This document shows, piece after piece, positions 1 through 34,413 of a stretch of 34,413 nucleotides of DNA. The DNA comes from Treponema sp. (GTDB lineage: Bacteria > Spirochaetota > Spirochaetia > Treponematales > Rectinemataceae). The notes beneath the pieces were generated by a model. The model ran no database searches, was not told the origin of the DNA, and worked only from the letters and a program-made list of their open reading frames with translations. A program made the translations under genes and the position numbers. Where the stretch lies: assembly GCA_017849315.1 (NCBI GenBank), contig JAFIHQ010000105.1, forward strand, positions 1 through 34,413, read 5' to 3'. Within the stretch, counting starts at the first letter, position 1. Each line of letters begins with the position of its first letter.

Positions 1-237
1 CGCGAGGCGAGGCCGTCGCTTGTGCGCTCGCTCACCATTGCCACGATCAGTCTTATCGGCGCGACGGCTTCTGCTGGCCTTGTTGGCGGGGGTGGTTTAG
101 GGGATCTGGCATATCGATTTGGCTTTGTCCGCTACGAGAATTCGGTGATGTATGTCACGGTCCTGCTCCTCATCGTGCTCGTGCAGGTAGTGCAGTCCCT
201 GGGCGATTTTGTTGCGCGGAAGATATCGAAGGAATGA
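1..237 (+). CDS. metI: Methionine-type ABC transporter permease, C-terminal fragment (5' end lies outside the window)
   Basis: Frame 1 is open from base 1. The tail ...SLIGATASAGLVGGGGLGDLAYRFGF...LIVLVQVVQSLGDFVARK matches the conserved MetI C-terminus (GGGGLG..YGY, LVQ..Q..GD). Stop at 235-237. Confidence 0.75.
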   Translation, partial: REARPSLVRSLTIATISLIGATASAGLVGGGGLGDLAYRFGFVRYENSVMYVTVLLLIVLVQVVQSLGDFVARKISKE

Positions 238-290
238 TCGAAAGGACGAAAAGAACGAACAAAGAACAGCCACGGCTTAGGGGCGATGGC

Positions 291-319
291 TTAGGGCGAC
301 GTGGTATAAGTGGTATAAT
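291..319 (+). promoter_or_regulatory. Putative promoter with extended -10 (TGgTATAAT) for the downstream UPF0303 gene
   Basis: TGGTATAAT at 311-319 is the second copy of a tandem GTGGTATAA repeat (301-309, 310-318). Weak -35 TTAGGG at 291-296 with a 17-nt spacer. About 50 nt upstream of the ATG at 371. Confidence 0.4.
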
Positions 320-370
320 CGGATGTATATTCCGATTGACACGACAAAAACGCGGCAAAAAGGAGTTTGT

Positions 371-868
371 ATGTCGGATGATTACGCAGAAACACTGAAA
401 AAACTCGACGCAGAATTCGAAGCGCTGCAGTTTGACCGGTTCGGCTTTGAAGAAGCCTGGGCAATTGGCAACGATTTGGTCCAGACTGGCTTACGCGAAA
501 AACTCGGCATCGCGATAGACGTCACGGTAAACGGGCAGACCCTGTTCCACGCGGGCCTTCCTGGAAGTTCGCCGGACAACGACCACTGGATTGAGCGGAA
601 GGTGCATGTGGTGCAGCGCTTCCACAAAAGTTCACTCTTTATCGCGACACAGCTCAGACAAAAAGGCAAAACGATGGAGGAAGAATACGCTATTCCGTCA
701 GCGGAATTTGCGGCCTCGGGCGGCGCCGTTCCCATCCGCGTGCGCGGTGTAGGCGTCATTGGCGCCGTCACGGTGTCCGGCTTACGCGACTACGAGGACC
801 ACGACATGGCCGCCGCGGCCATCAGGCGCAGCATCAATAGCAGCGTCAGTACCCATAGGGGGCAATGA
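371..868 (+). CDS. UPF0303 / GlcG-like heme-degrading-domain protein
   Basis: Start moved to ATG 371 (MSDDYAETL...) because AAAGGAG lies 6 nt upstream. The sequence (GIAIDV..NGQ..F...LPG...DN..WI.RK...V..F..SS; GGA.PI...G.VIGA.TVSGL....DH) fits the UPF0303/Haem_degrading family. Confidence 0.7.
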   Translation: MSDDYAETLKKLDAEFEALQFDRFGFEEAWAIGNDLVQTGLREKLGIAIDVTVNGQTLFHAGLPGSSPDNDHWIERKVHVVQRFHKSSLFIATQLRQKGKTMEEEYAIPSAEFAASGGAVPIRVRGVGVIGAVTVSGLRDYEDHDMAAAAIRRSINSSVSTHRGQ

Positions 869-1022
869 CACGTTGAAGCCACTGTGCTCCTCCCCGGGGT
901 TACCCCTTGTCATATTATACAAATTATATATATAACTTGTACAATATTATAAGCTGCCCTTAGAAACCCAAATTGGAGGCTAGAACGCGACAAGATTGTT
1001 CTAGACCACAGGAGGAGCCCCG

Positions 1023-2561
1023 ATGGCCAAAAAAATCGAGAAGATCCAGCTTGCGAGAAGGATTTCACTAGGCGTATTTTTCGTGGCGTTTACTGTGCTT
1101 ACGATTCTGCATCAAAAGGTTCAGAACATGCCCTCTGTCGATTCTCTTGATCCTTTTGGGGGCATAGAGACACTTTTCAAGTATATCGCCGGTGGCGAAT
1201 TAGTTAAGAAAATAATGCCTTCGAACCTTGTGCTCTTGGCTGCAATCATAATCTTGGGCGTGGTGCTCTCGCGGTTTTTCTGTGGTTGGATCTGTGCGTT
1301 CGGTGCACTTCAGGGTATGTTTGGTTGGATCGGAAAAAAGCTTTTTAAGAAGCGCCGCGTTGTACCGGAAAAACTTGACAGGGCGCTTCGCTGGATCAAA
1401 TATCCTCTACTCGCAGGCATCGTATATTTTACGTGGACGACCGGGACATTGATAATCCGGCCCTATGATCCGCTTGCGGCGTATGCGCACCTGTCCGCTG
1501 GAATCGCCTCAGTATGGGCGGAATTTGCCGTCGGGCTCATTATTCTGGTTGTGGTTCTCGTTCTATCGACACTGTACGAAAGAGCCTTCTGCAAGTATCT
1601 GTGCCCACTGGGGGCGGTGAACTCGATCCTCGGCCGAATCCCGCTCTTTAGGATAAAGCGCGATTCCACAACGTGCATCTCGTGTTCGAAGTGCGATCGC
1701 GTCTGTCCAATGAATGTCGATGTGTCGAATGCCAAGACAATAACTTCTCCGGAATGTATCGGCTGCATGGAGTGCGTGACCTCATGCCCCACAAAAAAGG
1801 ACACGCTCTATACGACGCTTGCAGGGAAGAAAGTCAAAACCAGTACCATCGTTATTGTGGGATTGGCAATTTACTTGGGCGCACTGGGTATCGGCGCACT
1901 GACGGGCAAGTTGGATTTTGTCGGTCCTAGCCTTAAAGAACAGGCAACCAGTGGAACGCTCAAAATTGAGGACATACGTGGATCTTCGACATGGGCAGAG
2001 CTTGCGGAATCGTTCAACGTCAGTCTCACAGAATTATACAAGACGGCCAATGTCGATGGAACAAAGGTGCCCCCAGATACGAAGCTTAAGGATACTGGTG
2101 CGCTCATTGGCAGAACGTTCGAAGCAGATGAAGCCCGATTAGCTGTAGCAACCTTACTCGGTATCCCCTATAGCGGCGAGAATGGTACGACCCCCTCTGC
2201 ATCCGTTCAGCCCGTGGAGGCCGCTCAGACTGGTGAGGCTGTGCAGGGTGCGCCGGCTGTTCCTGAGAAGGCCGTGGAACCGACCAAAGTCACCAAACCA
2301 TCCACGCTTGCAGAACCGGCAGCATCTGTTGTGCCAGCAGCACCTGCCGCATCTGAAGGCGCACTTGTAGTGCCCGATGGTTTTGTTCTTGAAGGAACTA
2401 TGACCATAAAGGATATTGCCGCTGCATTGAATGTCTCGGAAGCCAAGATCATCGAAAAGTTGCAACTTCCTGCGGATATCTCTGTAACAACGCCGCTTCG
2501 CGATATGAAGGACCAATACGGCTATACAATGACCACACTTAAGGAGCGGTTTGCTCAGTAA
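1023..2561 (+). CDS. Membrane 4Fe-4S ferredoxin-type protein (NapH/YccM-like) with a long C-terminal extension
   Basis: GGAGGAG SD at 1010-1016. Several N-terminal TM helices with CGWICAFG and CKYLCPLG motifs. Two CxxCxxCxxxCP clusters (CISCSKCDRVCP, CIGCMECVTSCP), one more TM helix, then a roughly 230-aa soluble tail with a P/A-rich linker. Confidence 0.75.
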   Translation: MAKKIEKIQLARRISLGVFFVAFTVLTILHQKVQNMPSVDSLDPFGGIETLFKYIAGGELVKKIMPSNLVLLAAIIILGVVLSRFFCGWICAFGALQGMFGWIGKKLFKKRRVVPEKLDRALRWIKYPLLAGIVYFTWTTGTLIIRPYDPLAAYAHLSAGIASVWAEFAVGLIILVVVLVLSTLYERAFCKYLCPLGAVNSILGRIPLFRIKRDSTTCISCSKCDRVCPMNVDVSNAKTITSPECIGCMECVTSCPTKKDTLYTTLAGKKVKTSTIVIVGLAIYLGALGIGALTGKLDFVGPSLKEQATSGTLKIEDIRGSSTWAELAESFNVSLTELYKTANVDGTKVPPDTKLKDTGALIGRTFEADEARLAVATLLGIPYSGENGTTPSASVQPVEAAQTGEAVQGAPAVPEKAVEPTKVTKPSTLAEPAASVVPAAPAASEGALVVPDGFVLEGTMTIKDIAAALNVSEAKIIEKLQLPADISVTTPLRDMKDQYGYTMTTLKERFAQ

Positions 2562-2586
2562 CGTTAGGCGATTCAAGAATCTCCTC

Positions 2587-2620
2587 AATCTCCTCGGGCC
2601 ATCTTCCGAGGAGATTTTGG
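2587..2620 (+). terminator. Intrinsic terminator between convergent genes (4Fe-4S gene and FNT gene)
   Basis: Perfect 11-bp stem AATCTCCTCGG (2587-2597) / CCGAGGAGATT (2606-2616) with an 8-nt loop, followed by TTTTGGTCTT. It sits in the 76-nt gap between two convergent stops. Confidence 0.6.
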
Positions 2621-2637
2621 TCTTGACCTAAAGCAGG

Positions 2638-3483
2638 CTATTGCCGCTTTGTAGATTTCCTGAGGTAGACAAACCAGTACGAGCAGCCCACAAACACGAC
2701 GCCGCCGACAATGTTGCCCAGCGTAACGGGCAGGAGGTTGTTCAGTAGAAAGCTGCCCCAGTTGAGGTGAGCGATCTTCTCGGGCGACACGCCAAGGCTG
2801 AGGGCTGCCTGGTACCAGGCGTCGTTGTTTTTGGCCAAAATGCCGGCGGGAATGTAGTACATGTTCGCGATGCTGTGCTCGAATCCGGAAGTCACGAAGA
2901 GCCAGATTGGGAAGAAAATCGAAAAGATTTTGCCGATGATATCGTTCGCTGCCGAGGCCATCCACACGGCGGTGCAGACCAGACAGTTGCACAAAATGCC
3001 CATAACAAAGGCATTCAGGAACGAAAGGCTCGTTTTGCCGGCAGCCACTTTGATGGTGTAACCGCCCAGCGCTCCTGCGGAAAGATCAAGCTGTCCGGAA
3101 GCCTGAATCAGGAGGACGACGATCATTGCGCCAATAAAATTCCCGAGGTAAACGAAGAACCAGTTCCGGAGCATTGCGCCGACTTTGACTTTCTTTTCCA
3201 GCACGCCGATGATGATAAGGCTGTTGCCGGTAAAAAGCTCGGCCCCCGCCACGATGACCATCATGAGGCCCGCGGTAAAGAGCGCGCCCGAGACCAATTT
3301 GGCGACGCCCACAGACGCTATGGTGTGAACGGCGACGTTGGAGCCTGCCCCTGCAAAGGCGATAAACGCCCCCGCCATGATGCCCAATACCAGCTGTTTG
3401 ATGGGTGTCAGCGCCGCTTTGGTGCTGGCTGTGTTGACGTAGTTTGCTGCGACTTCCCCGGGAAGATAATATGCGCGGTCCAT
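2638..3483 (-). CDS. Formate/nitrite transporter (FNT) family channel
   Basis: 281 aa with six predicted TM segments. N-terminus ...TASTKAALTPIKQLVLGIMAGAFIAFAG and motifs FTGN and SGFEHSIANMY are typical of FocA/NirC. AGGAGG SD upstream of the ATG at 3483. Confidence 0.85.
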   Translation of the reverse strand: MDRAYYLPGEVAANYVNTASTKAALTPIKQLVLGIMAGAFIAFAGAGSNVAVHTIASVGVAKLVSGALFTAGLMMVIVAGAELFTGNSLIIIGVLEKKVKVGAMLRNWFFVYLGNFIGAMIVVLLIQASGQLDLSAGALGGYTIKVAAGKTSLSFLNAFVMGILCNCLVCTAVWMASAANDIIGKIFSIFFPIWLFVTSGFEHSIANMYYIPAGILAKNNDAWYQAALSLGVSPEKIAHLNWGSFLLNNLLPVTLGNIVGGVVFVGCSYWFVYLRKSTKRQ

Positions 3484-3615
3484 CCTCGCCTCCTATTTTT
3501 CGAAGTGAGGATTATATCGAGACCACTCCTTTATGTCGAGAAGTTTTTTATGTGCGGTGCATCGCGCGCTCATCGCCACGTCGTAACGACTCGCGGCGCG
3601 TTCAATAGTGGCCTA

Positions 3616-3963
3616 TCAATAATGATCGCCTTCTGGCGGCACGATGCAGATAAAGCGGAAATCTCCATGCCCTGTGTTCACAAATTGATGGAGTTTCCCT
3701 GCTTCGATATAGTCCACTGACCCTTTTCTTACAGGGTGAGCGACGCCATCGATATAGAGCAGGCCTTCTCCCTCAAGTATGTAATTCACGTGCCACCAGG
3801 TATGCGAGTGCATCGAAGTATTCCCGCCCTCCGCCAGGGTGAAAATGCGCATGTAGCCGTCCTGCCAGCCGTCGCGCGGCCCCACCGCAATCTGCTTCTT
3901 TACGCCCTCTATACCTTCGCCCGTCAATTCGACCGACTTAACTTCGTCTTCGTGTGTTATCAT
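3616..3963 (-). CDS. Cupin-domain protein
   Basis: Cupin motifs G(G)NTSMHSHTWWHVNYILEG and G..H.F.N. The ORF-track start at 3978 is a TTG; the first ATG is at 3963. Neither has a clear SD, so the start is uncertain. Probably co-transcribed with the FNT gene. Confidence 0.65.
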   Translation of the reverse strand: MITHEDEVKSVELTGEGIEGVKKQIAVGPRDGWQDGYMRIFTLAEGGNTSMHSHTWWHVNYILEGEGLLYIDGVAHPVRKGSVDYIEAGKLHQFVNTGHGDFRFICIVPPEGDHY

Positions 3964-4234
3964 GGCTATAAGATACAAAGGTGGTATCGAGGTGACAAGG
4001 CACGCAGAAACTGGTTCCCCGCGCTTTTCTCAAATCTTCAAGTCCCACCCGCGTTATGCGCTCTTCCAATTTGCGAATCTCATTTCGCGACGATGACAAC
4101 GGGGTATTTTTCTTCAATTATGATGAGCCTTGGAATTTAGACGATAGTTGAAGAGAACTAAGGTTGGCAGATGGCTTCTTCCAAACAGAGAAGCAGAGTG
4201 TCCAAAAAAACGTCCGTACCTCTAACCGGGAAAT

Positions 4235-7200
4235 TTACACCGATCTTGACGAACAAAACGTTTTTTGCGTCAGTTCATCGGCGATCATCTCTGCCTGTTT
4301 GAGCACAGTTTCTGTCGCTAGCGCCTGCATATCTGGCGGATAGCCGTACTGTCGCAGCGTGCGCTTAACCATCACCTTGAGCCTTGCCTTCACGCTTTCC
4401 TTTATGGTCCAATCGATTGTGGCGTTCTGCCTTACCTTTTGATAGAGAACTATGGCGAGTTCCCGCAGTGTTTCCTTCTGCATCAACTCTTGTGCGCTCG
4501 TGTTATCCGCAATTGCAGTGTAAAAAGCATATTCATAGTCCGATAAACCCATCTCCGCCGGTTGCTTATCTATACGCTGAATTTCTTTGCTTAACTCGAT
4601 CAGTTCATCGATCACTTCGACAGCGGTGACGACCTTGTTGTAGTATCGCTGAAGAGACTCTTCCAGCATCTCCATAAGAGTATGGCTCTGCACTAGATTT
4701 TTCTTCATTCTCCCCTTGATCTCGTCGTTTAAAAGCTTCTTTAACACCTCCACTGCGATGTTTTGGTGCTCCATGTTCTTTACTTCTAGCAGGAATTCTT
4801 CAGAAAGGATGGAAATATCCGGTTTCTTTATACCGGCTGCATCAAAGACATCGATTACCTTTTCCGTGACCAAAGCCTGGTCGATAATTTGCTTGACGGT
4901 GGTCTCTATTTCTTCATCTGTTTTCCCACTTCCCGTGCTATCAAACTTCACCAGTCTGGCTTTCACCGCCTGATAGAACGCCACTTCTTCCTTGACTGCT
5001 GTCGCCCGCTCGTGTGGAATAGCGATGGCGAACGCCTTTGATAGGGCAGTAACTTCATCAACATAACGTTTTTTGCCGTCTTCAAGACCAAGAACATGAT
5101 CCTCGGCGGCGAGAATAATCGACAGGCGTTCTGAAGTGCTTGCGGTAAAATATCGCTGGTAATTGAATCCGTGAAACATCTGCGCAATGACTTCCAGCTT
5201 TTCAAGCATAACCTGAACAGCCTCTTCCTGAAGGACCGCAGGATCGCCCCTGCCGCCACTGTCAGCATAAAAGGCAAGCGCCTCTTTCAAATCAGCGGCA
5301 ATCCCGAGGTAATCCACGATCAGGCCACCAGGCTTGTCCTTATAGACCCTATTTACCCGCGCGATTGCCTGCATCAGTGTATGCCCTCTCATGGGCTTAT
5401 CAAGATACATAGTGTGAAGACATGGCACATCGAAGCCAGTGAGCCACATATCGCACACGATGACCAGTTTGAGTTCATCCTGCGGGTCTTTCATTCGCTC
5501 CGCCAGCATGCGCCGTTGTTCCTTTGTGGTGTGGTGCCGTGAAAGCTCAGGGCCATCCGATGATGCAGAGGTAATAACCACCTTGATGGAACCCTTTTTG
5601 AGGTCATCGTCCTGCCATTCTGGTCTTATTTTGATTATTTCATCATAGAGGCTGACGGCGATGAATCGAGACATCGCCACCACCATGGCTTTACCTTCAA
5701 AAGCCTGCTGGCGCTGCTCGAAATGAGACACAATATCTTTTGCAATGTGCCGAATTCGATCGCTGCTCCCTATCAGCGCTTCCAGCTGAGTCCATTTAGC
5801 CCTTGTCTTTTGTGTTTCGGCAAGTTCATCGAGTTTGAGTTCCTTATCCAGGTCGTTGATGAGTCTTTTCCCCTGTTCACTCAATTCGATTTTTGCGAGT
5901 CTGCTTTCGTAGTATATCTTCACGATGGCGCCGTCTTCCTGCGCTTGTGAGATGTCGTAGATGTCGACATAGTTACCAAAGACAGCTGGAGTGTTTCTAT
6001 CCTCTTTTTCTATTGGTGTACCCGTAAAACCGATATAGGTGGCATTGGGCAGGGCATCCCGCATGTACTTGGCAAAACCATACACGGTTTTTTTGCCAAC
6101 CACGTTTCCCTGTTCATCCTTTTCGTCTATCGTCTTTGCCCTGAAGCCATACTGGGTTCGATGAGCCTCATCGACGATTACCACGATGTTCCGTCTATCG
6201 GATAGCTGTGGATATATGTTACCCTCTTCCGGCTGGAACTTCTGAATCGTAGTAAAGACCACACCACCCGAGGCGACGTTGAGCAGTTCTTGTAAGTGTT
6301 CTCTATTCTCCGCCTGAACAGGATCCTGCCTGAGGAGTTGTTTTGAGGACGCAAAGGTATCGAAAAGCTGGTCATCCAGGTCGTTCCTGTCGGTAATGAC
6401 TAATATTGTTGGATTATCCAGCATTTGAATGATCTTGCCTGCAAAGAACACCATGGAAAGCGATTTTCCGCTTCCTTGCGTGTGCCATATCACGCCTCCC
6501 TTATGATCTCCCACAGCCTGAGTACGCACACTGGCAAGTCCATAATTCTCAGGGGCTTCTTTGACACTACCGGCCTCCTTTACGGCGGCATAGCCAGACG
6601 CCCGCAGGGTAGACTCCACAGCCTTATTTACCGCAAAATATTGATGATAGTAGGCCATCTTCTTGACAGTCTGAATGGATACGATACCAGTTTCTTTATC
6701 CTCTCTTTTGGATTTTTCAAACACGATAAAATGATGAATAAGGTCAAGAAGCGTTTTTTTGTTCAGCATGCCTCTGATAAGGGTTTCGAGCTGGCTTACC
6801 AGCCTGGATTCGTCCTTTGTGCCATCTATTGATTTCCACGCCATAAAATGACTGTAACCAGAGGAGATGGAGCCTGCCTTTGCCTCGAGCCCATCGGAGA
6901 TCACGATGAAGCCGTTATACGTAAATATGCCCGGAATCGTCTGTTTATAGGTTTGAATCTGGTTAAAGGCGGATCGCACTGTTGCCTGTTCATCTGCCGG
7001 GTTCTTCAACTCCATGACGACAAGTGGAATGCCGTTGACAAATAGGACGATGTCGGGACGCTTGTTGTTGTTACCTTCTATAACGGTATATTGATTGACC
7101 ACTAGAAATTCGTTGTTTTCTGGATTCTTATAATCGATGAGCCATACCAAATCTCCCCGTTCTACACCATCCCTTCTGTACTGTACCCGAATTCCTTCCG

Positions 7201-7483
7201 TGAGCATTCTGTGAAAGGCTTCGTTGTTTACAATGAGTTCTTGCGACCCAAAGCGCTGAATCTGCTTGATAGCATCGTCCTGCGCATCGACAGGAACTCC
7301 CGGGTTGATGCGTCCAATAGCGTTCCTCAGCCTTTGTAGTAAAAGCACTTCCTCCAAAGATTGCCTCTCCGCCCTATCCCCATCCGGCGCAATATCGGGA
7401 CCGGCACAGCACTGGTAGCCGTTTCCATCAAGGAGTTCGATGGCAAATTCTTCGATATCAGATTCGGTGATTCTGGAAGCCAT
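4235..7483 (-). CDS. hsdR: Type I restriction endonuclease, R subunit (HsdR)
   Basis: N-terminal PD-(D/E)xK-like motif PDIVLFVNGIPLVVMELK, helicase motif I HTQGSGKS, DEAH box VIVDEAHRTQ, and the long helical C-terminal domain typical of HsdR. I prefer the ATG at 7483 (AAGAGGG SD 4-5 nt upstream) over the ORF-track ATG at 7504. Confidence 0.95.
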   Translation of the reverse strand: MASRITESDIEEFAIELLDGNGYQCCAGPDIAPDGDRAERQSLEEVLLLQRLRNAIGRINPGVPVDAQDDAIKQIQRFGSQELIVNNEAFHRMLTEGIRVQYRRDGVERGDLVWLIDYKNPENNEFLVVNQYTVIEGNNNKRPDIVLFVNGIPLVVMELKNPADEQATVRSAFNQIQTYKQTIPGIFTYNGFIVISDGLEAKAGSISSGYSHFMAWKSIDGTKDESRLVSQLETLIRGMLNKKTLLDLIHHFIVFEKSKREDKETGIVSIQTVKKMAYYHQYFAVNKAVESTLRASGYAAVKEAGSVKEAPENYGLASVRTQAVGDHKGGVIWHTQGSGKSLSMVFFAGKIIQMLDNPTILVITDRNDLDDQLFDTFASSKQLLRQDPVQAENREHLQELLNVASGGVVFTTIQKFQPEEGNIYPQLSDRRNIVVIVDEAHRTQYGFRAKTIDEKDEQGNVVGKKTVYGFAKYMRDALPNATYIGFTGTPIEKEDRNTPAVFGNYVDIYDISQAQEDGAIVKIYYESRLAKIELSEQGKRLINDLDKELKLDELAETQKTRAKWTQLEALIGSSDRIRHIAKDIVSHFEQRQQAFEGKAMVVAMSRFIAVSLYDEIIKIRPEWQDDDLKKGSIKVVITSASSDGPELSRHHTTKEQRRMLAERMKDPQDELKLVIVCDMWLTGFDVPCLHTMYLDKPMRGHTLMQAIARVNRVYKDKPGGLIVDYLGIAADLKEALAFYADSGGRGDPAVLQEEAVQVMLEKLEVIAQMFHGFNYQRYFTASTSERLSIILAAEDHVLGLEDGKKRYVDEVTALSKAFAIAIPHERATAVKEEVAFYQAVKARLVKFDSTGSGKTDEEIETTVKQIIDQALVTEKVIDVFDAAGIKKPDISILSEEFLLEVKNMEHQNIAVEVLKKLLNDEIKGRMKKNLVQSHTLMEMLEESLQRYYNKVVTAVEVIDELIELSKEIQRIDKQPAEMGLSDYEYAFYTAIADNTSAQELMQKETLRELAIVLYQKVRQNATIDWTIKESVKARLKVMVKRTLRQYGYPPDMQALATETVLKQAEMIADELTQKTFCSSRSV

Positions 7484-7496
7484 TTTGCCCTCTTTT

Positions 7497-7561
7497 TGTC
7501 TCATCTATGAGACATATCTCGTTTTGTGTCTCACAAAATGCATTCCGTGAGACACAAAACG
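7497..7561. repeat. Nested inverted repeats built on TGAGACA/TGTCTCA, immediately upstream of hsdR
   Basis: TGTCTCA (7497-7503) / TGAGACA (7508-7514). Perfect 15-bp arms CGTTTTGTGTCTCAC (7520-7534) / GTGAGACACAAAACG (7547-7561) around a 12-nt loop that contains the palindrome AATGCATT. No U-tract follows on either strand. Confidence 0.9.
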
Positions 7562-7685
7562 GTCCCAAAATGAGAAATATATGCTAAATTCTTTCTACTC
7601 CTAACATCTTGCGTAAGTAATATAACTTGCACTGTATCTCTACTGTTGTTCTTCAGAAATTCAAATACAAATTCATCAACATTGG

Positions 7686-8330
7686 TCATTCCTTGTCCTC
7701 CTTAAAAGCCTTCAGCTCTGTTAGATATGCATTATAATCAACATAAAACAAGATTTCACTCGCAGAATAAGAATAGTCCCCCATATCAAAATCACCATAA
7801 CTTTCATCCAATAAGTCATTGAACTCTGCATTATCATCAAATGATATTTTATCCTTATATGTTTCAATATGTCGTCTAGGATTCTTATTCTCAAAAGCTC
7901 TAATAAGAAATGTAGCTATTATTTCCGTTGAATCTATAAGGAATTCTCTTGTCATTTCATCAACTCTACTATTGCGCTCTTTCAGCTCTTCTAACTCTTT
8001 GCCATGTGCCGTTATCCCTATTTCATTTCTAAGATTACCCATCTCTTGACCAATGCTTGCTAATGCAGTAGAAATATGATTCACCAATTCTTGATTGGCG
8101 TATCCAAGTGAATTAAATGCTTGTTTCAAAATTTTATTAGTAGTTGCATTTTCTTCAATTGAAATGTTTTTTAATTTACATATTTCTTTACAGATTGTTT
8201 CAAGTAGCGACTTTGCATTCTCAAATGCCGTGCTAAAGTCGTCCTGAATGTAGGTATCTATTCTTTGAGTATAAATTCGTAAATCAGACCATCGTCCATA
8301 TTGTTCAATTACTTGATTGAGCTTTTTCAT
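7686..8330 (-). CDS. Abi_C-like (abortive-infection C-terminal domain) protein embedded between hsdS and hsdR
   Basis: 214 aa. The central segment IGQEMGNLRNEIGITAHGK...EFLIDSTEIIATFLIRAFE resembles the RN..G.AHG signature plus following helix of the Abi_C family. Acidic, aromatic C-terminal tail. Very AT-rich (14/60 GC in 8101-8160). Confidence 0.6.
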   Translation of the reverse strand: MKKLNQVIEQYGRWSDLRIYTQRIDTYIQDDFSTAFENAKSLLETICKEICKLKNISIEENATTNKILKQAFNSLGYANQELVNHISTALASIGQEMGNLRNEIGITAHGKELEELKERNSRVDEMTREFLIDSTEIIATFLIRAFENKNPRRHIETYKDKISFDDNAEFNDLLDESYGDFDMGDYSYSASEILFYVDYNAYLTELKAFKEDKE

Positions 8331-8353
8331 AGTTTAGCAATCCTCAATCAATC

Positions 8354-9547
8354 TCATAATTTCACCCTGACCTCTCTGCTCATCAGTTTTGGAAGCAAAG
8401 TGTCACGAAGTTTTTCAAGAGTGCGGATTTGCATTTTATTGCATAAAATCCTCTTGATTATTGGATTCGACTTGGAAGAAAAAAGTTCAAGCTTACTTTT
8501 GGGAGGTATACGCATCTTTATTCTTAGTGTTTCTACTGGGCTTAAATTCGGTTGGGCAGTTCCTTTGGCCATTTCTTCTAGTAAACGTTTTGTCTTCTCC
8601 ATTCTAAAGTATATGTATGTGTATGCCATATCTCTACTATTTTTGGCAAAAAGTTTCGCAACTCTCTGATTCAATAGAGCATTATTCACGTCAACAAGAC
8701 AACACCTTCCAACATTACCGGTAAGCGACAATAAAATATCGCCAGGTTTCAAATAGCAATAATTCGGCATTCTTGAAGGAATATCATTTATCTTATCAGT
8801 CTTTGAAATATCTAGATGGCCATCCTGTACAGATTTAATTGTTATTAAGCAATACTTGCCTAACTCTGTGAATAAGTCTGACTTAAATGGAAAACCCGGA
8901 AGAATATCTATCATATTAGCTATTGTTCCTTCCTCCCACTTCTCATCCGCCTCTTCAATAAACCACTGCCGAAACAGCGCCTCTGCCATCTGCTCCAATG
9001 TATGGTTTTCCCGGTTAAGCAAGTCTATCTTGTCGTCAAGACTGGAGAGCACAGAGGCAATGGTGCGCTGTTCGGGAAGTGGAGGAAGAAGAATTTCAAG
9101 ACTTTCAATATCTGCTGGTCTTAATGAAGGGTATGCTGAAGTTGATGCTTCTGCGATTATATCTAAATATTCTACAATTTCATGAGATGTCAGAAAATAA
9201 TAAATGAAAAAAGAATCTGCCTCTTTCTGATTTGTCTCAATTACTATAAATCCTGTTGAAACTACAAGGTTTGGAGGAGGATTTTTGATTATTCCATAAT
9301 GTCTTTGAATAGGCCTTACTGTTGAATAAATAATATCTTTATCTTTTACAAGTCTTTTTGCTCGGCTTGGTGCATCAGATAATAAAAGTTCCTGATAGCA
9401 ATCAACCTTCCCTCGCGTTATTGAGCTAGTATCTAAGTATAATATTTTATTTTGTGAATATTCATTATCAATGCTATTTCTATTTATTTCCGCAACCTCT
9501 CCCAGCTTGCATTCCCTCCATCCTTCCGGTATTCTGTCAGCCATCAT
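8354..9547 (-). CDS. hsdS: Type I R-M specificity subunit (HsdS), two target-recognition domains
   Basis: Two variable TRDs separated by the conserved central helix LPPLPEQRTIASVLSSLDDKIDLLNRENHTLEQMAEALFRQWF, with a matching C-terminal helix ...IRTLEKLRDTLLPKLMSREV. The start overlaps the upstream hnh stop (ATGA). Confidence 0.9.
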   Translation of the reverse strand: MMADRIPEGWRECKLGEVAEINRNSIDNEYSQNKILYLDTSSITRGKVDCYQELLLSDAPSRAKRLVKDKDIIYSTVRPIQRHYGIIKNPPPNLVVSTGFIVIETNQKEADSFFIYYFLTSHEIVEYLDIIAEASTSAYPSLRPADIESLEILLPPLPEQRTIASVLSSLDDKIDLLNRENHTLEQMAEALFRQWFIEEADEKWEEGTIANMIDILPGFPFKSDLFTELGKYCLITIKSVQDGHLDISKTDKINDIPSRMPNYCYLKPGDILLSLTGNVGRCCLVDVNNALLNQRVAKLFAKNSRDMAYTYIYFRMEKTKRLLEEMAKGTAQPNLSPVETLRIKMRIPPKSKLELFSSKSNPIIKRILCNKMQIRTLEKLRDTLLPKLMSREVRVKL

Positions 9548-10095
9548 GCCTCTCCTTCCACACGCAGATCCAGGTCAAGTACCGACAGTCTTTTTCCTCC
9601 GCAGTTGCTGTCCAGAGTTCCATTGCACTGGTGGCAGTAGTAAATGGTCTTCAGGTATTTCTTTTCAAGAAGCTCTGGGATGATGTCTGATGTGTTTTCA
9701 TCGGGATATAGCTCCTCGTAAAAGTGGTACAGTCCCTTCGTGCCCTTCCTAGAGTTGCAGGTTCTGCATGCCCATATCTGGTTGTGTATACCTTGGATCC
9801 GATCGCAGGTGGAACAGCGTTCGTTGATATTGAGTGAACGAGGAACAATGTGTTCCCAGCTCAAGCCGCTGGTGCTATCGCAGTAGATGCATTGTTTCTC
9901 CATTTCCACGAGCTGCCGGTCTTCCCGCAGTATTTCTGACCATTTCTTTTCATCGTTTTTCAATTCGCGAAAGGTTTTCTTGATAAAACCATACGACGTT
10001 GCCTTTGCATCCAGGCCAAAGGCGCTCTTTGCGATGATCTTTGCATATTGATAATAGATAAGGTCTCGTATTGTCTGTACTTCTCTATCAGGCAT
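9544..10095 (-). CDS. HNH endonuclease with four CxxC motifs (zinc-finger HNH), embedded in the R-M operon
   Basis: CIYCD...LSWEHIVPRS...HNQIWACRTCNSRKG is an HNH core. CxxC pairs: CIYC, CSTC, CRTC, CHQC. GGGAGG SD 6 nt upstream. Overlaps the ORF6N stop by 8 nt and the hsdS start by 4 nt. Confidence 0.8.
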   Translation of the reverse strand: MPDREVQTIRDLIYYQYAKIIAKSAFGLDAKATSYGFIKKTFRELKNDEKKWSEILREDRQLVEMEKQCIYCDSTSGLSWEHIVPRSLNINERCSTCDRIQGIHNQIWACRTCNSRKGTKGLYHFYEELYPDENTSDIIPELLEKKYLKTIYYCHQCNGTLDSNCGGKRLSVLDLDLRVEGEA

Positions 10096-10438
10096 AACAA
10101 GCCTCCCGCTTAATACTAACTTTTATCGCTGTTTCACTATGCAGAACAGTGGAAAGCATTGCTGCACCCTGCTCTGTAAATGCGTAGGGAAGATAGCGCC
10201 TGCCGCCCCAACTTGAGGTCACAATTTGTGACCTCAAGATTCCCATTTCAGATTCATTAAGCTGAAACATGAATTCAAGAGGAAATCGTTCTCTGTTTCG
10301 TTTTACTGCTTGATTCAACACCTTCGTTTCTACACCATAAAGCGCAGATAGATCTTCATCCAGCATCACCTGTACTCCACGAATTGTGTATATCCTGTTT
10401 TGAATATCTTCAACGGACACAAGTTCGTTTTCACTCAT
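10088..10438 (-). CDS. ORF6N-domain (KilA-N/Bro-N-related DNA-binding) protein
   Basis: [45 protein letters not shown]...EM is the characteristic ORF6N domain sequence. The start overlaps the hsdM stop (ATGA). Confidence 0.8.
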
Positions 10439-11979
10439 TTTATCTCAATCTTCTTCAAATTTTCCATTATGAGCCTGTTTAGTCGTTCTTCCTCTTTTAG
10501 CTCCTCCTCGAACTCTGCCTTTAACGCTGCAAAACGCTCATTAAAGTCAAAATCGTCTTCTTCATCGGGTAACCCCACATAGCGGCCGGGAGTGAGTACG
10601 TAATCCAGCTCTCGCACCCTTTCGATAGACGCAGAATTGCAGAACCCCTTTACGTCCTGGTATGTGCCGTTGGGATTTCGCCAGTTGTGATAGGTTGATG
10701 CAATCTTTTCTATGTCTTCGTTAGAAAACTCGAGCGTTCTGCGATTGATAAGGTGTCCCATGTTTCGGGCATCGATAAACAGAATCTCGTCGGTGCGGGT
10801 ACGATAGCCACCATTTGCCTTGTTCCTGCTGACAAACCATAGGCAGGCGGGTATCTGGGTGTTCAAGAATAATTTTGGAGGAAGGTTAACAATGCAGTCA
10901 ACGAGACGATCTTCAATGATCTGCTTCCGTATCTCTCCCTCACCTGATGTCTTCGAGGTAAGCGAGCCTTTTGCAAGTACAAACCCGGCAGCGCCGCTCG
11001 GGGCAAGATGATAAATGAAGTGCTGCACCCACGCGTAGTTTGCATTTCCTTCAGGCGGTACGCCATACTTCCATCTTCCATCTTTCCTGAGTAACTCCCC
11101 ACTCCAGTCGCTGTCGTTAAAAGGTGGATTGGCAAGCACATAATCCGCTTTCAAGTCCTTATGCGCATCGTTTAAAAATGAGCCTTCGTTGTTCCATTTG
11201 ACCTGTGAGCTATCTATTGCTCGTATGGCGAGGTTCATCTTGCAGAGCCGCCACGTGGTGAGGTTGCTCTCCTGACCATAGATAGAGATATCATTTACTC
11301 TGCCCTGATGTTGGGCGACAAACTTTTCCGACTGCACGAACATCCCGCCAGAGCCACAGCAGGGATCGAACACCCTACCTTTGTAGGGTTCGAGCATCTC
11401 GACAAGTAACTCTACAACGCTCCGGGGAGTATAGAATTGGCCTCCCTTCTTTCCTTCTGCAAGGGCAAACTCGCCAAGAAAGTACTCAAACACATGGCCC
11501 AGTACATCGGCGCTTCTGGCTTTTGCATCGTGCATGGCTATATTGCTGATAAGGTCAATAAGCCCACCAAGGTTCGCAGGGTCAAGATTGCCCCGGGCAT
11601 ATACCTTTGGCAGCACATCCTTGAGCGATGGATTCTCCTTTTCGATGGCATCCATGGCTGCATCAACAATGGTACCTATCGTGGGTTTCTTCGCCTCCGC
11701 TTGCAGGAATGACCAGCGAGCTTCATGAGGAACAAAAAAGACGTTCTCCGCACGATACTCATCTCTATCTTCGGGGTCTGCTCCCGCATACTCCCCTTCG
11801 CCTTTTTTCAGCTTCTCGTACAGGCTTTCAAAGGCATCCGATATGTACTTGAGAAAAATTAAGCCCAGAACGACATGCTTGTATTCCGCAGCATCTATGT
11901 TTTTTCTGAGCTTGTCAGCAGCCTTCCAGAGCTGTTTTTCCAGTGGTTCTTCTTGCCAGTTATCGTTTTTCTTTGCCAT
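10435..11979 (-). CDS. hsdM: Type I R-M N6-adenine DNA methyltransferase subunit (HsdM)
   Basis: HsdM_N-like N-terminus (LWKAADKLR...[16 protein letters not shown]), AdoMet motif [13 protein letters not shown], and catalytic motif IV LANPPFN. Confidence 0.95.
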
Positions 11980-11989
11980 AGTATACTCT

Positions 11990-12018
11990 ATAATGAATCA
12001 ACTCTTAAGAACTGGCAA
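11990..12018 (-). promoter_or_regulatory. Putative hsdM promoter (near-leaderless arrangement)
   Basis: On the minus strand: TTGCCA (12018-12013), 17-nt spacer, CATTAT (11995-11990). The hsdM ATG (11979) lies only 10 nt after the -10 and there is no SD. Confidence 0.35.
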
Positions 12019-12062
12019 CCAGATATCTCGAAAATTCTGTTGTTCCTTACTTTTGCTTATAA

Positions 12063-12482
12063 GACGAGCAGGTCAAGGCAATAGTCACGTTCGAGGCAAA
12101 CAAACAGGAAATGAACCTCCAGCAGGTTGGAGAAGCCTTAAAAGAGGCTCTAGCGCACTATGGAGCCCCTTGTATATTCAATACTGATCAGGGCAGCCAG
12201 TTTACGTCGAATACGTTTATACATCTTCTCCAGGAACAGGGGATAAGAATCAGCATGGATGGCCGCGGCCGCTGGCGGGATAACGTGCATATCGAACGGC
12301 TCTGGAGGACGGTCAAGTACGAAGACATCTATCTCCAGGGCTATGAAAACGTACGGTCGTTAAAACGGGGCCTTGCTTCGTACTTTATAGTTTATAACCA
12401 GTATAGGTTCCATCAGAACCTGGACTACGAGACGCGCGACCACCGCTATCGTTCGTTTCAGGCAAAGGATTTGGTAGCATGA
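12063..12482 (+). mobile_element. IS3-family transposase (rve/integrase core) 3' remnant, 5'-truncated pseudogene
   Basis: ...CIFNTDQGSQFTS...ISMDGRGRWRDNVHIERLWRTVKYEDIYL...YNQYRFHQNLDY matches the C-terminal DDE region (D..GSQ; DN..IERLWR.LKYE) of IS3-family OrfB. The in-frame upstream sequence runs into a stop at 12060-12062. No N-terminal HTH, OrfA or first catalytic D region is present. Confidence 0.8.
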
Positions 12483-12758
12483 AGTACCACCTTATTCGTG
12501 AACTCTTTTTGGTCTTGACTAATGGGCCCAGCTTCCTCCGACTTTGACGCCCGCCTGGCCGGCGGTAAGGACAACCATGGTCAAAATGGAGGTTTTGTCT
12601 AGCATGACTAGCGAAATGCGCGCCGGCCAGCCACGCCGCGATGGGCAAGCTCCACGCGGCCCTCATGCCTTTTGCAACAGAACACATAACGGGCTTTCGG
12701 CCAGACAAACAGTAAGATAAGCTATTAAGTACGCAGAATTAAGTACGCATAATAGAGG

Positions 12759-13334
12759 ATGAAGCCCCTTCGTTTGTCTATTCTGCAACTGGAGGACTAT
12801 CTGTTGAAAACAGTTGCTTACATTGCCTGCTCGATGGATGGCTACATAGCGCGGGCAGATGGCGATATCGAATGGCTAACTCAAATACCCAATCCTGAGC
12901 ATAGTGATTATGGATACGGAGATTTTCTCAAGACGATCGATGCCGTCCTATTGGGAAAAAACACTTTTGAACTGGCAATGCAATTCCCCGAGTGGCCTTA
13001 TTCAAAGCCGGTCTTCGTACTTTCTACCACTTTAAGACAGGTGCCGCCTCGTTTTGAAGGAAAGGTAGAGGTCCTAAATGGCCCCCTAACTCGAGTTCTT
13101 GAAACGCTTGAGAATCGGGGAATCGCCAATCTGTATGTGGACGGTGGTATGTTGATTCGAAGTTTGCTTCGAGAGGATCGGCTTGACGAGATGATAATCA
13201 CCACCGTGCCTGTCGTGTTGGGAGGGGGAATTCCGCTATTTGGCGAAACAGCGAAAACATTGGCTTTTGACTTGGTACGATCTGAGATCATCAATCACTC
13301 TATGGTCAAGACTTGCTATAGGAGAATAAGGTAG
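12759..13334 (+). CDS. Dihydrofolate reductase-family protein (RibD C-terminal domain)
   Basis: AYIACSMDGYIARADGDIEWL...DAVLLGKNTFE...VFVLS...LYVDGG..I.S.L...L.DE..I...PV.LG.GIPLF fits the RibD_C/DHFR-like fold. The likely true start is TTG 12804 (GGAGG at 12791-12795) rather than ATG 12759. Confidence 0.75.
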   Translation: MKPLRLSILQLEDYLLKTVAYIACSMDGYIARADGDIEWLTQIPNPEHSDYGYGDFLKTIDAVLLGKNTFELAMQFPEWPYSKPVFVLSTTLRQVPPRFEGKVEVLNGPLTRVLETLENRGIANLYVDGGMLIRSLLREDRLDEMIITTVPVVLGGGIPLFGETAKTLAFDLVRSEIINHSMVKTCYRRIR

Positions 13335-13463
13335 CGGTCTTCAGAGAGCGACCGTACTCCGAAGATCTACCCAAAAAGGGCCAAGGTGGTATAGTTATTT
13401 GATTTATTCTTGGGCTTACCGCCGCTTGGAGTGTATATTCAGTCGGTGACAACTAAACAGACA

Positions 13464-14216
13464 CTAACGTTTCAAAACAGTGCGCTGGTTGACAATCAGG
13501 TCAAAATAAGTAGGGTTCAAATAGTACTTGTTATGCGTAACAATGTTGGAAGTTCCACTATACAGTGTTTCACTTAAAAGAATTAATGAATTTGAGTTAA
13601 TCAGGGTCTGTTCATTAGAAAACTCTTTTCTGCTTGTAATTGAAACATGCGTCACCGCATATGATGCAAGGCCATAGATGTCACGCTCGAGAAAAAGCTT
13701 AACTTTCTCTGCGTCCTGAATATCAATTTGAAGAGCCGAAAGTGCATCAATATCCGTGAAAGAAAAGCAACAAGCTACCAGCCTGTTTTGGAATCTATAC
13801 CAACGATCAGAGGCCATAACTACTCTGGACTTATCGTATCCAAAGAGTTTCATCACGTATTCGCTTGCTGCTTCGAATCTTATGTCGATTTTTGTTTCTT
13901 GAATTGTGCATGTAGCATAGGTCAGAACAGGGTTTGCGATATTCTCCAGCCCCCTGGACTTTCTTCCGGCCAAATCCACTATGAAGTTGCCTTTGCCGTG
14001 TTCCCTGCGAATTATGCCATCTTCTGTCATCAGTATGAGAGCCTGGCGTAGCGTTGGTCTGCTAACACCAAGCTCAGCAGCAAGTTTTATTTCACCGGGA
14101 AGTTTGTCGCCTTCCTTAAAGTTATTATCCTGAATGAACTTGAATATACGCTCATAGGTGTGCACATAGAGGGGTTTCTTAGTTGTGTTAGGCGCAATGA
14201 CTTCTTCGGTAAACAT
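13464..14216 (-). CDS. GntR-family (HutC subfamily: wHTH + UTRA) transcriptional regulator
   Basis: N-terminal PLYVHTYERIFKFIQDNNFKEGDKLPGEIKLAAELGVSRPTLRQALILMTEDGIIRREHGKGNFI is a GntR wHTH, followed by an effector domain of roughly 170 aa. The first ATG is at 14216; the ORF-track start at 14219 is a TTG. Confidence 0.85.
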   Translation of the reverse strand: MFTEEVIAPNTTKKPLYVHTYERIFKFIQDNNFKEGDKLPGEIKLAAELGVSRPTLRQALILMTEDGIIRREHGKGNFIVDLAGRKSRGLENIANPVLTYATCTIQETKIDIRFEAASEYVMKLFGYDKSRVVMASDRWYRFQNRLVACCFSFTDIDALSALQIDIQDAEKVKLFLERDIYGLASYAVTHVSITSRKEFSNEQTLINSNSLILLSETLYSGTSNIVTHNKYYLNPTYFDLIVNQRTVLKR

Positions 14217-14223
14217 CAAACAT

Positions 14224-15000
14224 TCACTTTTTCAGTTTGGTTTGTTCTAAGGCATAGATGGTTTCCAATACCACCTTGATTTCGAGATCCCACGCCTCAG
14301 CCAACTTGGTGTTCTCTGTTGTATAGATAACCTCACCTGTTGTCAAGTTCCCCGACGCGCCGCAGATGCAGGCAGTAACGACGTCTCTCAAATGGCCGAT
14401 GGTGAAGAGTGCCGACGATTCCATCTCTATGTTTTGTATCTTGAGGTCCTGCAGCTTTTTGATGAACTCCGGGGTCTCGCCATAGAATGCATCGTCAGTA
14501 CTGCTGATGCCAGCAAACACTCTTGTGTTGGTGCCTTGAGTCATACGCTTTGCGGTTTGTATGAGTAAGTTTGTAAAATCAAAGTCTGGAACCGCCGGGA
14601 AGTTGTTGGGTACATAGAATGACGAAGTGCCCTCATTCTTCATTGAAGCCGTGGAAATAAGTAAATCTCCAATTTTTACGTCCGGCCTGATAGCTGCCGA
14701 GCTTCCAATCCGGATTAAGTTCTTTGCCCCAATATGAATAAGTTCTTCTGCTGCGATCGCTGTGGACGGACACCCCATACCTGTTGACGTCACACTGACT
14801 TTGACTCCTTTATAATAACCGGTAAATGTTCTATGTTCTCTATGATTCGCCATAAGCCTGGCATTATCGAGGTATTTTGCTACCCTATCGCTACGGGCTG
14901 GGTCACCAGGCAATAAGACATACTCACCTACATCGCCAACATCGAGCTCGATGTGGTACTGCCGCGTGTTTTTTGTAATTGCATTCTTGTCGATCGACAT
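14224..15000 (-). CDS. Nucleoside phosphorylase (PNP_UDP_1 family, uridine phosphorylase-like)
   Basis: LPGDPARSDRVAKYLD...REHRTFTGYYKGVKVSVTSTGMGCPSTAIAAEELIHIGAKNLIRIGSS..I...EMES resembles Udp/DeoD-type phosphorylases. Start set to ATG 15000 (AAGGAG SD) rather than 15054. Confidence 0.8.
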   Translation of the reverse strand: MSIDKNAITKNTRQYHIELDVGDVGEYVLLPGDPARSDRVAKYLDNARLMANHREHRTFTGYYKGVKVSVTSTGMGCPSTAIAAEELIHIGAKNLIRIGSSAAIRPDVKIGDLLISTASMKNEGTSSFYVPNNFPAVPDFDFTNLLIQTAKRMTQGTNTRVFAGISSTDDAFYGETPEFIKKLQDLKIQNIEMESSALFTIGHLRDVVTACICGASGNLTTGEVIYTTENTKLAEAWDLEIKVVLETIYALEQTKLKK

Positions 15001-15062
15001 ACTTAACTCCTTATCAAATCTATAGAATTCGAAATTAAAATCTTGAGGCAACAAAGTTGCCT

Positions 15063-16391
15063 TTAAAGTAGCCCGGCTTGCACACGGATTGACCGCGAGA
15101 GAGCATTCGTGTGCGCAAGTATAGACGCTGTATCAAGAGTGACTATATGGCGGTCCCGCATAAGCCAACGACCCGCCACCATAGTGTCTGTAACGTCTTT
15201 TCCTGAAGCGCAATACACAAGGGCTGTATAGAGTGAATCTGCACACATGGCAAAAAGAGGTTGCAAGTGCGGCGCGTTCAGGTCTATTGCAATTAAATCG
15301 GCATCTTTACCTGGTTCCAAGCTCCCAATCTTCGTTTGTAAGCCTAATGCGGTGGCTCCTGACATCGTCACCAACCTAATGGCTTCCGCAACAGGCAGAA
15401 AAGCGGCGTCGCGTTCTCGCTGTTTTTGAATAAGAACACCAGTTTTCAGGTCCTGTAGGAGGTCAAGCGTATTATTGCTTTGAGCCCCATCCGTCCCCAT
15501 AGACACCTGCACCCCTGCCCTAGTTAACTCGGCATACGGCATTATTCCAGATACAAGTTTCAGGTTGCTTACAGGATTATAGCTCACGTGCACATTCCGT
15601 TGCTTTAGGATCGCAATATCGTTTTCGGATACATGTACACAGTGTGCTGCAAGCGTTGGGCGGCTTAGGACACCTAAATCGTCTAACCACGCAGTTGGCG
15701 TCCGGTCATATTGAGTAAGGAACTGCGTATTTTCCTTTTGGGTCTCTGAAATGTGTGTGTGAATCATGACGTCATTTTCTTGAGACACCTGTACAACTTC
15801 TTGCCACTGCTCCTTGGCGACGCTGTATGGTGCGTGTGGCCCCAATCCAGGCACAATAAGAGGATTTCGACCCTTCCAAGACTCGACAAAATCGGCAGCC
15901 GTTTGGACGGTTTGACATAATTGCGGTTTACCATTAGCAAAAATACTGGCACACAACAGAGCTCGCAGGCCACTTTCGGAGACTGCTTTTGCAACCGTTG
16001 GAGTAAAATAGAATTGGTCGGCAAAAGTAGTTACACCGCTCATAATCGATTCTATACAAGTGTGGAGTACCCCATAATAAACCGCCTCTTCACTCAAAAA
16101 TGATTCAGCAGGCCACATCATTTTGTTTAACCACACATCCAAAGGGACATCTTCTCCAAGGTTGCGAAAAAGTGGCGAGTGCGAATGAATATGCGTGTTT
16201 ATAAGGCCTGGCATAACAAGTTTCCCTGAAAAATCAAGTTCCTGATCGTCCTTGCGCAATTCAGGACACTGTGCGTCGGCACCAACATATTCAATCTGTC
16301 CGGCATCTGTTATCAGACATCCATCAGGATAAAATGCGTTTTTATCATCAACTGTAAGAAGAACGGCATGACGCAGGACAGTCCGGCTCAT
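15063..16391 (-). CDS. Amidohydrolase-family deaminase (MtaD/SsnA/chlorohydrolase-like)
   Basis: Metal-binding LINTHIHSH near the N-terminus, later HTHISE, HCVH and GTDG motifs typical of amidohydrolase-superfamily nucleobase or nucleoside deaminases. ATGA overlap with the upstream permease gene. Substrate cannot be determined from sequence. Confidence 0.75.
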   Translation of the reverse strand: MSRTVLRHAVLLTVDDKNAFYPDGCLITDAGQIEYVGADAQCPELRKDDQELDFSGKLVMPGLINTHIHSHSPLFRNLGEDVPLDVWLNKMMWPAESFLSEEAVYYGVLHTCIESIMSGVTTFADQFYFTPTVAKAVSESGLRALLCASIFANGKPQLCQTVQTAADFVESWKGRNPLIVPGLGPHAPYSVAKEQWQEVVQVSQENDVMIHTHISETQKENTQFLTQYDRTPTAWLDDLGVLSRPTLAAHCVHVSENDIAILKQRNVHVSYNPVSNLKLVSGIMPYAELTRAGVQVSMGTDGAQSNNTLDLLQDLKTGVLIQKQRERDAAFLPVAEAIRLVTMSGATALGLQTKIGSLEPGKDADLIAIDLNAPHLQPLFAMCADSLYTALVYCASGKDVTDTMVAGRWLMRDRHIVTLDTASILAHTNALSRSIRVQAGLL

Positions 16392-17299
16392 TCCAACACT
16401 CCTAGTTTTGCGGGCGACCTTGTTTTGCGGCCAACCACTATAAGAACAATCAGCGTGATTAGGTAAGGGATCATCTGGCTGATCTGATCGGGTACATTAA
16501 ATGCTGAGAATTGAAACCGTAATGCCTGAGTGAATGCAAAGAGCAGGCTCGCAAGTAAAGAACCTAAAGGGTTCCAACCTCCAAGAATATTTGCTGCAAT
16601 TGCTATAAATCCTCTTCCTGCTACCATGTTGTTCACAAATAGATTACTGTGCACTACTGATAGATATGCTCCACCTAAAGAAGCCAGGCAACTGCTCACT
16701 ACGATTGCAATTGTGCGATAGCGAGCGACAGGAATGCCGGCAGTTGCCGCTGCTAGAGGATTCTCACCTATGGCCTGTAAGCGTAAGCCCTGTTTTGTTC
16801 TCCAAAGGAAAAACCATGCAGCGAGTGCAATGATGAGTGTGATAGGAATAAAAGGCGAAACATCAGTAAAGAAAATGCCTAGTACTGGAATTTGCTTAAG
16901 AAGTGAAACCGAAAAAGTTGACATTTGGTTAACAATTCCTGAGATTCCTTCTTTCTTCCAAATGAACTTGACGATCACAACTGAAAGGCCACTTGCCATG
17001 ATATTGAGGCCAATTCCTATAACTGACTGATTGGCTTCGAAGGTCAGTACACAAAGCGTGTAAAGCAAACCAATTATTGCGCCAACGACCAAAGCCACCA
17101 AAACGCCGATCCATGCAGAACCCAAAAAGTGGGAGCCCACAACCCCACTGAGAGCCCCTAAAAGCATTATACCTTCAGCACCTAAGTTGACAACGCCTGA
17201 ACGTTCTGACAAGGAAACACCAATAGACGCGAGAGCGATGGGTACTGCCAGCCGAAAGGTCATCATGAGGATATTCGCTACAAATACTGCAGTTGCCAT
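16388..17299 (-). CDS. ABC transporter permease (nucleoside/simple-sugar CUT2 type, second permease)
   Basis: 303 aa, polytopic and hydrophobic, BPD_transp_2-like. Follows the first permease with a 1-nt gap. Confidence 0.85.
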   Translation of the reverse strand: MATAVFVANILMMTFRLAVPIALASIGVSLSERSGVVNLGAEGIMLLGALSGVVGSHFLGSAWIGVLVALVVGAIIGLLYTLCVLTFEANQSVIGIGLNIMASGLSVVIVKFIWKKEGISGIVNQMSTFSVSLLKQIPVLGIFFTDVSPFIPITLIIALAAWFFLWRTKQGLRLQAIGENPLAAATAGIPVARYRTIAIVVSSCLASLGGAYLSVVHSNLFVNNMVAGRGFIAIAANILGGWNPLGSLLASLLFAFTQALRFQFSAFNVPDQISQMIPYLITLIVLIVVGRKTRSPAKLGVLE

Positions 17300-17300
17300 T

Positions 17301-18344
17301 CTATGACTGCCTCCGCTTTATAAACATGTATCGAATCATATTGGGCGTAGCAATAAAGACGATAACCAGTCCCTGTATAAAGTTATTTATGTTGGCAGAA
17401 ACTCCAGCCATCATGCTCATCTGCATTGCTCCAGCCTGTAGACTTCCAAAAAGAAGCGACGCCAGAATGATACCTAGCGGCGTACTTTGCCCTATAAAGG
17501 CAATAGCGATACCGGTAAATCCGAGCCCAGAAGAAAAACCATCTATGAATCTGCCATATGTACCAAATACTTCGAAGATTCCTGCCATGCCAGCAATGGC
17601 CCCAGAAACCGCCATAGTCAGTACGGTAGTTTTTGTTATCTTGACACCGCCTGTCTCTGCTGCATGAAGATTATTTCCCATTGCGCGCACCTCGAATCCA
17701 AAGGTTGTTCGCTTGATTATGATTCCATAAACGAGCGCAATTATCATCGCGATGTATAAACTCGTAGTAAGCTGCGTATTAGGTATAATCTTGGGAAGTT
17801 GCATCTTCTGTGGTAACATTTCGGTTTGTGGTGTCATGCTTCCTTTTGCTATGAACGGACCATTTACAAAAAAAGAAGTAAGAAACTGTGCAATATAGTT
17901 CATCATGATGGCGACAATAACTTCGTTAATATTGAGCCGGGCTTTTATAAGGCCAATTCCGCCACCCCAAAGGGCACTCGCCGCGATACCGCAGATCATA
18001 GCAATTGGCAGGGCAAGCCACGATGACAAAAAGGGAGAAAGTGCGAGCCCGGTAATTGCGGCAACAAAACCACCGATATAGATTTGGCCTTCTCCTCCAA
18101 TATTGAATAACCCACCTTGTAAAGCAAAGCCAACAGCCAATCCGACAAAAATCAGTGGGACACTCTTGCTGAGCGTGAGAGAAAGAGCGTAGGAGGAACC
18201 AAAAGCACCGTCAATCAGGGCACGGTATGCTTCCAAAGGGTTGTAGCCCAGGATCAACATCACAATCCCGGCTATCAGAAACGAAAATACAATTGCAACC
18301 AACGAGAATCCGATGCTTGTTAAGTTCTTTCGTTGTTCGTTCAT
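17301..18344 (-). CDS. ABC transporter permease (nucleoside/simple-sugar CUT2 type, first permease)
   Basis: 347 aa, polytopic. Contains a GGLFNIGGEGQ motif typical of BMP-associated permeases. ATGA overlap with the ATPase gene. Confidence 0.85.
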   Translation of the reverse strand: MNEQRKNLTSIGFSLVAIVFSFLIAGIVMLILGYNPLEAYRALIDGAFGSSYALSLTLSKSVPLIFVGLAVGFALQGGLFNIGGEGQIYIGGFVAAITGLALSPFLSSWLALPIAMICGIAASALWGGGIGLIKARLNINEVIVAIMMNYIAQFLTSFFVNGPFIAKGSMTPQTEMLPQKMQLPKIIPNTQLTTSLYIAMIIALVYGIIIKRTTFGFEVRAMGNNLHAAETGGVKITKTTVLTMAVSGAIAGMAGIFEVFGTYGRFIDGFSSGLGFTGIAIAFIGQSTPLGIILASLLFGSLQAGAMQMSMMAGVSANINNFIQGLVIVFIATPNMIRYMFIKRRQS

Positions 18345-19837
18345 GATGCCTTTTGCCCCGCCATGAACAGACCTAATTCACGAATCGTGAATTTGTCAGC
18401 GTCTCGTTCTGCTATCACATTTCCTTTGTAAAGGACACCAATCCTGTCGCTCATTTCCATAATTTCCGACAGCTCGGTGGAAATAAGCAGAATTGCCTTG
18501 CCACTATCTCTAAGCTCTAGAAGCTGCCTATGTATGGCGTCTATGGCCCCAATATCCAGCCCCCGGACTGGTTGAGCGGCAATAAGCAATAGCGGTTCAA
18601 GGCCGGCTTCTCTACTAAATACAATCTTTTGCTGATTTCCGCCCGAAAGCTGAGAAATTGGCTGTGTTAAACTGGAGACCTTAATTGAATATGCCTCTAT
18701 CATTTTAGCAGCATGATTTCTTAGGGCATTAAGTCCTAAAAAGCCATATTTTGCGAACTTTTGGTGATGCTGAAAGCCCAACAAGTAATTGTCGACAATT
18801 GACATGTCTGGAAGAATTGCATTTCTTAGCCTGTCGGAGGGAATAGCAGCAATACCTCGCATTTTCCGTTCGGACACAGAGAGATTGGTGATCTCCTTAC
18901 CGTCGAAAAAGATACTACCAGAGATCGGTCTGGAGGTACCAATTATGCAACTTTCCAGTTCCTGTTGCCCGTTGCCGTCTACACCAGCAATTCCGTAAAT
19001 CTCTCCTTTGTGTAGCTTCAGCGAAATACCTTGTGGATCGGCAACAGGTAAAACCCGTAAGTTTTTGAGATCCAGGACAGTTTCACCAGGTCTGCATGGC
19101 GTCTTTTTAATATCGAAAGAAACTTCGTGCCCCACCATCATAGTAGCAAGCAATTGAGATGTTGCGTCTTTGGTCCGTAGTGTCTGAACAACTTTACCAT
19201 TACGGAGGACAGTGACCGAATTGGAAAGTTCCATTGTTTCGTACAGTTTATGTGTAATAAAAATAATTGTCTTCTGTTGCGCGCGCATATCGTCCAAGAT
19301 ATGGAAGAGCACCTCTACTTCCTGGGGCGTCAATACTGCTGTCGGTTCATCAAGTACTATTATGTCGGCACCACGGTAGATAGCTTTAAAAATCTCCACC
19401 CTTTGTTTTTCGCCAACGCTAAGGGCCGAAATGGGTTTATCCAGATCAAAATTGAAATGATATGTGCGTTCCATGTCGAGTACCTTATCTCGGCTCCGTG
19501 CATAATCAATGGAGAACTTACCTTCTTCATTTCCCAGAATAATATTCTGCAAAACCGTCATTGATTCAATGAGCATGAAATGTTGATGTACCATGCCTAT
19601 ATGGTGTTGCTGTGCAACCTTAGGGCTTGAGATGTTTACTTGCTTTCCCTTGATATAGGTTTCCCCCGAATCTGCATGATAGAGGCCATAAAGAATATTC
19701 ATCAGGGTTGTTTTCCCGGCGCCATTTTCGCCAAGAAGGCAATGGATTTCTCCTTTTTCGACTTCAAGGTTTACCTCGTCGAGCACCTTGTGTCTGTCAA
19801 ACGACTTGCAGATTCTGTGCATGGATATTTCAGACAT
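18341..19837 (-). CDS. ABC transporter ATP-binding protein with two fused ABC domains
   Basis: Walker A GENGAGKTT, signature LSVGEKQRV, Walker B IIVLDEPT. The second domain has a degenerate P-loop (GVDGNGQQEL) and LSGGNQQK, as in CUT2-family importers. Confidence 0.9.
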   Translation of the reverse strand: MSEISMHRICKSFDRHKVLDEVNLEVEKGEIHCLLGENGAGKTTLMNILYGLYHADSGETYIKGKQVNISSPKVAQQHHIGMVHQHFMLIESMTVLQNIILGNEEGKFSIDYARSRDKVLDMERTYHFNFDLDKPISALSVGEKQRVEIFKAIYRGADIIVLDEPTAVLTPQEVEVLFHILDDMRAQQKTIIFITHKLYETMELSNSVTVLRNGKVVQTLRTKDATSQLLATMMVGHEVSFDIKKTPCRPGETVLDLKNLRVLPVADPQGISLKLHKGEIYGIAGVDGNGQQELESCIIGTSRPISGSIFFDGKEITNLSVSERKMRGIAAIPSDRLRNAILPDMSIVDNYLLGFQHHQKFAKYGFLGLNALRNHAAKMIEAYSIKVSSLTQPISQLSGGNQQKIVFSREAGLEPLLLIAAQPVRGLDIGAIDAIHRQLLELRDSGKAILLISTELSEIMEMSDRIGVLYKGNVIAERDADKFTIRELGLFMAGQKAS

Positions 19838-19847
19838 TTGCTTTCCT

Positions 19848-19883
19848 TACAAAAAGAAGGGCTGCGGAACAAGTATTCCGCAG
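19848..19883 (-). terminator. Intra-operon hairpin/attenuator between the binding-protein and ATPase genes
   Basis: On the minus strand: CTGCGGAA-tacttg-TTCCGCAG (8-bp stem, 19883-19862) followed by CCCTTCTTTTT. The position after the SBP gene fits the partial terminators commonly seen in ABC operons. Confidence 0.5.
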
Positions 19884-19949
19884 TTCCTCCGTATTATTTG
19901 TGTCGCATGTATGTGCTAAAGTTTCCAAAAAGCCAACTTGTTGTTTATG

Positions 19950-20990
19950 TTATTTATAAGTATTTGCCTTAAGGAAAGCTTCAACTTTCGAATGCTCATC
20001 TGGAACGACAATCTTTCCATCAATGATCTGTTGTTTAATGTCGTTTACTGCCTTGAGAATCTTAGGATCGACAGTAACCTTGCTACCTTCAACAGTGTAA
20101 TCTATGCCGCCATCGACAAGACCAAGGACGACGGTTTTCCCAACTTGCAGATTGCCCTGTTTTGCTGCTGCTGCGATCTTATACGCCGCCGTGTCAACTC
20201 TTTTAAGCATACTGGCAATAATGTGATTGGGATCTATCGAGTTTTGATTGGAATTTACACCGATAGCGTAAAAATTCTTCTCCTTGGCTGCCTGGAACAC
20301 CCCAAGGCCAGATCCACCTGCGGCGTGGTATATGATATCCGCCCCCTGGGAATACTGTTTCAGTGCAATTTCTTTTGCTGTCGTTATATCACTAAAAGGC
20401 GCATTCCCACCAATATAATTGGCAATAACCTTAACCGAAGGGTTCACATAGCGCGCTCCCGCTTCGTAACCGGCATAGAATTTATCAAGTAAAGGAATAT
20501 CAAGTGCAGCGACAAACCCAAGTGCGTTTGATTTGGTTAGAGTAGTTTTCTTCATGAGCCCTGCCAATGCTCCAACCAAGAATGACCCCTCTTCTTCCTT
20601 TGAAACGTAGCTTACAACGTTTGGAAGTTGCAGACTTTCATCTATCAGGGCGAATTTCTGATTCGGAAACTGTGGCGCAACTTTACTCAATGGATCAACT
20701 TGGTCGTATCCGACAGAAATAATGACACTGTAGGTTTTCATGGATGCCATTTTGCGCAAGTAAGTTTCAAAATCCGAAATAGATTGTGGCTCCACGTAGT
20801 CAAATTGAATTCCCAGCTCTTTTTGCGCTTTTTGCAACCCGGCGTAAACAAGATCATTGAACGAGAGATCTCCTAGCCCTCCAACTCCCAAGATGCAGCC
20901 TACTCGCGTCGAGGAGGACGACTGGGCAAAAACGATACCTCCTAAGAGCAAGAGAGAGAGGAGTACTACAAAACCTTTTCTTACCTTCAT
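19950..20990 (-). CDS. BMP-family (basic membrane protein / PnrA-Med-like) ABC substrate-binding protein, probable nucleoside binder
   Basis: Signal peptide MKVRKGFVVLLSLLLLGGIVFA, then GGLGDLSFND..Y.G......G....Y.E, typical of the Bmp family. Start set to ATG 20990 (AAGGAG SD 9 nt upstream) rather than 21023. Confidence 0.85.
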   Translation of the reverse strand: MKVRKGFVVLLSLLLLGGIVFAQSSSSTRVGCILGVGGLGDLSFNDLVYAGLQKAQKELGIQFDYVEPQSISDFETYLRKMASMKTYSVIISVGYDQVDPLSKVAPQFPNQKFALIDESLQLPNVVSYVSKEEEGSFLVGALAGLMKKTTLTKSNALGFVAALDIPLLDKFYAGYEAGARYVNPSVKVIANYIGGNAPFSDITTAKEIALKQYSQGADIIYHAAGGSGLGVFQAAKEKNFYAIGVNSNQNSIDPNHIIASMLKRVDTAAYKIAAAAKQGNLQVGKTVVLGLVDGGIDYTVEGSKVTVDPKILKAVNDIKQQIIDGKIVVPDEHSKVEAFLKANTYK

Positions 20991-21028
20991 AGCAGCTAGC
21001 TCCTTTAACTTGTAATACCTCATGAATA

Positions 21029-21079
21029 CTTGTTATACAAGCTGGAGGGAAGTATAGGATTAGTTTCCCAATCCGTCAA
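21029..21079 (-). promoter_or_regulatory. Putative promoter plus GntR-type operator of the nucleoside operon
   Basis: On the minus strand: TTGACG (21079-21074), 17-nt spacer, TATACT (21056-21051). Nine nt downstream of the -10 is the inverted repeat CTTGT-ATA-ACAAG (21041-21029), which fits the generic GntR-family GT-Nx-AC operator pattern. Confidence 0.5.
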
Positions 21080-21354
21080 GAAAAATCGACAGAATGTCAA
21101 ACACGGGGTGAGCAGTAAGTAAAATGTCCACGTATGAGGTCTAGCAAGGAGGTAAGAAAAAGTACCACCAGACTCTGCCACGATGAGGTTTACTAAAGAC
21201 TCAAGAAGCTAGGAAAATGTTACGATTGGATTACCAGGCAGGAATACCTTGAAACCCTATAGGTTCATGAGGTGTTTTTTGGATAGAAACACAAGATGGA
21301 ACACGAACGGACTAATTCCCGTCACTTCTGACCTTGGTTTTTAGGAGGTTTTGC

Positions 21355-22284
21355 ATGAGCAACGCTACGTTTACTTTCAAAGATCCAGACGGCTTTGAGA
21401 TTTTTGTGTACAAGTGGTTCCCGGAAAACGAAAAGCCAAAGGCTGTGGTGCAAGTGGTGCACGGCATGGCAGAACACGCCCTGCGGTACGAGCGGTTTGC
21501 GAAGTTCCTCAATCAGGCGGGCTACGCTGTCTACGCTGATGACCACCGCGGTCACGGGAAGACGGCCAAGGAGCTCTCCAAGGCCGGAATTGGAGGAGTG
21601 GATAGCTGGAACGGAATGGTAAACGATGAACATCAGCTGACGCAGATTATCAAACAGGAAAACCCTGGACTGCCGGTCTTCCTCTTCGGACACAGCATGG
21701 GATCATTTATCTCTCAACGCTATATCGAGTTATGGGGATCAGAATTGAGCGGTGTCGTGCTCTCCGGTACGACAGGTCTCGCGGTGATTCCAAAAGAAGC
21801 AGAACCCATGTTTGCGCAAGCTGCTCAAGGTGCATCGAGGGACACGTATCCAGAAGGGCCAGGCCTTTTCGATAGCATGAATGCGGCGTTCGCGCCTGTA
21901 AAAACGCCTTTCGACTGGCTATCGCGGGACGAAGAAGAGGTCAAGAAGTATATTGATGATCCGTGGTGTGGCTTCGCATTCTCCAACGGCATGTTGTACG
22001 ACATGGCGCGGGGCATGTGGGAGTTCCTCGATCCCAACAACCAGGAATCTATACCCAAAAATCTGCCCGTGCTGATTATTGCAGGCGAGAAAGATCCTGT
22101 CGGGGCTAACAACGGCGTCAAGGTGCTATTTGACCGCTACAAAGAGCTCGGCATTAAGGATGTAAAACTCATCGTTTATCCGGGTGCAAGGCACGAAGTC
22201 CTGAACGAGATCAACCGCGACGAGGTGCAACGCGACGTTCAAAACTGGCTGGATGACCAGTTTAAACGAGTAAGTGCTTACTAG
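21355..22284 (+). CDS. Alpha/beta hydrolase (lysophospholipase / monoacylglycerol lipase-like)
   Basis: HGMAEH, nucleophile elbow GHSMGS, and C-terminal ..GARHE.LNE. Start set to ATG 21355 (AGGAGG SD) rather than 21334. Confidence 0.85.
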   Translation: MSNATFTFKDPDGFEIFVYKWFPENEKPKAVVQVVHGMAEHALRYERFAKFLNQAGYAVYADDHRGHGKTAKELSKAGIGGVDSWNGMVNDEHQLTQIIKQENPGLPVFLFGHSMGSFISQRYIELWGSELSGVVLSGTTGLAVIPKEAEPMFAQAAQGASRDTYPEGPGLFDSMNAAFAPVKTPFDWLSRDEEEVKKYIDDPWCGFAFSNGMLYDMARGMWEFLDPNNQESIPKNLPVLIIAGEKDPVGANNGVKVLFDRYKELGIKDVKLIVYPGARHEVLNEINRDEVQRDVQNWLDDQFKRVSAY

Positions 22285-22313
22285 ATAAGTAAAGCGCATA
22301 GGATGTTGGCAGG

Positions 22314-23105
22314 CTAAATCAGAAGGTCACGATCCTCGGTGTAGTCTTCGCCCCGCGCGGTTTTAAAGAGCTGCACAAGGCCTGCCACGTCCATATTCTT
22401 TTTTTCATCGCCACTCAAGTCGGCGATTATCTGACCCTCGTGCATCATCACCACGCGGCTCGCCTCGCGAAGCGCGCGCTTCATGTCGTGCGTGACGATG
22501 AGGGCGGTGAGCTGGTATTCCTCGATAAAACGGCGTGTCAGCGCATCGATCATCTCCGCATTGGCGGGATCCAAGGCTGCCGTATGCTCATCAAGCAGGA
22601 GCACGGTGGGCTGCGACAGAACCGCCATGAACAGGGTGAGGGCCTGCCTCTGGCCGCCAGAGAGCCTGGAAACGTTCTCGTGCAGGCGGCTTTCCAGCCC
22701 CATGCCGAGGTTGCCGAGCTTTTCTTCCATCTCGCGCACGAATCGCGCAGGCGTCGCAATCCGGAATCGGCGCGGCCCTTTGCGGGACGCAAGGGCGAGG
22801 TTGTCAAGCACCGTCATCTCGCCTGCGGTGCCCGCCATGGGATCTTGCCGCACCCGGCCGACATACATCGCCCGTTCCCACTCGGGCCAGGACGTCATTT
22901 CCTTTCCATCGAGGTAGATGCGCCCCGCCCGCAGTGGCACCGTACCGGCAATGGCATTGAGGAGCGTACTCTTGCCGGCGCCATTCGAGCCGATAATGGA
23001 CACCGTTTGGCCTTGCTGGACTGCAAGCGAAAGATTATCGAGCACACGGTGTTCCTGTCCGCCTCCGAGATCGAAGCTCACAACGATATTCTCAACCCGT
23101 ATCAT
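22314..23105 (-). CDS. ABC transporter ATP-binding protein (COG1101-type uptake system)
   Basis: MIRVENIVVSF..., Walker A GSNGAGKST, signature LSGGQRQAL, Walker B LLLDEHTAALD. The true start at ATG 23105 overlaps the permease stop (ATGA). The ORF-track extension to 23588 runs in another frame across the permease gene. Confidence 0.9.
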   Translation of the reverse strand: MIRVENIVVSFDLGGGQEHRVLDNLSLAVQQGQTVSIIGSNGAGKSTLLNAIAGTVPLRAGRIYLDGKEMTSWPEWERAMYVGRVRQDPMAGTAGEMTVLDNLALASRKGPRRFRIATPARFVREMEEKLGNLGMGLESRLHENVSRLSGGQRQALTLFMAVLSQPTVLLLDEHTAALDPANAEMIDALTRRFIEEYQLTALIVTHDMKRALREASRVVMMHEGQIIADLSGDEKKNMDVAGLVQLFKTARGEDYTEDRDLLI

Positions 23106-24010
23106 CGGCGTTTCCTTCCAAGGCGTGAAAGGCTCACGGAAATAATGATGAGAAGCGAAGTAAGGAGCCTGAGATCGTTCGGTGTGATACCTGCCACATA
23201 GCCCCAGGAGCGGGCGGCGTACATAAGCGCGCGGAAAAGAATCGAGCCTAAAAACACGCGTGCCAGTTGGAGGCTTATGAATTGCGAATGAATGATGAGC
23301 TCGCCGAGCATGACCGTAGCGAGCCCTGCTGCAACGACGCCCTGGCCGAGATTGACATCGGCAAAGCCCTGATAGGCCGCGGCCATGGCTCCGGAAAGCC
23401 CGGGCAACGCATTGGCAAGGACAAGGCCAAGCGTGCGCAGGCGGTTGGGCTGAATGCCCGCCTGAATTACCGCGTTTTCGTTGTCGCCGAGCGCGCCCAT
23501 CGCGATGCCAATTTCGGTGTGAAAAAAAAGATCGAGCAAGCCAAAGACCACAAGGCAGACCAATGCGCACGCGGCAAAAAGCGACCACTCCTGCGGCACA
23601 AGCCCCCCAAAAAGGGAGTGAGCCAGATTGAGCATTGGGTTATTCGCAATGAGGGGAAGGTTCGGCTTTCCGCCCAAAATCCGCAAATTGATGGAATAAA
23701 AGCCTGTCATGGTGACGATGCCAGCAAGAAGCGGCGGGGTTTTGAGCCTGTGGTATACCTCGGCAGTCACAAGGCCCGCGACGCCGCCTGCCAGAAAGCC
23801 TGCCAACAAGCCCGCAGGTACTGCAAGCGCTTTGACGAGAGGGCTTGGCGACAGGTTTAAGGTAGAAGCGACCACTGCGCCGGCGGCTGCCCCAGCAGGG
23901 AAGGACCCTTCCACCGTGAGGTCGGCAAAATCGAGTATTCTAAAACTGATAAACACGCCGAGAGCCAGAACACTGTAGATGAGCCCCTCGACGAGAATAC
24001 CTTCTACCAT
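23102..24010 (-). CDS. ABC transporter permease (COG4120-type)
   Basis: 302 aa, hydrophobic and polytopic. Sits between a PF04392-like binding protein and a COG1101-like ATPase. Confidence 0.85.
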   Translation of the reverse strand: MVEGILVEGLIYSVLALGVFISFRILDFADLTVEGSFPAGAAAGAVVASTLNLSPSPLVKALAVPAGLLAGFLAGGVAGLVTAEVYHRLKTPPLLAGIVTMTGFYSINLRILGGKPNLPLIANNPMLNLAHSLFGGLVPQEWSLFAACALVCLVVFGLLDLFFHTEIGIAMGALGDNENAVIQAGIQPNRLRTLGLVLANALPGLSGAMAAAYQGFADVNLGQGVVAAGLATVMLGELIIHSQFISLQLARVFLGSILFRALMYAARSWGYVAGITPNDLRLLTSLLIIISVSLSRLGRKRR

Positions 24011-24016
24011 CGTTTG

Positions 24017-24068
24017 CTTCCGCTACTTTAGATTCCGCTACTTCCGCGACTTCTACTTCCGCTACTTT
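24017..24068. repeat. Short direct repeats (TTCCGCTACTT x3 plus a degenerate copy) in the SBP-permease spacer
   Basis: Copies at 24018-24028, 24033-24043 and 24057-24067, with a degenerate CTTCCGCGACTT at 24041-24052. The third copy overlaps the SBP stop codon (24062-24064). Confidence 0.85.
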
Positions 24069-25048
24069 CGCGTGAGCTGACCGTCCGAGATTACGACTTT
24101 GGCCTTGTCGATCACAGACTGATCCACCGTAAGACCGAGCTGCTTGGCTGTATCGAGATTGAGCACAAACGACATATCCTGGCTTTCTTTGGGCAAGAAG
24201 GCAGGAATGTTCTCTGTTTTTTCTCCATTGAGCACGCGCACGATGATCTTGCCGGTGGCCACACCCATTCGATAATAGTCGTAACCGAGCGCCGCAAGCA
24301 CAGGGATTGTCTCAGCAGAAGAAGGATCCGCAGTAACGACGGGGATTTTTTTCTCCAGGGCGACATCGGCTATGCCGCTCAACGCTGAAAAAACCGTATT
24401 GTCGTTGCCAAGATAGAGTGCGTCGATTCTATCCGCAATGGAAAGCAAGGCCTGGCGCGCTTCCGAAGAATTCGTAACGGTCGTCTCTACATATTCAAGG
24501 CCATTTTCCTGGCAATAAGCTTTGACAATCGATGCAATGACGACAGAATTGGCTTCGCCGGAAGCATAGATATTGCCTATGCGCTTAACGCTCGGCTTTA
24601 AGGACCGCAACAAATCGAGTTGCTCGCGCACGGGCGTCATGTCCGAAGTGCCGGTGATGTTGGCGCCTCCCTTGTCCATGCTCGCAACAAGGCCTGCGGC
24701 AACAGGATCGGTAACGGCCGCATAGATTACGGGCCTGTCTTTGATCTGATTGGCAAGCGCCTGGGCAGTGGGCGTCGCGATGCCGACCGCCAGCGCAACC
24801 TTTTCCTGTTTAAAATGCTGGGCGATCTGCGCGGCGGTATTCATGTCTGCATTGGCATTTTGGAGATCGATTTTGTAGTCCGGTTTGGAGTCCGCAAGCT
24901 CGTCCTCGATGCCTTTTTCAATTGCATCGAGCGCAGGATGGGAAACGAATTTAGCAATACCGATCAGTTTCGCGCTCTTGGGTGCGCACGATGTGAATAA
25001 TGCACCGACACATAGTATGAGAGTAAGTGCATGAAGTGTTCGCCGCAT
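24062..25048 (-). CDS. ABC transporter substrate-binding lipoprotein (ABC_sub_bind / COG2984 family)
   Basis: Signal peptide with a lipobox-like LFTSC. The body (IGIAKFVSHPALDAIEKGI...VGIATP.AQA...IYAAVTDP..AGLV...NITG.SD) is typical of PF04392-type binding proteins. Confidence 0.85.
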   Translation of the reverse strand: MRRTLHALTLILCVGALFTSCAPKSAKLIGIAKFVSHPALDAIEKGIEDELADSKPDYKIDLQNANADMNTAAQIAQHFKQEKVALAVGIATPTAQALANQIKDRPVIYAAVTDPVAAGLVASMDKGGANITGTSDMTPVREQLDLLRSLKPSVKRIGNIYASGEANSVVIASIVKAYCQENGLEYVETTVTNSSEARQALLSIADRIDALYLGNDNTVFSALSGIADVALEKKIPVVTADPSSAETIPVLAALGYDYYRMGVATGKIIVRVLNGEKTENIPAFLPKESQDMSFVLNLDTAKQLGLTVDQSVIDKAKVVISDGQLTRK

Positions 25049-25095
25049 AGAACCTCCCTGTTAGCTTATTCTTATTCGTTGTAACGTTGTCCGCC

Positions 25096-25124
25096 ATCGT
25101 AGCGAGGACAACTGATTTGGTCAA
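25096..25124 (-). promoter_or_regulatory. Putative sigma70-type promoter of the COG2984 ABC operon
   Basis: On the minus strand: TTGACC (25124-25119), 17-nt spacer, TACGAT (25101-25096), about 50 nt upstream of the SBP ATG (25048). Confidence 0.45.
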
Positions 25125-25218
25125 GAATCGATTTTCATTCAAAAAACCTGCAAAGTTATAGGTTCGAGAGACCCTACCCCCTTGTACTCGCCCCAAGGCT
25201 TGTGCTAGCCTCAGTCCA

Positions 25219-25364
25219 CCGATGGAGGAGCGATCCCCAAGAGTACGGACCGGAGGCTTCGAGAGCCAAAGAGGGTGCCGGAAAGGGGAGGATCGCCGAA
25301 GGAGCAAGGCTTTCTCGAGGGCTTGTTCTTGGACGTCCGGGCTAATACCCGACGGCTGTCGCGG
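25219..25364 (+). promoter_or_regulatory. Lysine riboswitch (L-box) aptamer in the leader of asd-lysC-dapBAD
   Basis: CCGATGGAGGAGCGATCCCCAAGAGTACGG...GCCGGAAAGGGGAGGATCGCCGAAGGAGCAAGGC...GCTTGTTCTTGGACGTCCGGGCTAATACCCGACGGCTGTCGCGG aligns block for block with the B. subtilis lysC and T. maritima L-box cores as I recall them (GAGGxGCG..CAAGAGTA; GAAAGGGGAG..CGCCGAAG; TGG...; CTGTCxxGG), with compensating P2-P5 helices. It lies upstream of lysine-biosynthesis genes. Confidence 0.85.
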
Positions 25365-25567
25365 AAAATACATAGTTCCGCGGAGCGCCTGACGTATGCT
25401 TTTTACTGATAAGTGCATAGGTTGTATGTGGACTTGACTTGGATAGATGCTGGCCACGCCAGAATGTCAGAAACTGACACATCCAGTCCAAAATGACAAC
25501 ACAAGCACAGGAACAGTAAAGAGCTATCGTGGACCTCCTGAAGTACTGGCTTTAAGGAGAGGCCACG

Positions 25568-26695
25568 ATGAGCAGCACAATTTCAAGTCCTTTTGTAACT
25601 TCAGATCCGCTAAGTCCTTTACGAAATCCGTCAAAAAAAATACCCGTCGCAATTCTGGGCGCTACAGGCGTCGTAGGACAACGTTTCTTGCGGCGTATTG
25701 CCGCGCACCCGTGGTTCTACCCCGCATTCCTTGCGGCAAGCGACCGCTCTGCAGGCAAACGTTACGCGGATGCCTGCCAATGGCACCTCGGCGGAACACC
25801 CTACGCAGGCTTTGGCGACACAGTTGTCGTTCCGTGTACGCCGGAAGCGGCATTTGCCCCGATTGTGTTCTCCGCCCTCGATGCGGGCCCTGCCTTCGAA
25901 ATCGAACCTCAGTTTGCCGCTGCAGGCGCCTATGTGTTTTCAAATGCCAGCGCCTTCAGAATGGATGCAGACGTGCCCCTTCTCATCCCGGAACTCAACC
26001 CCGAGCACCTTGGGCTCATTGCTACACAACAACAAAACCGAGGCTGGCACGGCGCGATTGTCACAAACCCCAACTGCACAACCGTGATGCTCGCCTGTCC
26101 ACTTGCGGCGCTCCAGGAGGCTTTTGGCCTGGAAGCGGTTATGGTGACGAGCATGCAGGCCATAAGCGGCGCAGGATACCCTGGCGTGCCGGCCCTCGAC
26201 ATTGTGAGCAACGTCATTCCTTTTATCCGCAACGAAGAGCCTAAGGTCGAATCCGAATCCAACAAGATTCTCGGGACGCTTACATCGCCTGCGCCGTTCA
26301 CTGTGTCCGCTACCTGCACGCGGGTCCCCGTCGTGGAAGGGCACACGCTCTCCGTGTCGGTCAGGCTCGCCACAAAAGCTCCGCTTGAGGAGGTTGCGCG
26401 CGCACTTACAGGCTTCAAACCAAAGACCGCCAAATATGCGCTCCCGAGCGCTCCAGAAAAATTCATGGTTTTGACCGAAGAAGAGAATCGACCACAGCCG
26501 CGCAAAGATGCCGAAGAAGACGGCGGCATGCGCATCACCGTAGGAAGGCTGCGCCCCTGCCCTATCTTGGACTACAAGTTCATTTCGCTGGGGCATAACA
26601 CCGAGCGGGGCGCCGCGGGTGCATCGGTGCTCAATGCGGAGATGGCGCTCGCCATGGGTATGCTTCCCGGGATCGAAGTGGGAGCCGTGCAATGA
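25568..26695 (+). CDS. asd: Aspartate-semialdehyde dehydrogenase
   Basis: AILGATGVVGQRF, NPNCTT (active-site Cys) and SGAGYPG motifs. AAGGAGAGG SD. Has an N-terminal extension of about 23 aa before the Rossmann motif. Confidence 0.9.
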   Translation: MSSTISSPFVTSDPLSPLRNPSKKIPVAILGATGVVGQRFLRRIAAHPWFYPAFLAASDRSAGKRYADACQWHLGGTPYAGFGDTVVVPCTPEAAFAPIVFSALDAGPAFEIEPQFAAAGAYVFSNASAFRMDADVPLLIPELNPEHLGLIATQQQNRGWHGAIVTNPNCTTVMLACPLAALQEAFGLEAVMVTSMQAISGAGYPGVPALDIVSNVIPFIRNEEPKVESESNKILGTLTSPAPFTVSATCTRVPVVEGHTLSVSVRLATKAPLEEVARALTGFKPKTAKYALPSAPEKFMVLTEEENRPQPRKDAEEDGGMRITVGRLRPCPILDYKFISLGHNTERGAAGASVLNAEMALAMGMLPGIEVGAVQ

Positions 26696-28038
26696 ACATC
26701 GTCGTCATGAAGTTCGGCGGAACGTCCGTCGGAAGCGCAGAAAGCATACGGGATGTTGCACACATCGTCGATTTACGGAAAGGCTTCAAACGCATCGTCG
26801 TGGTGTCCGCATTGGCAGGCGTCACAAACTCGCTTTTTGAAATTGCGGCTGCCGCAAAAGGGCACAACCTGGGCCGCGCCGAGCAAATCCTGGAGGCCCT
26901 GGAAAAACGGCATGCGGACACAGCCACTGAGCTCGGTATTGAGGCGCCTCAGGTAATGGCAGCTATCCACGAGATCCTTGAAAACGTACACAAGCTTGCC
27001 CGGGGCGTCGATTTATTGGGTGAGCTGAGCCCACGCACTATGGACGAGATTGCCTCGGCAGGCGAACGAATGTCCTCGATTCTTGTTGCATCCTTTTTGC
27101 GGTGCCCGCTTCTCGATGCGCGGACCGTAATGAAGACCGACAGCCACTTTGGAAGCGCCCGCCCCAAAATGCCGGCAATCAAAAAAGCGGCAGCGCTTCA
27201 GCTCGAACCCCTGCTTCAATCTGGCGATCTCATTGTTACACAAGGATATATCGGATCAGATGATGCTGGTGATACCACGACACTTGGCCGCGGTGGATCG
27301 GATTTTTCGGCAGGGATTTTGGGCGCTGCGGTTGGAGTGTCCGAAATCGAAATCTGGACGGACGTTGAGGGGATTCTGACGGCGGACCCGCGGATCGTAC
27401 CGTCCGCGAGGACTGTCGAGATATTGAGTTACGACGAGGCTGCGGAGCTTGCCTCCTACGGCGCCAAGGTGCTCCACCCAGCCACCGTGCGTCCGGCGTT
27501 GGATGCCGGGATTCCCGTCACCATCAGGAGTACCTTCAAGCCGGACGGGAAGCACTCGACCATAAGTCCGGGGCAGTCGAGTGGCAGGCCCTGCGTAGCC
27601 ATCGCGATGCGCAGAAATGTCGCGATTGTCTCGATAACCCAGGAGACCATGACCGAACAGGCAGGGTTCCTCGCACGGCTCTTCGATGTGTTTGGGCGAA
27701 GAGGCATTTCGGTGGACCTTGTGTCGACGTCGGAAATATCGGTTTCGGTTTCTTTGGATGCGGGCGCACCGCTCGATGCCCTTGGCCAGGATTTGGCAAA
27801 GCTCGGCACGGTGTCCATTGCAAAGGACCGGGCGGTGATCGCAGTGGTGGGCGATCTTTTGCGCAAGACGCCAGAAGTGCTCAAGACGAGCTTCGACGCC
27901 ATCGACCATATTCCCGTGGACCTGATCAGCATGGGCGCAAACGCGGTCAATTTGAGTTTTATCGTGCAGGAAAAGGACGCCGAGCGCGTTGTGCGAAACC
28001 TTCACGAGGCTTTTTTTGAAAAGTCAGAGAACGCCTAA
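26692..28038 (+). CDS. lysC: Aspartate kinase (with C-terminal ACT domains)
   Basis: MNIVVMKFGGTSVGS..., GYIG....G...TLGRGGSD.SA, WTDV.GI.TADPRIV, AKVLHP. ATGA overlap with asd. Confidence 0.95.
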   Translation: MNIVVMKFGGTSVGSAESIRDVAHIVDLRKGFKRIVVVSALAGVTNSLFEIAAAAKGHNLGRAEQILEALEKRHADTATELGIEAPQVMAAIHEILENVHKLARGVDLLGELSPRTMDEIASAGERMSSILVASFLRCPLLDARTVMKTDSHFGSARPKMPAIKKAAALQLEPLLQSGDLIVTQGYIGSDDAGDTTTLGRGGSDFSAGILGAAVGVSEIEIWTDVEGILTADPRIVPSARTVEILSYDEAAELASYGAKVLHPATVRPALDAGIPVTIRSTFKPDGKHSTISPGQSSGRPCVAIAMRRNVAIVSITQETMTEQAGFLARLFDVFGRRGISVDLVSTSEISVSVSLDAGAPLDALGQDLAKLGTVSIAKDRAVIAVVGDLLRKTPEVLKTSFDAIDHIPVDLISMGANAVNLSFIVQEKDAERVVRNLHEAFFEKSENA

Positions 28039-28076
28039 CCCGTTGGCGGCACTCAATAAAGAAAAGGAGGTGTACG

Positions 28077-28940
28077 ATGAGCATAGACACGATAATGAAC
28101 AGTGTATCGGCCAACGCGGCGACGACTAAAGATGCAAAGCCGAGCCGAGTTCCTACCCTGAGAATCGGGATTTTTGGCGCTGGCAAACTTGCAAACGCGA
28201 TTGTTGAGGAAGTAAAAGCGGTAAATACAGCAAGAGCGGCGGATGCAGCAAAAACTGTAAGTGCAGATGAAGGGAACACAGAATGCGGGCCGCGATTTTC
28301 CATCGAGTGGATGGTCGATTCAGGGGATGCAATTCCAGAAGCACCTGTCGATGTCGCGATCGACGCGAGCGTTGCAGGCGCCGTGGAAGCTCATCTTTCC
28401 TGGGCGATCGAACACGAGGTGCCATTTCTCATTGCCACGACAGGGTGGGAAATACCGGACCTTGCATCGCGCGTGGGGGATAGAACTGCGGTACTGGTAA
28501 GCCCGAATTTTTCGTTCGCCGTAGCCTTTATGCGTAAGATCGCCTCGCAACTTGCGCGCTTTGCGGACTGGTACGGCGAGGGCGACATCGGGATATACGA
28601 ACATCACCACAATGCAAAGCTCGATGCACCGAGCGGGACGGCCAAGGTGCTCGCCAAGGCTGTGATTGCAGGCTCTAAGCGATACTCGGACTGGAACCAG
28701 TCCGGAAAGGAGCCTTGGGTACATGACAAAGTACCGATAGCGTCGTTGCGCGCCGGCAGCGAGGCGGGGATGCACGAGATTGTGTTCGACGCGCCGCACG
28801 AACAGATGGAGGTGGTACACAGGGCGCGGGACAGGCGGGTGTTTGCGGCCGGCGCGCTCAAGGCGGCGGCCTGGATTGTAGGCCGAAAAGGGCTTTTCGG
28901 GATGGACGACGTGCTTGCAAGCCTGTTCGACGAGGGCTAA
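28077..28940 (+). CDS. dapB: 4-hydroxy-tetrahydrodipicolinate reductase
   Basis: AAGGAGG SD. IGIFGAGKLA Rossmann motif, SPNFS, and EHHHNAKLDAPSGTA signature. N-terminal extension of about 25 aa. Confidence 0.85.
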   Translation: MSIDTIMNSVSANAATTKDAKPSRVPTLRIGIFGAGKLANAIVEEVKAVNTARAADAAKTVSADEGNTECGPRFSIEWMVDSGDAIPEAPVDVAIDASVAGAVEAHLSWAIEHEVPFLIATTGWEIPDLASRVGDRTAVLVSPNFSFAVAFMRKIASQLARFADWYGEGDIGIYEHHHNAKLDAPSGTAKVLAKAVIAGSKRYSDWNQSGKEPWVHDKVPIASLRAGSEAGMHEIVFDAPHEQMEVVHRARDRRVFAAGALKAAAWIVGRKGLFGMDDVLASLFDEG

Positions 28941-29052
28941 GGCGACAGGAGCTAAGACGACAAAGCGCTAGATTGTGACATGATGAGATGACACGATGCC
29001 ACAATAGACTAGAGGATTTAGGAAAGGATTTAGAGGATTCAGGGAGGAATTT

Positions 29053-30084
29053 ATGACACAGAACACGACACAGAATATTCAGGGGCTTGGCATTGCCATT
29101 GCGACGCCTTTTGACGACGAGGGGCGCGTCGACTGTGCGGCATTCGAGCGCCTGCTCGATTTTCAATGTGGAAGGAGCTTTGAAACTTCCGCTGCCGAAT
29201 ATGCCAATGAGGCTTTCTCAAAAGAAACAGAGCGTGCCTCTTTCAGGCGCTTTTGGGAGAATGAGTCAGGAGGCGCCAATTTTATCGTTGTGTTGGGATC
29301 AACAGGAGAAGGCCCCACAGTCGAACCCGAGGAGCGGCGAGAGCTTGTGAGGCGCGCCGTCGCGCGGAAGCTCGGCGTTCCGATCGTCGTTGGTACGGGC
29401 TCCAACTCCACCAAGGCAGCCGTGCACCTCACCGAGGAAGCCGTCGATCTCGGTGCCGATGCTGTGCTCTCCGTGGTTCCCTTCTACAACAAGCCGACAC
29501 CCGAGGGGCTTTGGCTGCATTTTAACGCGGTGGCCAAAGCGGCGCGCGGCAAACCGGTTATCATCTACAACGTTCCCGGAAGGACAGGTCTCAACCTCAC
29601 CCCGGCCGTGCTCAATCGACTCTGGAATATCGAGAATCTTGTGGCGGTAAAGGAGTCTTCTGGCAACCTTGGGCAGATAAGCGAAATCTGCAGAACGCTC
29701 CCCGAAGGAAAGACAGTCTTGTCGGGAGACGATGGCCTTGCGCTGCCGTCCATTGCGGTTGGTGCGGAAGGGCTCGTAAGCGTGGCCGCGAATGTTTTGC
29801 CCCGGCGTTTCAGGGCGCTCGTGGATGCGGCCCGCGATGGGCGCCGCCAGGACGCCGCCAGGCTCAACAATGAGCTCTTGCCCTTCATGGGCGAACTTTT
29901 TGTCGAGTCCAACCCCATCCCCTTAAAAGCGGCTTTGAAGCTCACCGGCTTGTGCGGCGATGCTCTGCGCCTGCCGCTTGCGCCTGCAAGCGCCTCGACG
30001 CGCGATGTCATGAAGGGCGTCCTGGCGGCGCTCGGTGTCGAGTTACCGGGCGTGCAGGCTCTCGATTCCCAGGTGACGCGATGA
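29053..30084 (+). CDS. dapA: 4-hydroxy-tetrahydrodipicolinate synthase (with a lineage-specific insertion of about 30 aa)
   Basis: GIAIATPF, GSTGEG, YNKPT, IYNVPGRTG, AVKESSG (Schiff-base Lys), NPIP.K. Extra segment CGRSFETSAAEYANEAFSKETERASFRRFWENE relative to my recollection of E. coli DapA. Confidence 0.9.
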   Translation: MTQNTTQNIQGLGIAIATPFDDEGRVDCAAFERLLDFQCGRSFETSAAEYANEAFSKETERASFRRFWENESGGANFIVVLGSTGEGPTVEPEERRELVRRAVARKLGVPIVVGTGSNSTKAAVHLTEEAVDLGADAVLSVVPFYNKPTPEGLWLHFNAVAKAARGKPVIIYNVPGRTGLNLTPAVLNRLWNIENLVAVKESSGNLGQISEICRTLPEGKTVLSGDDGLALPSIAVGAEGLVSVAANVLPRRFRALVDAARDGRRQDAARLNNELLPFMGELFVESNPIPLKAALKLTGLCGDALRLPLAPASASTRDVMKGVLAALGVELPGVQALDSQVTR

Positions 30085-30923
30085 GGGCGAAGAAAGCGAT
30101 GGACACGACGAATGTGGCGGGCGCACTTGCCACACAATTGGAACGCGAATTCACGCTTCACGGCAGCTTTGACGAGACGCAATGGGCTGCCTTTCTGGAT
30201 GCGCTCGAATCCGGTGAGATCGTCGTCGTAGAGTGCGGGACCGATAATCAATGGCGCGTGAATGCCTGGGTAAAGGCCGCCATCCTGTCGGGCTTCAAAA
30301 AAGGGGGCCTGCGTGAGCTCCCTTCTTTTGGTGCAGGTTTTTTTGACCGACCCGCTTTCCCGCCTCGCCAATTTTCGCTGCAGGACGAAGTGCGGATCGT
30401 GCCTGGCGGAAGCTCTGTGCGCCGTGGAAGCCATGTGGCCGCCGGCGTTGTCATTATGCCGCCCTCGTACATCAATGTAGGAGCCTATGTCGACGAAGGC
30501 ACCATGGTCGACAGCCATGTGCTTGTCGGCTCGTGCGCGCACATCGGCAAGAACGTGCACCTTTCAGCAGGCGTTCAAATAGGCGGCGTTCTGGAACCGC
30601 CCCAAGCGGGCCCCGTCATTATCGAGGACGAAGTATTTATTGGGGGTATGTGCGGCGTTTTTGAGGGAATTGTCGTCAGGCGGCGCGCAGTCCTTGCCCC
30701 GGGCGTCATCCTCACCAAAGGCACCAGAATATACGACCTCGTCCGTGAACGCGAATATTCCGGCGAAGTCCCCGAAAACGCCGTCGTTGTCCCCGGCGCA
30801 AGGCCTGCGCGCGGCAACTACGCAAAGGAAGCGGGCATTTCTTTGAGCACCCCTTGTATCGTAAAATATCGCGACCAAAAAACCGAAAGCGGCGTCGCGC
30901 TGGAAGCGGCGCTTCGCGGGTAG
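30081..30923 (+). CDS. dapD: 2,3,4,5-tetrahydropyridine-2,6-dicarboxylate N-acyl(succinyl)transferase
   Basis: Hexapeptide-repeat core PPSYINVGAYVDEGTMVDSHVLVGSCAHIGKNVHLSAGVQIGGVLEPPQAGPVIIED is near-identical in pattern to E. coli DapD. The start at ATG 30081 overlaps the dapA stop (ATGA); the ORF-track start at 29952 is upstream in-frame read-through. Confidence 0.9.
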   Translation: MRAKKAMDTTNVAGALATQLEREFTLHGSFDETQWAAFLDALESGEIVVVECGTDNQWRVNAWVKAAILSGFKKGGLRELPSFGAGFFDRPAFPPRQFSLQDEVRIVPGGSSVRRGSHVAAGVVIMPPSYINVGAYVDEGTMVDSHVLVGSCAHIGKNVHLSAGVQIGGVLEPPQAGPVIIEDEVFIGGMCGVFEGIVVRRRAVLAPGVILTKGTRIYDLVREREYSGEVPENAVVVPGARPARGNYAKEAGISLSTPCIVKYRDQKTESGVALEAALRG

Positions 30924-30980
30924 CTTGGTCGGGTAGCGCTTCGCGGGTAGCTTGGTCGGGTAGCGCTTCGCGGGTAGCTC
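30909..30980. repeat. 27-bp tandem repeat (about 2.6 copies) spanning the dapD stop codon
   Basis: GCGCTTCGCGGGTAGCTTGGTCGGGTA at 30909-30935 and 30936-30962 (identical copies), plus a partial third copy at 30963-30980. Each unit re-encodes ALRG-stop. Confidence 0.95.
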
Positions 30981-31036
30981 GGGTGGCTCAGACGGGGTAG
31001 CGCGGGCGGGATAAGTGCGGGCGGAGGGGAATCACA

Positions 31037-31384
31037 GTGAAGGTACTCGTCGGCAGTGAATTCGACATCAAGAACCACTTTATAGACTCGTTTACGCATG
31101 GGGCTAGAACCTACGTTGTCTATTCCAACCGGAACAGAATCTACGTTTTCGATTCAAAATGCCCCCACGCCAACGGCGATTTGCGCGCTGCGTCCTACGA
31201 CGGCGGTTTTGTCGTCTGCCCCAGCCACGGTTTGCGGTTCAGCCTGAAAAATGGTGAGGTCGACACGAACGAAATCGAGGACGATTTTATGAAGAGCATT
31301 CTTGCCAAAGGCGTAGATAAGATGCGACTCAAACTCTTGCAAGTAACTATAGAGAAAGGAAATGTCTACGTCGAGCTCGACTAA
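31037..31384 (+). CDS. Small Rieske [2Fe-2S] domain protein
   Basis: CPHANGDL...VVCPSHGLRF gives the CxH...CxxH Rieske ligands. GTG start with a GGAGGGG SD 7 nt upstream. Its stop overlaps the stop of the convergent PNPOx gene (CTAA, 31381-31384). Confidence 0.7.
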   Translation: MKVLVGSEFDIKNHFIDSFTHGARTYVVYSNRNRIYVFDSKCPHANGDLRAASYDGGFVVCPSHGLRFSLKNGEVDTNEIEDDFMKSILAKGVDKMRLKLLQVTIEKGNVYVELD

Positions 31385-31914
31385 CCTGCCTGGTCTGCAT
31401 GCTCTGCTTGCCCCGCCTCGCCCGCCTGCCTTGCCTTTGCAAGCTCTTTGGCTTCTTTCCCTGTCATGTGTTCGATCGACATTTCGATAATGCAGACCCT
31501 GTCGAACGATTGGTTTATCGTACTGTCGCGCCCCTGCGCGTCGTCGCCAGGCGAATACTTTACAGCGAGCGCCTCGAGCGCCTGCCGTTTTTCTTTTTCG
31601 TCGGTCAAAATGCGGGCCCGGCCAAAAGCAATGACACTTCGAAAGTAGGTTGTGTACTCTTCCGGTACGACCCGATCCTGATCGATAACACAGAACGAGA
31701 CCTTGTCGTTGCGGGTAATCGCGTCGATCTTGTGGCCCACAAGGGCGCTGTGGAAGTACAGTTTTGAATCGACATATACATAGCTTACGGGCACCGCATA
31801 CGGATAACCGTCGTCGCCCGCCACAGCCAGTACTCCTGCACTGTTTTTTTCCAAAATCGCCACGCATTCCTCTGCCGGAAGCGCCTGTTTGAAGCGCCGC
31901 ATCTCTCTGAACAT
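31381..31914 (-). CDS. Pyridoxamine 5'-phosphate oxidase-family flavoprotein (NimA-like)
   Basis: MFREMRRFKQALPAEECVAILEKNSAGVLAV.GDDGYPYAVPVSYVY.D.KLYFHSA..GHK.D.I is typical of Pyridox_ox_2/Nim proteins. Start set to ATG 31914 rather than 31965. Q/A/E-rich C-terminal tail. Confidence 0.8.
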   Translation of the reverse strand: MFREMRRFKQALPAEECVAILEKNSAGVLAVAGDDGYPYAVPVSYVYVDSKLYFHSALVGHKIDAITRNDKVSFCVIDQDRVVPEEYTTYFRSVIAFGRARILTDEKEKRQALEALAVKYSPGDDAQGRDSTINQSFDRVCIIEMSIEHMTGKEAKELAKARQAGEAGQAEHADQAG

Positions 31915-32113
31915 AAAAATCCTCTCTTGCGAACCCACTACAACTGGAGCCCCGCCAGCCCGCAACTTTGGAGCAGTCCCCAGGCAATTTCTAAGTTCAA
32001 TGTGCCAATTATAGGAGCCTCAACTACGTTGTCAACCAAGAACCGCCGACTATATACTCGTTATCTCATGCAAGCACTCGCCTCCCGTACCAGTCTCAGT
32101 TAGGAGGGTTCTC

Positions 32114-32638
32114 ATGGAATCCGTGTTTAATTGCATCGTCAATCGCAGAAGCGTTCGAAGCTACAACTCGCAGACCGTGGACAAGGCGACGATAGAGAAG
32201 CTCCTCACAGCCGCATCTTACGCCCCTTCCGCAGCAAACATGCAGCCCTGGCGATTCGTGGTTATTCAGGACGACAAAGGGCTCAAAGACAAGGTAGCAT
32301 CGCTCTCGGTCTACACCCAATGGGTCAAAACGGCGCCCTGCCTCATCCTCGTCTATTTGGACAAAAACACCTTGAGCGACCGCGTCTTCAACTGCGATCT
32401 GAAACACAAGCAGGTGATTGGTTCGGCGATTCAGAATATCCTTCTTGCCGCACGCGAACTGCAGCTCGGCACCTGCTGGATCGGTGAAATTCTAAAACAC
32501 GAGAAAGAAGTAAACGCCCTGCTCGAGCTGCCGGATAATCTCGAGCTCATGGCGATGATCACGGTGGGTTACACGCAAGCGCTGGACGGCATTGGTAAAC
32601 GGGAACCGCTCGATAAGCTCGTGGCAAAATGGCTTTAG
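32114..32638 (+). CDS. Nitroreductase-family protein
   Basis: RRSVRSY......I.KLL.AA..APSAANMQPWRFVVI and CWIG motifs. AGGAGGG SD. Confidence 0.85.
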   Translation: MESVFNCIVNRRSVRSYNSQTVDKATIEKLLTAASYAPSAANMQPWRFVVIQDDKGLKDKVASLSVYTQWVKTAPCLILVYLDKNTLSDRVFNCDLKHKQVIGSAIQNILLAARELQLGTCWIGEILKHEKEVNALLELPDNLELMAMITVGYTQALDGIGKREPLDKLVAKWL

Positions 32639-32748
32639 GCCGATAAAGCGGGTTTGCCACGCCAGCCGACCGTATAGCCGTCAGTCTGCACTGAAGATCC
32701 GCTTATGCCTATCGCGATTGCACATGCGAGATCCTGACATTGATAGCT

Positions 32749-32772
32749 ATGTCGCACAACGCGACATTTTTA
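32749..32772 (+). terminator. Intrinsic terminator downstream of the nitroreductase gene
   Basis: ATGTCGC (32749-32755) / GCGACAT (32761-32767), 5-nt loop, followed by TTTTTAT. Confidence 0.55.
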
Positions 32773-32926
32773 TTCGGAACTTTCCTTGAATTATCTACAA
32801 AACACTTTACGATTAAGAATTATCGACCTATACTTAGTCTATTGTTTTGGCCCCAACAAGCCGACACGGGCTTTTAGTATTTCTTAAGCTGCTGCCCTGC
32901 CCCGCACGCAGCAAGGACCGGCAACC

Positions 32927-34114
32927 ATGACGCACAGAGTAGTCTGGCTTCCTCTGGAAGTGGTAATTCTGGTAATCGCCGGAATTGTGGTGCTGACAAC
33001 CGGTGTTCTGCTCTTCCCAGTCTACCAGGGGGCGCTGCCTTACTTCGAAAATGGCCTCTATGGCTTACTTCTTATCATTTTTGCGCTTCAAACAATGACG
33101 CTCGGCAGGACACCATTCGGCGATCTATCCAGATCGAAACTCGTCCTCGCGCTCGGGCTTATCGTGGCGTCAGTCGGCATGGTGAGCTGTCTCGTTCCAA
33201 TTCCGATCGCGCTCCCCCGCATTTTGCTTTTCATCTGTTTTGGCCCTGGAGGGCTCTCACTTTTTCTGCAACTCATCTTTGCCGAAGATAAATCGAAGCG
33301 TTGGGCGAAATATGGTGGCATTTTTAGACAGCTGATCTATGCATGTGGTTCAGTTTATGTGCTCTCAATGGCCATCGCGGCGCTGCTTTTTAATCAGCGG
33401 CTCCTGACGACTCCTATGACCGCTATAGCGACCATAGTTTTCGGTCTGGCGATCTGTTATCTTGCCGCCGTCCTTCTCAGAATCGATCGGGCGTATCCCG
33501 ACTCCGCAAAAGTGCCCGACGACAAGGTCAAGCTGTCTACCGAACAGGTGATGATACTTTTTACGAGCATTTTTATGGTCATTATCGGTATCGTCCTGAT
33601 TCCGGTCAATTTGGGAATCCTGCCTTTTTCTGCCAACGCGCAGTTGGGCGTTCTCATGATCATCTTTTCCATTCAAATGCTCGCCTTTGGGAACACACCG
33701 GTCGGTGTCTTTCCGCGGACTTGGCTTGTACTCGCCTTTGGACTAGTCTTCGCCTTATTGGGCGCCGTGTCCTGTATCATCCCGCACCTTCTAGTGGCCT
33801 TTCTCACAACGCTTGTCGGCACCCTCAACATTTTGGGTGGAGTAATTTCCCTTGTGAAAATGGTCCTGGCTCGAGACGGGCACGCAAACAAACCGCGGGA
33901 AACTGTTCCGCCAATACTTACCAGGCTTTTTGTAACACAGCTCACGCTCAGCCTCCTCCAAACTCTATTTGGTACGTCGATGCTTGTTCCAGGTGTAGTG
34001 CCAGGTCTCGTTATCGGTGTGATCCTTGCAGCAAATGGCTGTGTACTTCTTTATCTTCTTCATGTCTTACGTTTGCTGGATACGCTGCGCAGCGGTACAG
34101 AAGGTGCCAAATAG
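32927..34114 (+). CDS. Polytopic membrane protein of unknown function, made of two homologous halves
   Basis: 395 aa with about 12 hydrophobic helices. Residues 27-92 and 222-287 align clearly (see findings). I recognise no family. Confidence 0.7.
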   Translation: MTHRVVWLPLEVVILVIAGIVVLTTGVLLFPVYQGALPYFENGLYGLLLIIFALQTMTLGRTPFGDLSRSKLVLALGLIVASVGMVSCLVPIPIALPRILLFICFGPGGLSLFLQLIFAEDKSKRWAKYGGIFRQLIYACGSVYVLSMAIAALLFNQRLLTTPMTAIATIVFGLAICYLAAVLLRIDRAYPDSAKVPDDKVKLSTEQVMILFTSIFMVIIGIVLIPVNLGILPFSANAQLGVLMIIFSIQMLAFGNTPVGVFPRTWLVLAFGLVFALLGAVSCIIPHLLVAFLTTLVGTLNILGGVISLVKMVLARDGHANKPRETVPPILTRLFVTQLTLSLLQTLFGTSMLVPGVVPGLVIGVILAANGCVLLYLLHVLRLLDTLRSGTEGAK

Positions 34115-34148
34115 TTTTTCATAGTTCTTCCAGACAAGGAGGTTCTGA

Positions 34149-34413
34149 ATGTTTAAATTTGAGGAAGGGAAATGCTACAAGATGCCGGCTCATTTCGGTG
34201 GAGCACCTTTCGATCCAAATGCCAAAGCGATTTACGATGACGTAGTCACTGTCGATTTTTGCTACACAACGGACGCCGAAAAGCTATGCAACTACATTCC
34301 GGAAGGTCTTGAACTCATAAAGCCCGAATTGACTATTGAATTTCAACAATGCCGACAGGTCCAGTGGATGGCCGGTTCGTCCTACAATCTTGTCGGTGTC
34401 ACGGTCCCCGTGC
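34149..34413 (+). CDS. Acetoacetate decarboxylase (ADC)-family protein, N-terminal fragment (3' end outside the window)
   Basis: Not in the ORF track because the frame is open to the window end. AAGGAGG SD at 34136-34142. Translation MFKFEEGKCYKMPAHFGGAPFDPNAKAIYDDVVTVDFCYTTDAEKLCNYIPEGLEL... resembles ADC-family N-termini. Confidence 0.6.
   Translation, partial: MFKFEEGKCYKMPAHFGGAPFDPNAKAIYDDVVTVDFCYTTDAEKLCNYIPEGLELIKPELTIEFQQCRQVQWMAGSSYNLVGVTVPV

Follow-up and report, generated by a model that had tools for sequence, protein, structure and literature searches.

Defence genes embedded in Type I restriction-modification (R-M) loci have been published. Anantharaman et al. 2013 (PMC3710099) described AbiJ-type HEPN genes that occur as solos within R-M operons and gave a PrrC-type model for R-M-embedded HEPN genes, AbiJ solos included; the mechanism of PrrC itself has been described (PMC3874165, PMC12707154). 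A catalogue of genes embedded in Type I R-M loci comes from Payne et al. 2024 (bioRxiv 10.1101/2024.01.29.577857), who found them co-oriented in 96.7%, argued that embedded systems function independently in general and reported Septu as embedded in only 0.7% of cases. SadR, an Abi_C-domain protein with demonstrated RNase activity on ssRNA, defends as a single gene, and its RNEYGDAH motif is required both for RNase activity and for phage defence (PMC13590631). Abi_C proteins without N-terminal domains are widespread and make up 2,257 of 2,815 (PMC13590631).

The window analysed here, 34,413 nucleotides of a Treponema sp. contig, holds six co-oriented minus-strand genes in the order hsdM, orf6N, hnh, hsdS, abiC, hsdR: a complete Type I set with non-hsd genes between the hsd genes. 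The gene positions, the three short overlaps and the 23-nt gap between hsdS and abiC given in a first-pass annotation were reproduced from the ORF list and the sequence. Pfam and PADLOC profile searches bore out its domain calls (ORF6N, PF10543, E 1e-35; Abi_C, PF14355, 33.9 bits, cut-off 24; HNH_5, E 1.7e-5, under the Pfam gathering score). The observation is confirmed and its interpretation is partly supported. The arrangement as a whole is already described in kind, and the proposal of an undescribed six-gene defence module does not stand, as Anantharaman et al. 2013, Payne et al. 2024 and candidate PDC-S05 of the latter, which is the ORF6N family, already cover it. The locus adds an example to the published class of Type I loci with embedded defence genes, and only abiC resembles the PrrC case. 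The six genes do not make up a single integrated machine; abiC alone of the three extras is consistently tied to Type I enzymes.

The adenine methyltransferase subunit is encoded by hsdM (10435-11979, minus strand; 514 aa), which matches PF02384 (N6_Mtase, E 1.5e-109), PF12161 (HsdM_N, E 1e-26) and PADLOC MTase_I (E 7e-210); the nearest solved structure is 3khk (E 5e-142). The specificity gene hsdS (8354-9547, minus strand; 397 aa) has two target-recognition domains, seen as two stretches of PF01420 (Methylase_S). GC drops to 33-36% in this region, and the product has only 35% identity to HsdS of the related locus L002. The restriction/translocase subunit HsdR (4235-7483, minus strand; 1082 aa) has HSDR_N, SWI2_SNF2, T1R_D3-like and T1RH-like_C domains, matches TIGR00348 (E 7e-182) and is nearest in solved structure to EcoR124 HsdR (E 7e-37). 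Homologues, and the genes called in L180 and L002, place its start at MASRITE (ATG 7483); the longer ORF spans 4235-7504. The dN/dS ratio was 0.06-0.08 for hsdM and 0.10 for hsdR.

Nucleotide comparison indicates that the whole Type I cassette (4254-12063, minus strand) is a horizontally mobile block and a mosaic, since sister cassettes share 93-95% identity with it in different genomic context, TRD1 of hsdS is swapped and dS is uneven. In blastn comparisons with L090 and L094, 93-95% identity extended over 10109-12063, 9495-10095 and 4254-9094, and the flanks outside the cassette were unrelated; in L090 homology stops at the hsdR stop codon. All of L090-L099 show this degree of nucleotide identity to the window, yet lie in a different chromosomal context. 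No nucleotide homology to the sister cassette was detected by blastn in TRD1 (approximately 9095-9494), between flanks that are 95% identical. The abiC segment is far closer (dS 0.024) than the remainder (dS ~0.22).

Related cassettes differ in what they carry at the junctions between hsd genes. Where HsdM is related, the gene ahead of HNH encodes Fic/DOC (L003), Schlafen-HTH (L004), GIY-YIG (L014) or full-length ORF6N (L001, L090). In abiC cassettes the hsdM|hsdS junction holds KilA-N (PDC-S22), ORF6N (PDC-S05), PDC-S13, a PD-(D/E)xK nuclease (PDC-S02), SoFic, an ABC ATPase or GmrSD_N, and is empty in about 27 of 43. Mrr, RhuM, KwaAB (Kiwa), GmrSD, ABC-3C and others occupy the abiC|hsdR junction in relatives. 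At hsdS|hsdR, related Type I cassettes have other genes or none: plasmid-borne relatives (HsdR 61-69% identical) have DUF2939 or PLD-like genes there, and L001 and L014 lack abiC, L001 having no gene at all at that junction, which makes abiC dispensable for the subfamily.

The explanation that we consider probable is a mobile Type I cassette with cargo in two junctions, in which abiC would be a PrrC-like guard, ORF6N a remnant and HNH independent. The cassette would move between genomes as a single co-oriented block, with hsdM|hsdS and hsdS|hsdR acting as cargo slots; the former would hold two unrelated cargo genes, the ORF6N remnant and HNH.

The gene abiC (7686-8330, minus strand) encodes a solo AbiJ/Abi_C-type HEPN protein of 214 aa. 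An hsd gene adjoins its homologue in 78 of 80 metagenomic loci. The hsdS stop is ≤150 nt upstream in 54 of 64 evaluable loci, and hsdR is directly downstream in 33 of 59, and past inserted cargo in 16 more. The homologues usually have hsdS on one side and hsdR on the other, many of them overlapping the two genes, and every isolate example of abiC adjoins hsd genes. The order hsdS-abiC-hsdR is also found in the isolate Geosporobacter ferrireducens and on a plasmid of Picosynechococcus PCC 7003, where the homologue is only 29% identical. It is clear that abiC is an accessory gene found almost exclusively in this Type I subfamily, at the hsdS|hsdR junction. It also co-diverges with HsdM and HsdR: the Spearman rho of AbiC identity was 0.76 against HsdM identity and 0.65 against HsdR identity, compared with 0.74 for HsdM against HsdR. 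The dN/dS of abiC was 0.16-0.24.

AbiC is predicted to be an RNase because its RN-x6-HG motif (R101, N102, H109, G110) is invariant in homologues 57-84% identical to the window protein and because the Abi_C-domain protein SadR has demonstrated RNase activity. By analogy with PrrC, AbiC may be a latent RNase that provides a second, abortive line of defence. It would be silent as long as the R-M enzyme is intact, and would be released or activated when a phage inhibits or overwhelms that enzyme. The PrrC precedent, invoked in the first-pass annotation, holds for the Abi_C gene only, whose position and linkage pattern within a Type I locus match those of PrrC; a neighbourhood survey found linkage to hsd genes for HNH in only 5 of 80 loci and for none of three ORF6N relatives. 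Unlike PrrC, AbiC lacks the ABC-ATPase domain by which PrrC is regulated.

Alternatively, abiC might be an autonomous single-gene abortive-infection RNase (SadR/AbiJ-like) whose place in the hsd operon serves nothing but co-expression and co-transfer, and which has neither a physical nor a regulatory link to the R-M enzyme; this is a serious possibility, although clearly the less likely one. Since SadR works as a single gene, abiC might need no R-M enzyme at all. The prevalence of Abi_C proteins without N-terminal domains, the general independence argued by Payne et al. 2024 and the fact that the subfamily works with other occupants or none at the junction are all consistent with this. However, independent systems would be expected to occur often outside their host locus, as Septu does, whereas abiC is almost always beside hsd genes. 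Co-divergence with HsdM and HsdR and conserved N- and C-terminal modules beyond the Abi_C domain also argue against autonomy, and no antitoxin-like partner is conserved next to abiC.

The ORF6N gene of the window (10088-10438, minus strand; 116 aa), whose start shares ATGA with the hsdM stop (10435-10438), covers in PADLOC just positions 9-117 out of 306 in the PDC-S05 profile; the KilA-N-like DNA-binding domain is all that is left of a PDC-S05-type protein. In a sister cassette (~95% identical) the ORF6N protein is 292 aa long, matches PDC-S05 end to end (E 4e-126) and is encoded 109 nt from the HNH gene. The blastn coordinates and a three-way alignment place a deletion junction at 10096-10112 (minus strand), where 657 bp of L090 (7570-8226) are absent from the window. 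The breakpoint lies at a microhomology (TATTCAG/TATCCAG); the deletion cost ORF6N its 176 C-terminal residues and took most of the 109-nt spacer, and spared the HNH Shine-Dalgarno sequence GGAGG. By alignment, the window retains the 5' third of a defence-candidate gene of PDC-S05 type, the rest having been lost to this deletion. Most probably the product of the shortened gene has no function or is, at best, no more than a DNA-binding domain. Some residual function is possible, as the identical truncated protein is found on 16 contigs and dN/dS, from few changes, is 0.31-0.33. The 8-nt overlap of the ORF6N stop and the HNH gene (ATGCCTGA; 10088-10095) was created by the deletion. It is a scar, and the short overlaps, taken at first to mark ORF6N and HNH as components of the system, are therefore no proof of this.

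HNH (9544-10095, minus strand; 183 aa) is a stand-alone Zn-ribbon HNH nuclease gene, with weak matches to PtuB and IscB profiles. The CxxC...H...HN...CxxCN residues are invariant in an alignment of 19 homologues, and the AlphaFold model (pLDDT 79) has Cas9 HNH domains as its top Foldseek matches; the product is predicted to be a Cas9/IscB-like HNH nuclease. The gene is undamaged, and purifying selection acts on it (dN/dS 0.09-0.13). In GTDB species genomes, 75 of 80 loci with homologues have no flanking hsd genes. The nearest neighbours belong to 147 Pfam families on the upstream side and 102 on the downstream side, and homology among the loci ends at the ORF borders. As it stands alone in most genomes, the nuclease most likely acts on its own, sharing only the transcription and translation signals of the operon.

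ORF6N and HNH could instead be a former two-gene module, a DNA-binding sensor with a nuclease effector, that was inserted as a unit and has decayed in the window; this is improbable. Five of the 80 HNH loci (L001, L002, L024, L033, L079) have a same-strand ORF6N gene ≤1.5 kb upstream of HNH. In L033 the two genes, 97 nt apart, are flanked by housekeeping genes only, one with an RF-1 domain and lgt, and the gap is 109 nt in L001 as in L090. However, the other 75 HNH loci have no nearby ORF6N, and the three sampled ORF6N relatives, all outside R-M loci, have no HNH. In addition, L115 and L142 have ORF6N in the slot without HNH, L003, L004 and L014 have other genes upstream of HNH, and HNH remains under strong purifying selection even after truncation of its supposed partner.

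It is quite unlikely that AbiC is a non-catalytic accessory or regulatory Type I subunit rather than a toxin, acting for example in HsdR loading or restriction alleviation. Its fixed position, overlaps with hsdS and hsdR and co-divergence would suit such a role, as would the outcome of the fold search, in which the AbiC model, with its catalytic loop at low confidence, had no significant match and HEPN proteins appeared only as weak hits (E 0.4-2.6). Against it are the invariance of the catalytic R, N and H, the Pfam Abi_C match above gathering score and the fact that related enzymes work without AbiC.

Least likely of all is one translationally coupled multi-layer machine in which ORF6N, HNH and Abi_C would serve the Type I enzyme as subunits or clients. 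In its favour, the six genes share one orientation, starts and stops overlap by 4-8 nt, L002, L180 and L090-L099 have the same gene order (with full-length ORF6N in the last group), and in every cassette of the lineage (L001-L004, L014) the stop of HNH overlaps the start of hsdS (ATGA, 9544-9547 in the window). Against it, the overlap of ORF6N and HNH is a deletion scar, the recurring copies are a single lineage and not independent occurrences, Fic, Schlafen or GIY-YIG replace ORF6N and abiC is missing in some relatives, HNH is present in only 1 of 80 abiC loci (the window's own lineage), HNH and ORF6N homologues are mostly outside R-M loci, and co-orientation, being the rule for embedded genes, cannot tell components from cargo.

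The spacer between abiC and hsdR is 202 nt, as hsdR starts at ATG 7483, or 181 nt to an upstream in-frame ATG, and not 180 nt as first annotated. It also holds a 52-codon ORF (7531-7689, minus strand) that has an ATGA overlap with the abiC stop and a strong Shine-Dalgarno sequence upstream. Profile searches gave no family match for this ORF, and most abiC cassettes lack it, their abiC and hsdR genes overlapping. Compared with L002 it has 12 nonsynonymous changes to 1 synonymous, and the L002 copy stops after 38 codons. This pattern of change argues against a conserved protein gene; the ORF probably does not code for a protein or is what remains of a decayed gene.

The perfect 15-bp palindrome reported in this spacer is real. 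Its arms (7520-7534 and 7547-7561) flank a 12-nt loop and, with a second hairpin at 7497-7514, form a palindromic element in the hsdR leader (7497-7561); four GTCTCA/TGAGAC hexamers are clustered in the spacer, within this element. Folded as RNA, the region reaches -45.5 kcal/mol (z = -6.8 versus shuffles), and the element has no U-tract. It is kept upstream of hsdR in L001 (which has no abiC), L002, the L090 group and L100, a distribution that assigns it to the hsdR leader of the cassette lineage and not to abiC. Just beyond the hsdM-side border of the cassette sits a fragment of an rve-type transposase (12111-12482, plus strand; rve_3 E 7.6e-12, rve E 7.6e-8), of which 123 aa are left.

The minus-strand locus at 4235-11979 is, as predicted from its domains, a Type I restriction-modification (R-M) gene set. 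It runs in the order hsdM (10435-11979), an ORF6N gene (10088-10438), an HNH gene (9544-10095), hsdS (8354-9547), the Abi_C gene abiC (7686-8330) and hsdR, which as an open reading frame (ORF) spans 4235-7504 and whose true start, judged from homologues and from gene calls on identical contigs, is 7483 (MASRITE). The locus features described in the first-pass annotation were confirmed: ATGA overlaps join hsdM to the ORF6N gene and the HNH gene to hsdS, the ORF6N and HNH genes share 8 nt (ATGCCTGA), 23 nt precede abiC, and every domain call was upheld by profile searches. HsdM has N6-adenine methyltransferase and HsdM_N domains (PF02384, E 1.5e-109; PF12161, E 1e-26; PADLOC MTase_I, E 7e-210). 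HsdS has two target-recognition domains (TRDs; PF01420 in two stretches; PADLOC Specificity_I, E 9e-89), and HsdR, whose nearest solved structure is the Type IC enzyme EcoR124, combines N-terminal nuclease and SF2 translocase domains (HSDR_N, E 1e-55; SWI2_SNF2, E 2e-78; TIGR00348, E 7e-182). All three hsd genes are intact, with dN/dS of 0.06 to 0.10 for hsdM and hsdR. GC content is 33 to 36% over abiC and hsdS versus 47 to 50% in hsdM and hsdR.

Abi_C is the sole accessory with genuine PrrC-like ties to the Type I enzyme. In E. coli, prrC sits between homologues of hsdS and hsdR, the same junction as that occupied by abiC. A metagenome scan with the AbiC family alignment gave 80 loci, at identities of 42 to 64% apart from one copy identical to the window protein and one distant match at 29%. 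At least one hsd gene adjoins abiC in 78 of these, in the order hsdS-abiC-hsdR, upholding the linkage that the first-pass annotation had proposed to look for in homologues; abiC thus shares with PrrC/RloC both embedding in a Type I hsd operon and rarity elsewhere. In 54 of the 64 loci whose upstream sequence extends to 400 nt or more, the hsdS stop lies within 150 nt of abiC, typically at -8 to +23 nt. Among the 59 loci with 400 nt or more of downstream sequence, hsdR follows directly in 33, typically overlapping, and in 16 more it lies 0.4 to 6.8 kb downstream, past inserted genes. Geosporobacter ferrireducens has hsdM, KilA-N, hsdS, abiC and hsdR with overlaps at all junctions, while two loci (L189 and L190) have a minimal hsdM-hsdS-abiC-hsdR operon with an 8-nt abiC/hsdR overlap. 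On a plasmid of Picosynechococcus PCC 7003, a homologue 29% identical to AbiC stands in the order hsdM, MNT, DUF86, hsdS, abiC-like, hsdR. AbiC also co-diverges with the enzyme: its identity correlates with that of HsdM (rho 0.76) and HsdR (rho 0.65), compared with 0.74 for HsdM against HsdR.

The dependence is one-way, which is the PrrC pattern: the abiC family hardly occurs outside Type I loci, and the enzyme does without abiC. The hsdS|hsdR junction is empty in the homologous locus L001 and holds a TIR-STAND gene in L014. HsdR homologues 58 to 69% identical are common on plasmids of Acinetobacter, Myroides and Moraxella, where a DUF2939 or PLD-like gene takes the place of abiC at this junction; AbiC itself is nearly absent from that plasmid database (three weak matches). 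The PrrC precedent, invoked in the first-pass annotation for the embedded genes, therefore holds for abiC in its junction, embedding and co-divergence, and fails for the HNH gene, which we take to be independent cargo, and for the ORF6N gene, a remnant.

AbiC, a solo AbiJ-type HEPN protein of 214 aa, is a predicted RNase. It matches PF14355 over residues 66-143 (33.9 bits, cut-off 24) and contains the motif RNEIGxT[SA]HG, in which R101, N102, H109 and G110 are invariant in 18 sequences and six residues separate N102 from H109. The motif agrees with R-polar-X(2-6)-H, the signature of HEPN RNases that have an Abi_C domain (PMC13590631); this signature is essential for both ssRNA cleavage and phage defence in S. 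aureus SadR (PMC13590631). The SadR motif is RNEYGDAH, with X = 5 against X = 6 in AbiC and a family range of 2 to 6. SadR and AbiJ are single genes outside R-M loci, whereas the AbiC clade is tied to hsdS|hsdR and has conserved modules of its own at the N-terminus (residues 1-60) and the C-terminus (164-213); AbiC matches the PADLOC AbiJ model weakly (E 0.004). A Foldseek search of the PDB with the AbiC fold gave no significant match, with the HEPN proteins 5yep_C, 1wty_A and 7ae6_B among the weak matches only, and a profile search of PDB sequences gave nothing relevant.

AbiJ-type HEPN proteins without N-terminal domains prefer R-M operons, and a PrrC-like second line of defence has been proposed for such embedded genes (Anantharaman et al. 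2013, PMC3710099). The EcoprrI complex keeps PrrC sequestered until Stp of phage T4 inhibits the enzyme, whereupon PrrC is freed (PMC3874165, PMC12707154). By analogy, AbiC would be latent through the Type I enzyme and become active once restriction fails. A tentative model, which we hold with distinctly less than even confidence, is that AbiC is an ATPase-less counterpart of PrrC that docks on the Type I enzyme via its conserved C-terminal module (164-213), is held inactive there and is released when the enzyme is disabled by phage anti-restriction proteins (for instance Ocr, ArdA or Stp-like factors). Against AbiC as such a guard are its lack of an ATPase domain, the non-significant fold search and the fact that SadR works alone. 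A literature search found no experimental work on this solo HEPN abiC family.

The closest parallel is EcoprrI/PrrC (prrA-prrB-prrC-prrD), a Type IC R-M system with an anticodon nuclease: each has a gene for a HEPN-type RNase, a predicted one in the case of AbiC, at the same Type I junction, and in each case the R-M enzyme can do without it. However, AbiC does not have the N-terminal ABC-type NTPase domain of PrrC/RloC, no P-loop family in Pfam, NCBIfam or PADLOC matches it, and its predicted HEPN domain belongs to the AbiJ/Abi_C clade rather than that of PrrC/RloC. The concept proposed for AbiC, a toxic effector restrained by Type I subunits, is also that of Ronin, in which hsdMS accompany a 61-aa membrane peptide toxin, RonA, freed by anti-restriction proteins; Ronin has no hsdR, whereas the present locus has a full one. 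What makes abiC a useful lead is that it shares the junction of PrrC, is embedded in nearly every case and diverges in step with the hsd genes, yet is without the regulatory ATPase of PrrC. Should AbiC guard Type I restriction, it would be a widespread, minimal guard in anaerobes and cyanobacteria. The single well-studied case of R-M-coupled abortive infection would then be extended to a far smaller and more widespread effector, raising the question of how an ATPase-less protein stays silent.

The ORF6N gene is a remnant that has lost its C-terminal domain. Its 116-aa product has the N-terminal ORF6N domain (PF10543, E 1e-35; PDLC04869, E 2e-50) and corresponds to positions 9-117 of the 306-position profile of the PADLOC defence candidate PDC-S05, whose proteins have about 292 to 306 residues; the C-terminal part (about 177-306) is missing. 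In L090, from the sister-cassette group, the ORF6N protein has 292 aa and covers positions 9-301 of the PDC-S05 profile (E 4e-126), and the gene is followed by a 109-nt gap and then the HNH gene. Comparison by blastn showed that 657 bp of L090 (7570-8226) are missing from the window, and the junction alignment places the deletion breakpoint at a TATTCAG/TATCCAG microhomology just 5' of the HNH ribosome-binding site. Since L090 has the full-length gene, the gap and the extra 657 bp, the 8-nt ORF6N/HNH overlap, which had been read as implying translational coupling, is a by-product of deletion. The truncated form has taken hold in populations: 16 contigs encode exactly this protein, and locus L002 encodes one 92% identical to it. 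For the C-terminal domain of the full-length protein, matches were absent among Pfam families and PDB sequences and a weak match to PADLOC NsnC was seen. Of three ORF6N relatives from long contigs, one has a helicase gene as its neighbour, another a Fic gene, and the third is flanked by dehydrogenase genes; all three are outside R-M loci. A literature search found neither a PDC-S05 member with a tested phenotype nor a paper joining 'ORF6N' and 'type I restriction'; to judge from their titles and abstracts, the papers mentioning PDC-S05 are surveys.

The HNH protein is predicted to belong to the HNH (beta-beta-alpha-Me) nuclease family, with catalytic and Zn-binding residues placed on a modelled fold. 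Its match to Pfam HNH_5 (25.1 bits) falls under the gathering score of 27.5. In an alignment of 19 family sequences, C69, C72, H82, C94, C97, H104, N105, C110, C113 and N114 are invariant. The best Foldseek matches of its AlphaFold model (pLDDT 79) are all HNH domains of Cas9, IscB, Cap5 or SspE, with probability up to 0.97 and E of about 0.02. Resemblance to Septu is limited to weak PtuB profile matches (E 9e-6 to 6e-3): the fold comes nearest to the HNH domains of Cas9/IscB, and no PtuA-type ATPase is present in the cassette, so the protein is not a Septu member. An ABC-type ATPase gene precedes the HNH gene in about 6 of 73 homologues, and four of those upstream proteins also match an OLD-like TOPRIM domain.

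Scanning one genome per GTDB species gave 80 HNH loci, at 55 to 95% identity, in Spirochaetota, Planctomycetota, Bacteroidota, Ignavibacteriota, Omnitrophota, Elusimicrobiota and others. Window-like hsd genes surround the HNH gene in only five (L001-L004 and L014), which also have the five closest HNH sequences. The conserved linkage to hsdMSR that the first-pass annotation had proposed to survey was thus lacking in 75 of the 80 loci, and, with none of three ORF6N relatives in R-M loci, its view of the HNH and ORF6N genes as components of the system is not sustained. Across the whole set, the closest neighbouring genes with products of 100 aa or more belong to 147 Pfam families on the upstream side and 102 on the downstream side, most of them occurring once and many metabolic; the commonest are ABC-type ATPases with OLD-TOPRIM domains (4 to 6 of 73). 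Within the window's lineage, the HNH stop overlaps the hsdS start throughout. Because of this constant overlap and of purifying selection (dN/dS 0.09 to 0.13), the HNH gene is judged to be functional and to have resided for long in one cassette lineage; we take it to be a predicted independent nuclease carried as cargo. In composite defence loci, start/stop overlaps are not sufficient grounds for separating integrated accessories from passengers: here one is a deletion scar, and the HNH/hsdS overlap joins a gene standing alone in most genomes.

ORF6N and HNH may once have formed a partnership, as 5 of the 80 loci have ORF6N upstream of HNH at a distance of no more than 1.5 kb, and one of these five (L033) has an isolated, adjacent ORF6N-HNH pair flanked by housekeeping genes. 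Such a partnership is clearly not obligate. A conserved non-coding element or mobile unit around HNH was ruled out: no conserved flank was found in 200 nt on each side in the 80 loci, with likeness among close relatives only, and HNH homology stops at the ORF borders. The HNH family (183 aa) is in itself unusually conserved and stand-alone, at 55 to 95% identity over its full length across more than ten phyla (L001-L080), including a member in a MAG labelled archaeal. Its neighbours are unrelated, mostly housekeeping genes; among PADLOC models it has no strong match, only the weak ones to PtuB, and it is nearly absent from the plasmid database (one weak match).

The 15-bp palindrome reported between abiC and hsdR is real, with perfect arms at 7520-7534 and 7547-7561, and together with a second hairpin (7497-7514) it has a folding energy of -45.5 kcal/mol (z = -6.8). 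The spacer of about 200 nt is peculiar to the window's lineage, whereas abiC overlaps hsdR in most abiC cassettes. As a terminator or promoter the palindrome was not borne out, a U-tract being absent and promoter-like matches numbering 18 versus 14.6 ± 4.2 in shuffled sequence. GTCTCA/TGAGAC palindromes are kept 5' of hsdR even in L001, which is without abiC, and so are part of the hsdR leader; candidate roles for them are an operator, an RNA element or a small inserted hairpin. In L002, the abiC-hsdR spacer (5445-5660) is enlarged by a further insertion, about 130 nt long, that has its own hairpins; the junction appears to accumulate palindromic insertions. The spacer also holds the one small ORF of the locus, of 52 codons (7531-7689, minus strand), which overlaps the abiC stop. 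Three readings of this ORF were rejected, as a toxin of the Ronin type, as an antitoxin and as the first part of a downstream cargo gene: it has no family match, no obvious transmembrane stretch by eye and no likeness to cargo-gene N-termini at abiC|hsdR elsewhere, and its substitutions relative to L002 (12 nonsynonymous and 1 synonymous, the L002 copy stopping after 38 codons) are unlike those of a selected protein. We regard it as non-coding or decayed.

Other cassettes collect different genes at the same junctions. The position between hsdM and HNH varies within the window's cassette lineage, being taken by full-length ORF6N (L001, L090), Fic/DOC (L003), Schlafen-HTH (L004) or GIY-YIG (L014). 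Among the 43 abiC cassettes in which the hsdM end and hsdS are visible, hsdM is joined directly to hsdS in about 27, and the others have an insert of 0.3 to 3.7 kb. The contents of hsdM|hsdS include KilA-N (PDC-S22), ORF6N (PDC-S05), PDC-S13, a YhcG-type PD-(D/E)xK nuclease (PDC-S02), SoFic, an ABC ATPase with DUF3696 and GmrSD_N. At abiC|hsdR there are Mrr_cat, RhuM, KwaB (preceded in two loci by its membrane-protein gene), GmrSD, DUF6119, ABC-3C components, AAA_13 and others. Candidates in guilt-by-embedding are same-orientation genes nested in Type I R-M, BREX, DISARM or Hma loci (Payne, Hughes, Fineran and Jackson 2024); the window's ORF6N family is one of them (PDC-S05, of which the window copy has the first 116 residues only), as is cargo of the sister cassettes (PDC-S02, -S13, -S22, -S42 and SoFic). 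The cargo at hsdM|hsdS and hsdS|hsdR is therefore the phenomenon of Payne et al. 2024, consistent with guilt-by-embedding and nothing new in kind. What had been put forward as an undescribed multi-layer defence module is a Type I R-M locus with embedded defence-type genes, a kind already known (Payne et al. 2024). KilA-N (L103, L141, L187), ORF6N (L115, L142, L090, L001) and Bro-N/PDC-S13 (L150) DNA-binding proteins recur at hsdM|hsdS, each with an uncharacterised C-terminal domain.

The cassette is a mobile, mosaic unit. A 99%-identical AbiC is found on many contigs of the sister group (L090-L099), together with hsdM, ORF6N, HNH, hsdS, Abi_C, the 52-codon ORF and hsdR, with flanking genes that differ from the window's. 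By blastn, the window and L090 are 93 to 95% identical over 10109-12063, 9495-10095 and 4254-9094, with unrelated flanks and no nucleotide homology in hsdS TRD1 (9095-9494). Between the two, abiC is almost identical (dS 0.024), hsdM, HNH and hsdR have dS of about 0.22 and the 52-codon ORF has no synonymous difference. As TRD1 is non-homologous and abiC is far closer than hsdM, HNH and hsdR, recent recombination within the cassette (9095-9494 and 7531-9094) is indicated.

A fragment of an rve-type transposase (123 aa, 12111-12482, plus strand) lies 48 nt past the hsdM-side border of the cassette. This is probably the remnant of an IS left at the insertion site. No RNA gene was detected in the locus when the window was scanned for tRNAs and Rfam families, the sole match being a lysine riboswitch elsewhere (RF00168, 85 bits; 25215-25396, plus strand), 5' of an asd-lysC-dapB-dapA operon (about 25.5-30.1 kb). 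The presence of this riboswitch and lysine-biosynthesis operon indicates that the window is chromosomal. In L002, positions 271-521, just 5' of hsdM, match at 83% the 3' end of an alpha/beta-hydrolase gene (window 22030-22280) that in the window is 10 kb away from hsdM. The interval 12.06-22.03 kb, which contains the rve remnant, RibD_C, GntR, PNP, amidohydrolase and nucleoside ABC transporter genes, is therefore missing or moved in L002. The homologous locus L181 (2130-5214) has the exact truncated ORF6N-HNH-hsdS arrangement, without abiC and hsdR; its hsdS is followed by an ORF of 158 aa, then by a gene for a pseudouridine synthase, which lies on the other strand, and by a DDE transposase gene. 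L181 is a disrupted copy of the cassette.

Follow-up and report, generated by a model that had tools for sequence, protein, structure and literature searches.

What could be the function of a small gene placed between hsdS and hsdR of a type I restriction-modification (R-M) operon? The question is raised by a 214-aa product encoded in the window, a 34,413-nt stretch of Treponema sp. DNA (contig JAFIHQ010000105.1), which the sequence-only reading had proposed as an Abi_C-like, R-M-guarded effector in the slot of prrC. Detailed knowledge of suicide modules that back up R-M systems is limited to very few examples (PrrC, Ronin and PARIS), and the present family would be a compact and widespread one, with one 214-aa protein, no ATPase, no antitoxin and a distribution over at least a dozen phyla.

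Our preferred reading, held at a probability of roughly 0.55 and drawn by analogy, is a two-module RNase effector that would act as a PrrC-like second line behind restriction. It would be produced from the hsdM-hsdS-(effector)-hsdR transcript, with translation coupled to hsdS and without a dedicated antitoxin gene. In the uninfected cell the RNase would be kept silent through its tail, docked on the type I R-M complex and/or self-inhibited. When a phage disturbs this silencing, the HEPN domains would become active, cellular RNA would be cut and the infection would be aborted. We infer the RNase activity of the effector, its toxicity, its silencing by R-M and its trigger; that it is R-M-guarded is proposed by analogy to PrrC.

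Operon structure and precedents

The effector gene and its neighbours in the R-M operon were arranged as follows:

10435..11979, minus strand: hsdM, methyltransferase subunit, first gene of the operon (HsdM_N + N6_Mtase, E = 1.5e-109)
8354..9547, minus strand: hsdS, specificity subunit (Methylase_S, E = 1e-29), directly upstream of the effector with a 23 nt gap
7686..8330, minus strand: effector gene, an ORF with ATG start encoding 214 aa (N-terminal helices, Abi_C/AbiJ-type HEPN core, linker and C-terminal tail domain)
7505..7685, minus strand: effector-hsdR spacer, with a 52-aa ORF (7531-7689) and a 21-nt palindrome (7520-7561)
4235..7504, minus strand: hsdR, restriction subunit (HSDR_N, SWI2_SNF2, T1R_D3-like and T1RH-like_C domains), downstream of the effector

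The neighbours of the prrC slot, from hsdS to hsdR, were thus as had been supposed. A GAGGA Shine-Dalgarno-like sequence was present 12 nt 5' of the effector ATG. The true start of hsdR is probably the ATG at 7483 (MASRITES..., with AAGAGGG before it), as suggested by the A6 consensus and the relative L001. The 52-aa spacer ORF, which overlaps the effector stop codon as ATGA, was rejected as a conserved partner, since its first 38 aa were kept only in the nearest relative L001 (38 aa there); it is probably a remnant or a chance ORF. In other loci the position of this spacer is a site of defence cargo.

The AT-richness of the gene had been held to set it apart from its neighbours, and the counts given for it were exact (14/60 GC in 8101-8160 and 29/60 in 5401-5460). 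Over whole genes, GC was 0.326 for the effector, 0.370 for hsdS, 0.478 for hsdR and 0.484 for hsdM, so the lower GC relative to hsdR and hsdM stands, but the argument built on it has no weight because hsdS is AT-rich as well. The same was seen in related loci, where both the effector homologue (71/76) and hsdS (70/70) were ~6 GC points under hsdR/hsdM. AT-richness characterizes the hsdS + effector module as a whole and does not mark out the effector gene, and it was ruled out as a sign of separate acquisition. The DNA of the window is not of enterobacterial origin, and a protein with 99% identity was present in an anaerobic-digester bin.

No dedicated antitoxin was found at the operon, where an MNT gene, RNA repeats and Rfam families were looked for. 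The neighbours of the effector are hsdS and hsdR, not the adjacent minimal nucleotidyltransferase of a HEPN-MNT pair; no direct-repeat array, which would point to the tandem-repeat RNA of a type III toxin-antitoxin system (AbiV / AbiF / ToxIN type), was present near the effector; and the Rfam search of the operon gave no match.

PrrC / EcoprrI of E. coli occupies the same position (hsdM-hsdS-effector-hsdR) and is also a HEPN-superfamily RNase, and the effector likely follows a similar logic, by analogy, as a latent RNase backing up restriction. PrrC/EcoprrI is a precedent for an R-M complex silencing a toxin (Anantharaman et al. 2013, PMC3710099). In contrast to the effector, PrrC is ~400 aa long, cleaves the anticodon of tRNA-Lys upon triggering by the Stp peptide of T4, and has its nuclease regulated by an ABC-type ATPase at the N-terminus. 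The N-terminal ABC-type NTPase (AAA_13) typical of PrrC and RloC was not found by Pfam in the 214-aa effector; PrrC-like AAA_13 proteins were observed as separate extra genes beside the effector in loci L032 and L040.

A tested precedent for the proposed logic is Ronin, in which HsdMS silences the toxin RonA and phage anti-restriction proteins release it (Silas et al., bioRxiv 10.1101/2023.04.06.535777). Ronin consists of hsdS-hsdM with a 61-aa membrane protein as effector and is without hsdR, whereas the present locus has a full-length hsdR and a 214-aa effector that is helical and soluble in the AF2 model.

The general idea, a solo AbiJ HEPN in R-M operons as PrrC-like backup, is already published. 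PMC3710099 describes some solo AbiJ-type HEPN proteins in R-M operons, a class to which the effector belongs, and for 16 HEPN clades suggests a multi-pronged defence of the PrrC kind. The passages covered here contain neither the ~214-aa family, its strict hsdS-hsdR position and C-terminal domain, nor the second family and the phage homologues reported below. Likewise, no description of the tail or of the ~214-aa family was found in the literature on HEPN proteins with hsdS/hsdR or on Abi_C, of which coverage was incomplete, so this absence is not proof.

The HEPN core and its putative catalytic motif

Two features were assigned to the first module:

7887..8246, minus strand: HEPN core, residues ~29-148 (Pfam Abi_C at residues 66-143, PADLOC AbiJ at residues 29-148, helical bundle in AF2)
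8001..8030, minus strand: putative catalytic motif R101-N102-E-I-G-I-T107-A-H109-G110, with R, N, T, H and G invariant in 30/30 homologues

That the product is Abi_C-like was borne out by Pfam, with a match to Abi_C (PF14355) of 33.9 bits against a gathering score of 24 (E = 3.4e-8), covering profile positions 2-82 of 83. The homologue search returned 701 clusters of ~214 aa, and PF14355 was present in 120/120 among the homologue matches listed. The PADLOC AbiJ model was matched weakly (E = 0.0037) at model positions 163-279 of 281, which is the C-terminal HEPN part only; no AbiJ N-terminal domain was matched by this model, and the strict full-length AbiJ architecture is lacking. The NCBIfam model STM4504/CBY_0614 (AbiJ-NTD4 type) gave 18.6 bits, below its cutoff of 150.

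The HEPN-like nature proposed for Abi_C agrees with PMC3710099, in which Abi_C/AbiJ is a HEPN family and a conserved acidic residue or Ex3[KR] in the first core helix is a HEPN feature. In the effector, E44 and K48 of E44-T-I-C-K48 were both invariant in 30/30 homologues and are placed inside model helix 32-53; together with the invariance of R-N-x4-T-x-H-G, this fits the features given in that paper. The motif belongs to LRNEIGITAHGK (residues 100-111), and EFLIDSTEIIATFLIRAFE corresponds to residues 129-147.

Seven residues separate R101 from H109 (R101-N102-x6-H109), exactly as first counted and one beyond the classical Rx4-6H. Counted after the polar residue, the spacer is 6, at the top of the range of 2-6 (commonest 5) reported for Abi_C proteins (PMC13590631). 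Divergent relatives also keep R, N and H (VRNIEGSASHG, IRNLHGESSHG, LRNKYSFASHG).

The same Abi_C PF14355 catalytic domain, with its R-N-...-H motif, is found in SadR of Staphylococcus aureus (PMC13590631) and in lactococcal AbiJ (Abi-859). The RN...H signature gains support from SadR, an RNase that requires the corresponding R, N and H both to degrade RNA and to defend against phages, and whose motif is essential for defence against phages and plasmids alike (PMC13590631). Among Abi_C proteins, RNase activity has been demonstrated for SadR alone. Unlike the effector, which has no AbiJ-NTD and lies in a type I R-M operon, SadR and AbiJ are stand-alone genes whose C-terminal HEPN stands behind N-terminal domains (AbiJ-NTDs). 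In the effector the HEPN core comes before the tail, which is outside the coverage of the AbiJ model (ending at residue 148), and the R-to-H spacer is one residue longer (RNEIGITAH) than in SadR (RNEYGDAH).

The AF2 model of the full protein was an all-helical bundle (pLDDT 77.5, pTM 0.59), with pLDDT < 50 in the loop of H109. Foldseek of this model against PDB gave no hit at E <= 0.001; the best HEPN entries (2hsb, 1wty, 5yep_C and 6m6w_H) had E = 1.7-2.5 and target-normalised TM of 0.33-0.51, and a PDB sequence search with the family profile returned chance matches only. By its sequence, the core of the effector belongs to the AbiJ/Abi_C-type HEPN family, and it would most likely be a metal-independent endoribonuclease acting via R101, N102 and H109.

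The C-terminal tail domain and its phage homologues

The second module follows the core after a poorly conserved linker:

7689..7859, minus strand: tail domain, residues ~158-214, acidic (pI 4.05), with the fold alpha / beta-hairpin / alpha / alpha

An unusual acidic, aromatic tail had been remarked on from the sequence, and such a stretch indeed begins at residue 164. The tail is conserved and forms a separable domain of ~50 aa, as opposed to low-complexity sequence. Residues N, F, N, D, Y, ASEIL, D and AY were invariant among the homologues, the core could be written as F-N-D-x2-D...G-x-F-x-M-G-x-Y-S-Y-x-A-S-E-I-L-F-x-V-D-x2-A-Y, and AF2 modelled the domain alone with pLDDT 90.1. Pfam recognized no family in the tail or in a 63-aa phage protein that carries it. 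Foldseek of the tail alone against PDB found nothing (best E = 6.8), so either no relative has been solved or the domain is too small for scoring. In all other proteins of the effector loci the tail was searched for and was absent.

A second effector family, of ~350 aa and unrelated to the Abi_C family, has the same tail at its N-terminus, together with an RNxFxH (R-N-x3-H) motif. It was located in the same hsdS-hsdR slot in 3/3 look-ups and in L167. Pfam touched HEPN_Swt1 in 1/15 members (E = 0.011), and the family may be called HEPN-like on its motif alone. The tail offers a clearly separable, putatively regulatory module, for which the second family is a natural domain swap. One protein, P0260, has two tail copies in tandem.

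The tail was also found standing alone in small acidic (pI ~4) phage proteins, in 2194 clusters. Homology between them was indicated by hhalign (probability 97.2%, E = 4e-11), by an HMM built from phage proteins only, which matched the effector tail of this locus (E = 1e-6), and by Foldseek of the tail against BFVD (top nine hits with probability 0.94-1.00 and query-normalised TM 0.62-0.79). The phage genes form part of arrays in which small early or accessory genes are lined up; the homologue of Providencia phage PS3, where two paralogues are present, lies upstream of primase, helicase and polymerase. They are currently hypothetical (phrog_9294, 9396, 37123), and a role for them would be the first function for a large hypothetical phage family.

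Tentatively, at somewhat less than even odds, the ~50-aa tail could be an undescribed portable domain marking RNase effectors behind hsdS in type I R-M operons, and the arms race between phage and toxin would be one of molecular mimicry: both would compete for a common partner, be it a subunit of the R-M enzyme or one another, and the phage protein would act either as a trigger, setting the RNase free, or as a decoy, disarming it. The phage homologues are candidate triggers or inhibitors, and the shared domain suggests an unexplored contact point between phages and R-M defence. How the toxin reads the state of the R-M enzyme, or senses a phage protein, becomes a testable question. The rV5-like phages with a tail homologue are reported to be very sensitive to the R-M systems tested, which speaks against a simple anti-restriction protein displacing the tail. 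Aop1, the uncharacterised trigger of Ronin, was ruled out as a relative of the phage proteins, as it is basic (pI ~8) while they are acidic (pI ~4).

The tail might also be a bait or target of these phage proteins and no R-M dock. As a captured phage domain it would sense the phage directly, pairing with the phage protein and so switching the RNase on; or the phage protein would serve anti-defence, as a dominant-negative decoy whose pairing with the tail prevents activation. This alternative is possible but doubtful. The homology itself, the size of the phage family with its placement among early or accessory genes, and the tandem tails of P0260, as expected of a self-pairing domain, all speak for it. 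However, homology alone is silent on the direction of copying and on any meeting of the proteins. Hosts of the cultured phages that encode the domain include Escherichia, Pseudomonas and Klebsiella, whereas a nucleotide-level search of 5,426 complete E. coli genomes gave no match to the effector gene. The bait reading also leaves the obligate R-M operon position unexplained.

Position of the effector in type I R-M operons

The loci examined, spread over a dozen phyla or more and including one archaeon, all (80/80) had the homologue directly downstream of hsdS and upstream of hsdR, on the same strand, and the same layout was seen in 2/2 plasmid relatives of 25-30% identity. The slot and the R-M linkage expected of the family by the sequence-only reading therefore hold throughout. 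The homologue overlapped hsdS in 42/73 loci and was 1-30 nt apart from it in 26/73 (together 68/73), and it overlapped hsdR in 36/66. In most loci the effector overlaps both genes or abuts them, and there is no antitoxin-like gene beside it.

The junction also serves as a cargo hotspot. Among 60 HsdR-anchored loci with enough upstream sequence, the HEPN/tail effector was present in 6, other inserts in 36 and none in 10, where hsdS abuts hsdR. Unrelated defence genes seen in the slot comprised Schlafen/AlbA_2, RhuM, RhuM-Fic, AAA_15 + GmrSD, AAA_13, Mrr, AAA + S8 peptidase and SIR2-like genes. With the effector in only 6/60 loci, the R-M system does not need it, and an obligatory role in the R-M lineage was ruled out because close HsdR relatives lack it.

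These data bear on the reading that the effector is an autonomous abortive-infection toxin, which rides in a defence hotspot and senses phage alone like AbiJ/SadR, with no functional link to R-M. The many unrelated defence genes of the slot, with DarTG2 among them in E. coli, favour it, as does the fact that SadR defends as a single gene outside R-M operons (PMC13590631). We nevertheless regard it as unlikely. Hotspot cargo is typically found in many contexts, while this family was seen only here; the effector is nearly always coupled in translation to hsdS, with extra cargo after it in 24/66 loci and before it in 3/73; and the second family with the same tail keeps the same slot. If the tail served for nothing but dimerisation and the effector were an ordinary Abi acting by itself, the case would reduce to the annotation 'AbiJ-type HEPN solo in R-M operon', as foreseen in 2013.

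Very improbable is a non-toxic accessory R-M subunit. Its HEPN-like domain, as in the MtlR type, would bind to nucleic acid or to a subunit but not cleave, and would modulate assembly, the alleviation of restriction, or expression. The expression of the effector in stoichiometry and translational coupling with hsdS and hsdR, its co-phylogeny with both HsdR and HsdM, the lack of an antitoxin gene and the existence of non-catalytic HEPN families (PMC3710099) agree with it. Against it, R, N and H are kept without exception in the family and also in divergent relatives, close HsdR relatives work without the effector, and the second slot family also keeps its R-N-x3-H motif. The effector distance matrix tracked those of HsdR (Mantel r = 0.73) and HsdM (r = 0.64), for which shared inheritance of one mobile operon could be enough.

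In the Picosynechococcus operon, an MNT + DUF86 pair was observed as a separate module between hsdM and hsdS.

The effector gene, its operon and its predicted family

The ORF at 7686..8330 (-) was a real one, starting with ATG and encoding the 214-aa effector just as described from the sequence alone, with LRNEIGITAHGK at residues 100-111, the amphipathic helix at 129-147, and the acidic, aromatic tail from residue 164. Residue numbers count Met1 of the 214-aa protein as 1; this residue was absent from alignment A1 and from the first AF2 model, in which numbers are one lower. The effector is translationally coupled into a type I R-M operon with the following members:

10435-11979 (-), hsdM
10088-10438 (-), ORF6N gene between hsdM and hsdS (Pfam E = 1e-35; PADLOC candidate PDC-S05, E = 2e-50)
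9544-10095 (-), HNH gene between hsdM and hsdS, with weak PtuB-like and IscB-like matches
8354-9547 (-), hsdS, preceding the effector
7686..8330 (-), effector, between hsdS and hsdR
4235-7504 (-), hsdR, after the effector

Judged from relatives, the true start of hsdR is most likely the ATG at 7483 (MASRITES, with AAGAGGG before it). At least 8 of 80 related loci also had an ORF6N gene in this place, and the HNH gene was seen there only in the window and in one related locus (L001). The R-M island, about 4.2-12.5 kb of the window, lies between housekeeping genes, a formate/nitrite transporter on one side and RibD_C/GntR on the other. A truncated IS integrase core (rve / rve_3, 12111-12482, +) adjoins the hsdM end of the operon, and a full-length lysine riboswitch (Rfam RF00168, 85 bits) was found at 25215-25396 (+).

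The GC counts behind the claimed AT-richness were exact on recount, and the effector (0.326) was indeed poorer in GC than hsdR (0.478) and hsdM (0.484), but it was not singular, as hsdS was AT-rich too (0.370). Since in related loci hsdS, like the effector, was about 6 points under hsdR/hsdM (71/76 loci for the effector and 70/70 for hsdS), low GC is a trait of the module and not a mark of the effector.

The Abi_C resemblance was borne out by Pfam PF14355 on residues 66-143 (33.9 bits, gathering score 24; E = 3.4e-8). The PADLOC AbiJ model gave a weak match (E = 0.0037) confined to the C-terminal HEPN part of the model, whose positions 163-279 of 281 aligned with residues 29-148, and no NCBIfam model matched the effector at its cutoff. 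A protein database search gave 701 clusters at E <= 1e-3, nearly all of about 214 aa with PF14355; the named ones were "abortive infection family protein" or "hypothetical protein", and one was mislabelled as HigA antitoxin. Among 30 aligned homologues, whose identity to the window protein is 57-87%, conservation spanned the full length, with R101, N102, T107, H109 and G110 invariant together with E37, N38, K40, E44, K48 and a block in the tail.

SadR, an Abi_C protein of S. aureus, was shown in 2026 to be an RNase, whose motif RNEYGDAH supplies the R225, N226 and H232 needed for RNA degradation and defence (PMC13590631). The window motif, RNEIGITAH, is one residue longer. In the notation of the SadR paper, Abi_C spacers range from 2 to 6 with 5 the commonest (PMC13590631), and that of the effector is 6, the top of the range. 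The R-to-H distance flagged earlier is thus unusual against the classical Rx4-6H, yet inside the family range, and because R-x7-H is also kept in divergent relatives (VRNIEGSASHG, IRNLHGESSHG, LRNKYSFASHG) the concern over spacing is answered. By sequence, the effector reads as an Abi_C family protein with an intact catalytic-type motif.

Abi_C/AbiJ is placed in the HEPN superfamily in the passages of Anantharaman et al. (2013, PMC3710099) that deal with it. AF2, run with the 30-sequence alignment, predicted an all-helical bundle, then a linker, then a small alpha/beta unit (mean pLDDT 77.5, pTM 0.59), in which the linker (residues ~150-160) and the loop around H109 had low confidence. Foldseek of this model against PDB gave no match at E <= 0.001, the HEPN structures 2hsb, 1wty, 5yep_C and 6m6w_H appearing only at E = 1.7-2.5, and a PDB sequence search with the family profile gave no solved relative. 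The modelled fold is consistent with HEPN, short of demonstration.

Position and inheritance of the effector

A pattern scan for homologues, one genome per species, gave 80 loci from at least a dozen phyla (including Bacteroidota, Desulfobacterota, Bacillota, Pseudomonadota, Spirochaetota, Chlorobiota, Cyanobacteria, Verrucomicrobiota, Chloroflexota, Fibrobacterota, Caldisericota and Nitrospinota) and one Methanosarcinaceae archaeon. The slot noted in the window held throughout: the homologue was directly 3' of hsdS on the same strand in 80/80 loci, with hsdR downstream wherever the contig reaches; in L080 it follows an hsdM-S fusion in place of hsdS. Of 73 junctions between the hsdS stop and the effector start, 42 overlapped, 26 were of 1-30 nt and 3 exceeded 300 nt; of 66 between the effector stop and the hsdR start, 36 overlapped, one was of 1-30 nt and 24 exceeded 400 nt. 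The large gaps were filled by defence-type genes, namely Schlafen/AlbA_2 with HATPase_c_4 (10 loci), RhuM (6 loci), RhuM-Fic, AAA_15 with GmrSD, PrrC-like AAA_13 (2 loci, L032 and L040), Mrr (Mrr_cat), AAA with S8 peptidase (Peptidase_S8) and SIR2-like DUF4917. Cargo of this kind makes the junction of effector and hsdR a hotspot, for example in L005, L008, L029, L032, L033, L040, L044 and L053.

Plasmid relatives in Picosynechococcus PCC 7003 and Paraburkholderia FT54, at 25-30% identity, kept the layout hsdM-hsdS-X-hsdR. In the Picosynechococcus sp. PCC 7003 plasmid (L096), a nucleotidyltransferase and DUF86 (MNT-HEPN) pair at 5084-5727 sits between hsdM and hsdS; together with the distant Abi_C/tail homologue in the hsdS-hsdR slot, this gives the operon two HEPN modules. 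On a 64-kb IMG/VR contig (L081, 2889-3077), an Abi_C-family homologue (57% identity) was limited to its N-terminal 63 residues; this may be a fragment, or an R-M operon beside a prophage.

Over 49 complete loci, mean pairwise identity was 79% for HsdM, 76% for HsdR, 55% for the effector and 32% for HsdS. Effector distances were correlated with HsdR distances (Mantel r = 0.73) and HsdM distances (r = 0.64), and therefore the effector has moved along with a single type I lineage that is widely transferred. In the reverse direction, 80 metagenomic loci were picked by HsdR similarity alone (46-74% identity), 60 of them with sufficient upstream sequence; a HEPN/tail effector was present in 6/60, other inserts in 36/60, hsdS abutted hsdR in 10/60, and hsdS was not seen in 8/60. 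Because only those 6 had it, the effector is optional hotspot cargo, yet it was found in no other place.

The tail domain, a second effector family and phage homologues

The tail (residues ~158-214, pI 4.05) was conserved as strongly as the catalytic motif, and AF2 of the tail alone gave helix, hairpin, helix, helix at pLDDT 90.1. The AbiJ model stops before this region, Pfam has no family for it, and a PDB structural search with it gave no match. It is a domain separate from the catalytic part. Its profile retrieved 235 proteins at E <= 1e-3 from 1.84 billion representative proteins. Among Abi_C variants, one of 296 aa (P0260) had two tandem tail copies and one of 359 aa (P0235) an extra ~150-aa C-terminal domain beyond the tail.

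Beyond Abi_C types, the profile matched proteins of 337-372 aa with the tail at the N-terminus (P0191, P0226, P0229, P0256, P0259, P0270), here called family 2. After the tail, these have a helical region with invariant L-N-x2-R-N-x-F-x-H, a canonical R-x4-H, HEPN-like motif; no Pfam family was assigned, HEPN_Swt1 being touched in 1 of 15 members (E = 0.011). The genes lay between hsdS and hsdR, overlapping both, in 3/3 members looked up, whose HsdR had the domain make-up of the window's at 49-55% identity, and L167 was a fourth case:

L086 8001-9050, L087 3420-4469, L088 1379-2491 and L167 4803-5954, family 2 genes (~340-372 aa)

Among all ORFs >=40 aa of all fetched loci, the tail was confined to the gene directly behind hsdS and to phage proteins, and none was found in HsdM, HsdS, HsdR or other cargo.

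The phage proteins came from an IMG/VR scan, in which 63-aa proteins on 12-104 kb viral contigs aligned to residues 168-213 only (42-46% identity). By tblastn, one viral 63-mer matched 176 cultured phage genomes, 94 of Escherichia (mostly rV5-like), 43 of Pseudomonas, and others of Klebsiella, Proteus, Providencia, Stenotrophomonas, Rhodococcus, Clavibacter and Vibrio. Homologue positions were:

L082 7962-8153; L089 2931-3131 and 1683-1886; L090 2387-2728; L091 2459-2710; also in L092-L095

Homology of tail and phage proteins is solid. It was supported by the tail profile on viral 63-mers (37 bits, E = 2e-4 for a 1.84e9-protein library), by hhalign of the two profiles (probability 97.2%, E = 4e-11, 38 columns), by a phage-only HMM, whose E values were 1e-6 for the tail in the window and 1e-7 to 6e-9 for family 2, and by Foldseek of the tail model against BFVD, whose top nine were uncharacterised phage proteins (probability 0.94-1.00, query-normalised TM 0.62-0.79). 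The phage family has 2194 clusters of acidic proteins (58-146 aa, pI ~4.05-4.25), in which a coiled coil often precedes the core and an acidic run follows it; Pfam entries fell on 5 of the 120 clusters listed, all outside the shared core, and the family falls in phrog_9294, 9396 and 37123, all function-unknown entries. In 7 phage genome records the homologue was annotated hypothetical within an array of small genes; such arrays are early or accessory genes. In the 41-kb podophage PS3 it lies at 2.9 kb, 5' of the genes for primase, helicase and polymerase; a paralogue lies at 1.7 kb. The rV5-like phages, which carry the homologue, are described in the BASEL study as exceptionally susceptible to its tested R-M systems, which lie outside this type I lineage; a broad anti-restriction role is therefore unlikely for the phage homologue.

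Proposed mechanism, alternatives and the spacer before hsdR

RNase activity and defence are established for SadR (PMC13590631), and silencing of a toxin by an R-M complex until a phage inhibitor comes is described for PrrC/EcoprrI/Stp, in the passages on that system in PMC3710099, and for Ronin (bioRxiv 10.1101/2023.04.06.535777). No antitoxin gene was found for the effector, and the modular tail is common to family 2, in the same slot, and to phage proteins. The effector would most likely be a latent RNase, kept silent by its tail through docking on the R-M complex and/or self-association, and freed by phage interference. The probability of this whole reading is put at about 0.55.

As for the trigger, a tentative variant makes the tail a bait for, or target of, the phage homologues, acting as trigger or decoy; it is compatible with both R-M silencing and an autonomous toxin. 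The latter, an autonomous Abi toxin sitting in the hotspot, is the main rival and rather unlikely: an optional effector and varied other cargo would suit it, but the exclusive position and the sharing of the slot by family 2 argue against it. As to known systems, the effector was rejected as PrrC for having no ABC ATPase and as strict-sense AbiJ for being without the N-terminal domain, and it is no HEPN-MNT pair, type III toxin-antitoxin system or Ronin either.

Some solo AbiJ-type HEPN proteins encoded with R-M systems are recorded by Anantharaman et al. (2013, PMC3710099), and a PrrC-like hypothesis is proposed for all R-M-linked HEPN clades in the relevant passages of that paper. The effector as framed by the sequence-only reading is a new, uncharacterised addition to a known kind. 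The literature searched gave no account of a gene whose place is tied this strictly to hsdS in different phyla, nor of the tail domain, of a second effector family that also uses it, or of the large phage family in which it recurs.

In the window, the spacer between effector and hsdR (7484-7685) holds a 52-aa ORF (7531-7689) whose ATG shares ATGA with the effector stop codon and whose first 38 aa were conserved in L001 only. It also contains a 21-nt palindrome (7520-7561, 90% complementary) and, immediately 5' of the hsdR start, four TGAGACA/TGTCTCA copies. The spacer could be an operator, an attenuator, or a scar left by lost cargo.

Follow-up and report, generated by a model that had tools for sequence, protein, structure and literature searches.

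Passenger genes in the hsdM-hsdS gap of a type I restriction-modification operon of Treponema sp.: a truncated PDC-S05 gene and a predicted HNH nuclease

The gap between hsdM and hsdS in an intact type I restriction-modification (R-M) operon of Treponema sp. is probably a cargo slot that holds two independent passengers, the decayed stub of a PDC-S05 gene and a live, autonomous predicted HNH nuclease. The stub, designated ORF6N', is the truncated 5' third of a gene for a PDC-S05 protein of ~292 aa, and its neighbor is, judged by sequence, an intact member of a strongly conserved family of stand-alone predicted nucleases of ~180 aa. An earlier note on this DNA had read the two genes as a dedicated, translationally coupled pair that has long accompanied hsdM and hsdR. 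Neither part of that reading survived: the overlap joining the genes is the scar of a ~640-bp deletion, and members of the HNH family reside mostly outside R-M loci and without an ORF6N gene. The locus reveals neither a new type of R-M enzyme nor a new two-protein system.

The type I R-M operon

The window, meaning the whole 34,413-nucleotide stretch of DNA that was analysed, carries the operon on the minus strand in the order hsdM, ORF6N, HNH, hsdS, abiC, hsdR:

10435-11979, minus strand: hsdM, methyltransferase subunit of the type I R-M system (514 aa), left wall of the cargo slot
10088-10438, minus strand: ORF6N gene (ORF6N', 116 aa)
9544-10095, minus strand: HNH gene (183 aa)
8354-9547, minus strand: hsdS, specificity subunit (397 aa), right wall of the cargo slot
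7686-8330, minus strand: abiC, which encodes an Abi_C domain and occupies a further cargo slot, the hsdS-hsdR gap
4235-7504, minus strand: hsdR, restriction subunit, with its own nuclease and motor domains intact

HsdM matches the Pfam families N6_Mtase (PF02384, E=1.5e-109) and HsdM_N (PF12161, E=1e-26) as well as the PADLOC model MTase_I (E=7e-210), and dN/dS for hsdM against its relatives is 0.04-0.08. HsdS matches Specificity_I of PADLOC (E=9e-89) and PF01420 in two stretches, the two Methylase_S domains that represent two target-recognition domains. HsdR carries HSDR_N, SWI2_SNF2, ResIII, and T1RH-like_C domains in Pfam and matches TIGR00348 (E=7e-182, 606 bits against a cut-off of 285), and possesses both the N-terminal nuclease domain and the SF2 motor of type I R-M enzymes. 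AbiC matches PF14355 (E=3.4e-8); an Abi_C gene is also found in L081, L083, L086, and L002, and went undetected in sister operons L082, L087, and L099-L102. The hsdS gene is highly variable among sister operons, HsdS identity being mostly 35-38% (67% in L086) across operons whose HsdM proteins are 97% identical. A megablast search of plasmids with the whole operon found no close relative.

The description of two small genes, of 116 and 183 aa, as insertions in the hsdM-hsdS gap that overlap at all three junctions stands. The hsdM/ORF6N and HNH/hsdS junctions are 4-nt ATGA overlaps (10435-10438 and 9544-9547, respectively), and the ORF6N/HNH junction is an 8-nt overlap, ATGCCTGA (10088-10095). 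Also upheld was the observation that the GC content of HNH (~46-48%) lies near that of hsdM (~50%) and hsdR (~47%) and above that of hsdS (~31-44%, mostly ~35%) and abiC (~32%); ORF6N has 39-44%.

ORF6N' and the deletion that shortened it

ORF6N, which had been taken as uncharacterised, proved to match a candidate defence family. Residues 14-98 of ORF6N' align with the full PF10543 model (1-86 of 86, E=1e-35), and the protein matches three PADLOC models for PDC-S05, with E-values down to 2e-50 (PDLC04869). Members of PDC-S05 are ORF6N-domain proteins whose genes lie within BREX, DISARM, and type I R-M loci (Payne et al., bioRxiv 10.1101/2024.01.29.577857). Protection of E. coli B against phage has been reported for one of them, described as having a RhuM domain and perhaps from a different sub-family than ORF6N' (bioRxiv 10.1101/2024.09.26.614923). 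A literature search on ORF6N and on KilA-N plus PLD found no mechanistic paper.

Like full-length members of PDC-S05, ORF6N' occupies the hsdM-hsdS gap and has the N-terminal ORF6N/KilA-N-like domain, but it covers just positions 9-117 of the 306-position long-form model PDLC04869 and represents the N-terminal third alone, the presumed effector domain being gone. The complete gene survives in two sister operons (L082 and L086, HsdM 97% identical), which encode a 292-aa version of the protein that is 95% identical to ORF6N' over residues 1-110; there, the full gene is followed by a 108-nt spacer and then by the same HNH gene. The L082 protein matches the PDC-S05 model end to end (positions 9-301, 419 bits). 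This full architecture consists of the ORF6N domain, long helices forming a coiled coil, and a C-terminal domain that is predicted to adopt a PLD fold. A Foldseek search with an AF2 model of the full protein retrieved TrmBL2, vaccinia F13, FAM83, NucT, Zucchini, PLD3, and Tdp1, all of which have the PLD fold, and some family members carry a precomputed assignment to PF13091 (PLD-like). A PDB sequence search with the full protein gave no match, the PLD fold being revealed by the fold search alone, and a tblastn search for a PLD remnant elsewhere in the window found none.

Alignment with L082 by BLAST places the missing segment precisely: window positions 10700-10112 correspond to 4739-5327 of that locus, and positions 10115-9496 to 5968-6587. 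The microhomology TATTCA is present at both parental sites, and L173 carries the same junction in unmutated form, TATTCAGCTGGAG. A deletion of ~640 bp between two TATTCA copies gave rise to the 116-aa ORF and the 8-nt overlap, removing everything after codon 109-110 together with most of the 108-nt spacer; the ORF6N domain was left whole, and the coiled coil and PLD-fold domain were lost. Two features mark the scar:

10109-10117, minus strand: deletion junction, where ORF6N-derived sequence stops and the HNH leader starts
10102-10107, minus strand: GGGAGG, Shine-Dalgarno motif of HNH as read from the sequence, inside the ORF6N' tail

The stub runs through the ribosome-binding site of HNH and ends 8 nt into the HNH gene. 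Because the deletion made this overlap, the apparent translational coupling of the two genes is its scar. The same HNH leader is found 5' of HNH in L001, L082, L086, and L099.

Metagenomes commonly contain the ORF6N'-HNH variant (L002, L081, L083-L085, L087, L161-L164, L173), a frequency that could equally reflect a newly selected pairing; in both truncated sub-lineages the ribosome-binding site, GGGAGG, is strengthened. Further ORF6N-only stubs of independent origin were found in type I operons (L106, L125, L172/P0131, P0126, P0132). Those in L106, L125, and L172 occur without any HNH gene, and those in L106 and L125 are in-frame fusions that keep the native stop. Operons with 74-85% identical HsdM contain full-length ORF6N along with hsdM and hsdS but lack HNH, which identifies ORF6N as the older resident of the slot. 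Full-length PDC-S05 is the usual resident in this operon family.

The dN/dS of ORF6N' is ~0.2-0.4, not ~1, a value drawn from 12-15 substitutions in a gene whose 5' end is a recombinant mosaic (dS is 1.46 over the first 35 codons). Given this ratio and the recurrence of the stub in several lineages, ORF6N' may keep some function. As a defence effector it is most likely non-functional; it may persist by sustaining ribosome flow to the genes that follow, or as a fragment that binds DNA.

The HNH protein and its family

The HNH protein divides into three parts:

residues 1-65: helical N-terminal domain
residues 66-120: HNH (beta-beta-alpha-Me) core with a Zn-binding insert
residues 121-183: helical C-terminal region with CHxxC and a VLDLD tail

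Its Pfam match to HNH_5 reaches 25.1 bits, below the cut-off of 27.5, and more distant members of the family pass PF01844 and PF14279. The four CxxC pairs (C69/C72, C94/C97, C110/C113, C154/C157) and H82, H104, N105, and N114 are invariant or nearly so among 79 homologues, bearing out the proposal that the catalytic and Zn-binding residues are conserved; fully invariant are C69, C72, H82, C97, H104, N105, C110, C113, N114, C154, H155, and C157. In the AF2 model (pLDDT 84.7, pTM 0.83) the N-terminal domain comprises helices 9-26, 30-33, 35-47, and 49-57, and the core has strands 78-82 and 106-110 and helix 111-117. Conservation and model together predict H82, N105, and N114 as the catalytic His, structural Asn, and metal-ligand residue of the beta-beta-alpha-Me superfamily. 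In Foldseek the core alone matches Cas9 and phage HNH domains (probability 0.9-1.0, with E-values of just 0.03-1); PDB sequence and fold searches with the whole protein likewise matched only the core, weak matches to Tad2 and 4h9d not being significant. The N-terminal 65 aa are helical and without a family or fold match in Pfam, PDB sequence, and Foldseek searches, as the earlier note had supposed.

Purifying selection is strong over the whole length of the gene (dN/dS = 0.09-0.13, ~0.1), few degraded copies are found among the homologues, and identity across phyla is 55-95%. The gene begins with an invariant ATG-CCN-GAY (Met-Pro). A constraint on this start at the DNA level, as a built-in stop or recombination site, was rejected because the four Pro codons are used about equally. 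Also rejected was the idea that the N-terminal domain is the displaced C-terminus of ORF6N, since the full ORF6N C-terminus is a coiled coil plus PLD fold and unrelated to it.

Homologues form 737 clusters, and 149 relatives were found in 185,579 species genomes. Type I R-M genes surround HNH in about 5 of 77-80 genome loci (L001-L004, L014), and in >90% of sampled species genomes HNH lies outside R-M loci. An ORF6N gene is found upstream in 5 of 77-80 loci (L001, L002, L025, L034, and L080 only), within ~1.1 kb in the distant L025, L034, and L080, where its presence is above chance expectation. A check on co-occurrence, which the earlier note had called for, revealed no specific link of the ORF6N-HNH pair to R-M loci, an outcome that the note itself had named as counting against its reading. 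In other hsdM-hsdS gaps HNH is preceded by SoFic (L003), a Schlafen/HTH gene (L004), or GIY-YIG (L014), and other neighbors are unrelated, among them GajA-like ATPases, histidine kinases, ETF, and IS3 elements. A search for a conserved partner, by clustering of ~1,040 neighboring ORFs from 80 loci, found no cluster in more than 14 loci and none fixed in position. No conserved flanking DNA, terminal inverted repeats, or ncRNA were found beside HNH beyond closely related pairs of loci. In pairs whose ORFs are 80-94% identical, homology extends no further than 0-20 nt past either end of the ORF; the gene moves between phyla as an ORF-sized unit. With no match in 50,697 phage genomes, one in plasmids, and two in 2.9 million IMG/VR contigs, the family is cellular, not phage-borne.

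Mobility of this kind raises a rather unlikely alternative, that HNH is a selfish, homing-endonuclease-like ORF that landed in the slot by chance and brings its host no benefit. Homology confined to the ORF between unrelated flanks, at 80-94% nucleotide identity, would be expected of such an element; three MAGs each carry two copies on different contigs, lone copies lie between housekeeping genes and in IS-rich regions, and a small GIY-YIG ORF recurrently adjoins HNH. Free-standing HNH homing endonucleases of phages are likewise mobile as single ORFs and built on an HNH core; matches in BFVD to phage HNH proteins cover the core only, and distant relatives of the family are fused to the 'homing endonuclease associated repeat' (PF18780, Pfam). 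The family differs from these in its near absence from phages, plasmids, and IMG/VR contigs, its N-terminal domain, and its lack of a conserved target or insertion site or of terminal repeats, and no intron or intein residence was found; discrete-ORF mobility is a homing trait that it does display. Homing genes usually go through a cycle of gain and decay; the HNH gene, in contrast, shows full-length purifying selection with few degraded copies. Its neighbors are, moreover, noticeably rich in defence genes (type I R-M, GajA-like, SoFic, PDC-S05, Schlafen-like). Recognisable defence neighbors occur at about one-third of loci, as estimated from neighbor tables, and many copies sit among housekeeping genes, and a purely selfish role is therefore possible.

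Two known defence systems resemble the HNH protein in part. The best PADLOC match is Septu PtuB (E=9e-6, residues 39-120 against model positions 38-113 of 268), and a few family members, in Pirellulales loci, follow an ABC/OLD-type (GajA-like) ATPase. The PtuB match is, however, weak and partial, not spanning most of the length, PtuB structures were not retrieved by Foldseek with the HNH model, and no PtuA-like ATPase is present in the window, where the neighbors are ORF6N' and hsdS, or in most loci; the ABC/OLD-type ATPases upstream of HNH in ~5-7 of 77 loci match GajA/OLD, not PtuA. With McrA-type (type IV) enzymes the family shares a stand-alone cellular HNH protein, a Zn-binding CxxC core, and the absence of a partner methylase, but HNH has no recognisable modified-base-binding domain and, outside the core, neither its sequence nor its fold gives a significant match. 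Some source databases label the homologues 'McrA' via COG1403.

If HNH is an autonomous passenger of the slot, it would now be translated from the hsd polycistronic mRNA and would act alone, needing no ORF6N or HsdM/S partner, as a Zn-stabilised beta-beta-alpha-Me DNA nuclease or nickase in which H82 serves as general base and N105 and N114 position the metal. It could then confront invading DNA with an additional line of attack, independent of R-M. Discrimination of targets, e.g. modified or damaged DNA, would probably fall to the conserved helical domain of residues 1-65 together with the invariant Pro at the N-terminus. A role as a modification-dependent nuclease is possible. More tentatively, the family may be an undescribed ORF-sized mobile nuclease gene, which could be a novel anti-phage system made of one gene or else a selfish nuclease relocating as a bare ORF, and for which the type I R-M slot would be one of many landing sites. 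Its members have the invariant N-terminal Met-Pro, the unique helical N-terminal domain, and a predicted two-zinc HNH core; on this reading the Pro could contribute an additional lyase chemistry of the Fpg/Nei type.

Passengers of the hsdM-hsdS slot

The stub invites other readings of its own. One, improbable on balance, is that ORF6N' is a small DNA-binding regulator of the operon in the style of a C-protein or RptR, with HNH as unrelated cargo. The fold is a KilA-N/Rha-type DNA-binding fold, relatives show weak Phage_pRha matches, the ORF6N domain has repeatedly been kept after effector loss, and RptR offers a precedent for a small regulator of type I R-M islands (PMC12255303). The structural model indicates, however, that the stub lacks the helices needed for dimerisation, and its retention is equally explained by translation through to downstream genes, as in the in-frame fusions of L106 and L125.

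Still harder to sustain is an effector swap, in which the ORF6N domain and HNH act in trans after loss of the PLD fold as a rebuilt PDC-S05 sensor-plus-nuclease. Retention of the entire domain, a stub dN/dS below 1, the strengthened ribosome-binding site, and the presence of the variant in at least three sub-lineages and many contigs are all consistent with it. Yet similar stubs arise in operons without HNH, operons with full-length ORF6N and HNH are equally common, HNH is found in dozens of contexts without ORF6N, and the stub lacks the long helices that, by the model, probably mediate oligomerisation.

The least probable reading is the original one of a dedicated coupled module of the type I enzyme, with HNH recruited by HsdM/S or paired with ORF6N as regulator and nuclease: the overlaps at every junction, the recurrence of the arrangement on several metagenome contigs, the hsdM- and hsdR-like GC content of HNH, and the five loci with ORF6N upstream speak for it, but the overlap is a deletion scar absent from sisters with the 292-aa protein and spacer, HNH is placed mostly outside R-M and behind unrelated genes in other hsdM-hsdS gaps, ORF6N stubs form without it, and HsdR already has an intact nuclease domain.

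A slot with independent passengers has precedents. Genes embedded in type I R-M operons include PrrC, TgvAB, DarTG2, and PDC candidates (PMC12707154, PMC11411939, PMC12255303, bioRxiv 10.1101/2024.01.29.577857), hosted for example by EcoprrI (PrrC), V. cholerae VPI-2 (TgvAB), and EPEC (DarTG2), with the rlo genes of Campylobacter as a further case. As is proposed for the passengers in the window, these are accessory defence genes placed between hsd genes, co-transcribed with them, and independent of or complementary to restriction (PMC12707154, PMC11411939, PMC12255303). The proteins of the window are nevertheless others than PrrC, TgvAB, DarTG2, or rlo. PrrC occurs almost exclusively with type I R-M systems and senses when these are inhibited, whereas most copies of HNH lie elsewhere, with hsd flanks at ~5 of 77 loci.

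The locus shows how passenger genes turn over between hsdM and hsdS in a type I R-M operon, and captures a PDC-S05 candidate defence gene after loss of its PLD-fold effector. That the same loss occurred independently in other operons suggests that this effector is costly to carry; if the H246-D-R248 motif of its PLD-fold domain were catalytic and toxic, the recurrent loss would be accounted for. Annotators should be wary of short "ORF6N proteins" in R-M loci, many of which are stubs and not intact genes. The HNH family, highly conserved, exchanged between phyla, and missed by current defence catalogues, could reasonably be tested as a defence system of one gene or as a mobile nuclease.

The operon and its exchangeable specificity subunit

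The type I restriction-modification (R-M) system of the window is complete by Pfam, PADLOC and NCBIfam, and its genes are arranged in the following order.

Genes of the R-M operon, in order
10435-11979, minus strand: hsdM
10088-10438, minus strand: 116-aa ORF (ORF6N)
9544-10095, minus strand: 183-aa ORF (HNH)
8354-9547, minus strand: hsdS
7686-8330, minus strand: Abi_C-domain gene
4235-7504, minus strand: hsdR

The junctions hsdM/ORF6N, ORF6N/HNH and HNH/hsdS overlap by ATGA, ATGCCTGA and ATGA (4, 8 and 4 nt), so that the gene order and overlapping junctions described in an earlier note on this DNA are accurate. The GC contrast it drew is also real: HNH, hsdM and hsdR lie at ~46–50%, against mostly ~35% for hsdS and ~32% for abiC. 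Comparison of the window with the related operons L081–L087 and L099–L102 found HsdM, ORF6N and HNH to be 92–97% identical and HsdS mostly 35–38% identical (67% in L086). As judged from these alignments, the specificity subunit is exchanged far faster than the remaining operon, and this fast swapping also explains the low GC of hsdS.

The gap between hsdS and hsdR forms a second cargo slot, holding the Abi_C gene (7686-8330) and then an overlapping 52-aa ORF (7531-7689) that is called as a gene in locus L161 too. The Abi_C gene was detected in sister operons L081, L083, L086 and L002 and not in L082, L087 or L099–L102. Directly upstream of hsdM lies an rve-type integrase core fragment (12111-12482, plus strand; an IS remnant of 123 aa), also annotated in L161, which suggests that IS sequence marks the boundary at which the entire R-M island lies.

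A truncated PDC-S05 gene and the origin of the 8-nt overlap

The 116-aa protein comprises a full ORF6N domain (PF10543, E = 1e-35) and strongly matches the PADLOC candidate defence protein PDC-S05, covering only the first ~110 positions of models of 177–306 positions; its homologues are typically 165–300 aa. A metagenome scan identified sister operons with HsdM 97% identical to that of the window, and two of these, L082 and L086, encode an ORF6N protein of 292 aa. This protein shares 95% identity with that of the window in residues 1–110 and aligns with the PDC-S05 model over its whole length (419 bits); its gene is followed by a 108-nt spacer and then by the same HNH gene. An AlphaFold2 model of the 292-aa protein (P0391) consists of the ORF6N domain, long helices (102–154) and a C-terminal alpha/beta domain; its Foldseek matches (TrmBL2, vaccinia F13, FAM83, NucT, Zucchini, PLD3 and Tdp1) have the PLD-superfamily fold in common. 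The C-terminal domain of the full-length protein carries an invariant motif, H246-D-R248...D253...G261-A-S263, reminiscent of the HKD signature that marks PLD enzymes. Elsewhere the window contains no remnant of this PLD-fold domain.

Alignment of the window with L082 DNA accounts for the missing part. Homology runs up to ORF6N codon 109–110 and restarts 20 nt upstream of the HNH ATG, skipping ~640 bp; TATTCA is present at both parental sites, and locus L173 holds the unmutated deletion product TATTCAGCTGGAG...ATGCCTGA. On this DNA evidence, the 116-aa ORF is a deletion product, whose frame crosses the Shine-Dalgarno sequence of HNH (GGGAGG, 10102-10107) before closing at a TGA within the HNH start. 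The translational coupling of ORF6N and HNH proposed earlier is, by comparison with L082, a deletion scar and not a designed feature. The 108-nt spacer that separates full-length ORF6N from HNH (L082 5877-5995; also L086, L099 and L001) contains a perfect hairpin, TGCACAGGCGCTGTGCA, and is alternatively readable as a 39-codon bridging ORF from the ATGA of the ORF6N stop to the TGA in the HNH start; the window has lost most of this spacer.

Such stubs recur. In other type I operons, L106 (1843-2169) and L125 (5001-5372) carry ORF6N-only stubs formed by in-frame internal deletion, and L172/P0131 (L172 553-897), P0126 and P0132 are truncated at the same domain boundary; L172 has the order hsdM, stub, hsdS without any HNH. 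The complete ORF6N domain is kept in every one of these stubs as in the window (10088-10438). The PLD-fold C-terminal part has been lost independently at least five times from PDC-S05 between hsdM and hsdS, and the repeated loss points to a cost of the effector or to retention of the stub so that translation continues through the operon. The stub has a dN/dS of ~0.2–0.4, a value drawn from only 12–15 substitutions and with a recombinant 5' end.

Operons with HsdM 74–85% identical to that of the window (L088–L096, L104 and L117) have the order hsdM, full-length ORF6N, hsdS without HNH, and HNH is joined with ORF6N only in the lineage of 94–97% HsdM identity; ORF6N/PDC-S05 is therefore the older resident of the slot and HNH the later addition. 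This is in line with how the PDC candidates came to be defined, through their "guilt by embedding" inside BREX, DISARM and type I R-M loci (bioRxiv 10.1101/2024.01.29.577857). T7 and T5 reportedly plated ~1,000-fold less efficiently in the presence of one PDC-S05 representative; that protein is described with a RhuM domain and so may belong to another sub-family (bioRxiv 10.1101/2024.09.26.614923). Accessory genes are a well-known feature of type I R-M operons and PDC-S05 is already catalogued, so the ORF6N gene, besides being degraded, is nothing out of the ordinary.

The HNH family and its genomic settings

For the 183-aa protein, the sole match is to HNH_5 and falls below threshold (25.1 bits against a cut-off of 27.5). 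Nevertheless, the HNH core and four CxxC pairs noticed earlier are invariant or nearly so in 79 homologues, and the helical N-terminal domain also noticed then is borne out, at a length of ~60 residues, by an AlphaFold2 model (pLDDT 84.7, pTM 0.83). Fold and sequence searches recognised the HNH core alone, with matches to the HNH domains of Cas9 and of phages; for the full architecture there is no relative among solved or viral-predicted structures. At 90% identity the family resolves into 737 clusters, and its core is compact, since at 50% clustering only 26 of the 776 representatives at E ≤ 0.001 reach 1e-30. Members are nearly all ~170–200 aa, are 55–95% identical over many phyla, including Spirochaetota, Bacteroidota, Planctomycetota, Omnitrophota, Elusimicrobiota, Ignavibacteriota and some archaeal MAGs, and evolve under strong purifying selection (dN/dS 0.09–0.13). 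The family is rare and essentially cellular, with 149 relatives in 185,579 species genomes, none in 50,697 phage genomes, one in PLSDB plasmids and two in 2.9 million IMG/VR contigs. PADLOC v2 misses this uncharacterised family apart from weak PtuB matches.

The N-terminus, M-P-D..V, is invariant in the 79 homologues (alignment A4; residues 1–6, window 10093-10095 onward), and Met-Pro is retained in the distant members P0290, P0302 and P0265; all four Pro codons are used, placing the constraint at the protein level. Speculatively, MPDREVKTIRD loosely resembles the Fpg/Nei N-terminus PELPEVETVRR, whose Pro is the catalytic nucleophile. In two distant relatives, P0258 and P0337 (466–475 aa), the HNH core and the C-terminal region are fused to a further N-terminal region, which in P0337 has a weak ROS/MucR-type zinc-finger match; both contain PF18780 'homing endonuclease associated' repeats. 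Copies of HNH that look degraded, with a premature stop after codon 4 in L028 (8001-8015) and a TTG start and no intact ORF in L030 (8001), are a small minority of 80 loci.

When the window proteins were compared by tblastn with the 80 best genome loci, type I R-M genes surrounded HNH only in L001–L004 and L014, with hsd fragments less than 8 kb away in a few further loci, and ORF6N lay within ~1.1 kb upstream only in L001, L002, L025, L034 and L080. The association of an ORF6N–HNH pair with hsdM envisaged in the earlier note thus does not hold across these loci. Clustering of ~1,040 neighbouring ORFs revealed no conserved HNH partner, and the four nearest neighbours proved to be a mixture when scanned with Pfam and PADLOC: GajA/OLD-like ATPases in five Pirellulales loci, with a small KTSC protein next in line; defence-type genes such as SoFic, Schlafen-like, DUF559 and GIY-YIG; and many housekeeping ones, including histidine kinases, ETF, radical SAM enzymes and enoyl-CoA hydratase. 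Two annotated homologues lie between IS3 elements, and a third stands alone, flanked by a WD40 gene and an ETF operon. In other hsdM–hsdS gaps the preceding gene encodes SoFic (L003), a Schlafen/HTH protein (L004) or a GIY-YIG protein (L014). Because contexts and preceding genes vary in this way, HNH needs neither ORF6N nor the type I enzyme.

Two recurrent neighbours may be recorded. In L051, L058, L061, L064 and L072 (Pirellulales, Phycisphaerae) the gene upstream of HNH encodes a GajA/OLD-like ATPase-TOPRIM protein, with a 72–92-aa KTSC-domain protein between the two in at least three; the three genes may form a module of their own, separate from Gabija and Septu. Small stand-alone GIY-YIG proteins (75–119 aa) adjoin or lie near HNH in four otherwise unrelated loci (L014 7532-7891; L052 41-361; L173 173-400; L022 4641-4958), one of them inside another hsdM–hsdS gap.

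Between the window and almost all other loci, nucleotide homology sets in within ~10 nt of the HNH start codon and is lost close to the stop codon. Likewise, in loci 80–94% identical in the HNH ORF (e.g. L053/L067, L058/L059, L043/L060 and L046/L067), it ends 0–20 nt from the start and stop, next to unrelated neighbouring genes. Neither terminal repeats nor conserved flanks were found around HNH; in the R-M-embedded sub-clade, a ~100-nt leader with a hairpin moves along with it (L001 versus L003), and most of this leader is deleted in the window. Three MAGs have two HNH copies on different contigs, in which binning errors are possible. At the level of nucleotide comparison, the HNH family is shown to be mobile as an ORF-sized unit.

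Possible role of the HNH protein

No convincing internal promoter was found for HNH, which would be translated from the hsd polycistronic message. The protein would act alone, as a Zn-stabilised beta-beta-alpha-Me DNA nuclease with H82 as general base, N105 and N114 positioning the metal, and two predicted Zn sites, C69/C72/C110/C113 and C94/C97/C154/C157 (or H155). Its most likely role would be that of an additional defence layer independent of the R-M system, paralleled by TgvAB, DarTG2 and PrrC in other type I operons (PMC11411939, PMC12255303, PMC12707154). The main rival, a purely selfish, homing-like HNH, is a possibility but an improbable one. Far less probable still is the earlier proposal of a recruited nuclease or a regulator-nuclease pair, as HNH mostly occurs without ORF6N or type I R-M genes and the window's HsdR is itself an intact nuclease by its domains. 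As a best guess, the N-terminal domain of HNH would confer modification- or lesion-dependent discrimination of self from non-self. What is unusual for this family is the relocation of a bare ORF across phyla, the invariant N-terminal Met-Pro and the unique N-terminal domain.
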